A stretch of DNA of 35,347 bases. Source: a virus. Below, piece after piece: positions 1 through 35,347 of this stretch; the stretch's first letter is position 1; every line of letters starts with the position of its first letter. Both the position numbers and the translations under genes were made by a program. The stretch lies in the IMG/VR virus record IMGVR_UViG_3300044729_000291, positions 1 through 35,347 of that record. The stretch is one strand, 5' to 3'. Under the pieces are notes generated by a model, which searched no databases, was not told the DNA's origin, and saw only the letters and a program-made list of their open reading frames with translations.

Positions 1-127
1 ATACAAAGGCACCATCAGCCTGCCATCGCCAGTGGTGCGAACGCCGTGGGTCTGGATGCCCTTGCGTTTCAAGTAGGGGTGATCGGGATGGGCCGCTATG
101 CCACTGAGCCATATCTTTTCTACCGTC
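1..127. repeat. Terminal overlap, copy 1 (identical to 35221..35347)
   Basis: Read directly: nt 1-127 (atacaaaggcaccatcagcc ... atatcttttctaccgtc) recur base-for-base at 35221-35347. The repeat lies inside a coding region, so it marks circular closure or terminal redundancy rather than a functional element. Confidence 0.95.
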
Positions 128-519
128 TCGCTGGCTACCTTGTGCTGGCGTTCTTGGGCCGCTTCGCGCAGGACTTTGGACTCGTTTATTCGTCTGGCGT
201 GGGCCATTTCCTCAAATTCGGTCAGCTTTCGGCCAACATCAGCTCGCCAAGTGATTTCCATGCCGGCCCTCCAGCAGCCGAACCGCCCTGCCGGGATGCC
301 ATCACCGAACACTAAATACCAGCCGGGCTTGTCACCGTGTCCGGGGGAGCCTTTGGTGCCGGATCGGAAGCGGTGGATTTTGCCGTCAAAGTGGATCTCG
401 TCCGGTGGCTCTAGACCGGCTGCTTTCATGGCGTCGATTAGTTGAACTCCGGGCGGGGCTACCAGCTTTTCGGGGGGTGGGGCCCAGGGCCCACCGAGCA
501 CGTTTTCCAGGTTAGCCAT
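1..519 (-). CDS. Primase-helicase, N-terminal 173 codons (continues at 35220 after circular joining)
   Basis: ATG is the complement of 517-519. My translation is MANLENVLGGPWAPPPEKLVAPPGVQLIDAMKAAGLEPPDEIHFDGKIHRFRSGTKGSPGHGDKPGWYLVFGDGIPAGRFGCWRAGMEITW..., open to nt 1 and in frame with ORF 33721..35292. The GWY..FGDG..G.FG.WR pattern is typical of the N-terminal domain of P4-alpha/TraC-type phage and plasmid primases. It is absent from the ORF track, presumably because it has no stop inside the window edge. Confidence 0.85.
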   Translation of the reverse strand, partial: MANLENVLGGPWAPPPEKLVAPPGVQLIDAMKAAGLEPPDEIHFDGKIHRFRSGTKGSPGHGDKPGWYLVFGDGIPAGRFGCWRAGMEITWRADVGRKLTEFEEMAHARRINESKVLREAAQERQHKVASETVEKIWLSGIAAHPDHPYLKRKGIQTHGVRTTGDGRLMVPLY

Positions 520-694
520 GTGTCACCGCCTGCTTATCTGCCCTCAATGATCCCTCGGTTTTGACCTCCAGCTCATACTGCCTGCCCATTGGGGGCGTTT
601 CTCCCCACTGATAGATCACCTGGGGCCACACATCAAGCGCATCGGCCAGCTTTTTTAAGCTGCCGAAATAGGCAATTGCTTCCTCGGTTTTCAT
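512..694 (-). CDS. Cro/YdaS-like short HTH regulator (60 aa)
   Basis: The track ORF 512..805 would run through the divergent promoter. I start at the internal ATG (692-694), which is preceded by AAGGAAGG (complement of 703-710). MKTEEAIAYFGSLKKLADALDVWPQVIYQWGE... resembles Cro/YdaS-type regulators. Its TAA (512-514) overlaps the primase ATG (517-519). Confidence 0.7.
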   Translation of the reverse strand: MKTEEAIAYFGSLKKLADALDVWPQVIYQWGETPPMGRQYELEVKTEGSLRADKQAVTHG

Positions 695-721
695 GTTTTC
701 CGCCTTCCTTGAAATAATATG

Positions 722-750
722 TTGACATGGTAGCATCATTTCATTATATT
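722..750 (+). promoter_or_regulatory. Sigma70-like early rightward promoter
   Basis: TTGACA at 722-727, a 17-nt spacer, then TATATT at 745-750. It sits about 58 nt upstream of the first + strand gene (AAGGAG 794-799, ATG 808). Confidence 0.6.
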
Positions 751-807
751 GTCCATATCGCCTCACCCAGACACTTTTCTGACCGAGGCATAAAAGGAGA
801 AGCAAAG

Positions 808-1134
808 ATGGACACTTCCAAAAAAATCACACTCGCGACGTTTAAATCTTTTGTCAAAAAAAATCGTGAGCAATTGCTGATTAACGTCGGCAGTAAATTT
901 GACGGAATGACCGATTGCGTTCAATCGACAAACGACGGTGGATTTTCCGCAGCACTTAATTCTGACACGCCGTTTAGCAACAATCTCGGCATTGCTGGTG
1001 TGTGGCTTGTTGGCGGTTCGCGTGATTATTTTTCCCCGATCAACGAAAACGGACTCAGCGGAATCAGAGCATCAAACTGCTGCGGTTCATTCACGATTGC
1101 TGTCCGCAATGCAGCCGAGCAGGTGGCAGCATGA
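808..1134 (+). CDS. Hypothetical early protein (108 aa)
   Basis: Internal ATG of track ORF 727..1134, chosen because AAGGAG lies 8 nt upstream and the longer form overlaps the promoter. I recognise no family. Confidence 0.7.
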   Translation: MDTSKKITLATFKSFVKKNREQLLINVGSKFDGMTDCVQSTNDGGFSAALNSDTPFSNNLGIAGVWLVGGSRDYFSPINENGLSGIRASNCCGSFTIAVRNAAEQVAA

Positions 1135-1502
1135 GCACCGAACCCTGCCTCTGCGGTGCCACAGACTGCCCTCGCTGTTACCCGGGTTACCGCCCGGAGC
1201 CGAGCGACCGGCACATAAATCTGGCGCTGGATACAGTGATTGATGTCTTGCTGGATTTTGGCCAGTGGCCTCCAAACGGTCGAGCTCAATTCGACCTTTA
1301 CGATTTCCTGCTCGAAAACCGAGATCCTTCCTTTGCTTGGGAAATGTATCTTTCCAGTTTTTCATCGAACACCGAGGCATTCGCCGACCGCATCGAGCGT
1401 GAGAGCAAGAAAGTTAGGTGCATGATTGAAGATCATTTGATCGACTCCGACATCGTTTACGACTTGGCGTGCGAATACGCCGCCGAGGAAAACGAAGAAT
1501 GA
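1131..1502 (+). CDS. Hypothetical strongly acidic early protein with an N-terminal Cys4 motif (123 aa)
   Basis: ATGA overlap with the upstream gene. CLCGATDCPRCY near the N-terminus. By my count 26 D/E versus 10 K/R. The C-terminus is ...EYAAEENEE. Confidence 0.75.
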   Translation: MSTEPCLCGATDCPRCYPGYRPEPSDRHINLALDTVIDVLLDFGQWPPNGRAQFDLYDFLLENRDPSFAWEMYLSSFSSNTEAFADRIERESKKVRCMIEDHLIDSDIVYDLACEYAAEENEE

Positions 1503-1582
1503 GTATCTCTGAAGTCTGCTTCTGGGTCTGCGTTGTTGGCGGAGTGATTACTTTTGCAATCTTAATTTTTACTGAGGGGTAA
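1499..1582 (+). CDS. Candidate 27-aa hydrophobic micropeptide
   Basis: Hand translation gives MSISEVCFWVCVVGGVITFAILIFTEG. Its ATG overlaps the upstream TGA (ATGA at 1499-1502) and its TAA overlaps the downstream ATG (TAATG at 1580-1584). It exactly fills an otherwise unassigned 80-nt gap and is below the ORF-track length cutoff. Confidence 0.4.
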   Translation: MSISEVCFWVCVVGGVITFAILIFTEG

Positions 1583-2262
1583 TGATGGCTATCAAGCTGA
1601 AAAATACCGGCAGCCTTGCCGAAAATGGCGTGAAGTTATTGGTATACGGTGCCGCTGGCGCCGGTAAGACCACGCTCATCAAGACGCTGCCGAACGTGAT
1701 TGTGCTCAGTGCCGAGGGTGGTTTGTTGTCCATCCAGGATGCCAACCTACCATATTTGGAAATCGGCAGCATGGAGGATTTGCGCGAAGCCTTTACTTGG
1801 TGCAAAGAAAGCAAAGAGGCCGCGGGCTTTGAATCTGTGGTGCTGGACAGCATTTCCGAAGTGGCCGAAGTCGTGCTGCATGAGGAATTGAAGAAACAAA
1901 AGGATGGCCGGGCGGCATATGGTGAGATGAACAGCACCATGCAGGACTTGATCCGCGCCTTTCGTGACCTGCCCAACAAGCACGTTTTTATGACCGCCAA
2001 GCTGGAGAAAAGCGCCGACGAAATGGGTCGGATTCTTTATAACCCAGGAATGCCCGGCAAGAGCCTGACTCAAGGACTGCCCTACTTTTTCGATGAAGTG
2101 CTGGCGCTGCGGGTCGAGAAGGATGCCGAGGGCACTACCCAAAGGGCTTTGATGTGCGACTCGGATGGGCTGTGGCTGGCAAAAGATCGCTCCGGCAAGC
2201 TGGAAGCATGGGAAGCACCTGATCTGGGTGCCATTATTGCCAAGATCGGTGGCAAAAAATGA
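1582..2262 (+). CDS. Sak4-like RecA-fold ATPase (AAA_24 family), ssDNA annealing/recombination
   Basis: Walker A LLVYGAAGAGKTTL. Length about 225 aa. Classic phage context next to a DUF669 protein. The start could be either ATG 1582 or ATG 1585. Confidence 0.85.
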   Translation: MMAIKLKNTGSLAENGVKLLVYGAAGAGKTTLIKTLPNVIVLSAEGGLLSIQDANLPYLEIGSMEDLREAFTWCKESKEAAGFESVVLDSISEVAEVVLHEELKKQKDGRAAYGEMNSTMQDLIRAFRDLPNKHVFMTAKLEKSADEMGRILYNPGMPGKSLTQGLPYFFDEVLALRVEKDAEGTTQRALMCDSDGLWLAKDRSGKLEAWEAPDLGAIIAKIGGKK

Positions 2263-2645
2263 GCGACCTTAAAACCCTGAGTGCCGAGTGGCTGGTCTGC
2301 AAATACGCAGAGGAAAAGGCCACGACTGATCGCCGCAAGATCGAAGATCAGATGGTCAAGCTGCTGGCGATTCCGCCAGACTTTGAGTCTACCGAAACCG
2401 CAGAGCCGGAAGGCTTTGTGGTCAAAGTCTCGGGCCGGATTGACCGAAAAGTTGATTCCGAAAAGCTGCAAGAGCTGGCCGCTGAAGCCGGATTGTCTGA
2501 GCATCTTGCCAAGCTGTTCAGGTGGAAACCGGAAATCAACATGGCGATCTGGAAGGCCGCAGATGAAGCAATTACCCGTCCGTTAGCTGCAGCAATCACG
2601 GCCAAGCCTGGCCGCCCGTCTTTTAAAATCACTTTCAAGGATTAA
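2259..2645 (+). CDS. Hypothetical protein (128 aa) between Sak4 and DUF669
   Basis: ATGA overlap with the Sak4-like gene. Charged and probably helical. No family recognised. Confidence 0.75.
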   Translation: MSDLKTLSAEWLVCKYAEEKATTDRRKIEDQMVKLLAIPPDFESTETAEPEGFVVKVSGRIDRKVDSEKLQELAAEAGLSEHLAKLFRWKPEINMAIWKAADEAITRPLAAAITAKPGRPSFKITFKD

Positions 2646-2648
2646 ATC

Positions 2649-3146
2649 ATGGCTTTCTTAACTGAAGAATTCAACGTCAACGAACTGCCGCAAGGAAAAG
2701 GCAACTTTGAGCCGCTGCCTGCTGGCTGGTATTCCGCCACCATCTCGCAGTCCGAACTCAAGGACACCAAGGCCGGGAACGGTCAATACATCAAACTGCG
2801 TTACGACATCACTGGCCCGACTCACCAGGGCCGGGTGGTGTTTGGGAACTTGAACATCAAGAACCCCAATCCCAAAGCCGAGGAAATCGGACGGGCGCAG
2901 TTGGGCGACATCATGCGTGCCATCGGGCTGGCCAAGGTCACTGACACTGATCAACTGATCGGCGGCGAGCTTGTGATCAAGCTGGAAATCAAACAGGACG
3001 AGACTTACGGGGCTGGTAACGAAGTCAAAGGCTTTAAGTCTGCCTCCGGCAGTCCGGCACCTGCCGCCGCGGTGATCCCTGCCACGGCCAAGTCACCTGC
3101 TGCGGCAGCACCCACCAAGGCCGCACCGCCTTGGGCTAAGAAGTAA
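2649..3146 (+). CDS. DUF669-family phage ssDNA-binding-like protein
   Basis: The N-terminus ...FEPLPAGWYSATI...ELKDTKAGNGQYIKLRYDI..G...GR.VF..LNI.N and the Ala/Pro-rich disordered tail fit DUF669, the usual partner of Sak4. Confidence 0.8.
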   Translation: MAFLTEEFNVNELPQGKGNFEPLPAGWYSATISQSELKDTKAGNGQYIKLRYDITGPTHQGRVVFGNLNIKNPNPKAEEIGRAQLGDIMRAIGLAKVTDTDQLIGGELVIKLEIKQDETYGAGNEVKGFKSASGSPAPAAAVIPATAKSPAAAAPTKAAPPWAKK

Positions 3147-3156
3147 GACAAAAAAA

Positions 3157-3184
3157 GCCCAGGCCAGCGTCAACTGGTCTGGGC
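3157..3184 (+). terminator. GC-rich hairpin between the recombination module and the helicase-MTase gene
   Basis: gcccaggccag (3157-3167), loop cgtcaa, ctggtctgggc (3174-3184): 11 bp with one G-T pair. An A7 run lies upstream and only a weak T content downstream, so it is not a canonical + strand terminator. Confidence 0.35.
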
Positions 3185-3211
3185 ATTAACTTACAAGGTA
3201 GAGGTTAGATT

Positions 3212-5407
3212 ATGGATTATGAGTTATTTGTAAGCAACAAACGTCGAGCAGAGCTTGCGACGGGTCATAAACCAGGCAATCTTAACGAGCATCTTTTTGA
3301 CTTTCAGCACGCCATTGTTTCATGGGCTGTGCGCCGTGGCCGCGCTGCTATTTTTGCAGACACGGGCCTTGGAAAGACTCTAATGCAACTTGCATGGGCT
3401 GATGAGGTTTCTACACATACCGGGGGCATGGTGCTTATCCTTGCGCCTTTGGCAGTATCTGAGCAGACGATTGAGCAGGGCCAGACTTTTGGCATTGAGG
3501 TCAAGCGCGTGGCTCATGGTGGCACGCCAGACAGTCCTGGCATTTGGATTACAAATTATGAGCGCATAGAGCCAGTTCAGTTTGACGAGTTGCATGGATT
3601 GGTGCTGGATGAGTCAAGCATTTTGAAGGCCCACGACGGCAAAACAAGAACAAAAATTATTGCATCTGCTCAAGGCGTGCCGTATCGACTAAGTTGCACA
3701 GCAACGCCAAGCCCAAATGACTTTGATGAACTTGGCAATCAGTGTGAGTTTTTAGGAGTAATGACTCGCACTGAAATGTTAGCCACTTACTTTAAAAACG
3801 ATACCGGAGATACTGGGTCTTGGATTCTAAAAGGATGGGGCCAGTCTAGGTTTTGGGAGTGGATGGGGTCTTGGTCTGTGGTGCTACGCAATCCGGTTGA
3901 TATTGGATTTGATGGTTCTAATTACATTTTGCCTGAGCCTGAATATATTGAGCACGTTATCCAATCTGATCAAGGTGGAGACCTGTTTGCGAAGCCAGCG
4001 CAAACAATGCTAGAGCGCCGCCAAGCGCAGCGTGGAAGCATTGAGCAACGGTGCCGCGCATTGGCTGATGTGGTTAACGCTAACCCGTCAGAGCCTTGGT
4101 TGATATGGTGCCACTTAAACGACGAAGCTGAAATGCTTGAGTCGTTGATTGATGGCTCCGTCAATGTGCAGGGCAGTGATAAGCCAGAAACAAAATCCGC
4201 TAGGATGCTTGACTTCACGCATGGCAAATTGCGAGTTCTTATTTCCAAGCCGAAGATATGCGGTTTTGGCATGAATTGGCAACACTGCGCTCGCATGGCA
4301 TTTGTTGGCCTTGATGATTCATTTGAGAAGTTTTACCAAGCAGTGCGCCGGTGTTATCGCTTTGGACAAAAGCGCAAAGTCGTTGTGCATATGTTTACCG
4401 CTGAGAATGAAGGCCAAATTCTAGCCAATTTGAAACGAAAAGAAGTCCAACACCACGAAATGAGTGCAAACATGATTGACCACATGAAAGACATCATGAA
4501 TCAAGAGCTTGCCGGAATTAATAATATAGTCGAGGAATACCAAGAGGCAACGCACGAAGGTGACGGGTATACGGTTTACCTTGGAGACTGCGTGAAATGG
4601 ACGCGCCGCATGGAAGATAACAGCATCGACTACTCTGTGTTTAGTCCGCCGTTTGCTGATTTGTTTGTTTACTCAAACAGCGATCACGACATGGGCAACT
4701 GCAAGAATGATGCTGAGTTTGTAGCTCAACTGCGCTATTTGATTTCTGAATTGTTCAGGGTCATTAAGCCTGGTCGAAATGTTTCATTCCATTGCATGAA
4801 TTTGCCAACAACAAAGATGCGCCAAGGCTTTATTGGCTTGCGTGATTTTCGGGGAGATTTGATTAGAGCATTTCAAGATGTCGGGTTTATTTACCATTCT
4901 GAGGTTTGCATATGGAAAGACCCAGTAGTTGCTATGCAGCGCACAAAAGCACTTGGATTGCTGCATAAAACTATTCGTGAAAACAGCACCATGAGCAGAA
5001 TGGGGCTTCCTGACTACGTTGTAACGATGAGAAAGCCGGGCGACTGCGAGGAACGCGTAAAGCACAACGATAGTGATGATCTTCCGGTTGAATTATGGCA
5101 AAAGTATGCAAGTCCTATATGGGATGACATCAACCAAAGCAGAACACTTAACAAGCTGCCAGCTAGAGACGAAAACGACACAAAGCATATGTGTCCGCTT
5201 CAGCTTGATGTGATCGAGCGTTGCATTCATCTTTGGACAAATAAAGGGGATTTAATTTTTAGCCCGTTTACCGGAATTGGCTCTGAAGGTTACTCAGCCA
5301 TAAAGATGGGCAGACGCTTTGTTGGCACTGAGTTAAAGCCTCAATACTTTGAGCTTGCATGCCAAAATATTGATGATGCAAAGCAAGATCAAAAAGGATT
5401 ATTTTAA
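3212..5407 (+). CDS. SNF2/SF2 helicase fused to a beta-class N6A/N4C DNA methyltransferase (731 aa)
   Basis: Helicase motifs: ADTGLGKT (aa 49-56), LVLDESS (aa 130-135), TATP (aa 163-166), QAVRRCYRFGQ (aa 376-386). MTase motifs in the order IV then I: SPPF (aa 478-481), HMCPLQLDVIERCI, then FSPFTGIGS (aa 683-691). That order is typical of the N6_N4_Mtase family. Confidence 0.85.
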   Translation: MDYELFVSNKRRAELATGHKPGNLNEHLFDFQHAIVSWAVRRGRAAIFADTGLGKTLMQLAWADEVSTHTGGMVLILAPLAVSEQTIEQGQTFGIEVKRVAHGGTPDSPGIWITNYERIEPVQFDELHGLVLDESSILKAHDGKTRTKIIASAQGVPYRLSCTATPSPNDFDELGNQCEFLGVMTRTEMLATYFKNDTGDTGSWILKGWGQSRFWEWMGSWSVVLRNPVDIGFDGSNYILPEPEYIEHVIQSDQGGDLFAKPAQTMLERRQAQRGSIEQRCRALADVVNANPSEPWLIWCHLNDEAEMLESLIDGSVNVQGSDKPETKSARMLDFTHGKLRVLISKPKICGFGMNWQHCARMAFVGLDDSFEKFYQAVRRCYRFGQKRKVVVHMFTAENEGQILANLKRKEVQHHEMSANMIDHMKDIMNQELAGINNIVEEYQEATHEGDGYTVYLGDCVKWTRRMEDNSIDYSVFSPPFADLFVYSNSDHDMGNCKNDAEFVAQLRYLISELFRVIKPGRNVSFHCMNLPTTKMRQGFIGLRDFRGDLIRAFQDVGFIYHSEVCIWKDPVVAMQRTKALGLLHKTIRENSTMSRMGLPDYVVTMRKPGDCEERVKHNDSDDLPVELWQKYASPIWDDINQSRTLNKLPARDENDTKHMCPLQLDVIERCIHLWTNKGDLIFSPFTGIGSEGYSAIKMGRRFVGTELKPQYFELACQNIDDAKQDQKGLF

Positions 5408-5673
5408 TGGGAACTCGAAACGACTCCATTTTAGACCGTAACGAATATCTGAGCCGTTCGCGTGAATTTGCGTTGCGTGGTCAAGAGCTGCCGCAAACAA
5501 AGCTATCAGACCTTGACGTAATCGCCATCAGAAGTGCTGCGCGACAACGGGAGAGTTTACGCCAGCACATCCGCAGCAATCTTAGTAACGACGCATTGGC
5601 TAGTAATTTTGGCGTGCATGTCAGGACTGTTGAGAAAATCCTTCAATACAAAACATGGAGTCACCTTGTATGA
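5407..5673 (+). CDS. Small putative HTH DNA-binding protein (88 aa)
   Basis: TAATG overlap with the upstream gene. The C-terminal LASNFGVHVRTVEKILQYKTW looks like a helix-turn-helix. Confidence 0.65.
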   Translation: MGTRNDSILDRNEYLSRSREFALRGQELPQTKLSDLDVIAIRSAARQRESLRQHIRSNLSNDALASNFGVHVRTVEKILQYKTWSHLV

Positions 5674-6695
5674 CTGCGATACCTGAGAACACAAACAACA
5701 TCGAAAGCCTGATCGACAAGCACCACGAAGGCCAGTCCGAAGTGCCGCGTTCCCATCTTGGCGCCAGCACGCTGGGCCATGTTTGCGACCGCTGGCTGTG
5801 GCTGTCTTTCCGATGGGCGGTGCAGCCGAGCTTCCCGGGCCGCATCCTCCGCCTGTTTCGCCGTGGCCGTGAGGAGGAAGTTAATATTATCAACGACCTT
5901 CGCGCTATCGGGATGGATGTGAGAAAGGTGTCAAGCCAGCATCGGGTGGACTTTGGGAGCCATGTGTCTGGGAGCCTCGATGCCATCATCGACTCTGGCG
6001 TGCCGGAAGCGCCAAGGTCAAAGCATATTGCTGAGTTCAAGACTGCCTCAAAGAAAGCATTCGATTCCTTGGTCAAGGATGGCGTGGAGAAATCAAAGCC
6101 AGAGCACTATGTCCAGATGCAGGTCTACATGGCCGGAACCAAGATAGACCGCGCCCTGTATCTGACCGTCTGCAAGGATGATGACCGCATCCATACCGAG
6201 CGAGTGAAATACGATAAGACCGTAGCAACCAAGGCCATCGAGCGCGGCAAGCGCATCGCCATGGCTGACAGGATGCCTGAACCGATCAGTTCAGATCCGA
6301 GCTGGTATCAGTGCAAATTCTGCGATGCCCACGACTTCTGCCATCAGTCCAAGACCACAAAGCACGTGAACTGCCGCACCTGCGCTCATGCCACAGCATT
6401 GCAGGATTCTACCTGGCATTGCGCCAGATGGGATGCTGTAATCCCATATGATACCCAGAAAGAAGGCTGCGAATCTCACGTTCTGCATCCTGACCTAGTG
6501 CCGTGGAAGCGCAAGGACGGGCCGGATGAGTGGACAGCCATTTATGAAATCAACGGGGTCGATCTGGCCAACGGAGAGGGTGACGCGAATGTTTACACCA
6601 GTAAAGAGTTACTCGCCAACCCTGCTGCCTGCGCTGGTGGAGATCCGTTCGTGGCTGAGTTGCGGCAGGAATTTGATGGAAGGATTGTGGGGTGA
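5670..6695 (+). CDS. PD-(D/E)XK Cas4-like exonuclease with Fe-S Cys motif and a Cys-rich C-terminal extension
   Basis: Start placed at the ATGA overlap (5670). Residues numbered in the track ORF that starts at 5655: D109 (GSLDAII), E127-x-K129 (AEFKT), N-terminal Cys (GHVCDRW), and C-x2-C-x5-C (CKFCDAHDFC), as in Cas4/AddB. Further Cys/His residues occur at aa 240-275. Confidence 0.8.
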   Translation: MTAIPENTNNIESLIDKHHEGQSEVPRSHLGASTLGHVCDRWLWLSFRWAVQPSFPGRILRLFRRGREEEVNIINDLRAIGMDVRKVSSQHRVDFGSHVSGSLDAIIDSGVPEAPRSKHIAEFKTASKKAFDSLVKDGVEKSKPEHYVQMQVYMAGTKIDRALYLTVCKDDDRIHTERVKYDKTVATKAIERGKRIAMADRMPEPISSDPSWYQCKFCDAHDFCHQSKTTKHVNCRTCAHATALQDSTWHCARWDAVIPYDTQKEGCESHVLHPDLVPWKRKDGPDEWTAIYEINGVDLANGEGDANVYTSKELLANPAACAGGDPFVAELRQEFDGRIVG

Positions 6696-7270
6696 GAGTT
6701 TTAATTGCCTGTGAGTTTTCCGGCATTGTGCGCCGAGCCTTTGCAGCGCGTGGGCATGAGGCCTGGTCATGCGATCTGCTGCCGTCAGATGACCGCACTG
6801 ATTTTCACATCGTAGGCGATGCCAGAGACATTTTGAATGACGGCTGGGATTTGCTGATGGTGGCGCATCCACCCTGCACTAGGTTATGCAATTCAGGGGT
6901 GCGCTGGCTGGCAGAGCGCAATCTGTGGCCTGAACTTAAGGATGCTGCCGACTTGTTTTCTGCGTTTTGGAATGCGCCCATTGAGCGCATCTGCGTAGAG
7001 AATCCGGTCATGCACAAGCACGCAAAGGCACTCATCCATAACTATCTGGCGCCAGCGCAATCAGTGCAGCCGTGGCAGTTCGGGCATGGGGAAACGAAGC
7101 GAACCTGTTTATGGCTGCGGAACCTGCCGAAACTAACTCCGACCAATATTGTCGATGGCCGCGAGGCTCGTGTGCATCGGATGCCTCCAGGACCAAACCG
7201 CTGGCGAGAGCGTTCGCGGTTTTTTCCCGGCATTGCTGACGCAATGGCAGATCAATGGGGTGGGCTTTAA
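6692..7270 (+). CDS. C5-cytosine-methyltransferase-like protein, 192 aa, essentially lacking a target-recognition domain
   Basis: GTG start in a GTGA overlap, with GGAAGGA upstream. Motif-like strings appear in canonical order: ACEFSGIV (motif I-like), AHPPCTRLCNSG (PC motif IV), VENPV (ENV motif VI), ETKRTCLWLRNLP (VIII-like), RSRFFPGIADAMADQW (IX/X-like). Confidence 0.65.
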   Translation: MRVLIACEFSGIVRRAFAARGHEAWSCDLLPSDDRTDFHIVGDARDILNDGWDLLMVAHPPCTRLCNSGVRWLAERNLWPELKDAADLFSAFWNAPIERICVENPVMHKHAKALIHNYLAPAQSVQPWQFGHGETKRTCLWLRNLPKLTPTNIVDGREARVHRMPPGPNRWRERSRFFPGIADAMADQWGGL

Positions 7271-8871
7271 TGTTAAGGGAATACCAACAACGCACCATTG
7301 ACCAGCTCTACGCATGGTTTGAGGCTGGCAATGCTGGCAATCCCTGCTTGGTGCTGCCGACTGGTTCTGGCAAAAGTCACATTGTGGCCGCGCTGTGCAA
7401 GGATGCCATCCAGAACTGGCCCGAAACGCGGGTGCTGATGATTACCCATGTCAAAGAACTGATTGAGCAGAACGCCGAGAAGATGCGCCAGCACTGGCCG
7501 GGTGCGCCGATGGGGATTTATTCCGCAGGCATTGGCCGGCGTGATCTGGGCGAGCCTATCACGTTCGCCGGCATCCAGTCGGTGCGGTCTAGATCAAAGC
7601 AGCTTGGTCATGTTGATCTGGTGATCATTGACGAGTGCCACCTAGTCAACCACAAGGACGAGGGGGTGTATCGGAAACTGCTGGGTGAGCTTATGGCTAT
7701 CAATCCAAGCATGAGGATAGTAGGTCTTAGCGCAACGCCTTACAGATTAGGACATGGACTCATTACTGAAAAGCCTGCCCTGTTTGACGATCTGATCGAG
7801 CCGGTCAGCATTGAGGAATTGGTGTTTAAGGGCTACCTTGCCACGCTGCGGAGCAAGATCACCAAGGCCAAACTGGACACGACAGGGGTGCATAAGCGCG
7901 GCGGGGAGTTCATTGAGTCCGAGCTACAGGCTGCGGTCGACACCGATGACAAGAATCAGGCCGTGGTGCAGGAGGTGGTTACATTGGCGGGTGAGCGCAA
8001 GGCATGGCTGGTGTTTTGCACTGGCGTTAAGCACGCTCATCACGTTGCCGAAGTCCTGCGCCAGCATGGGGTGACTGCTGAGTGTGTGACTGGTGAGACG
8101 CCGAAAAAAGAGCGCAAGAAGCTGCTGGATGACTTTCGGGCCGGAAGGCTGCGTGCGCTGACCAATGCCAACGTATTAACGACCGGATTTGATTACCCTG
8201 ATATTGACTTGGTGGTGATGCTGCGCCCGACCATGAGCGCCAGCCTTTACATCCAGATGGCTGGCCGGGGCATGAGGGTTAAGAGCCACACCGATCATTG
8301 TTTAGTTCTCGACTTTGCCGGTGTGGTTGAGGCGCATGGGCCGATCACCAACGTCCAGCCGCCGAAGAAAGGCAGCGATGGCAACGGCGAGGCACCAGTC
8401 AAGGTCTGCGACGAGTGTGGGGAGCTTGTCCATATCTCGGCGGCAGTCTGCCCGGCCTGCGGTGCAATGTTCCCGGAGCCGATCAAGAAGGCACTGGTGC
8501 TGCACCACGATGACATCATGGGGCTTGAAGGAAAAGACCTTGAGATTACAACCTGGAACTGGCGCATCCACACCAGCAAGGCCAGCGGGAAGCTGATGCT
8601 GTCCTGCACCTACTACGGTGATTTGTCCGACAAGCCCATCACTGAATATCTGCCGGTGCTCCATGACGGCTATGCAGGCCAAAGGGCGATGCAGCAATTG
8701 TTTACGATGGCCGCATCGTCTGGGGCTGATCTTGCCAAATCATCGACTTTGCAAGGTGACGAGGCACTGGATTATATGTCGGTGCAGATGAGCAATTCAG
8801 CACCGCCCAAGCTGATTGAATACCGCAAGGATGGGAAGTTCTTTCGAGTCATTAAGAGGAATTGGACATGA
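7270..8871 (+). CDS. SF2 DEAD/DEAH-type DNA helicase with a C-terminal zinc ribbon (533 aa)
   Basis: TAATG overlap start (MLREYQQRTI...). LPTGSGKS (motif I), IIDECH (motif II), SATP (motif III), QMAGRGMR (motif VI), then CDECGELVHISAAVCPACG. Confidence 0.85.
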   Translation: MLREYQQRTIDQLYAWFEAGNAGNPCLVLPTGSGKSHIVAALCKDAIQNWPETRVLMITHVKELIEQNAEKMRQHWPGAPMGIYSAGIGRRDLGEPITFAGIQSVRSRSKQLGHVDLVIIDECHLVNHKDEGVYRKLLGELMAINPSMRIVGLSATPYRLGHGLITEKPALFDDLIEPVSIEELVFKGYLATLRSKITKAKLDTTGVHKRGGEFIESELQAAVDTDDKNQAVVQEVVTLAGERKAWLVFCTGVKHAHHVAEVLRQHGVTAECVTGETPKKERKKLLDDFRAGRLRALTNANVLTTGFDYPDIDLVVMLRPTMSASLYIQMAGRGMRVKSHTDHCLVLDFAGVVEAHGPITNVQPPKKGSDGNGEAPVKVCDECGELVHISAAVCPACGAMFPEPIKKALVLHHDDIMGLEGKDLEITTWNWRIHTSKASGKLMLSCTYYGDLSDKPITEYLPVLHDGYAGQRAMQQLFTMAASSGADLAKSSTLQGDEALDYMSVQMSNSAPPKLIEYRKDGKFFRVIKRNWT

Positions 8872-9065
8872 AAACAAGACCGCCAGCGCCGCAGTTCGTC
8901 ACCGATTACCGAGAATGGGTCAAGGCTGGCCCTCCGAAATGCTGCCATACCTGCGAAAGTTACGGCACCGATGGACTGTGCACCGAGTTCTTCATGGAGC
9001 CGCCAGCGGAGTTTGCCGCCACCGTCAATGCTTGTCCGAAGTGGGAATGTGAAGTTCCTTTTTGA
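8868..9065 (+). CDS. Hypothetical Cys-rich protein (65 aa)
   Basis: ATGA overlap with the helicase stop. KCCHTCESYGTDGLC...CPKWEC. Confidence 0.6.
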   Translation: MKTRPPAPQFVTDYREWVKAGPPKCCHTCESYGTDGLCTEFFMEPPAEFAATVNACPKWECEVPF

Positions 9066-9081
9066 TGAATGGGAAAATAAA

Positions 9082-9267
9082 ATGAACGAGAAACTTGAAG
9101 CTGCAATCACTTACCTGCGTAGTCGTAACAAATACGTGCTTGATGCAGGCTGCAACTTTGTGCCGACAAAAGCTGTGCAGACAGATGTGGCCGAGACCAT
9201 TCGCATTTATCGGCGGGAAGTCGAGGAGATCAAGCCGATCAGTCTGGTAAAGGGCAAGAAGAAATGA
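9082..9267 (+). CDS. Hypothetical protein (61 aa)
   Basis: Internal ATG of track ORF 8971..9267, chosen to avoid a long overlap with the upstream gene. The RBS (GGGAAAA) is weak. Confidence 0.5.
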   Translation: MNEKLEAAITYLRSRNKYVLDAGCNFVPTKAVQTDVAETIRIYRREVEEIKPISLVKGKKK

Positions 9268-9530
9268 AATGCGACTGCGGGGGAAATACGCGTGTGCTGG
9301 ACAGTCGAGGGGTGAGCAGGCGCAGGGAGTGCCTCAAATGCTGTATGCGCTTTTCGACTGAGGAAGTGATTGTGACCAAGCCGGAGAAAAAGAAAGTCCA
9401 AACTAAAAAGCGTGTCAAAAACATCCTGCCGAAAAACAACTGGCAACAACTGGCAAAGAACATTAGCGCACGCCGGAAGCTTGAAGAACTGCGCGACAAC
9501 ATAAAAGAAGATGACTATGAAAATTATTGA
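9264..9530 (+). CDS. NrdR-like zinc-ribbon protein without an ATP-cone, with a basic C-terminal tail (88 aa)
   Basis: MKCDCGGNTRVLDSRGVSRRRECLKCCMRFSTEE matches the NrdR N-terminal pattern C-x-C...DSR...RRR.C..C..RF.T.E. ATGA overlap start. Confidence 0.6.
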   Translation: MKCDCGGNTRVLDSRGVSRRRECLKCCMRFSTEEVIVTKPEKKKVQTKKRVKNILPKNNWQQLAKNISARRKLEELRDNIKEDDYENY

Positions 9531-9897
9531 GGCAGTTCCCTCTGAACATTTTGAACAATGCCTGCTGGTGCAATGGTTCCGCCGTAAATGGCCTGACGTT
9601 CGTATCTTTGCCATCCCCAACGGCGGCTACCGCAGCAGGGCCACCGCTGGCCGTCTGAAGGCAGAAGGGGTGCTCTCAGGCGTTCCTGACCTGTTCGTTC
9701 CTGCCTGGCACCTGTGGGTTGAGATGAAGCGCACCAAGGGAGGGAGCCTAAGTGCCGAGCAGAAAGATTGGATTCAATACCTTGAAAGTGAAAATTATTA
9801 TTGTATTGTCGGAAAGGGTGCAGAGGATGCAAAGGCAAAGATCAAAGAGTTTTCAAAAAAAGAATTAACAAGTCCATTGGTAAGGGAGAAAGAATGA
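9511..9897 (+). CDS. VRR-NUC domain nuclease
   Basis: ...IPNGG...GVPDLFV...WVEMKR.KG.LS.EQ..W... gives the PD...E.K catalytic pattern and the size of the VRR-NUC family. Confidence 0.8.
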   Translation: MTMKIIEAVPSEHFEQCLLVQWFRRKWPDVRIFAIPNGGYRSRATAGRLKAEGVLSGVPDLFVPAWHLWVEMKRTKGGSLSAEQKDWIQYLESENYYCIVGKGAEDAKAKIKEFSKKELTSPLVREKE

Positions 9898-10058
9898 AAA
9901 CTAATCAGATGTGCAACGGCAACTGCAACCAAGGTCGGCGCTGCGACTGCGTGACGGATTACGTATTCGATAGCCTGTTTACTCTGGGTTTCCTGTCGGC
10001 GGTGCTGGCGGTTGGCGGCATCGTCGGGTTTCTCGTTGGCTATTTGGTGGGGGAGTGA
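9894..10058 (+). CDS. Small tail-anchored membrane protein with a Cys-rich N-terminus (54 aa)
   Basis: ATGA overlap start. MKTNQMCNGNCNQGRRCDC is followed by one hydrophobic helix, FTLGFLSAVLAVGGIVGFLVGYLV. Confidence 0.55.
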   Translation: MKTNQMCNGNCNQGRRCDCVTDYVFDSLFTLGFLSAVLAVGGIVGFLVGYLVGE

Positions 10059-10059
10059 A

Positions 10060-10308
10060 ATGACTTTCTTAAACGAACTAACCGAAGTCCTGCAAAACTC
10101 AAACGCAGCACTTGCTGGCGTATTCCTCCGCAACCACGCCAAAGAAATCATCGCGCTGGTCGAGGCGATGGAATCAATCGCAAACAATTCCTGCTGCGAA
10201 GGGTGCCAAGAAGCTAAACGAGTTGCTCAGAAAGCCCTCGCCGCGCTGAATAAGGAGCCAATGGACCCCAACAAATGGGCCTTTGACCGTGGGCTGGAGA
10301 GCTACTAA
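10060..10308 (+). CDS. Hypothetical protein (82 aa), last gene of the rightward operon
   Basis: Internal ATG of track ORF 10012..10308, located 2 nt after the upstream stop. Confidence 0.6.
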   Translation: MTFLNELTEVLQNSNAALAGVFLRNHAKEIIALVEAMESIANNSCCEGCQEAKRVAQKALAALNKEPMDPNKWAFDRGLESY

Positions 10309-10746
10309 CTACGAATAAGGCCGAGTACCGGCCTTGTCGATAATCAGCGCCTGCCCTCTTGGGCTGAAATTGATGCTATTTGGGATGCTGATGTGCGTCC
10401 AGCGGTCGAATTCCCGGATGACCTGATCGTAGCCAATGCCGCTGGCAACGATCGCCTTCACCACCTCGTCGGGAGTCATGCCCGGCACCTTAAAGTCGGC
10501 AGCGCAGCCGATGCGGTGCTGGCTGCTGTCCTTAGACCCCACAGCGTCATTAACCTTTTTGGTGCGTAAGCCCGACGAGATCATAATCGGCTTCCCGGCC
10601 AGAATCTCTTTTACCTGCTCCAGAAAGGCCGCTAAACGCCCCAGGTTGGCTAGTTCCTGATCGTTTGGGGTGTTATCCCATCCATTGCGCTCGGCGGTTT
10701 CTGAGGCTGTCAGTTCTTCAAGGGTGAAATGTTCGGTGAGCTTCAT
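10309..10746 (-). CDS. Endolysin, Peptidase_M15 (zinc D-Ala-D-Ala carboxypeptidase / L-Ala-D-Glu peptidase fold)
   Basis: FTLEELT..., ...ISSGLRTKKVNDAVGSKDSSQHRIGCAADF... and ...WTHIS give the H...D...H zinc ligands and the layout of Peptidase_M15_3 phage lysins. Confidence 0.9.
   Translation of the reverse strand: MKLTEHFTLEELTASETAERNGWDNTPNDQELANLGRLAAFLEQVKEILAGKPIMISSGLRTKKVNDAVGSKDSSQHRIGCAADFKVPGMTPDEVVKAIVASGIGYDQVIREFDRWTHISIPNSINFSPRGQALIIDKAGTRPYS
10317..10335. terminator. Hairpin at the convergence point of the early (+) and late (-) operons
   Basis: aaggccg (10317-10323), loop agtac, cggcctt (10329-10335). It lies inside the last codons of the endolysin gene. There is no clear U-tract on either strand. 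Confidence 0.3.
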
Positions 10747-11234
10747 TTTGCCGCCTTGGAGAGAAGGTCTGTTTTGGCCTGTGAGCCAGCCGACGAGCCA
10801 AAATAATACGAAATAATCCCCGTCCAGGCGGTGCCTAGACTGCCCAACATCATCAGGATTGCCGGGTTGCTGCTGTCGATTTGATTGAAAAACATCATGC
10901 CCATGATGCCGAAGAATCCAACGGTGACTGACCCTGCTAGGATTGGCGGCATCATCGAGCGAGTCGTGGCCTGCATTTCCCTAGCCGACTTTCTATCCTC
11001 GACCTCCAGCTTTTCAAAGTTTAGCCCCAACTCCTGCGCCTGCTTTTGTAGCTCAATCTCGGCAATCTTGACCTGTGCAATCTGCTCGGCTGACAGTTTG
11101 TTGTTGGCGATCAGGTCGCCCACCTTGGCCTCATCAACGCCAATGGCCTTGGAGATTGCAGACACGGCCATGCCAGCCAAGGGGCCACCAAGCGCCGTAG
11201 CAATCGTCGGGGCAATCTGTTTGAGCCAGTCCAT
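10743..11234 (-). CDS. Holin, 3-TM GTA-type holin family
   Basis: Immediately upstream of the endolysin with an ATGA overlap. The N-terminal helix, coiled region and C-terminal hydrophobic helices (PPILAGSVTVGFFGIMGMMFF, ILMMLGSLGTAWTGIISYYF) resemble GTA_holin_3TM. Confidence 0.65.
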   Translation of the reverse strand: MDWLKQIAPTIATALGGPLAGMAVSAISKAIGVDEAKVGDLIANNKLSAEQIAQVKIAEIELQKQAQELGLNFEKLEVEDRKSAREMQATTRSMMPPILAGSVTVGFFGIMGMMFFNQIDSSNPAILMMLGSLGTAWTGIISYYFGSSAGSQAKTDLLSKAAK

Positions 11235-11873
11235 TTATTTCACCATTTTTGCTGCGGTGTGGTTAAGTATTACCTTAATTGAATTTACATCATCAGGCTT
11301 TTTCTTGAAACCAACACTAATATAACCAACCAGCTTTCCGATTTCGGGCGGTATAGAGCCTCGGCATATAAACGTCACTTCGTTCTTCACAAACCACTCG
11401 CCCACTTTTGAGGAGGGCTTGAAGTCCTCGCACAAAACTTCGCCGCTTAACATTGCAACAACGGCCTTGTTCCTGCCGGGGCTTTCGTTAAAGATGCTGG
11501 TGACAGTTCCTTCGACCGGCTTATTCCTGCCGTTCTTGTCTACGGCCATTACTGTCGTGCGTTTGTTAATCATCAGATTGGCTTGGTGAACCACAACAAC
11601 TTCGCCGCCAGATTCTTTGATTAGCGCACTGGATATATCCATCAATTCGGAATCAGACTTTATGGACGCCAGCTTGTCATTAGCGGTAATCGCAGACTTA
11701 ATAACTTCTCGGCTTTCCCAAGCAAAGAAACCGACAAAGAAAAATGTAGAGATAACCAAAAGCGTAAACAACTTAAACGGGTTATCCACCCATTTAATCA
11801 AACCGATAACCTTGTCAACAGGGCTTTCCTGCTGAACCGCTTTTACCGCTACTTTTGGTTTTCTAACTGCCAT
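11235..11873 (-). CDS. N-terminally anchored membrane protein with a globular domain of about 150 aa (possibly GAF-like)
   Basis: Basic N-terminus, then a TM helix FKLFTLLVISTFFFVGFFAW, then an alpha/beta-looking domain ending ...GKLVGYISVGFKKKPDD. The family assignment is a guess. Confidence 0.6.
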   Translation of the reverse strand: MAVRKPKVAVKAVQQESPVDKVIGLIKWVDNPFKLFTLLVISTFFFVGFFAWESREVIKSAITANDKLASIKSDSELMDISSALIKESGGEVVVVHQANLMINKRTTVMAVDKNGRNKPVEGTVTSIFNESPGRNKAVVAMLSGEVLCEDFKPSSKVGEWFVKNEVTFICRGSIPPEIGKLVGYISVGFKKKPDDVNSIKVILNHTAAKMVK

Positions 11874-11900
11874 ATTAAGCAGCCAACATAAAAAGCTGTT

Positions 11901-12134
11901 TCATTTGTCAGCCTTGTTCTCAAGTTTCTCGAATATCTTCGCCAGCATTGACTTGATCTCTCGGATGTCCTCTTTGTAGTCATCTTTTGCCAAGTATTCT
12001 TTCGGCAAGTCCTCTCGCAGCTTTGCAAGATCGGCTTTCAGTTCCTTGACCGCAGCCCACAGTTCTCTGGCAAACCAGCCCACGACAGTCATGCCGATGC
12101 CGAGAAACGTATTTATTACTTGCTGGTTTTCCAT
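11901..12134 (-). CDS. Small membrane protein: N-terminal TM helix plus charged coiled coil (77 aa)
   Basis: INTFLGIGMTVVGWFARELW is followed by KELKADLAKLREDLPKEYLAKDDYKEDIREIK. The architecture is i-spanin-like or holin-accessory-like. Confidence 0.6.
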   Translation of the reverse strand: MENQQVINTFLGIGMTVVGWFARELWAAVKELKADLAKLREDLPKEYLAKDDYKEDIREIKSMLAKIFEKLENKADK

Positions 12135-12140
12135 TACTTT

Positions 12141-12437
12141 TTAAAGACGTTTAATAACCACAAGATTATTGATGATAATACCGGCGTAGAAAATTGACAA
12201 AATTATTGACAAAATCTCACTTCCGTATGCAACAAATACACAGAGAACAGCGCCCACAATTTTGGCAATGACAAGCCAAGCCCACTTCGCATTGGTGAAT
12301 AGCCTGGTGAACTCAGCCAGTTTAATCAGCACCGGGTTGGCCTCACGGCCTCCACCATTGCGAAGCGCATACCAGGTGGTCAGCAGGTCTGCCACTTGCA
12401 GCGACACCAGCATGATGATGTAGGTGGTCGGGGTCAA
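12141..12437 (-). CDS. Polytopic membrane protein, possibly DUF5658-like (98 aa)
   Basis: About three hydrophobic helices. The ADLLTTWYAL..GG.EANP motif recalls DUF5658. The start codon is TTG, directly after the upstream stop; an in-frame ATG lies 8 codons downstream. Confidence 0.55.
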   Translation of the reverse strand: MTPTTYIIMLVSLQVADLLTTWYALRNGGGREANPVLIKLAEFTRLFTNAKWAWLVIAKIVGAVLCVFVAYGSEILSIILSIFYAGIIINNLVVIKRL

Positions 12438-12791
12438 TTAAATACCCTGGCCCGGCACGATGTAAACAGTAGCTGCTGCGCTGGACAGGCCGCTAAAAAA
12501 AGTATTCTGATTGAAGCGCAGGATTTCAACCGCACCAGGAACCAGCACAATGGCTGCTGATGGCGTTCCGGCGACAGGAGCGACAGCGTTGGTCGTGGCA
12601 TCTGTTGCGTTTGCGCCAAAGCCCAAGAACACGGTTGTCGTGCCTGCGTTGATCAGGCGATACTGGCCTGTGCTTTGCTGCTCAAACTTGTCATAAACAG
12701 GTGCTTGAACGCCAGTCGGCGCAGAAGCGGCTGCTGCCACTACGATGGTCTTGCCAAGCGGGGTGAATGCAATTTGACTGTTTGTTCCCAT
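12438..12791 (-). CDS. Hypothetical Ala/Thr/Gly-rich beta protein (117 aa)
   Basis: Internal ATG (12789-12791) preceded by AAGGAG. The longer track form (to 12833) overlaps the upstream gene. Confidence 0.65.
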   Translation of the reverse strand: MGTNSQIAFTPLGKTIVVAAAASAPTGVQAPVYDKFEQQSTGQYRLINAGTTTVFLGFGANATDATTNAVAPVAGTPSAAIVLVPGAVEILRFNQNTFFSGLSSAAATVYIVPGQGI

Positions 12792-12792
12792 T

Positions 12793-13041
12793 TCAGACTC
12801 CTTTTTTATCGGTAGCTGCTTTGTATTCAGCAATCACTTTGGCGGTGTGTGTGGCAGCGCAGATGGCCTTAACTCGTGCATCCTCGCTGCTGTAGTCATC
12901 ACCAGGGGCAACAACGTGGCGGTGGAATGTGCTACTGATCTGCTTGCCATCTTCCATGATGGCGGTCTTGGTGCGGACTTGGATTGAGCCGTTTTCGACA
13001 ACTTCAATCAAATCAACAGAGATAACTTTTTCAAGAGCCAT
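12793..13041 (-). CDS. Hypothetical protein (82 aa)
   Basis: ORF in operon orientation. No family recognised. Confidence 0.6.
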   Translation of the reverse strand: MALEKVISVDLIEVVENGSIQVRTKTAIMEDGKQISSTFHRHVVAPGDDYSSEDARVKAICAATHTAKVIAEYKAATDKKGV

Positions 13042-13112
13042 GATATTTCCTTGTTTCCAGCCTGACTATCTAGCCAAGCATTAAGGTTTCCAGTTGTCCG
13101 AACTGGTACGGT

Positions 13113-13379
13113 TTAACAGTCAACAGCGCCAGCGAATTCCGGCAAAGTTTTTAAGTGCTCGTAGGCTTGCGCAATTGGGTTTGCACCAGAAAGATCATAT
13201 TTACAATCAAACGATGTTTGCTTTACTGCTGCCTTTGCTTTGTCAAAATAAAAATTGACAACAACACTGCAATTTTCTTTTTGAAAAATTGTCACTGTAT
13301 CGACGCGAATATAACAATTTTCAACTTCAATTCCGCTTATAAGATGAATTCTTTTTTTGACAGCCATTTTAATTTCCAA
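13113..13379 (-). CDS. Hypothetical protein (84-88 aa)
   Basis: ORF in operon orientation in very AT-rich sequence. The start is ATG 13379 or ATG 13367. Confidence 0.55.
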   Translation of the reverse strand: MEIKMAVKKRIHLISGIEVENCYIRVDTVTIFQKENCSVVVNFYFDKAKAAVKQTSFDCKYDLSGANPIAQAYEHLKTLPEFAGAVDC

Positions 13380-13400
13380 TCAAAACCAAGTTGTTAAAAG

Positions 13401-14816
13401 TTATTCTGCAGAAGCAGACCATGAAAATTGAGTGTTTACGCCGCCGCCAAAGGTAACGGTAATATTTGTTGCGTTAAAAGAAACGGTAAGGTCAGTTGCG
13501 CCAGACCCGCTAAGGGGTACAACAGTTACGAATTTTGGTGTTGTAGAAAGACCGTGAGATATTGTGCCGCCCGACGCAATTGCGCTTGATACGCCGCCGT
13601 TGCTTGTTACATACCCAATATTGTCTTTTACAATTCTGCTAGTGCCTGATGTTGAACTATCAATAAAGGTTGCAGACACATTTAATCTAAAATCATTGTC
13701 CGCAACAATAATGTTGCTATTGCTTCCGGCTCCAATATCAAAGCCAGCATATTGAGAGTTAGGACTTGTGCCACCTAAACCTGAAATTTGACCGCTACGA
13801 CAGTTTGTTACCCTGTAGTTATTTAAATTACCATTTGCGGAAAGTCCTGAATACAAGCCAGAGGTTGTCTGAGAATTGCCAGTAAATACGCAACTTTCAA
13901 TTATGACGTCCTCATAGCTGCCTGATACTAAGTGCATACCACGCAAACCATTCAGGTATGCGTAACAGCCATAAAAATGTACGGAATTTGCAACGGCAGG
14001 TGCAACATAAATTCCGCTAAAGGTATTGATTGGTGCCCCAGAATTGTTAATTCTTGCCCAATTAATTGCGCCTGCGCCGACTAATGCTATTCCGTAAGTC
14101 CCACCTTCAAAATGACATTCATTAACATTTAAGTGGTCAACGGCATCTGGCCCTGCTGGGTCTACCCTCAACCCTTCCCCAGATTGAAATGCGTCAATGT
14201 TTTTAATGTTGCAGATTGCCGCTTTCCGTACCAAGATTGCGTAGGCCGGTTGCGCTCCAATCGGGCCTTGTATTGTGCCGTTTTCAAGGTAGAAATCACC
14301 AACATTAATTAAATCAACAACAATACCGCCAGCAGCAGTATTTGTTAGCTGAAAATTTTGTATAACGCCAGCACCGCCATTTAAAGATATTGCTTTAAAC
14401 GCGCCGTTAATTTGAATATTGTCAATGTTAAAAGTATTTACTGCATCTAATTTTAATGCAGTTCCGCCAGTCATTACTGTGGTATGCGTAATCCGCAAAT
14501 TTTCAATGTTGTTTCTAAATTGATTTGTTCCGTTGCTTACGGTAATGATTGTGCCGGTTGCCGACCCAGCCCAATTAATGGACGCGCCCGTGTCAAAAAT
14601 CAAAGACACATCATTAGCAAGAACAGTTATTCCAGTTGTTAATAGATAAACACCATCGGGAAAATAAACTGAACCACCATTGTTTGCTTCTGCTGCGTCA
14701 ATTGCCGCCTGAATTGAAGCATTATTATTTGTTGATCCATCACCAACAGCGCCAAAGTCTAAAACGTTAAACATCTCGCCGTTTATCATCGAAAAAGAAA
14801 CTTTAGTTAGAGACAT
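13401..14816 (-). CDS. Tailspike / depolymerase, right-handed beta-helix (Pectate_lyase_3-like)
   Basis: Internal ATG 14816 with AAGGA upstream. FNVLDFGAVGDGSTNNNASIQAAIDAAEANNGGSVYFPDGVYLL is the signature N-terminus of pectate-lyase-superfamily phage depolymerases. Repetitive Gly/Asn/Ile-rich coils follow. Confidence 0.85.
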   Translation of the reverse strand: MSLTKVSFSMINGEMFNVLDFGAVGDGSTNNNASIQAAIDAAEANNGGSVYFPDGVYLLTTGITVLANDVSLIFDTGASINWAGSATGTIITVSNGTNQFRNNIENLRITHTTVMTGGTALKLDAVNTFNIDNIQINGAFKAISLNGGAGVIQNFQLTNTAAGGIVVDLINVGDFYLENGTIQGPIGAQPAYAILVRKAAICNIKNIDAFQSGEGLRVDPAGPDAVDHLNVNECHFEGGTYGIALVGAGAINWARINNSGAPINTFSGIYVAPAVANSVHFYGCYAYLNGLRGMHLVSGSYEDVIIESCVFTGNSQTTSGLYSGLSANGNLNNYRVTNCRSGQISGLGGTSPNSQYAGFDIGAGSNSNIIVADNDFRLNVSATFIDSSTSGTSRIVKDNIGYVTSNGGVSSAIASGGTISHGLSTTPKFVTVVPLSGSGATDLTVSFNATNITVTFGGGVNTQFSWSASAE

Positions 14817-14826
14817 AATTTTCCTT

Positions 14827-15681
14827 TTACGCTGAAATATACACGAAGCTTCCAACCAAATAACCACCTGCAACTTCAAGCGCAGTTGCTGTTACTGTCC
14901 CTGAATTTTGCTTCCAAATGGTAACGGTTGTTGCGCTTGAATCTGTTGTAAAACCAATAGGTGTTATTGCACTTATCCATGCAAAAGCAGATGAAGTCGC
15001 TGTCCCATCAGTAGTAAACGGCAAACCAGAAATGGTGCAGCTATTTGACGTTGTGCCTGCCGCATCAGCACCAATGTAAAAAGACGCCGTTACCAATCTT
15101 CCAACTTTGACGTATTTTCCGGATTGTCCTCTTGGGTATGTAAAAGTTGCGCCAGTTGAAACTAATGCTGGCGTCCAAGTACCTTCTTCATAATCGGCCA
15201 GCAACTCGCTTGTGCCTGTGCCCGGTGTGGCAGAAAAGTCGATGCCTTTTGTATCTGCCATAACAAGGTTGCCAGTGGACAGCGTAACGTTACCCACCAA
15301 GGTCGGGGCCGTTGCCAGCACGTTGTTTCCAGTGCCTGTGTTGGTGACGCTGACAATCTCTTTGCTTGCATTCAGCGCCAAGGCTGTAGATGCAGTTAAG
15401 TTTGACAAGGTGCTTGTGCCTGAGACAGAAAGGTTTACGCCGTTCAGATCAGCACCGCCCTCGACTCGCTGCCAGACCGAGCCGTTGAAGGTTGCAAGGT
15501 CGCCCACGCCCCAATTGCTGATGCCGTCGAGGGCCGTAGTGCCTGCCACGCTGACAACGTAGTAGTCGCCCTTGGTGCCGACACCAGATGCCAATGCTGG
15601 GCTGTTGGTGCTGGCATTCCACGTGCCTTTGTAGTTCAATGCACCGATGGCATTGGTGATGGACGAAACTGTTTTTAGCAT
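14827..15681 (-). CDS. Tail fiber protein
   Basis: The N-terminal motif YKGTWNASTNSPALASGVGTKGDYYVVSVAGTTALDGISNWGVGDLATFNGSVWQRV is widespread in phage tail fibers. The rest is Thr/Ser/Gly-rich. Confidence 0.75.
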   Translation of the reverse strand: MLKTVSSITNAIGALNYKGTWNASTNSPALASGVGTKGDYYVVSVAGTTALDGISNWGVGDLATFNGSVWQRVEGGADLNGVNLSVSGTSTLSNLTASTALALNASKEIVSVTNTGTGNNVLATAPTLVGNVTLSTGNLVMADTKGIDFSATPGTGTSELLADYEEGTWTPALVSTGATFTYPRGQSGKYVKVGRLVTASFYIGADAAGTTSNSCTISGLPFTTDGTATSSAFAWISAITPIGFTTDSSATTVTIWKQNSGTVTATALEVAGGYLVGSFVYISA

Positions 15682-15691
15682 TTTGCTCTCC

Positions 15692-16174
15692 TTAAACCAA
15701 GAATTCGATCACCGAAGTGAGGGGTGGCGCTTGACTGAATGTTACATTGCCGCCAGTCACCGTGTAAGTGTTCTGGTTCTGATAAACGCCATTGATGTAG
15801 ATTGCAAACGGTGTTGACGTAATTGGAAAAATAGTTTGCGTTCCATTGCCGGTTGCGTTGCTGGACACGGAGCCAGATGCCACATTTCCATTGAGCGACG
15901 TATAGACCACGCTGCCCTTGCTGTCGAGAACCTGAATACTGTAGTCGCTGCCAACATAAAATCGCGACGGCGTGCCTTGATAAACCGGGTATCCGTTAAG
16001 CGTGCGGATGGGCTGGGCCGCTAAGATGGTCAGGGCTGAATCCCAATAAGCAGCAATCGGGTTGGTGACTGGGTTAAGGTTGACAGTGCCGACCCAGATA
16101 TAACCATTATCCAGCGGCTGGCCGTCAGCGCCAGCAAAGGCCGGATACGGTGGGTTAATCGAGAGTGATGACAT
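15692..16174 (-). CDS. Tail fiber/tailspike N-terminal anchor (adaptor)-like protein (160 aa)
   Basis: FAGADGQPLDNGYIWVGTVNLNP and the C-terminal ...GNGTQTIFPI...IYINGVYQNQNTYTVTGGNVTFSQAPP both resemble particle-binding N-terminal modules of podovirus tailspikes. No receptor-binding or catalytic part follows. Confidence 0.6.
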   Translation of the reverse strand: MSSLSINPPYPAFAGADGQPLDNGYIWVGTVNLNPVTNPIAAYWDSALTILAAQPIRTLNGYPVYQGTPSRFYVGSDYSIQVLDSKGSVVYTSLNGNVASGSVSSNATGNGTQTIFPITSTPFAIYINGVYQNQNTYTVTGGNVTFSQAPPLTSVIEFLV

Positions 16175-16201
16175 TATTGGTTATCCTGGGTGGATTGTCG
16201 C

Positions 16202-18178
16202 TTAAGGTTGCACTGGTGGCAATGCGTTGAGAGCTTCATTGATTTTGGCTTTTGTTCGGCCTTCTTTACGCATTTTAACAATCTGCTTAATACCCGCATA
16301 GACTGGTAATGGAAGGCCAGTCGCAGCACCAGTGGCACCAGCTTCTGCCATAGCTGCCAAGAGCGTTCCTGCGGTTCCTGAACTGTTTATTAAAGTGCCT
16401 GGCGGAACAGTGGTTACGTATTTAACGACCTCATTTAAGTCACGCATTCTTGCGGCTTCTTGTTTCCCAAAAATCACATCTAAACGACCATTTTTATCAA
16501 ACTGTGAAACGACTTGATTTAATTTTGCTGGCGAGACTAATGGACGCCCTGCACTATCGGAACCAACGCCACTCGTAGACTGGTCTCGGATATGTTGCAC
16601 AGTTGCAGCTTGCAGTTCCTTAAATGCCTGCTGACCGTCTTTCCCGCTAGTGAGTAGAACGCGCTTTAAAAACGTGATTTCTTCTGGCGACCCGCCAAGG
16701 ATAGACCGCTGAAAAACTTGATCTACTGCAACTTGCGGGTCTTGCATTCCTTTACGATTTTTAATTAGCCTTGCGACAATTGCGCGGTTCTCAAACTTCC
16801 GAGCCTGATCGGTGCGAAGCGCACGCGCTTGTTGATACAACGGCCCTGAGACTGGTTCGGTTTGTGCATCAACCAGTTTCTTTAAAATGGTTTCTTGGCG
16901 CAATCCTACGGCGTCATCAAACTTTGCTGTTCCGCTGAGTTCTTTTCTGAATTCTTCTAACTTTCCAACGGTGGCAGGTCTTGCAATTAAATTGCCAGAA
17001 TCATCTATTTCAGCAAGATTCATTTTAGTTAGAAGTTTTCGGGCCGTATCTGGAACTGCCGAGGACGGAACACCCGTAATTTTTCCATTGATGTAACCAA
17101 TTAGAGAATCGGTTATTTCCTGATCTCCACGACCAATAGTCACAACCGTATTTATATCTACGGCAGCTTGTGATTCAGGAGACTTTTTAGCGTTGGTGTA
17201 GGCAATGTTTGTTTTGTTCTTGGCTGCTTGGTATCCGCTGCTCAAAGCGTTGACCACCGAGCCGCCCGTAGCCGATGGGCCTGCAAATGCTGCCTCGGCT
17301 CCAGTGGCGTCAATTGCTGCGTCAAAGTTTTGAAGAATCTGCAAATTGTTTTCCTCTGCGCGATTCCGCAATGGTGCCCCGAATTCTCCCTTCATCTGTT
17401 CTTTTTCAAATGCAAGCTGTCCAGGCTCGCGCTCTGCTGCGCCTTTGGTGAGGGTAACTGGAACGCGTAAGCCTTGAGCCGTTGTGGTGCGTCTCATGGC
17501 CTCTGGGGTTGCTGCCGCACCTACGGATACATTTGCACCCGCTGCCGGTGTAACTGTTGGCGTTTCCATGCCAAAGGTCTCGCGCACTGCTGTGGTTGCT
17601 GCTTGCACTGGCCTGGCAATGGCCTGGCCTGTTGCGGTGGCTGCTTGCTGTGCGGCTGCTGCACCGCGCTGGGCCGTGGCCTTCACAATTGGCGCAGCCT
17701 GCCTCGTGGCCTGCATAATTGCGCCAGGTGCTCCGATCATTGGTATGAATGGGGGAACAACGTTTCTAATCACTTTGCCAACGGCTTGTGCTTGCTCCTG
17801 ACCGGCCTGAGTTCGAGGCTGGTAGGTTAATGCCTGTGCGCCCTTTGCTGCAGCTTGCTCGATTTCACGTAATGCGTCCTTCGTTCCATAGTTGCCTGAC
17901 AATATTTGTTGAGCCAAACCAGCGCCAACGCCTGCAACGCCGCCAATCATGCCGCCCGTGGCCCCTGTTACAAGTGACAATGCGGCTTCGCCAGCACCGA
18001 CAAGCTGCTGGCCGATGCCGGGCTGTTGTGCTGCTGGCGCAATCTGTTGCTGCACGACTGCCGTTGTTTCCTCAGACTTTGCAAGTTGATAAGCCTGCGC
18101 CACGGTGTCGAACTCAGGAGTTCCTCGCTTGGCAGAATTCTGAACAATCCAAGCAGCATATTCGTCTGCAGTTGCCAT
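16202..18178 (-). CDS. Internal virion / DNA-ejection protein (P22 gp16-like by position and size)
   Basis: 658 aa, Ala/Gln/Gly-rich. It is the third of three consecutive genes whose sizes (243, 509, 658 aa) and position parallel P22 gp7, gp20 and gp16. Confidence 0.55.
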   Translation of the reverse strand: MATADEYAAWIVQNSAKRGTPEFDTVAQAYQLAKSEETTAVVQQQIAPAAQQPGIGQQLVGAGEAALSLVTGATGGMIGGVAGVGAGLAQQILSGNYGTKDALREIEQAAAKGAQALTYQPRTQAGQEQAQAVGKVIRNVVPPFIPMIGAPGAIMQATRQAAPIVKATAQRGAAAAQQAATATGQAIARPVQAATTAVRETFGMETPTVTPAAGANVSVGAAATPEAMRRTTTAQGLRVPVTLTKGAAEREPGQLAFEKEQMKGEFGAPLRNRAEENNLQILQNFDAAIDATGAEAAFAGPSATGGSVVNALSSGYQAAKNKTNIAYTNAKKSPESQAAVDINTVVTIGRGDQEITDSLIGYINGKITGVPSSAVPDTARKLLTKMNLAEIDDSGNLIARPATVGKLEEFRKELSGTAKFDDAVGLRQETILKKLVDAQTEPVSGPLYQQARALRTDQARKFENRAIVARLIKNRKGMQDPQVAVDQVFQRSILGGSPEEITFLKRVLLTSGKDGQQAFKELQAATVQHIRDQSTSGVGSDSAGRPLVSPAKLNQVVSQFDKNGRLDVIFGKQEAARMRDLNEVVKYVTTVPPGTLINSSGTAGTLLAAMAEAGATGAATGLPLPVYAGIKQIVKMRKEGRTKAKINEALNALPPVQP

Positions 18179-19708
18179 TTACTGGCCTCCACGGAGTATT
18201 GCGTCAGCCTGTGATCGAATATTGACTGGCGCAGTTGCTGGCGCAGTTGCTGGTGCAGCCGTTGGTGCTTGACCTGTTGGGATTTGAGAGACAAGTTGCT
18301 GGCGTTTTTCTTCTGTAATCTGTTCTTGTGGACGATACTTTTTCGACACATCTCCAATGATGCGTTGTGAAAAGTCGTTAAATGTCTCTCCTGGCTTGGT
18401 TGCATAATCACCAGCAATAAATGTGCTTTTGGCTCGCGTAAGCACTCCGTTGTTTTGGGAGAGCCAGTCTGTTTTTGCATTGTTGATGGATGCGTCAACG
18501 TCTTGCAGTTTTGCCATGCCACGCAAAAAGCTGGACAGGTCTGTTGCCGATGCGTTTTCTCCTGGAAATCCTTTAAGAGCCAGACTGATGTCTTTGTCTG
18601 TGGCTGGGCCTGGTGGCAAGGACTTAATGGCTGCTGTATTCCGAAGGCGTATGTATTCTTGACGCAGTTGCGTCATGCCGCCCTGAAATCCTGCTCCTTT
18701 TTTCAAGAAGTCTGAGGCACTGGAGAATGCACCATAACCGCCGCCAGATTCTTCTAGGCGCTTGGCCAAGTTATTAAACTGTTCCGCAGATTGCTTGGAA
18801 GTCGCTGACAATACTGCTGATTCGTTTATTAGTTTGCGCGTGTCTGCTGGAATGTCGTTCAGATTTTTCTGGATGTCGGACATTTTTGCAGCAACATCGG
18901 CTACCGTCTTTTGAGCATCAAGATTCAAACGTGCAGAACGATCAGTAATTTGGCTACGTAGATTGTTTATATCCCAATTGGTCTTGTTCAGACCTGCGAT
19001 TTCAACTTTCTCTGCATATTGCGCTTTAATTTCGGCACTTTTTGCCTGTGCCTTCTTCAGAGCTGCTTCTGCGGCTGCTGTTTCTGGCGCGTTTGTGGCT
19101 GTGGCCAATGCTGTTTTTGCGTCGTATTCTGCTTTGTCTGCAACAGCAAGTTTTTGGCGCAATTCTGCAGGTGCTTGCGCTGCCGAAGATACAGCCTTAA
19201 CCGTTTTCTCAAACCGGTCAGGATCAAGCGCCGTTAATGCAAAGTTAACGCCAGCCTGTGCGCCTTTAATGTTTCCGCTGTCAAGTGCGGTAAAAATGTC
19301 CTCATAAATCTTGGTCGGTTCGCCTGCGTTCCTTTTTGCTTGAATGATGGTTTGCACGCGCTCTTTTGCTACATCGGGGGCATTGTTTTCAAGGGCCGTG
19401 GAGATTTCAAAGCCTTGCGTAAACTCGTTTTTTAGACGTTCCTCGCCAACGCCTTTCCTCACATCTCCGAATGCTTCTCGAAATTGCGGATACTTGGCGA
19501 TCATGCCAGTCCATGCTTTTTGCGATCCATCGGCCTGCGCTGCTTGTAGGTCAGTGGCAAATTGCTGCTTTGCCTGCTGCGCTTGCTGCTGGGCAATTTG
19601 CTGGTTTTGCATCTGGCGAAAAGTCGCGCCAAGCTGCAAGCCAGATGTAAGGCTTTGGGCTAAATCCACCTGCGGGATTTGAGACATGTAGTTAATTGGT
19701 TGAACCAT
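18179..19708 (-). CDS. Internal virion / DNA-ejection protein (P22 gp20-like by position and size)
   Basis: 509 aa. Gln/Ala-rich N-terminus (QQIAQQQAQQAKQQ). Adjacent to the other ejection-like genes. Confidence 0.55.
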   Translation of the reverse strand: MVQPINYMSQIPQVDLAQSLTSGLQLGATFRQMQNQQIAQQQAQQAKQQFATDLQAAQADGSQKAWTGMIAKYPQFREAFGDVRKGVGEERLKNEFTQGFEISTALENNAPDVAKERVQTIIQAKRNAGEPTKIYEDIFTALDSGNIKGAQAGVNFALTALDPDRFEKTVKAVSSAAQAPAELRQKLAVADKAEYDAKTALATATNAPETAAAEAALKKAQAKSAEIKAQYAEKVEIAGLNKTNWDINNLRSQITDRSARLNLDAQKTVADVAAKMSDIQKNLNDIPADTRKLINESAVLSATSKQSAEQFNNLAKRLEESGGGYGAFSSASDFLKKGAGFQGGMTQLRQEYIRLRNTAAIKSLPPGPATDKDISLALKGFPGENASATDLSSFLRGMAKLQDVDASINNAKTDWLSQNNGVLTRAKSTFIAGDYATKPGETFNDFSQRIIGDVSKKYRPQEQITEEKRQQLVSQIPTGQAPTAAPATAPATAPVNIRSQADAILRGGQ

Positions 19709-19720
19709 GTTTTTACTGCC

Positions 19721-20452
19721 TCAAAATTTAGTGTATCTAAAGCCAGAGCCGCCGCCGCCTACATTCTGGCCAGCGCCGCCGGATAGTGAAAATTCACCTG
19801 GAACTACTCCAGCAGGTGCGCCACCAAATGCGCCAGCGCCATAAGCTGCCGCACCAAGCGAAGCAAGTGTGCCGAATGTTCTGCCCACCACGCCGCCCTC
19901 TGCCAGTTGAGCGCCTGCCGTGGCTGCACCTTGCTGACCAAGCAGGCCGGACACGTTTTGGCCTAGTGCCATCCCTGATGCTGCTTGCCCGGCTGCTGAG
20001 GCTTGACCCAGGCCGGTAAGACCGCCAAGACGCCCGTATTGCTGATTGATAAGGCTGGACAGCAGCGCCGGTCGGAACTGAGCCAGTGCGCCCTGTATGT
20101 TTCCTCCACGCAGGCCACCGGTAGCGGACGCATTTTGCAGCATGGCTTCTTCACCTTGCTTGGCCAGCGCCTGAAATGTCTCGCCACTGCTAATACGTTC
20201 AATGGCTGCACGCTCTGCCTCTGGCCCTTGTAAGCCGATCAGGGCTTGCTGCTGGGCTAGTGCTGGAGCGCCGGCTGCTGTGTATGGGGCCAGTAGTTCG
20301 ACAAGTTTGTCGAACTGCCTTTGCTGCTCGGCAATGCCTGCGGCTGATGCGGCTACCTGTGTGGCGCTTGCTTGCCCGGCTGCATCGGCTGCTTGTGATG
20401 CGCCAGTAATGCCACCGAAAATGTCACCAATTGCGTCACCAATAAAGCTCAT
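19721..20452 (-). CDS. Internal virion / DNA-ejection protein (P22 gp7-like by position and size)
   Basis: 243 aa, very Gly/Ala-rich, starting MSFIGDAIGDIFGGITGASQAADAAGQ. Confidence 0.5.
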   Translation of the reverse strand: MSFIGDAIGDIFGGITGASQAADAAGQASATQVAASAAGIAEQQRQFDKLVELLAPYTAAGAPALAQQQALIGLQGPEAERAAIERISSGETFQALAKQGEEAMLQNASATGGLRGGNIQGALAQFRPALLSSLINQQYGRLGGLTGLGQASAAGQAASGMALGQNVSGLLGQQGAATAGAQLAEGGVVGRTFGTLASLGAAAYGAGAFGGAPAGVVPGEFSLSGGAGQNVGGGGSGFRYTKF

Positions 20453-20904
20453 AATTTACCCCAATCTGTGCGCGTCATGCCGAGGACGTAGACGCCTTTA
20501 ATTTGCCCCGATTGGAGGCACGCATCGCGGCGAAATCCTTCAAACTTCATGCCAAGTTTTAAGCCGTAGTTTTTAGCCGACTCCAAGCCTTCGATGATGT
20601 ATGCGGTAACGCGCAAAATGGGCTGGGCAAAGGCCCACGCCAAAAAAGCGTAGCCAAGGTCGCGGGAGTGCTTGATAGCGGACTTGTGCAAAAGCGAATG
20701 CCACTCAATCTCGGTGCTGGAAAACCGTATTGCCATGAATGCGCCAGCAAAGCGACCGCCTACGGTTGCGGTCAAGTATGTGACGCTGGGATGGTCAATG
20801 GGTGCCGCTGGCCGGTGGTCGTGACCGATCTTGGCGGTAATGTAAGGATCAGAATAGACCTCTAAAAGGTGGCCTTTCGTGATTCCTTCCGTAACGACCG
20901 ACAT
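20449..20904 (-). CDS. GNAT-family N-acetyltransferase-like protein (151 aa)
   Basis: Internal ATG 20904 preceded by AGGAG. ...HKSAIKHSRDLGYAFLAWAFAQPILRVTAYIIEGLESAKNYGLKLGMKFEGFRRDA... fits the C-terminal half of a GNAT fold. The longer track ORF (to 21093) would overlap the upstream gene. Confidence 0.6.
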   Translation of the reverse strand: MSVVTEGITKGHLLEVYSDPYITAKIGHDHRPAAPIDHPSVTYLTATVGGRFAGAFMAIRFSSTEIEWHSLLHKSAIKHSRDLGYAFLAWAFAQPILRVTAYIIEGLESAKNYGLKLGMKFEGFRRDACLQSGQIKGVYVLGMTRTDWGKL

Positions 20905-20986
20905 TGAACACTCCTGTGCAACAGGGTGAGCTACTGGCGGCTCGAACGGCTCAGTGGGGCTTATTTTCGCACATTTTGGCATTTGG

Positions 20987-21385
20987 TCAATCCATCTCGG
21001 ATTCGCGCTCTTCCCAGGCCTGGCAAACCCGCATGTCATTGCAGATAAAGTCCAGCTTTTCGCAATGCCCACGGAACCCTGCGCCCTTGTCATAAGCCGC
21101 CATCGGGATGCGCTCGATCCGCACCTGGGTCATGAAGCTGTTGTCGTAATACTCGCAGTTGGAGCAATGCTTACGCCTTGCGTCCTTTTCGTCGCACTGC
21201 ATCGCCTGCGCCAGCCCAGCGTAAAACTCCTTGTTTGCGCCTGCCTCATTGGTAGGCACTTCGGGGCCGTAGTTCCAGTCCTGCACCGCAATGGCGTAAT
21301 TCTTCTTGTTCTCGGCTGTGCTGATGAATTCTTCCTCCATCGGCAGTCCTGAAAAACCACGCGGAATAACCATAAAGTCTTTCAT
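20987..21385 (-). CDS. Cys-cluster protein with a HiPIP-like motif (132 aa)
   Basis: HCSNCEYY...(30 aa)...GHCEKLDFICNDMRVCQAW. Compare the HiPIP pattern HC.NC.F ... GC.LF ... WC..W. Confidence 0.6.
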   Translation of the reverse strand: MKDFMVIPRGFSGLPMEEEFISTAENKKNYAIAVQDWNYGPEVPTNEAGANKEFYAGLAQAMQCDEKDARRKHCSNCEYYDNSFMTQVRIERIPMAAYDKGAGFRGHCEKLDFICNDMRVCQAWEERESEMD

Positions 21386-21397
21386 GCCGTTCTCCTT

Positions 21398-21733
21398 TTA
21401 GGTAATTTCTCGGCCAGATGCGCGGATGGTCAGTGAGGTGGCTGTGCCGGCAATGGTTGAAATAAAACCACCGGACTCCAGCGCCTGGCCGACCAGTTCG
21501 GGACAGGTGTAGGTCTCGTCGGGAACGATGGTTCTCCCATCAACAATCAAGTTTGCTGCGCCAGCAGCGCCGCCACTCGTCACCAGATTACAACTGAAAG
21601 TTACATTGTTGGCGCTGGTATTAGTCACCGTAAACTTGTCGATAATTGCCTTGACATTTGTTGCGGTGTATTGCGTGGTCTGTGCATTCTCGGCCTGCTT
21701 TGCCGGAATCAGCACTTTAATGGATACGGTCAT
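21398..21733 (-). CDS. Hypothetical small beta-rich virion-module protein (111 aa)
   Basis: ORF in operon orientation with a 4-nt overlap with the upstream gene. Confidence 0.65.
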   Translation of the reverse strand: MTVSIKVLIPAKQAENAQTTQYTATNVKAIIDKFTVTNTSANNVTFSCNLVTSGGAAGAANLIVDGRTIVPDETYTCPELVGQALESGGFISTIAGTATSLTIRASGREIT

Positions 21734-22599
21734 TGAATGCCTCCGATATTATTTGCGACTGTAAGGATTATGCAAGGGATAGCTGGCACTGGGGGTGTTG
21801 CGACAACGGATAGCAACTCAACACTAAGGCTGCTCGTTGAAAACATTATCTCAACGTAATCACCTGCCTTGAGGTCAAAAAAGTAATTTAGCGATGAAAA
21901 AATCTCAGCATTGTTACCCTGAATCCTGATCTGGCTACCGCTTTCAGGAACATCTGTGCCGTTTAGCCTAAACCAAATATAGAACTCGTCCGTTCCGCCT
22001 GTTGTCTTGTCCAGTTGAAACGAGGTGTCAAAATTATATATACCCTCGCTGTCGACAATGATGCGGGAGGTTGGGCTGCCAATAAATACCCCATTGCTCA
22101 AGTCGGTGCTGTTGAATGTGATGGCCTTGGCTGTGTTGATGGTGGTGGCTGTCTGGGTGGTGGTGTCGTAAAACGACCCATATCGGCTGCGCTTAAACTC
22201 CCGTTGCGGTGGGGTCATCTGCAAACCCTCAACAGCTTTGGTCAGCTTGTCCACCAATGCTAATGCCTGATTTGCTTTGTTTTCTGCCATCGCACAATTG
22301 ACTGCTGCCTCTTGTGCAATATAGGCCAACTGACTCAATGTTTGATTAACCTTGGCATTAAGGACTGCGGCATCGACGGCGGTATCCTGCGCCAGCGCAA
22401 TGATCTGGGCCAGTGCGTTGTTGGCATTGGCTGCAGCACTGTCTGCCTGATACTCAAAGTCGGTTCCGATAATTACCTGGAGTTCATCCACGGCAGAAAA
22501 CAGCAATTCAAACTGCCTGATCTGCTGTTGATCGGTTAGAAACGCCGCAAGCTGATCACGCGTCAGATTGAGCCGGCGAGAGAAAGGTGCAGCAGCCAT
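21730..22599 (-). CDS. Tail needle-like protein (gp26-like position): coiled coil plus C-terminal knob
   Basis: It directly follows the gp10-like gene, as gp26 does in P22. Aa 40-125 are Ala/Gln/Leu heptad-like. The C-terminal 150 aa or so (GIYNFDTSFQLDKTTGGTDEFYIWFRLNGTDVPESGS...GDYVEIMF) look like a C1q/TNF-type jelly roll. Confidence 0.5.
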   Translation of the reverse strand: MAAAPFSRRLNLTRDQLAAFLTDQQQIRQFELLFSAVDELQVIIGTDFEYQADSAAANANNALAQIIALAQDTAVDAAVLNAKVNQTLSQLAYIAQEAAVNCAMAENKANQALALVDKLTKAVEGLQMTPPQREFKRSRYGSFYDTTTQTATTINTAKAITFNSTDLSNGVFIGSPTSRIIVDSEGIYNFDTSFQLDKTTGGTDEFYIWFRLNGTDVPESGSQIRIQGNNAEIFSSLNYFFDLKAGDYVEIMFSTSSLSVELLSVVATPPVPAIPCIILTVANNIGGIQ

Positions 22600-24002
22600 C
22601 AGAATGCCAACGCCTCGATCTGGGCTTCAAGCCGCACAAAGGACACATGCGCGTCACTGTCGCCACGGAAACACTGAATCCGCCAGTTCCTCATGTGGCC
22701 CTGCTGAAACCACGCCAGGCGCTTGTTGCTGCCAATTGTGCCGACTGAGATAAAGCGCTGCTGGCTGTATGCCTTCCCGTCGAGGCTGTAACTGGTGCTG
22801 ATCTGTGGGTTGGTGCCTATGGCCACGCTGCCGGTCAAACTGACAAGCTCCAACTCGTTAAAAATCGCCCCATTGCCTTCGTTGTAGACGATGAGCGTGC
22901 CAAACTCCCAGCGCACTTGAGCGCCCCAATGGTGGCCGGTATCCTGCACCAGGTAGCCAACATTGCTGGATTGTGGATCTCCGACCAGCCACTTGTCATA
23001 GGCCCAGACCATGTTGCGTGCGCGGTATTGAGCGAAGCCGACGATGGTAGTGGTCAGCGTGAACCATACCGGCTCGCCTAGCGCCTCGGATGCCGTTGCG
23101 TCATAGACCACGGTGCGGTCAGGCAGGTGGACGTATAGGTGCTGGTGATTCTTGTCGTTTCGTGCCTCCAGCTTGACGCCAGCCAGTTGCGCCTCGGTGT
23201 ATTGCAGGAGCAGGTTGTCGATCTCCTGAGTGCTGGCCTTCTGGGTTACTGCTGATGCGCCGACGTATATGCCTGGTGCCTCGTTGCGACCACTGCCTAA
23301 AAATGCAATGGCCTGAATAAAAACACAGCAGGCTTGCGTTCCGACAACGCCCTTTTGTATTTGAGCGCCATCAATCCTTGCAAACGGGAAAAGCTCGCCA
23401 CCCACGTTGTCGAATACCTCAATGGTGTTGCGGTTCAGGGCATAGACTTCGTTCCGCAGCTTGAGCAGGGCCACTACCGGGTCAGGATCGGCTTCTGAGC
23501 TTCCGTATTTCAGCGGATTGACCACCAGCGGGTCAGTCAGTTCGGTGACAACCAGAAACTCGCCGTCCGTGGTCATGAAATAACCATCCACCCACACCAC
23601 ATCAAGCACGACTCCAAGATCGGGGTCTGTGACTTGAGTCAGGGTTGCGCCATTCCAGTAATACAGCCGGCCACCGGATGCAATGGCCAGTCGGTCAAAG
23701 CTGTAGTCGAACGTCACTAGCTCGGTTATGGGGCCACCCACATCGCCCAAGATGGTCACTGTGCCGTTGCTGTCTATCTCGACCAGCTTGGTGCCCATCA
23801 CACGATATAAACTGTCCTGCCAGTTAATGCCACCGCGGTCGATGCCTGGACCTGTGCCGTTGGCTACAATGCCATCGCCAGGTCGCAGGAAACCGTTGCT
23901 GATACCGGACTTTTTCGGCACCGGCACCATGTTGATAGGGTAGCTGGTGCGAAGCTCCGGCGTGCTGTCAGAATATATGCCGTTGAGGATGGGAATTTGC
24001 AT
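22599..24002 (-). CDS. P22 gp10-like tail hub / packaged-DNA stabilisation protein
   Basis: MQIPILNGIYSD...SYPINMVPVPKKSGISNGFLRPGDGI parallels the gp10 N-terminus (Phage_stabilise family). The size of about 470 aa matches. Confidence 0.75.
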   Translation of the reverse strand: MQIPILNGIYSDSTPELRTSYPINMVPVPKKSGISNGFLRPGDGIVANGTGPGIDRGGINWQDSLYRVMGTKLVEIDSNGTVTILGDVGGPITELVTFDYSFDRLAIASGGRLYYWNGATLTQVTDPDLGVVLDVVWVDGYFMTTDGEFLVVTELTDPLVVNPLKYGSSEADPDPVVALLKLRNEVYALNRNTIEVFDNVGGELFPFARIDGAQIQKGVVGTQACCVFIQAIAFLGSGRNEAPGIYVGASAVTQKASTQEIDNLLLQYTEAQLAGVKLEARNDKNHQHLYVHLPDRTVVYDATASEALGEPVWFTLTTTIVGFAQYRARNMVWAYDKWLVGDPQSSNVGYLVQDTGHHWGAQVRWEFGTLIVYNEGNGAIFNELELVSLTGSVAIGTNPQISTSYSLDGKAYSQQRFISVGTIGSNKRLAWFQQGHMRNWRIQCFRGDSDAHVSFVRLEAQIEALAF

Positions 24003-24299
24003 TTACTTCTTTGCCTTGTTTCTGGCCGAGATTTTCCTTGCCTTCTCCTGTGCGTCAGCCTTGGACGATGCGCCCCATGCCCTCAAGCTCAGCAGCAGGC
24101 GGGTAGGTTCACCGTTCTTGTATTCAGGGCCAGCACTGCCACCCATACGGGCCAAGAATGACGCCCTGCGCGGATTGTCACCCGACTTGACAGGGGGCTT
24201 CAGGTTCATGCCTTCGGCCTTGGCTGCGGCACGCCCTTTGGCGTTTAAACCGCCCTTTGGGTTTTGGCCTTCCTTACGCGCATAAGCGGGGGTTTTCAT
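24003..24299 (-). CDS. Small basic protein (98 aa)
   Basis: MKTPAYARKEGQNPKGGLNAKGRAAAKAEGMNLKPPV...NPRRASFLARMGG. Lys/Arg-rich. Abuts the gp10-like start. Confidence 0.65.
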   Translation of the reverse strand: MKTPAYARKEGQNPKGGLNAKGRAAAKAEGMNLKPPVKSGDNPRRASFLARMGGSAGPEYKNGEPTRLLLSLRAWGASSKADAQEKARKISARNKAKK

Positions 24300-24529
24300 C
24301 TAAAGCCCTTGATCTTTTCTGCTATCTTTTTAGGCTGCTTCGCAAACTGCTTGCCTGCCTTCGTAGCCTCGCGTTTTGCCCTGGTGGTTGCCGCATACTC
24401 AGCCGCAGACAGGGCTTTGATGGCCTTGGCCGGCAGATAGCGTTCGCCAGTCTCGGACGAAGGCTTGCCCGACTTGGTGCGCCAGTCCTGGCTCGACCAG
24501 TCCTTCAGGCTTTTCTGCGGGGCTTTCAT
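24296..24529 (-). CDS. Small basic protein (77 aa)
   Basis: SLKDWSSQDWRTKSGKPSSETGERYLPAKAIKALSAAEY... ATGA overlaps on both sides. Confidence 0.65.
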   Translation of the reverse strand: MKAPQKSLKDWSSQDWRTKSGKPSSETGERYLPAKAIKALSAAEYAATTRAKREATKAGKQFAKQPKKIAEKIKGFR

Positions 24530-24702
24530 CGGTAGCTACCGCCTTTTTTCTTATACTCCACTGCCAGCAGTTGCGCTTTTCGGGCCGACCACTCGCCCGG
24601 ATCGCCGCCCTTTGTGCCAGCCTTGATTTTCTGAAACAAGGCTTTCCGCATGGTCGGCTTCGTGTAGTTGCCAGCCGCATTGACTGTGGACTTAGCAGCC
24701 AT
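24526..24702 (-). CDS. Small basic protein (58 aa)
   Basis: Internal ATG (24700-24702) in a TAATG overlap with the upstream stop. MAAKSTVNAAGNYTKPTMRKALFQKIKAGTKGGDPGEWSARKAQLLAVEYKKKGGSY. Confidence 0.6.
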   Translation of the reverse strand: MAAKSTVNAAGNYTKPTMRKALFQKIKAGTKGGDPGEWSARKAQLLAVEYKKKGGSYR

Positions 24703-25919
24703 TATGCGACTGCCGCACCACGTAATCCAACAACCCACCAGTCAGTGCCAGCAAACTGGAGCGTTACAGCATCACCAACAGCGTTGAATGTGATGGTGGT
24801 TGCACTGCCGAGGTTGGTCGGGGTCAAAACACCAGTATCACCACCAGCCGCCTCTGCGACATAAATAATGGTCTTGAGTTGCCCTTGTGCGCCATCCGCA
24901 AGGGTTAGAGCATTACCGGCAGCAGTCGATGTAAAAGCGGTAGCAAGGCTGGTTATATTGACAGCGCCGGGGCCACTCAATGCCTGAACCGTGGCCGATG
25001 CGCCAGTGCCACCATTTGCGACCGGCAATGCACCGGTGACGCCAGTGGTCAGCGGCAAACCTGTGCATGAGGTAAGCGTGCCAGAGGTCGGCGTGCCAAG
25101 CAGCGGGGTAACAAGGGTTGGGCTAGTTGCAAATACGCTTGCGCCAGTTCCGGTCTCGTCCGTCAAGGCTGCGGCAAGATTGGCCGAGGTAAACGAACCA
25201 AGCGATGCGGCATTGCCAACCGATGTAATGGCACCAGTCAGGTTTGCGTTGGTGGTGACGTTTCCTGCCGTTAGCCCGGCTGCAGTGCCAGTAATGTTTG
25301 TGCCGACAAGGGCGGTAGGCGTTCCCAGCGCAGGCGTCACAAGCGTCGGGCTGGTGTTGAATACCAGCAGACCGGTGCCGGTCTCGTCGGTCATTGCCGC
25401 ACGCAGGTTTGCGCTTGATGGCGTTGCTAAGAATGTTTGTATTCCAGCCGCATAAACCGTATTGGCAATTATCTGATACCAAGAGTTTGTCGGCTGATAG
25501 AAACGGATTGCTGTAGCAGTGCCAGCCGCCAATGAAGTAACTGCGCCAAAGATAGCCGATGCGCCATTCAGCGCAAGCGTCAGTGAGGTGATTTCTTGGG
25601 TCGTAGTGATCAGCACCGTGGTGCCATCAGGCACGCCAGTGTTCAGCGGCAAGGTGATCGTGCCAGTCGCCAGCGTTCCGGCAGGCTGCAACAGCATCCA
25701 CTGGTCATTGCTGACGGGGGTCGGCACCGTGATATTGAAGCCAGAGCCGGGAACGTAAAGATTCACCGCCAGCGTGGGCGATGCAAAACTCTGCTGAAAA
25801 AACGTCAGCAAAGAGCCAATAGAAGTGCGTCGTGCATCGCCATTATTAGGCGAGTAGACGGGAAGCTGGTCGCCGCTGGATATGGTGCTCAGGACTGGCA
25901 ACTGGTTAATGGTGGGCAT
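24702..25919 (-). CDS. Fiber-like structural protein with an internally duplicated module (405 aa)
   Basis: N-terminus MPTINQLPVLSTISSGDQLPVY...RRTSIGSLL. Two copies of SANL.AA.TDETGTG..VF.TSPTLVTP.LGTPT at aa 168-205 and 244-281. Confidence 0.65.
   Translation of the reverse strand: MPTINQLPVLSTISSGDQLPVYSPNNGDARRTSIGSLLTFFQQSFASPTLAVNLYVPGSGFNITVPTPVSNDQWMLLQPAGTLATGTITLPLNTGVPDGTTVLITTTQEITSLTLALNGASAIFGAVTSLAAGTATAIRFYQPTNSWYQIIANTVYAAGIQTFLATPSSANLRAAMTDETGTGLLVFNTSPTLVTPALGTPTALVGTNITGTAAGLTAGNVTTNANLTGAITSVGNAASLGSFTSANLAAALTDETGTGASVFATSPTLVTPLLGTPTSGTLTSCTGLPLTTGVTGALPVANGGTGASATVQALSGPGAVNITSLATAFTSTAAGNALTLADGAQGQLKTIIYVAEAAGGDTGVLTPTNLGSATTITFNAVGDAVTLQFAGTDWWVVGLRGAAVA
25077..25190 (-). 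repeat. Intragenic duplicated module, copy 2 (aa 244-281 of the 405-aa protein)
   Basis: TSANLAAALTDETGTGASVFATSPTLVTPLLGTPTSGT, compared with copy 1 at 25305-25418. Confidence 0.8.
25305..25418 (-). repeat. Intragenic duplicated module, copy 1 (aa 168-205)
   Basis: SSANLRAAMTDETGTGLLVFNTSPTLVTPALGTPTALVG. The two copies are 228 nt (76 aa) apart. Confidence 0.8.
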
Positions 25920-25930
25920 GATCTTCCTTA

Positions 25931-26410
25931 TTAGAATTCGATAGGCCCATCAGGGCCAGCGTTTACAGGCAAATAGGGGGGCCGCACAAACGGGTTATCG
26001 GTGACTCTCCACGGCTTGTTGCCAGCGCCAGAAGGGGTCGTGGATGGCAGTTGCTTCTCAAGCGGGAAGGTGGCCCTCTGCAGCAAGATGTCGTATCCCT
26101 GCTTTGCAGTGGTCTTGGTCTCGATCATCACTTGCTTGCCGTAACTTGGGGCCAGCCTGATGCCCAGGCTGCAAATAATGGCCTCGTAAGCAGAATCAGG
26201 AACGAGCGTATCCTCGTCAAGGTCGCTGTCTTGTGGGCTGGATGGCAAAGGATAGCCCAGGCGTATGCCTTTGGCGTTCCAGTCGGCCATCATTGCATCT
26301 AGCCGGCGCAGGGCAGAGTCAAGCTGTTCTGGCTGCAGATCAAACACATAGGACGCAAGGCCGATTTCCTCAAAAGCAGCGCTTATGAATTGTCGTTTTT
26401 TGTAGCCCAT
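25931..26410 (-). CDS. P22 gp4-like head-to-tail adaptor (tail accessory factor)
   Basis: ...FISAAFEEIGLAS...LDSALRRLDAMMADWNAKGI... and the C-terminal PSTTPSGAGN parallel P22 gp4 (...ALRKLGVAS...DDLEAMMAEW...MPTGSGN). Confidence 0.7.
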   Translation of the reverse strand: MGYKKRQFISAAFEEIGLASYVFDLQPEQLDSALRRLDAMMADWNAKGIRLGYPLPSSPQDSDLDEDTLVPDSAYEAIICSLGIRLAPSYGKQVMIETKTTAKQGYDILLQRATFPLEKQLPSTTPSGAGNKPWRVTDNPFVRPPYLPVNAGPDGPIEF

Positions 26411-26691
26411 GCCGATTCCTCGATGTGTTTAAGTAGTGTCGCATCTGACCAGCGTTTGTCAACCTTCAGCCCGATCACTTCGGCTCGTTGCAGCATTTCA
26501 TTACGGGTTGCTGGGCCATTGTCTACAGGCGCTTCAACTTTAGGCTCCCGTCTACCAATAGGCGTAGGACAAACCTGCTTTATTGCTTTGCGCTCAATGG
26601 TCTGCGCCTTTTTCAGCCTGCGCTTTTCCAACCGCAATTCCTTCCACGGGGCCAGAGCCTTGGTCTTGATAATTGCGGCAGATTTAATCAT
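26383..26691 (-). CDS. Basic protein with an HeH/SAP-like motif (102 aa)
   Basis: ATRNEMLQRAEVIGLKVDKRWSDATLLKHI resembles the helix-extension-helix motif common in phage head-module proteins. It overlaps the gp4-like start by 28 nt. Confidence 0.55.
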   Translation of the reverse strand: MIKSAAIIKTKALAPWKELRLEKRRLKKAQTIERKAIKQVCPTPIGRREPKVEAPVDNGPATRNEMLQRAEVIGLKVDKRWSDATLLKHIEESAWATKNDNS

Positions 26692-26858
26692 TTCATCTTT
26701 TTCATCGGTGCTTTACCTGGCTTGCCAGCGGCTTTTGCCGACTTGCTTGCCATGCCCAAAGCCATAGCGACGGCTTGCTTTTGGGGCTTGCCTGACTTCA
26801 TTTCCATAGCAATATTCTTGCCGATTGATTTCTTTGAGTAACCCTTGGTCATTGGCAT
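26688..26858 (-). CDS. Small basic protein (56 aa)
   Basis: Start moved to ATG 26858, which has GGAG 7 nt upstream, because the track start at 26888 lies inside a terminator hairpin. MPMTKGYSKKSIGKNIAMEMKSGKPQKQAVAMALGMA... Confidence 0.55.
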   Translation of the reverse strand: MPMTKGYSKKSIGKNIAMEMKSGKPQKQAVAMALGMASKSAKAAGKPGKAPMKKMK

Positions 26859-26870
26859 ATCTTTCTCCAT

Positions 26871-26902
26871 TAAAAAACAGACCAGCATCTCTGCTGGCCT
26901 GT
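26871..26902 (-). terminator. Rho-independent terminator after the post-capsid gene
   Basis: Minus strand reads ACAGGCCAGCA-GAGA-TGCTGGTCTGT followed by TTTTT(A). The stem is about 11 bp including G-U pairs. It lies 9 nt after the TAA of gene 26912..27514. Confidence 0.75.
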
Positions 26903-26911
26903 CCTGGTTGG

Positions 26912-27514
26912 TTAGCCGATCCGATACGAAACGAAGGTTTCAGCAGCAGTCTTGCGAGTGCGCCATGCGCCAGAGGTAACGGTGGCAACTGCGGCAGTGC
27001 CGACAATCGTGTGACCCGTTGCGGCGGCTGTAACCGTGAAGGCATTTGCGCCCGTAGCGATTACAGACCAGTCGAACGAATCACCAATTGCAAACTCACT
27101 GGCGGCGTCCAATACCTCACCGGTCGGCAGCGTGCCAGCAACAGCAGCAGCCGTGGTGGAGGTAACGATACCCGACAGGATCATCGCAGCGGTCAGAGCA
27201 CCGGTAGCGTTCAGCACGCCCGGCGTTCCTTGAAGCTGAAACTTCCCATCATCCGAAACAACCGGATCGGTGCCGACCGCGTAAGTTGCACCCGACGCGC
27301 CGGCCTGAATGGTCAAATTCGTGGCATTCGTGAAAGCGGCAGAGACGTAGGTGGTGTTCTCGACTACGGTCAGCAAGTCCTGCGATTCAGGGAAATTGGG
27401 ATAACCAACTTCCTGAAACACACTGGCCGGCGAGTAGGCTTGGACGGCGATCTTCTCGCCTGCCGGCACAGTAACAACAGCGGTGCCTTGGGTAAAAATT
27501 CTGTTAAAGCTCAT
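26912..27514 (-). CDS. Virion-module protein directly after the coat gene (possible capsid decoration/cement protein)
   Basis: 200 aa, Ala/Thr/Val/Gly-rich beta-type composition. The functional suggestion rests only on position and on the strong terminator after it. Confidence 0.4.
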   Translation of the reverse strand: MSFNRIFTQGTAVVTVPAGEKIAVQAYSPASVFQEVGYPNFPESQDLLTVVENTTYVSAAFTNATNLTIQAGASGATYAVGTDPVVSDDGKFQLQGTPGVLNATGALTAAMILSGIVTSTTAAAVAGTLPTGEVLDAASEFAIGDSFDWSVIATGANAFTVTAAATGHTIVGTAAVATVTSGAWRTRKTAAETFVSYRIG

Positions 27515-27525
27515 GATTTATCTCC

Positions 27526-28815
27526 TTACGGCGTTTGATTGAACAAGAGAATACCGGACATCTCGGGCTGTTTGTTGACCACGCCGAAAAGGGTATCGAG
27601 GCGATACTTGGTTTTCATCGTGTTCACATCGTATTGCTTCTGCATCACCAGTTCGATGCCTTGGTCGGTGGAGGCGCGCATCACTGCAACGCCAGCATCC
27701 GAGGGAACAGCGTAACGGCCCGGCAGGATTTCAAGCGCATCTTTCTGCCAGAAGCAGTTGATCGGCGCAGCATCCACGTTCAGGCGATTGATGGAACGGC
27801 CAGCAGCAGCGGTCACGATGCAGTTTTGATACTGCAGTTCGGCATCCGTTCCACCTTGTGCCGAAATGATCGGCGGGGTGATAACGCAAGTCGTGCCGGT
27901 CGTAACGCTCACCACGCGGAAGGTCTTGGAGAATCCAGTGCCTTGCTTGGTGATGTGATGCACAGCTTCTACGCCTTCGATTTCGATGGCGGTGCCAGCC
28001 GGCAGGTCGGTGGTGCTGGAGACGGTAATCGTTTGGAAACGATTGTCCACGTTGCCAGTCTCACCCGTTGCTGCGGTGCTGGTAGCGACCGGCACGTAAA
28101 AGTTGCTTGCGCCAACCAAGGTGCTCATGGTCGGATCGGCACCAGTTGCAGCCGCAATGCGGTTCGCATAGTCCAGTTTGTAGGTCTCAAAGCCTGCGAC
28201 CATACCAACGTAGGAACGCTCAAACGCATTGTTCGACTTGTTGCCGGCAAAGCTGCGCGAAACAGATGCGCCACCAGCGCCACCAGCAATGTTGCCGGCG
28301 ATGCCGTTGTAGTCACGGCTAGAAAGCGCCATGTAACGGTCAAAGGCTTGCACGCCCTGCTCGTTCATGATGCTGTCGCAGAGGGCGATGTCATCGTAAT
28401 CACCAGCAGCGGTGCTGACGGTGACCACCAAGCTTCCGAGATTGGCGGCGGTGTTCATGATGGCGATGTTGATGTCGGAGGCCAGCTTTTGCTTGGCGGC
28501 TTCGCCCAGGCGACCTTCTTGCAGGGCATCACGCAGTTCAAGCGCGTCCAGGATGAACGGCACCGACTTCTGGAAGCCGAGCGTAGCGGGGACGGAAAGC
28601 TGGGTGTAGTTGCCGAAATTGCCGGTTTGGTCCATGCCATCGTAGGATTGCGCGATGTAGGGCTGGGGGCGGTAGATCACGTTGTTGGTGCGCTCCATCA
28701 TCGAGCCGTCGGTGTTGTAGACGGACACGTTCCGGGAAAGCACCAGGGCGTCGTTGAAGCCTTCGAGGATGTCCTCAAAGGCAACGCGCTCTTCCTTGCT
28801 GAATGAATTACTCAT
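27526..28815 (-). CDS. Major capsid protein, P22 coat (gp5) family
   Basis: 429 aa (P22 gp5 is about 430 aa). ERTNNVIYRPQP and LRDALQEGRLGEAAKQKLASDINIAIMNTAANLGSLVVT parallel the P22 strings QRSSNTIWMPVEQ and [39 protein letters not shown]. Confidence 0.85.
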   Translation of the reverse strand: MSNSFSKEERVAFEDILEGFNDALVLSRNVSVYNTDGSMMERTNNVIYRPQPYIAQSYDGMDQTGNFGNYTQLSVPATLGFQKSVPFILDALELRDALQEGRLGEAAKQKLASDINIAIMNTAANLGSLVVTVSTAAGDYDDIALCDSIMNEQGVQAFDRYMALSSRDYNGIAGNIAGGAGGASVSRSFAGNKSNNAFERSYVGMVAGFETYKLDYANRIAAATGADPTMSTLVGASNFYVPVATSTAATGETGNVDNRFQTITVSSTTDLPAGTAIEIEGVEAVHHITKQGTGFSKTFRVVSVTTGTTCVITPPIISAQGGTDAELQYQNCIVTAAAGRSINRLNVDAAPINCFWQKDALEILPGRYAVPSDAGVAVMRASTDQGIELVMQKQYDVNTMKTKYRLDTLFGVVNKQPEMSGILLFNQTP

Positions 28816-28832
28816 GAAAATCTCCTAAATGT

Positions 28833-29744
28833 TTATTTGGATGCTGATCGTTTTTGCGCTTTGTAGGCAATGACTTTAGTCATGTTGCCAGTCCGCGACG
28901 CATCTTCTCTCAGCCGTTCAAGGGTTGAGTCCACCGCCCCAGATACTCGGCCAGTTCCTGACACAATTTTCTCGGGCGGCGGGGCTGCTTTGCGGTTGGT
29001 TACTTTCAATTCTTTCTCCAGTTTCGCTACCGCAAAAGCAAACTTTACGGGGTCTTTTATGTCGGACAACTCCTTCGCCTTCTTCGGGTTCTTGCCAATC
29101 GCGTAAATGACGAGCGCGGGATTATCCGCACCCTGCAGCACTATGCCTTGCTGGGTGACGTTAAAGACCTCCTGGGCGACTGCCTCGGCATCTTCAAAGT
29201 CCTTGACTCTCAGTTCAGCTTTCGCCTTGCCGTAGCCTTCCAGCTTGGACTGCCATGCCTTCTGCTGAGTCATAACTTCAGCTTCTTGCTTGGCATTGGC
29301 ATCGTCGGCCTGGCGCTTGCGCTCAAACCAATCTGCCATTGCTACCTCAAACTTTTCTGCGTCGTAGTCGTGTTCCTCAAGACTTGGCTTCTTGCCCACC
29401 ACGACCGGCTTGGTCTCAGTCTGTGCGGTGCTTTTCAGCTTGCCCTGCAGTTCACGGTTCTGACGCTGTAGTTCTCGGTTCGTCTTACGCAACTCTCTAA
29501 CCCATTCGGGCGCTTGAGTGTGTTCTTCGGGAGGCGGCGCTTCCTCACCAATGGATACGATCACTTCGTCCGGTTCGCCCTCGTCATCTTCGGCGCTCTG
29601 GTCATCGCTCTGGTCGCCAACGGATTGATTCTCGCTGGTGGTTTCCTCAGTGCTCTGGCCTTCGTCCTCGATGACGATGGTTTCCTCGTCCTCGTTCTCG
29701 CTTCCTTCTGCCTTTTTATTCATCTTTGACCCCATCAAACTCAC
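28833..29744 (-). CDS. Scaffolding protein
   Basis: Lies between portal and coat. Acidic low-complexity N-terminus, long charged helical region, about 300 aa. The start is ambiguous: GTG 29744, ATG 29735 or ATG 29723. Confidence 0.7.
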   Translation of the reverse strand: MSLMGSKMNKKAEGSENEDEETIVIEDEGQSTEETTSENQSVGDQSDDQSAEDDEGEPDEVIVSIGEEAPPPEEHTQAPEWVRELRKTNRELQRQNRELQGKLKSTAQTETKPVVVGKKPSLEEHDYDAEKFEVAMADWFERKRQADDANAKQEAEVMTQQKAWQSKLEGYGKAKAELRVKDFEDAEAVAQEVFNVTQQGIVLQGADNPALVIYAIGKNPKKAKELSDIKDPVKFAFAVAKLEKELKVTNRKAAPPPEKIVSGTGRVSGAVDSTLERLREDASRTGNMTKVIAYKAQKRSASK

Positions 29745-29798
29745 CCAATTAATAACGGCTGGGTGGATGCCATTTTTTACATTCTCGTCCTTTTCCCG

Positions 29799-31856
29799 TT
29801 ACCTGACAACGGGCTGCGTTTGTTCCTGGACAATGCCGCCAATCTCTTGCGCCAGATTCAGCGCATGGTCTTGGGAGTCCATGTCGATGTTGGCCAGCGT
29901 CTCGACGGTTTTGGCTCGGCTGAGTTCCGCATCGGCCACGGTCTTTACGGTGCTGGCGCGTGCCTGGGCTGCTTTTGCCGTGGCTTCCTCGGCAGCGGCT
30001 TGCAGATACATGGCGTTCGGGTCTTGCGGCTGGCCCTGCATTTCGGCCATGAGTTCCTGCGCCTCGTCCTCGGTCGGCTTGACCACGCCCATGCGAAGGA
30101 GCTTCTTCCTGAAGTAGGCGTTGGCATCGGAAACGCCCTCGCCCTCCATGTTCATCATCGCCATTGCGGTCAAAACTTGTTGCGTTTCAGGGTCTTGCGT
30201 GATCTGCATCATGCCGGTCAAAGCTCGGACCGTTGCCGCACGCTTGCTGCTGGACGATGGGCCGACCTGGGATACAACGTCAAAGGTTGCGTTGCTCATG
30301 TCGTTAGCCATCACCATTGCGCCGGTCTCTGGGTCGATGGTGGGCTGCATTAGCTCGACCATGCCAGCCTCGCCAGTCGGGGCGATGGTTTTCATCTTCC
30401 GCTTGTCCTCGGTGTAGATGTCTCGTGCCATGCTCAACCAAATTTCACCGCAGCGCTTCATGCCTTTGGCAAAGTTGGACATGTAGATAAAGGTCTGCAT
30501 GTCCACGCGAGATTGGATCATCTCCACCGCTTTACCAGATACGCCAGAAACCATCTTATCGGCACCCTGCTGATTGCCGAGAATGTCCTGCATATCGGTC
30601 TCGGTGATCTGAAGCAGAGCCGCCATTGCAGGCGGTATGGCTGCGCTTTTGGTGTAGGCCATTGGCCCGGCAGCTTGCGTGTTGCCATCTGGCCCGGTGA
30701 TCGGGTTGATCAGCAGATAAGGATAATCGCGCAGGTTGTCCTCGGCCCACATCACCTGATGGCCGGCCACCTGCTCAGGCGTCATGATGGGCTTCTCGAT
30801 GCTGGACAAGGCACTAATCTCGCCCAGCTTGGAGAGTTGCATGTTCTTGAGGCGCTGGGCATCTTTGGCCAAGCGCACATGGCCCATGCAGCGCTCGATG
30901 TTGTCCACAAACCAGCGCTTGCCGTAAACGACCACGATCGGGATGCACTTGCCTGCGATGTAGCCGGCATCCTCCAGCACCTTGCCGCCACTCATAATGT
31001 ATTTTCGGACGCGCATACGCTTGACGCGCTTCTGGCGCACTTCCCTTGTGCCGATGGCAATCAGGGTTTCTTCCAACGTCTCGTCGTTCTCAAAGTCTGC
31101 GGCTGTGTAGCGTTCCTCGACGCCGCCGATGGTTTCAAAAATACGGACGGTCTCGCTCTTTTCTTCCAGCTTGTAATACTCAGCCACAAAAACAATATCA
31201 GGCGTTGACCAATCAAACTCGTATTGATGGATGACCTTCGGCCAGTCGGTCGGATCGTCGTTGTATATTTCCTTGTAACTTTCGCGGGTCATGCTCGTGA
31301 CAACGAAGCAGTATTTCGCGTCGGACTTGTCTTGGCGCTTGGCGTTCAGGTCAAAGAATACAGAACTGTCAGCGTCGTAGATCGGCTCAAAGCGGATGCG
31401 CTGGCGGTCATCGTTCTCATCTTCCTCGTCCTCGTAGACGGTGCGTAGACGCCAGGAACCAATGCCGCCACCGACCGCTTCCTCGAAGGCATTGTCGTAG
31501 GCTTCGTCGGCCACGGATGCCTGCTCGTCTGCGCGGTAGAGTCCGTCGCAAACCTCGGCCAGCTTGTCATTCTCAGTGCCGTCTTTGGACACATAGTCCA
31601 CGGTGATCCGGTTGTTGCGGTATTCGTTGACGATCCGAATCACCGACAACATGATCTTGTTGACTTCAAACTTGGGCTTGTTCTCGTATTGGTAGGCCAA
31701 TGGGCCTTCCCATTGAGCGCCGCACAGGGAATAGAAACGACGGTCTTGCAGGCATTGCAGGCGCTCATCACGCAGCGCGGTCTGGATGTCATTGAACTGC
31801 CGCAGGGCTTCAGCGTGCAGATTAGACAGCCGTTGATCGTTCGAGATTCGGGCCAT
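29799..31856 (-). CDS. Portal protein, P22-type
   Basis: 685 aa. ...DRRFYSLCGAQWEGPLAYQYENKPKFEVNKIMLSVIRIVNEYRNNRITVDY... is the conserved N-terminal region of P22-like portals. It follows TerL. Confidence 0.9.
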   Translation of the reverse strand: MARISNDQRLSNLHAEALRQFNDIQTALRDERLQCLQDRRFYSLCGAQWEGPLAYQYENKPKFEVNKIMLSVIRIVNEYRNNRITVDYVSKDGTENDKLAEVCDGLYRADEQASVADEAYDNAFEEAVGGGIGSWRLRTVYEDEEDENDDRQRIRFEPIYDADSSVFFDLNAKRQDKSDAKYCFVVTSMTRESYKEIYNDDPTDWPKVIHQYEFDWSTPDIVFVAEYYKLEEKSETVRIFETIGGVEERYTAADFENDETLEETLIAIGTREVRQKRVKRMRVRKYIMSGGKVLEDAGYIAGKCIPIVVVYGKRWFVDNIERCMGHVRLAKDAQRLKNMQLSKLGEISALSSIEKPIMTPEQVAGHQVMWAEDNLRDYPYLLINPITGPDGNTQAAGPMAYTKSAAIPPAMAALLQITETDMQDILGNQQGADKMVSGVSGKAVEMIQSRVDMQTFIYMSNFAKGMKRCGEIWLSMARDIYTEDKRKMKTIAPTGEAGMVELMQPTIDPETGAMVMANDMSNATFDVVSQVGPSSSSKRAATVRALTGMMQITQDPETQQVLTAMAMMNMEGEGVSDANAYFRKKLLRMGVVKPTEDEAQELMAEMQGQPQDPNAMYLQAAAEEATAKAAQARASTVKTVADAELSRAKTVETLANIDMDSQDHALNLAQEIGGIVQEQTQPVVR

Positions 31857-31879
31857 GTTTGTCCTTTGGGGGCGATTAT

Positions 31880-33103
31880 CTACCAGCGCTTGACATTCGG
31901 CAATGGCAAGAATAGCGCCGGTTTTGTGATTGCCGACCGCCGCACGCCCTCGCAGGCATAGCGCAGGGCGTCGATCACGTGGTTTTTCTTGTCCTCCAGC
32001 AGCGGCAGGATTCTACCGGTCAGCGGGTCTTTCTTGTAGGAATAGAGGCTCAGTTCGTCGATGGTGTGGGTGCAGCGCGGGTGAACCACGATGTCGTAGT
32101 TCTTCAGGAACTCAATGCCTTCCTCGACCGACTTCGGGCCTTTGACGGCGGTCATGATCTTGGGAAAGCCGTTCTTTCTCATGTGGCTGATGGTCTCCGG
32201 CCTGGCTGAGTCGGCCACGATGGGCCACTTCTCGGCCTCCGGCACCTGCATAAATAGCTCTGGCGTGTTGACGATCTCGCAGCCAACCATGTAAGCCTCA
32301 TGGTCGATGTAGAGCGTGCGCCCGATGATGTGGCAGCGCACCAATGTGGTCGGGTCTACCGCAAAGCCCCAGTCTGCACCAAGCCGGTGGATGGCGTCGG
32401 GCGGTGCCTCAAACTCGTCAATGCGCCAGTTCTTGAATACCTGGCTGTTGCTGTTGGTCAGGTAGCTGCCCATCCAGACGTGCCGGAATTTGTCGGGATC
32501 GCGGCGCTTGTCGTATTCCATCTCGTCTTTGAGAACGGAAGGGAACCACGGATTGTCTGAAAAGTTGACCTTAATGACCGTGGCATCCTTCGGCGGCGTC
32601 GGGCCTCGGAGCAGGAAGTCTACCGGGTCAGATTCTTGGCGCGGGTTCCACGTGAACCATAGCTCGCTGCCTGGCTTGCGGATTGTGGGCCGCAGCAGGT
32701 CTAGGCTGTTCTGGCTCAAGCTCTGGGCTTCCTCTACCCAGGCGCAGTCGTAGCCCTCCAGAGACTTTATCGAGTCGGCGGTGTGGTTTTGCATACCCTG
32801 AAAGATGATCGCGCCATCGGACTTCTTGGATTTAATGACGGCATCCTGCACTTCAAAGTATGCGCCGGCATTCATGTCCTGAATCTTAGTCTCAAGCAGA
32901 CGCTTGACGGACTGGTTGAGTGACTTCTGAATCTCCCGCACGCATACGCTGCGCCGCTTCTGGTTCATGATGTGCGCCTCGATCATAAGCTCGGCCATCA
33001 TGTGACTTTTGCCAGATCCACGTCCGCCCCACGCACCCTTGTAGCGGCTCGGCTCCAGCAGGGGCAGCGCCCATTCGGGGGTTGGCAGTTGCAACGTTGT
33101 CAA
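31880..33103 (-). CDS. terL: Terminase large subunit (PBSX / Terminase_3-like)
   Basis: Walker A WGGRGSGKSH. Walker B-like region YDCAWVEEAQ. 407 aa. 4-nt overlap with terS. Confidence 0.9.
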   Translation of the reverse strand: MTTLQLPTPEWALPLLEPSRYKGAWGGRGSGKSHMMAELMIEAHIMNQKRRSVCVREIQKSLNQSVKRLLETKIQDMNAGAYFEVQDAVIKSKKSDGAIIFQGMQNHTADSIKSLEGYDCAWVEEAQSLSQNSLDLLRPTIRKPGSELWFTWNPRQESDPVDFLLRGPTPPKDATVIKVNFSDNPWFPSVLKDEMEYDKRRDPDKFRHVWMGSYLTNSNSQVFKNWRIDEFEAPPDAIHRLGADWGFAVDPTTLVRCHIIGRTLYIDHEAYMVGCEIVNTPELFMQVPEAEKWPIVADSARPETISHMRKNGFPKIMTAVKGPKSVEEGIEFLKNYDIVVHPRCTHTIDELSLYSYKKDPLTGRILPLLEDKKNHVIDALRYACEGVRRSAITKPALFLPLPNVKRW

Positions 33104-33540
33104 GATTTTACCACTACGCGCTCAATCCGCTGCACCAGTGGATTGGCAGGATCGCCAGACACTTCGATCTTATCTCCATACTTTTTCGGGGCCAGCTTGG
33201 ACAATAGCCATTTGCGGGTGTCAACCTGCAGGCGTTGCTTTTGAACAGCGCCTGAGTCGGTTGCGCCGCTGTCAGTGCTGCCAACCGGGGTATCTGCAAT
33301 CTCCAATAGCTCATTAGCCATCTTCTCAATCAGCGCCTCGCGCGCGCGCGCGTAATTTTCCGCAAGCGTAACATCATCATCGACCCAACGGGAGAAAGTG
33401 CTTTGAGGAACGCCAGCGGCTTGACAGGCTTTGAAGGCGCTCAAACCGCTTCGCATTCCATCAATCACCATCTGGCTGATTACCAGCCGATCTTCGCTGC
33501 CTGGCTTAGTTCTCTTGGTTTTGTGGGTTTTGGTGGTCAT
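33100..33540 (-). CDS. terS: Terminase small subunit (N-terminal HTH)
   Basis: AFKACQAAGVPQSTFSRWV (HTH) and the C-terminal DTRKWLLSKLAPKKYGDK motif, both common in small terminases. First gene of the late operon. Confidence 0.75.
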   Translation of the reverse strand: MTTKTHKTKRTKPGSEDRLVISQMVIDGMRSGLSAFKACQAAGVPQSTFSRWVDDDVTLAENYARAREALIEKMANELLEIADTPVGSTDSGATDSGAVQKQRLQVDTRKWLLSKLAPKKYGDKIEVSGDPANPLVQRIERVVVKS

Positions 33541-33561
33541 GCTTCATTGTCCTTTATTTTT

Positions 33562-33590
33562 AATATGCCTGTGGATAACTTTACCGTCAA
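33562..33590 (-). promoter_or_regulatory. Candidate sigma70-like promoter for the late (terS) operon
   Basis: Minus strand: TTGACG (33590-33585), a 17-nt spacer, CATATT (33567-33562), then AAAGGA and the terS ATG at 33540. Confidence 0.45.
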
Positions 33591-33603
33591 ACCCTGCCGC
33601 ATC

Positions 33604-33722
33604 GATGCCCCCCCTGCCCCCTCACTCTTAAGAGTGTGAGGGGAGGGGAGGGGGCTTTTCGAGCGTTTTGCCCCCTAACCCCAAAACCCCCTAAAAGGGG
33701 ATTGAGGGGGCTAGGGGGCATC
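33604..33722. repeat. Nested C-tract/G-tract inverted-repeat element
   Basis: The outer inverted repeat is gatgccccccctgccccctc (33604-33623) against gagggggctagggggcatc (33704-33722). A perfect 14-nt palindrome cactcttaagagtg lies at 33623-33636. The heptamer GCCCCCT occurs at 33616 and 33670, and its complement AGGGGGC at 33649, 33705 and 33713. Confidence 0.9.
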
Positions 33723-35347
33723 ACGATTGCCCACCTTTTCGCATCATCATGGCGCTTGATTGGACATCATCGACCACGATCCAGCCGTGTTCGAAGGTGC
33801 TGATAATCTCGGAAAGGATGAGTGCGCCGATCAGTTTGTCGGGATATGCCACGCTCATATCGTTCTCAATTGTGCGTGGTTTCCGGCCATCGGCTGCCAG
33901 CTTGTCTTTGAGTGCCGACCGGCTCAGATAGGGCAAACCGTCGCGGATTTCGGCACCGGAGGCCCACCAAGCGTTTTCAAAGGTCTTGCGGTGGCTGTCG
34001 ATTTTGCTGTTTTTCTTGGATGGTGCGGGCGCATTGGCCTGCACAATCACCGCACTTGTGACCTGCTGGCCGTCCTCATCGAGCCAGCCGGGAATGGCTA
34101 CCTGCTGCAGCTCAACATGGACGGTTTCGGCCATTTCAGCGTCTTTAGACTTGCGCTGGACGATCTGCATGGGGATTCCTTCCTTGCCCGGCACGATGGA
34201 GATTTCAATATCCAAAGCGCCGCGCCAGGCTGATGAGCCTCGCGCCCGGTGCTGGGCCTCGTCGGAGACGCCAGTGTGGTGGACGAGGATAACGGAACAA
34301 TCGAACTCCATCATCAATGCGTTACAGGCATCCAGCATGGTCTTGGTATCTTGGGCTGAGTTCTCATCGCCAGCCAAGAATCGGTGCAGGGTATCGACCA
34401 CGATCACGCTGGGCGGGTTTGGCAGCATCCTGACCTGCTCGACCACCTTGAGGTAGCCAACCGGGGTGTTAAGGTCGCAGCCGTCCTTTGAGAGCCACAT
34501 CGCCATTTTACCTGTCGGAGCGTTGTGGTGCTTCCAAGCCGCCACCCGGCCACGCAGACCGTGGTGGCCCTCGCCGGCCAGATAGACCACGTTTCCCTGC
34601 CGCACCTTGTGGCCTGCCCAGTCCTCGGTGCCGGATGCCATCCGCAGGCACCAGTCCAGCACTACAAAGGTTTTTCCGCCTCCTGATGGGCCGTGAACCA
34701 TCACCAGGGCTTGGGATTGAATCCAGCGCTTGACAAGCCATGAGATCGGGGAAGGCTGGGCGCAGAAGTCATCGGCTGGTATGAGCCAGTCATCTTTGAT
34801 TGGCATCAAAAGCCCTACAAGATTATGCCCGGCCTGGGCGTAGTCGTTGGCATCACCGAGGATTGGCGGCATGACCATCCGAGCGCCATATTTGGCCGAT
34901 GCCTGCTCTGCATACCTTTGGCCGACGCCAGATAAATCATGATCTGCCACGATCATAATGGATTGAGTGACTCCGTATTTTTCTCGGAGTGTGCCAGTCA
35001 CCGGCACTAAATTGCTAGCGCTGTAGGCCACCACGCAGGGGCGGCTGGTGGCTTCGTGGATGGTCGCTGCCGTGGCAAAGCCCTCGGCTACGAATAGAAC
35101 GCCCGGTTCGTCCATTGTGCCGACCATCCAGTATTTACCGCCTGTTTGCCCTCCGGGGTGATACAGCTTGCCGCCATCATCATCAATGTATTGAAGGGTG
35201 GCGAGGGTGCCATCCGCATTATACAAAGGCACCATCAGCCTGCCATCGCCAGTGGTGCGAACGCCGTGGGTCTGGATGCCCTTGCGTTTCAAGTAGGGGT
35301 GATCGGGATGGGCCGCTATGCCACTGAGCCATATCTTTTCTACCGTC
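33721..35347 (-). CDS. Primase-helicase, C-terminal part (TOPRIM domain plus RepA-like/AAA_25 ATPase); 5' end continues at 519..1
   Basis: TOPRIM: VAEGFATAATI (Glu) and IVADHDLSG (DxD). ATPase: Walker A VHGPSGGGKTF and SVILVHHTG. The track start at 35292 is only an in-frame TTG. The frame stays open to 35347 and, after circular joining, back to ATG 519, giving 672 aa in total. Confidence 0.9.
   Translation of the reverse strand, partial: TVEKIWLSGIAAHPDHPYLKRKGIQTHGVRTTGDGRLMVPLYNADGTLATLQYIDDDGGKLYHPGGQTGGKYWMVGTMDEPGVLFVAEGFATAATIHEATSRPCVVAYSASNLVPVTGTLREKYGVTQSIMIVADHDLSGVGQRYAEQASAKYGARMVMPPILGDANDYAQAGHNLVGLLMPIKDDWLIPADDFCAQPSPISWLVKRWIQSQALVMVHGPSGGGKTFVVLDWCLRMASGTEDWAGHKVRQGNVVYLAGEGHHGLRGRVAAWKHHNAPTGKMAMWLSKDGCDLNTPVGYLKVVEQVRMLPNPPSVIVVDTLHRFLAGDENSAQDTKTMLDACNALMMEFDCSVILVHHTGVSDEAQHRARGSSAWRGALDIEISIVPGKEGIPMQIVQRKSKDAEMAETVHVELQQVAIPGWLDEDGQQVTSAVIVQANAPAPSKKNSKIDSHRKTFENAWWASGAEIRDGLPYLSRSALKDKLAADGRKPRTIENDMSVAYPDKLIGALILSEIISTFEHGWIVVDDVQSSAMMMRKGGQS
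35221..35347. repeat. Terminal overlap, copy 2 (identical to 1..127)
   Basis: Direct comparison of the two window ends. Confidence 0.95.

Follow-up and report, generated by a model that had tools for sequence, protein, structure and literature searches.

A mobile phage cassette encodes an SNF2-type ATPase fused to a beta-class DNA methyltransferase

We analyzed a 35,347-nt stretch of viral DNA (IMG/VR record IMGVR_UViG_3300044729_000291; hereafter, the window), a podovirus-like phage of ~35 kb, and confirmed that one of its early genes encodes a single protein whose N-terminal SWI2/SNF2-type ATPase is joined by a long linker helix to a C-terminal beta-class N6_N4 methyltransferase. Together with a small downstream ORF, this gene forms a mobile accessory cassette that was acquired separately from the surrounding phage backbone. 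We lean, with modest confidence, towards the view that the protein is an early, swappable orphan beta-class methyltransferase with an SNF2 motor, which would methylate replicating phage DNA to evade restriction. The fusion gene and the parts of its product are as follows.

3212-5407, plus strand: helicase-methyltransferase fusion gene (731 aa, ATG start)
3266-4411, plus strand: SWI2/SNF2-type ATPase module (aa ~19-400)
3365-3379, plus strand: helicase motif I, GLGKT (aa 52-56)
3608-3619, plus strand: helicase motif II, DESS (aa 133-136)
3698-3709, plus strand: helicase motif III, TATP (aa 163-166)
4337-4369, plus strand: helicase motif VI, QAVRRCYRFGQ (aa 376-386)
4418-4510, plus strand: long linker helix joining the motor to the methyltransferase (aa 403-433)
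4547-5386, plus strand: beta-class amino-methyltransferase domain (aa 446-725)
4643-4654, plus strand: methyltransferase motif IV, SPPF (aa 478-481)
5258-5284, plus strand: methyltransferase motif I, FSPFTGIGS (aa 683-691)

The gene is preceded by a GAGG-type ribosome-binding site, and its stop codon overlaps the start of the following ORF at 5407-5673 (TAATG). A sequence-only reading of this DNA had proposed the fusion while pointing to a frameshift or misassembly near position 4500 as the way in which two separate genes might have been joined artificially. Split versions do occur in nature, breaking just past the linker helix, but we assign the artefact explanation a negligible probability. 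The ORF is uninterrupted in more than 100 independent contigs at 84-95% identity, these close homologues each being a single ORF of 729-751 aa, and it is intact both in a close relative (L104) and in an unrelated phage (L003). Moreover, the junction is predicted to fall within the linker helix, a confidently modelled part of the AlphaFold2 structure (pLDDT 86, pTM 0.77 for the whole fusion). The single-polypeptide arrangement thus stands.

Within the helicase half, motifs I, II, III, and VI are all present, as the sequence-only reading had claimed for the SF2/SNF2 set, and motif VI fits the SNF2-type pattern Q-A-x-x-R-x-x-R-x-G-Q. Helicase_C scored above its Pfam cut-off and SNF2-rel_dom (PF00176) reached 24.8 bits against a gathering cut-off of 24.9; many close homologues carry a precomputed PF00176 match. 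In a Foldseek search of the PDB, the top matches to this half were all SNF2 ATPases (E 3e-18 to 1e-14), and its structural matches comprise Mot1, CSB, BRG1, Chd1, ISWI, INO80, and RapA. The model places helices 171-231 and 266-289 between the two lobes. Across 43 sequences of 35-90% identity, G52, G54, K55, D133, E134, P166, Q376, R380, and R383 are invariant.

The methyltransferase half matches Pfam N6_N4_Mtase (PF01555) over aa 473-716 with 61.3 bits against a cut-off of 26.7, and its closest solved structure is TTHA0409 (TM 0.81). SPPF lies N-terminal to FSPFTGIGS, the circularly permuted, beta-class motif order noted earlier from the letters. S478, P480, F481, and F686 are conserved in the same 43 sequences. 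Distant clades carry SIPF as motif IV together with a degenerate motif I, so they may differ in activity. The invariant Ser of motif IV suggests, weakly, N4-cytosine as the target base: the N4-cytosine enzyme N4CMT carries SPPY at this position and the adenine enzyme CcrM carries DPPY (PMC10406627). Matches in BFVD include Pandoravirus proteins annotated as N4C-specific.

The fusion gene is part of the early operon, well away from the structural genes, and has the following surroundings.

722-750, plus strand: candidate sigma-70-like promoter (TTGACA-17-TATATT, 11/12 consensus matches)
1582-2262: Sak4-like gene, upstream of the SSB-like gene
2259-2645: DUF7173 gene, upstream of the SSB-like gene
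2649-3146, plus strand: DUF669 SSB-like gene, left flank of the insertion site
3157-3184, plus strand: backbone hairpin, whose 11-bp GC-rich stem includes one G-U pair and comes after an A7 tract
5407-5673, plus strand: 88-aa low-GC ORF, weakly HTH-like at its C-terminus and coupled in translation to the genes on both sides
5671-6695, plus strand: Cas4-domain (PD-(D/E)XK) exonuclease gene, right flank of the insertion site
6692-7270, plus strand: phrog_757 gene (192 aa), of DNA-modification type, in a second variable slot

Judged by its consensus match, the promoter at 722-750 probably drives the whole rightward early operon, cassette included; a repressor-like gene on the minus strand (512-805) faces it. 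DUF669 proteins are distant SSBs (PMC5928155). The Cas4 gene probably starts at 5671, not 5655. Read by eye, the phrog_757 translation contains the strings ACEFSG, HPPC, and ENP, which would be C5-methyltransferase-like. PDB searches with phrog_757 (by sequence) and with the 88-aa ORF gave no match, and neither these two nor the fusion protein had an NCBIfam match above cut-offs. Megablast of window positions 1500-9000 against GenBank phages gave no match, and the phage thus has no close cultured relative there.

Base composition and relatives both mark the cassette as foreign. The fusion gene has a GC content of 0.459 and a GC3 of 0.455, against 0.53-0.57 and 0.57-0.68 in the flanking early genes, and the cassette as a whole has a GC3 of 0.46 against 0.63 in its flanks (z = -10.4). 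The low GC that the sequence-only reading had estimated by hand is therefore borne out, and the low-GC block, set between the SSB-like and Cas4-type exonuclease genes, also takes in the 88-aa ORF. The hairpin, which that reading had taken to set the gene off, is a different matter. It is a stable structure (-25 kcal/mol, z = -4.4) at the 3′ end of the SSB-like gene, and its position, with differing stem sequences, is kept in relatives whose insertion site is empty; because these relatives also carry it, it is a conserved backbone element and no cassette boundary.

The insertion site is empty, with the SSB-like gene followed directly by the Cas4 gene, in 71 of the 76 close relatives, and only L104 carries the fusion gene. 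In L003, the same gene pair recurs at 86% and 60% identity, yet at E ≤ 1e-3 this phage has no match to the window's Sak4, DUF7173, SSB, Cas4, phrog_757, primase, TerL, portal, or MCP genes, and its RadD-like helicase matches that of the window at only 31% identity. In the window phage and in L003 alike, the pair is low in GC. L003 and L104 have the 88-aa ORF together with the fusion gene, and two further phages (L117 and L167) have it alone at the insertion site; no homologue of it lies downstream of the fusion in S-CBS3, EBPR podovirus 1, Sakai, BobaPhett, phi297, vir525, or snusmum6-1. The separate acquisition that had been suggested on composition is thus observed directly, as an empty site in relatives and the same cassette in an unrelated phage. 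Absence from 71 of the 76 relatives also rules out the fusion as the phage's essential helicase.

Given its location, the protein might serve first and foremost as a helicase of replication or recombination, remodelling forks, migrating branches, or acting as an annealing helicase together with Sak4, SSB, and Cas4, with the methyltransferase as a secondary add-on that would mark new DNA. The gene does sit between the Sak4 and SSB genes and the exonuclease gene, neighbours in other phyla include DNA pol A, primase, SSB, VRR-NUC, and DnaB, and SNF2-like helicases from phages of Staphylococcus and Streptococcus show weak similarity. A DNA-metabolism role for the helicase would also suit the steady placement beside replication and recombination genes. 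However, the 71 relatives without the gene keep the rest of the module, including a RadD-like helicase and a primase-helicase; the cassette moves between unrelated phages; and throughout the family the helicase is never far from the methyltransferase. We therefore regard a helicase-first role as unlikely.

DNA-modification genes replace one another in the early region of these relatives: of 34 ORFs, 11 encode C5 methyltransferases and two N6_N4 methyltransferases, and Mom and PAPS-reductase/DUF3440 genes also occur. Homing endonucleases are likewise present in this region. The exchange of C5, N6_N4, Mom, and PAPS-reductase-type genes, together with the lack of a restriction nuclease among the commonest neighbours at 43 loci, favours anti-restriction, which was one of the two roles offered by the sequence-only reading. 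It also bears on whether the protein might instead govern the life cycle of its phage epigenetically, setting packaging, origin use, or late gene timing. Orphan methyltransferases can have such roles, as phage P1 Dam does through pac-site methylation, and the gene does lie in an early operon. It is, however, dispensable in most relatives, interchangeable with unrelated modification enzymes in the early region, and exchanged among unrelated phages, all of which speaks against a regulator integrated into the circuitry of this phage; we consider this role very unlikely.

Although the fusion had been treated as unusual, its family is very large, extends across phyla in phages, and is already annotated in GenBank phages ("DNA helicase/methylase"), and the window adds no new architecture. 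We found 1252 clusters (50% identity, E ≤ 1e-30) spanning nearly all bacterial phyla. The two halves are fused in 100 of the 150 best representative clusters, always in the order helicase then methyltransferase; bacterial genomes contain 17 fused loci and 23 split ones, in which the genes overlap by 4-20 nt. Plasmids are rarely carriers (8 of 72,556 records with ≥80% coverage). An HNH gene separates helicase and methyltransferase in one Flavobacterium phage, and Alteromonas phage XX1924 has a permuted order. At 43 loci from several phyla, neighbours include DNA pol A, VapE primase, SSB, PD-(D/E)XK nucleases, VRR-NUC, and DnaB, and restriction endonucleases are absent from the commonest neighbour families. 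The analysis thus shows the identity of the two domains, the conservation of both catalytic motif sets, the linkage of the modules by fusion or adjacency, the genomic context, and the accessory, mobile nature of the window gene. In the literature, we found no functional study of any phage protein of the helicase-then-beta-methyltransferase type and no methylation, ATPase, or restriction-challenge data for any family member.

In the anti-restriction role that we favour, the cassette would be expressed from the early rightward operon along with the phage recombination and replication genes, the methyltransferase would modify the phage's own replicating DNA, and the methylated progeny genomes would resist host restriction-modification. 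Fast, complete methylation would be the motor's contribution: it could transport the enzyme along DNA, or it could clear or deform the DNA and so allow the methyltransferase to flip its target base. Of two plausible motor roles, one is the processive methylation that the sequence-only reading had imagined for a translocase, and the other is local gating of catalysis, as the SNF2 domain does in DNMT5. Many orphan phage methyltransferases function without a motor, a point against motor assistance. If the function is as proposed, these proteins would be among the commonest motor-coupled DNA-modifying enzymes in phages and would explain how many phages mark their DNA fast enough to outrun restriction. 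The questions of motor role and target specificity concern the whole family and not the window gene alone, and both could be tested cleanly in naturally occurring pairs of nearly identical phages, of which one has the cassette and the other lacks it.

Annotated homologues of the window protein include gp40 of Synechococcus phage S-CBS3 ("DNA methylase"), gp10 of Pseudomonas phage phi297, proteins of Flavobacterium FCV/FCOV phages, and gp72 and gp78 of Arthrobacter phages Sakai and Faja ("DNA helicase/methylase"). Like the window protein, they have two domains in the same order, with 30-53% full-length identity, and are encoded in early replication/recombination regions. Some are two separate genes whereas the window copy is fused; the mycobacteriophage homologues are helicase plus methylase pairs (e.g., BobaPhett 70/71). 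The window copy also differs by its clade, a distinct and abundant one of environmental Proteobacteria phages: phage records are at most 53% identical to it, and metagenome relatives reach 84-95%.

Another methyltransferase joined to a SWI2/SNF2-type ATPase and carried by a mobile element is phage P1 DarB, a "DNA methylase-helicase dyad" among the polyvalent proteins, for which a role against restriction has been proposed (Iyer et al. 2017, PMC5512222). Its LPD36 domain and gamma-class methyltransferase (NPPY/F, EcoKI/TaqI-like) are N-terminal and its helicase C-terminal (PMC5512222), and it is a giant virion-packaged protein that works in cis on injected DNA. In contrast, the window protein has an N-terminal helicase, a beta-class SPPF methyltransferase, and only two domains in 731 aa, with neither LPD36 nor any other domain before the helicase, and it is encoded in an early operon. 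The methyltransferase class, the reversed order, and the lack of LPD36 rule out a DarB-type polyvalent protein.

Type III restriction-modification, as in EcoP15I Mod2-Res1, also brings a beta-class methyltransferase and an SF2 ATPase to one DNA (PMC7544214; PMC5512222). There, Res is a separate subunit that joins a ResIII-type helicase to a PD-(D/E)XK nuclease, whereas the window ATPase is SNF2-type, fused to the methyltransferase, and free of a nuclease domain. A Type III system is thus ruled out by the SNF2-type ATPase, the lack of a nuclease domain, and the lack of a conserved nuclease partner at the 43 loci. Type ISP enzymes (LlaGI-like) unite an Mrr-family nuclease, an SF2 helicase, a gamma-class methyltransferase, and a TRD in a single polypeptide; they are ruled out since the window protein has no nuclease and its methyltransferase is beta-class. 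DISARM, in which the SNF2 helicase DrmD and the methylase DrmMI share a locus with DrmA, DrmB, and DrmC genes, was rejected as well, as DrmD matches were partial and at most 20 bits and the neighbours are phage recombination genes.

The defence-type enzyme raised as the second role in the sequence-only reading fared poorly. It would be an offensive or exclusion device against co-infecting elements or host DNA, either a nuclease-less Type III or Type ISP relative or the partner of a nuclease acting in trans. The pairing of an SF2 ATPase with a beta-class methyltransferase resembles Type III Res-Mod (PMC7544214), and a PD-(D/E)XK (Cas4) gene does lie downstream in the window. That gene, however, is backbone and is present without the cassette, and the polypeptide has no nuclease domain and no conserved nuclease neighbour at the 43 loci. 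PADLOC gave only generic MTase_II matches for the whole protein and, for the helicase half, partial matches to ZorD, DrmD, BrxHII, and DpdE of at most 25 bits, so membership of a defence system was rejected. We consider an offensive role highly improbable.

Precedents for the anti-restriction role include orphan methyltransferases of mobile elements whose action is broad or coupled to replication. M.EcoGII is beta-class and phage-borne (PMC7544214), and the plasmid enzymes M.EcoGIX and M.BceJIII are replication-coupled and protect entering DNA, M.EcoGIX acting on single strands (PMC7736820). All three resemble the window methyltransferase in being carried without a cognate nuclease and differ from it in having a known specificity and no fused motor; M.EcoGIX and M.BceJIII depend instead on association with DNA polymerase I. 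Orphan phage methyltransferases protect against restriction (PMC4190342).

DNMT5 of Cryptococcus is the best characterised model for a possible motor role. Like the window protein, it holds an SNF2 ATPase and a DNA methyltransferase in one polypeptide; it differs in being a eukaryotic C5 enzyme for CpG maintenance, with DNMT before SNF2 and extra reader domains. Its SNF2 ATP hydrolysis is essential for methylation and nucleosome-independent (bioRxiv 10.1101/2020.01.05.895227). By analogy, the window protein might be an ATP-gated methyltransferase whose SNF2 module, without travelling along DNA, would have to act allosterically or deform the DNA before each methyl transfer can proceed; such gating could limit the enzyme to DNA in one particular state, for instance hemimethylated or newly replicated. 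Besides the DNMT5 precedent, the tight coupling of the modules through a rigid linker helix predicted at aa 403-433 and the strict retention of fused or overlapping genes would fit this idea. Yet the methyltransferase class is another (beta amino in the window protein, C5 in DNMT5), the domain order is reversed, and split loci have free-standing methyltransferase genes, which suggests that the methyltransferase folds on its own. Obligatory gating seems rather unlikely to us. The broader idea that an SNF2 module is mechanistically required for beta-class amino-methylation, which would define a widespread class of ATP-dependent viral DNA methyltransferases, is tentative and somewhat doubtful. 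If it holds, the enzymes could lay down dense or relaxed-specificity methylation, perhaps m4C, as DNA leaves the replication fork, and would be a prokaryotic-virus counterpart of DNMT5 through which phages escape a broad spectrum of restriction systems and, possibly, other defences sensitive to methylation.

The window is the roughly 35-kb genome of a podovirus-like phage. Its minus strand encodes the large terminase, portal, scaffold, major head protein, head-closure and ejection proteins, tailspike and endolysin; a primase-helicase gene is also present, and no tRNA genes were found in the window. On the plus strand, an early operon begins near a strong sigma-70-like promoter (722–750) and runs rightward in the following order:

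First in the operon, plus strand: two small ORFs
1582–2262, plus strand: Sak4-like annealing protein
2259–2645, plus strand: DUF7173 protein
2649–3146, plus strand: DUF669 (SSB-like) protein
3212–5407, plus strand: helicase–methyltransferase (MTase) fusion gene
5407–5673, plus strand: low-GC 88-aa ORF with a weakly HTH-like C-terminus
Directly after the 88-aa ORF, plus strand: Cas4-domain exonuclease
6692–7270, plus strand: phrog_757 protein, 192 aa
After the phrog_757 gene, plus strand: RadD-like SF2 helicase with a zinc ribbon

DUF669 proteins are distant SSBs and partners of Sak4 (PMC5928155). Mechanical ORF calling placed the start of the Cas4-type exonuclease at 5655; comparison of the window with its relatives (MQIPESEHNIQSLIDKHHEGQ versus MTAIPENTNNIESLIDKHHEGQ) suggests that the true start is the ATG at 5671, which would overlap the stop codon of the small ORF as ATGA.

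The 731-aa fusion protein carries SF2 motifs I, II, III and VI, the last (QAVRRCYRFGQ) bearing an SNF2 signature, followed by MTase motifs in the permuted, beta-class order, with SPPF (478–481) preceding FSPFTGIGS (683–691). N6_N4_Mtase scored far over its Pfam threshold and Helicase_C also passed, while SNF2-rel_dom fell 0.1 bit short. A confident AlphaFold2 model built from 43 diverse homologues (pLDDT 86, pTM 0.77) predicted two RecA-like lobes, a long linker helix (aa 403–433) and an MTase domain. The best Foldseek matches of the motor half were true SWI2/SNF2 enzymes (Mot1, CSB, BRG1, Chd1, ISWI, INO80 and RapA), the MTase half resembled the beta-class enzyme TTHA0409 (TM 0.81), and a PDB sequence search was in accord. 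An invariant Ser in motif IV, together with fold matches to proteins annotated as N4C-specific, gives a slight hint that the target base may be m4C. The ORF was uninterrupted in more than 100 independent metagenome contigs at 84–95% identity, ruling out a frameshift or assembly artefact. The domain assignments of the sequence-only reading, and its view that both halves form one polypeptide, were thus confirmed.

That reading had also proposed separate acquisition from a lower GC content. The fusion gene and the 88-aa ORF had a GC3 of 0.46 and the early genes on either side one of 0.63 (z = −10.4), so that the low-GC block includes both ORFs. We retrieved 559 relatives of the phage from IMG/VR via the SSB gene and mapped 80, of which 76 had both the SSB and Cas4 genes. 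The site was empty, with Cas4 directly 3′ of SSB, in 71 of these 76, and only one relative (L104) carried the helicase-MTase, at 95% identity and the identical site. The small ORF occurred at the site without the helicase-MTase in L117 (3239–3490) and L167 (3745–3999), and L134 (1503–3874) held an unrelated 2.5-kb insert with two ORFs of ~381 and 433 aa, neither matching Pfam. Both genes also occur, again GC-depressed, in an unrelated phage contig (L003), whose versions are 86% and 60% identical to the window's at the protein level. DNA similarity between L003 and the window does not extend beyond the gene pair, and no detectable similarity links the Sak4-type, SSB-type, exonuclease, primase, terminase, portal and capsid genes of L003 to those of the window. 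These results demonstrate separate acquisition of the gene pair. The 88-aa ORF lies next to the helicase-MTase in two phage backgrounds unrelated to each other, that of the window and L104 and that of L003 (12200–12499); it may encode a regulator or be what is left of the DNA-binding domain of a homing endonuclease. A second, deeper low-GC block on the minus strand (~12750–15400; GC ~0.41, GC3 0.27–0.33) spans a tailspike-like gene (13401–14879) and an adjacent small ORF, as is typical of a swapped host-range module.

The hairpin at 3157–3184, previously taken to set the gene off, is real and is part of the backbone rather than the cassette, because empty-site phages retain an A-tract and GC-rich hairpin directly 3′ of the SSB stop codon (window 3147–3211), a position common to L092 (~1585–1640), L093, L094, L096, L140, L109 and others. 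Stems differ among relatives with compensating changes (GCCCCGG...CCGGGGC; GCCCAGACTAG...CTGGTCTGGGC). Read on the minus strand, the stem is followed by T7 and looks like an intrinsic terminator; a G-U pair on the plus strand of the window's hairpin is an A-C mismatch on the minus strand.

The architecture is not rare. When cluster representatives (50% identity) were searched exhaustively, 12,490 matched at E ≤ 1e-3 and 1,252 at E ≤ 1e-30; among the best 150, 100 were fused, without exception in helicase-then-MTase order, 46 were helicase only and 4 MTase only. In a scan of one genome per species, almost all bacterial phyla had members in prophage-like regions, and one archaeal MAG also had a member; plasmids seldom bear them. 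At 43 loci with flanking sequence, 17 were fused and 23 had separate helicase and MTase genes overlapping by 4–20 nt. The family was already annotated in hundreds of phage records. Fused GenBank phage members include S-CBS3 gp40 and those of Flavobacterium FCV/FCOV phages, phi297, a Methanosarcinales virus and Arthrobacter phages (annotated 'DNA helicase/methylase'). Mycobacteriophages such as BobaPhett carry a split pair, an HNH gene divides that of snusmum6-1, and Alteromonas phage XX1924 (L011, 5037–8412) has a permuted, still linked arrangement of MTase gene, unrelated ORF and helicase gene. The catalytic motifs of both domains are invariant in the family, apart from distant clades in which motif IV is SIPF and motif I is degenerate. 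Inteins (Hint plus LAGLIDADG homing endonuclease) interrupt four cluster representatives (P0123, P0125, P0198 and P0233), lying close to motif I in the helicase lobe, within the MTase domain or at both sites; these insertions account for members of 1,060–1,430 aa. Another, P0158 (1304 aa), has two HMG boxes after the helicase-MTase, suggesting that this is the phage-type fusion as carried by a eukaryote or giant virus. Literature searches turned up no functional work on the family.

Three ORFs on each side of the 43 loci encoded DNA pol A, VapE-type primase, SSB, PD-(D/E)XK nucleases, VRR-NUC, DnaB and other helicases, and frequently a second, C5-type MTase; no restriction endonuclease family was among the commonest neighbours. 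The slot between the Cas4 and RadD-like genes (window 6692–7270; L092–L171) differs in length from one relative to the next (−9 to about 2,000 nt). Its occupants in relatives are C5 MTases (11/34 ORFs), N6_N4 MTases, a Mom homologue, PAPS-reductase/DUF3440 proteins, HNH endonucleases and an EndoVII. This slot is a hot spot for exchange of DNA-modification genes and homing endonucleases; its variability and contents therefore mark the early region as a swap site, with the helicase-MTase as one interchangeable option. The window's own occupant, phrog_757, is labelled 'DNA methyltransferase' at only 192 aa, apparently lacks a target-recognition domain and had no match in Pfam, NCBIfam, PADLOC or PDB sequence searches; by eye, its ACEFSG, HPPC and ENP look like C5-MTase motifs I, IV and VI, and it is perhaps a C5 enzyme of minimal or non-canonical type.

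Because the early region is a modification swap site and the gene is absent from most relatives, the evidence points to an accessory, self-protective orphan MTase and not a core replication helicase. The anti-restriction role suggested earlier is thus plausible from context; the alternative of a defence-type enzyme found no support, as no defence-system model claims the helicase-MTase and it contains no nuclease. Natural phage pairs with and without the cassette exist.

A 2017 study (PMC5512222) had already remarked on the general coupling of phage MTases to SWI2/SNF2 ATPases. Type III, Type ISP and DISARM identities were rejected for the helicase-MTase, as was a DarB-type dyad, whose architecture differs: there a gamma-class MTase comes before the helicase, an LPD36 domain is present, and the protein is giant and packaged. 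By analogy with DarB-type dyads, for which Iyer et al. proposed processive or DNA-clearing translocation (PMC5512222), the motor might act likewise; alternatively, it might gate catalysis by ATP, as in DNMT5 (bioRxiv 10.1101/2020.01.05.895227). The replication-coupled plasmid MTases M.EcoGIX and M.BceJIII show that mobile DNA can be protected by tying an MTase to the replication machinery (PMC7736820).

Follow-up and report, generated by a model that had tools for sequence, protein, structure and literature searches.

Putative replication origin formed by a bipartite iteron array directly downstream of a phage primase-helicase gene

A cluster of short repeated words lies directly 3′ of the primase-helicase gene in the window, i.e., the whole stretch of viral DNA that was analyzed (35,347 nt). 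This element is probably the replication origin of the phage, a bipartite iteron array that would be read by the C-terminal domain of the primase-helicase encoded next to it. Across related phages, the architecture of the element is conserved, its words are replaced in concert, the word co-varies with the C-terminal protein module, word and module lie within the boundaries of one cassette, and a DnaA box is conserved. From these sequence comparisons, we infer binding of the element by the primase-helicase and its activity as an origin. Among the roles that an earlier note had offered for this interval, those of a replication origin and of a protein-binding array the latter next to the replication gene, are both supported by the comparative evidence.

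All genes flanking the element are located on the minus strand. The upstream gene codes for a protein with Toprim_3 and AAA_25 domains, annotated as DNA primase/helicase by PHROGs, the helicase part of which matches RSF1010 RepA in a PDB sequence search (1g8y, E = 1.3e-6). Downstream, an Sf6-type TerS, TerL and a P22-like portal are encoded. The window is a circular assembly in which bases 1-127 repeat bases 35221-35347, and therefore the primase-helicase gene crosses the circular junction and comprises about 672 codons. Residue numbers used here (1-523) refer to the listed part of the ORF; full-length numbering is obtained by adding 149. On the minus strand, the upstream gene ends with its stop codon at 33721-33723 and terS starts with an ATG at 33540-33538, which leaves a gap of 180 bp (33541-33720). 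The features of this region are as follows:

33721..35347, continuing at 128 to about 519, minus strand: primase-helicase gene (Toprim_3 and AAA_25/RepA-like), about 672 aa in full
33724..34053, minus strand: C-terminal 110 residues of the primase-helicase, modelled as H1-strand-H2-H3-H4-beta-hairpin-H5 (mean pLDDT 87.7)
33724..33891, minus strand: last 56 residues of the primase-helicase, a hypervariable, putative specificity module comprising helices H2-H3 and beyond
33670..33719, sense (minus) strand: palindrome A, two direct GCCCCCT words and a CCCCT half-word, a 3-nt centre and inverted AGGGGG(T/C)
33656..33669: spacer between the palindromes, in sense orientation AAAACGCTCGAAAA, of a GCAAAA...AAA type that is kept in most relatives
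33607..33655: palindrome B, direct words, a central non-word palindrome and inverted words
33623..33636: central palindrome of B, CACTCTTAAGAGTG, perfect over 14 nt; in relatives its sequence varies, and palindromy and a TA-rich centre are kept
33597..33603, minus strand: GATGCGG motif, directly after palindrome B
33570..33578, minus strand: DnaA box with the perfect consensus TTATCCACA, the sole perfect copy in the window
33562..33590, minus strand: sigma-70-like promoter match TTGACG-17-CATATT (9/12 matches), upstream of terS
33100..33540, minus strand: terS (Sf6-type small terminase), the first downstream gene, which served as negative control for co-variation

Four alternating tract blocks had been described for the element and are present (C 33608-33621, G 33640-33654, C 33671-33691 and G 33697-33718), with runs of G4-G7 on both strands. 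The perfect 14-nt palindrome at the centre of B was confirmed in the sequence, as was the 14-nt stretch ttttcgagcgtttt flanked by AGGGGGC (33649-55) and GCCCCCT (33670-76). The outer repeat was found as 19 nt at 84% identity, plus GATGCCCCC and GGGGGCATC, which pair at 9/9 positions. The motif cccct-aaa-agggg exists as reported, one base off the position that had been assigned to it. Five copies of the heptamer GCCCCCT or its complement had been counted in about 105 bp, and five of the six copies of the window indeed fall within 33616-33719; the sixth is isolated at 24192. With regard to the rest of the genome, the total of six copies in the 35-kb window is not above chance (4.9 expected), whereas their clustering is extreme, and the window-wide heptamer count revealed one word cluster only. 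The CCCCT core occurs 10 times in 33607-33719, whereas the remainder of the window contains 0.07 copies per 123 nt. According to the word map, each palindrome is composed of two to three direct and two inverted words, and the first word of palindrome A begins 1 nt beyond the stop codon of the primase-helicase gene. The spacer comprises 14 nt with 64% A+T and is possibly a short melting or bending tract.

For comparison with relatives, 80 IMG/VR loci were retrieved on the basis of TerS, and 29 of these also carried a primase-helicase orthologue. Together with three isolates and three further metagenome loci, which were found through homologues of the C-terminal domain, this gave 35 elements, 34 of them related to the window. 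Of isolated phages, the closest by protein are Idiomarinaceae phage 1N2-2, Salicola phage CGphi29 and Alteromonas phage PB15, with 55-58% identity. Megablast of 31000-35347 against phage GenBank records yielded no match, and a host or prophage search of genome contigs, run with the protein and with the C-terminal alignment, revealed no relatives. The phage group includes the relatives of 1N2-2, CGphi29 and PB15 and many IMG/VR genomes.

The layout of palindrome A, spacer and palindrome B directly 3′ of the primase-helicase stop codon was found in all loci compared. The first word abuts the stop codon in all 35 loci, and in those of type 2 it overlaps the last primase-helicase codons. Most relatives carry an extra gene between the element and terS, and in 1N2-2, CGphi29 and PB15 the genes downstream of the element are not terS; the element always abuts the primase-helicase stop. 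The shared order of parts is palindrome A, spacer, palindrome B and a GATGCRG-like motif, preceded in types 3 and 4 by DnaA boxes and followed in 27 of the 35 loci by TTATNCACA. In palindrome A of the relatives, two to three direct words are separated from the inverted ones by a short centre. Of all architectural features, palindrome B is the best conserved throughout the 35 elements; its centre is a non-word sequence with TTAA, TTTA or TATA, and PB15 has a longer AT-rich stretch. The words themselves differ between genomes, and about ten were distinguished:

Type 1 (window, L001, L004, L026, L038): GCCCCCT
Type 2 (L005 and others): GCCCCT
Type 3 (L019, L034): GGTAAC
Type 4 (L020 and others): GGAACG
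Idiomarinaceae phage 1N2-2: GGTACA
Salicola phage CGphi29: GGGACA
Alteromonas phage PB15: GGTTCA
The three further metagenome loci: GACCCT, GGGTACA and ACCCT-type

In any one genome, both palindromes are built from a single word, which is also repeated directly within an arm; between genomes, all copies of the word differ in concert. Such concerted change is demanded by a common sequence-specific reader, but not by RNA or DNA folding alone. Alignment of the homologous region, which had been proposed as a check for covariation, bore out the architecture, whereas the G/C tracts are replaced in many relatives. Compensatory changes were observed in the central palindrome of B (aacgta/tacgtt versus agcgta/tacgct), and other central palindromes read cacacct-tt-aggtgtg and ccctaacccta/tagggttaggg. 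Gapless scoring of palindromes across the relatives captured the central cores only, owing to small indels in the arms.

Changes of word type go along with changes in the adjacent primase-helicase, and there only in its last ~56 residues, but not with changes in TerS. In these last 56 residues, identity to the window was 84-88% for type 1, 35-38% for types 3 and 4 and 32-41% for type 2. In residues 1-465, the corresponding values were 82-88%, 86-88% and 43-49%. Along the alignment of the window with types 3 and 4, identity amounted to 83-100% in columns 1-480, to 23-27% in columns 481-510 and to about 50% from there to the end. A boundary was also seen at the DNA level between L004 (type 1) and L020 (type 4), which are 90-97% identical up to about -380 from the stop codon, 20-55% identical between about -180 and +120, and 100% identical again by +200. 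Thus, C-terminal module and repeats belong to a single mosaic cassette of about 450 bp, bordered by flanks that are at least 90% identical.

Each of the approximately ten word types is paired with a distinct H2-H3 sequence, and the similarity of the recognition helix H3 parallels the similarity of the word, as in the following pairs:

H3 TSAKQYIK: word GGTAAC
H3 SSAKVYIK: word GGAACG
H3 ATAKNYMK: word GGTACA
H3 STAKNYTK: word GGTTCA
H3 RKPRTIEND: word GCCCCCT

Since the segment encoding the C-terminus adjoins the repeats, part of the co-variation may be due to linkage without direct recognition. Pure hitch-hiking is argued against by the 5-10 word copies that change in concert and by the contrast between types 3 and 4, in which the C-terminal modules are 83-87% (about 85%) identical and the repeats 52-65%, with every word copy changed.

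No Pfam family (E <= 10) and no PHROG family was found for the C-terminal domain, and PDB sequences matched the helicase part only. The C-terminal 110 aa were modelled confidently with AlphaFold2, and the hypervariable block maps to H2-turn-H3 of this model. A Foldseek search against the PDB gave no significant match (best E = 0.09, TM about 0.4-0.5). Many of the top, non-significant matches are winged-helix domains, including those of CRP/FNR, SelB, forkhead, MarR, GntR, Hel308 and RuvB; the origin-binding domain of P4 alpha was absent among the 50 matches listed. The predicted domain looks winged-helix-like, with a fold match that is not statistically significant.

The perfect DnaA box of the window compares with ~0.27 copies expected from length alone. 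In 27 of the 35 loci, TTATNCACA lies 3′ of the element in one fixed orientation. Types 3 and 4 carry one or two extra DnaA boxes right after the stop codon, so that the element is flanked by boxes on both sides. The box is missing in the more distant relatives 1N2-2, CGphi29, PB15 and L084-L086. It could belong instead to the control region of the downstream late genes. The motif GATGCRG was found in 25 of the 35 elements irrespective of word type, and to regard GATGCGG as a priming or loading site is speculation. The sigma-70-like match overlaps the DnaA box; the promoter scan gave two sites versus 1.5 in shuffles, which is not above chance, and the match is not conserved in the relatives. 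It is a weak candidate for a late promoter.

Taken as an origin, the element could work in the following way. The winged-helix-like C-terminal domain would read the words, as their co-variation suggests. Through the opposed word sets on the palindrome arms, oligomers of the initiator would face each other head-to-head, on either side of the short A-rich spacer and of the TA-centred core in palindrome B, where the DNA may melt or the palindromes may extrude. By analogy with the SaPI Rep, P4 alpha and SV40/papillomavirus initiators, the helicase would then load itself and the fused primase would start synthesis. Host DnaA bound to the conserved flanking box or boxes might assist or regulate this process in the present clade. 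The RNA hairpins of the early transcript would be a by-product of the inverted iterons and may act secondarily, as a 3′ stabilizer or as a partial barrier between early and late genes.

A bolder version, which must be called doubtful, holds that the palindrome form itself is required: the C-terminal domains would extrude cruciforms or hairpins, the helicase would load on their loops, and the occupied element would gate read-through into the late genes. If so, the origin would be structure-specific as well as sequence-specific, and an element occupied by initiator and DnaA would couple late transcription (terS and the late genes) to replication. The ~450-bp cassette would then be a natural plug-and-play specificity module, and the ten or so, or more, cognate pairs would constitute a recognition code, if a small one, of the C-terminal DNA-binding fold.

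The C-terminal domain might also bind the array with the origin located elsewhere, in which case the array would act as a regulatory roadblock or as a cis-acting enhancer resembling crr of P4. This explanation draws on the very co-variation that speaks for an origin, and the site between early and late genes would suit it; moreover, phage P4 possesses, apart from ori, another cluster of repeats (crr). However, the flanking DnaA boxes are typical of origins, and a second candidate initiator site is missing since there is a single word cluster in the 35-kb genome. Binding at a site other than the origin, be it as an enhancer or as a roadblock that would couple the initiator level to late-gene read-through, is regarded as unlikely.

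The folding of the element bears on the question of whether it functions as RNA. Compared with dinucleotide shuffles, RNA folding gave z = -5.25 for the sense strand and -4.52 for the antisense strand, with 0/200 shuffles as good; the folding thus exceeded the shuffled controls that the earlier note had asked for. On either strand, two distinct hairpins form, A (33670-33719) and B (33607-33655), both of them long and imperfect; three of the window's four strongest local inverted repeats belong to them. The two hairpins of the sense RNA (190 nt) are very stable, with -91 kcal/mol. As DNA, each hairpin reached -17.5 to -20 kcal/mol (z = -3.1 to -4.0), with hairpin A at -18 to -20 kcal/mol (z -3.1/-4.0). 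Two such hairpins at z = -5.25, positioned exactly at the junction of early (replication) and late (packaging) genes, with a sigma-70-like match just downstream in the window and UUUUCGAGCGUUUU after antisense hairpin B, would be in line with an RNA element on the early transcript, whose hairpins would serve as terminators, as a barrier or as 3′ stabilizers between early and late genes, or form an attenuator.

Several results nevertheless make such an RNA element improbable. For none of the word types does a U-tract follow either hairpin on the sense strand (in the window, AAAACGCUCG and AUCGAUGCGG follow instead), and the terminator scan found zero sites in the element; an intrinsic terminator was thus not supported. 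Antisense hairpin B has a UUUU tail, given by UUUUCGAGCGUUUU, but this U-tract is not conserved in types 3 and 4. Rfam returned no match in the whole window at the gathering threshold, and a permissive scan of 33450-33800 gave only sub-threshold noise resembling miRNA or snoRNA hairpins. The earlier proposal of blocks that are free to pair with the neighbour on either side is valid on paper, whereas thermodynamically only blocks 1:2 and 3:4 pair. The ensemble contained ~15 expected base pairs for blocks 1:2 and ~18-21 for blocks 3:4; 2:3 pairing was negligible, below the reporting cut-off, and 1:4 pairing was 0.0. When the 2:3 helix was enforced, -77.7 instead of -85.1 kcal/mol was obtained, i.e., a cost of +7.4 kcal/mol, and the attenuator-like set of mutually exclusive helices did not hold up. 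Finally, an RNA element would leave unexplained the reuse of one word in both hairpins, its direct repetition within an arm and its co-variation with a protein domain.

A pac site or TerS recognition array that starts headful packaging is very improbable. The element is located immediately upstream of terS, and short repeated words are typical of some TerS sites. However, TerS shares 72-93% identity with that of the window whatever the word type (93% for L002 of type 2, 83% for L004 of type 1), and the element stays with the primase-helicase gene rather than with terS. This lack of co-variation between TerS and the word speaks against the pac-related role suggested earlier. A G-quadruplex or i-motif regulatory element, to which the G4-G7 runs on both strands would point, is hardly credible, since the canonical motif (four G3+ tracts with loops of <=12 nt, searched by regular expression) is absent on both strands, the tracts are tied up in duplexes or hairpins of high stability, and the same architecture is built in relatives from words lacking G/C tracts (GGTAAC, GGAACG, GGTACA, GGTTCA).

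Two classes of repeats were rejected. Dispersed REP/MITE-type copies do not occur in the phage genome, which has a single cluster. A TIGR array was considered since the relative CGphi29 carries TIGR-Tas (PMC12045711). Such arrays comprise tandem units of ~36 nt with two alternating repeats of 8-12 nt, variable spacers of ~9 nt and an adjoining tas gene encoding a Nop domain (PMC12045711). No periodic array of 36-nt units was found in the window, the only run reported here being GAGGG x3 (5-nt), and the neighbours are the primase-helicase gene and terS.

An origin at this position would be a concrete, testable assignment for widespread and little-studied podovirus-like phages of ~35 kb. Among titles and abstracts of the literature naming 1N2-2, CGphi29 and PB15, none dealt with replication origins, and PMC12629253 does not mention 'origin of replication', 'primase' or 'iteron'. 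The approximately ten cognate pairs of helix and word, found in genomes that are otherwise at least 90% identical, offer a system for studying how initiators and origins evolve by cassette exchange. They are possibly informative on replication incompatibility between co-infecting phages and could help in the design of orthogonal replicons. The element also illustrates how inverted protein-binding sites can, as a by-product, give rise to conspicuous 'RNA-like' hairpins where two operons meet.

The earlier note knew of no described element with this form, which was overstated, as SaPI (PMC9371898), P4 (PMC4234260) and pRN1 (PMC4234260) provide precedents. By its mode of action as proposed here, the SaPI Rep/ori system would be the closest functional analogue. 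SaPI Rep/PriRep is a self-loading helicase, sometimes fused to a primase, whose C-terminal winged helix reads penta- or hexanucleotide iterons (PMC9371898). In the SaPI ori, 6-12 iterons lie directly 3′ of the rep ORF, a minimum of two on either side and in opposite directions, and their recognition is island-specific (PMC9371898). Similarly, about ten CCCCT cores follow directly after the stop codon here, in opposed and lineage-specific sets. The SaPI Reps are related to the MCM group (PMC9371898), whereas a RepA(RSF1010)/AAA_25 helicase is fused to Toprim here. Instead of the long central AT-rich region of the SaPI ori, two GC palindromes with a 14-nt spacer and a TA-centred core are present. 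In addition, DnaA boxes flank the element, and the C-terminal domain has no detectable sequence homology.

P4 alpha, as summarized in PMC4234260, unites a Toprim-type primase with a helicase and, at its C-terminus, with a winged-helix domain for binding short origin repeats. The logic of Toprim, helicase and (putative) winged helix in one polypeptide is common to both systems. P4 alpha has an SF3 helicase and needs crr as a second, distant repeat cluster, and the P4 octamer repeats are not known to be arranged as two palindromes abutting the gene. For pRN1 ORF904, and also for Bordetella phage BIP-1, a stem-loop origin was described directly 3′ of a gene for a primase-helicase-winged-helix protein; in pRN1 it is a stem-loop of ~100 nt that is conserved among relatives in structure but not in sequence (PMC4234260). 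ORF904 differs by its prim-pol and SF3 helicase, and its origin reportedly lacks iterons, whereas the two stem-loops described here are visibly built from them.

The iteron origins of plasmids (P1 oriR, F oriS, pSC101, RK2 and RSF1010 oriV) combine iterons with host DnaA boxes, and the helicase domain studied here is homologous to RSF1010 RepA. Plasmid iterons are ~17-22 bp long, mostly direct repeats, and bound by a dedicated Rep rather than by a helicase; RSF1010 has separate RepC, RepA and RepB′ proteins and ssi hairpins. In the origins of SV40 large T and papillomavirus E1, inverted pairs of pentamers or hexamers around a central palindrome direct two helicase hexamers head-to-head. These are eukaryotic systems with SF3 helicases, unrelated in sequence, and provide a mechanistic analogy only. 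Judged against these systems, the element is most likely a known kind of origin, present here in a neat, swappable form.

The type 2 phages, whose element carries the word GCCCCT, were compared (loci L005, L009 and others) with the primase-helicase region of the window (33721-35292), which adjoins an element built on GCCCCCT (type 1). The Toprim N-terminus was common to both, with 83-100% identity. The helicase domain was strongly divergent, at 13-40% identity, and so was the C-terminal module, the putative reader of the words. The central palindrome of type 2, AACGTATACGTT, was also very different from that of the window. Judged from sequence, one replication gene is mosaic at the level of its domains. 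In type 2, e.g., at about 2650-2661 of L005, the last primase-helicase codons were overlapped by the first iteron (aat cgc ccc taa, i.e., N R P stop). Thus, the same bases encode C-terminal residues and a putative binding site.

A version of the C-terminal domain standing alone was present in L086, a related metagenome locus. This feature, the element belonging to it and a motif of the window discussed below are as follows:

L086 1486-1815: 109-aa gene comprising only the origin-binding-like C-terminal domain
L086 1816-1960: two-palindrome element of this gene, directly after it
Window 33597-33603, - strand: GATGCGG (GATGCRG motif), directly 3' of palindrome B

No helicase was found upstream of the 109-aa gene, the genes on that side being divergent, and a ParB_N/N6_N4_Mtase gene followed the two-palindrome element. 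A separate gene without an upstream helicase argues that the origin-binding-like domain is autonomous and separable, and, as far as gene order indicates, it can be uncoupled from the helicase.

The GATGCRG motif followed palindrome B in 25 of the 35 elements, independent of word type, and an ACGCGG-like sequence occupied its position in distant relatives. In most relatives (L004, L005, L020 and others compared), an additional small gene (start MNNKRETPNF...) separated the element from terS; the window (33541-33606) lacked this gene, a DnaA box being followed directly by terS. Inside terS, a 14-nt alternating run, (CG)7, was located at 33339-33352 and scored as a terminator-like match on the + strand. 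Alternating CG runs are generally regarded as Z-DNA-prone.

Two contigs each harbored two primase-helicase/terS regions with different words: IMGVR_UViG_3300036985_000346 (60.7 kb; L004 and L034, types 1 and 3) and 3300042465_000805 (39.7 kb; L015 and L027, types 2 and 4). Both contigs probably arose when related phages occurring together were chimerically joined or concatenated during assembly, and they suggest that differing specificity types were present together in one sample.

Among the structural genes of the window, 13001-15000 had a GC content of 0.40-0.41 as compared to about 0.53 elsewhere, which suggests a horizontally exchanged module. An inverted repeat in this segment (14875-14941; 21-nt arms, 25-nt loop) was the only strong local one in the window besides those of the element.

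Since a 127-nt direct repeat was present at the termini (1-127 = 35221-35347), the window is an assembly closed into a circle, of 35,220 bp when the repeat is counted once. A 523-aa primase-helicase ORF that begins with TTG at 35292 was rejected as an artefact of the cut, the reading frame being open to the window end. The ORF, not closed there, resumes at 128 to about 519 (- strand). The joined protein of about 672 aa agrees in length with those of the isolates Idiomarinaceae phage 1N2-2, Salicola phage CGphi29 and Alteromonas phage PB15 (661-669 aa).
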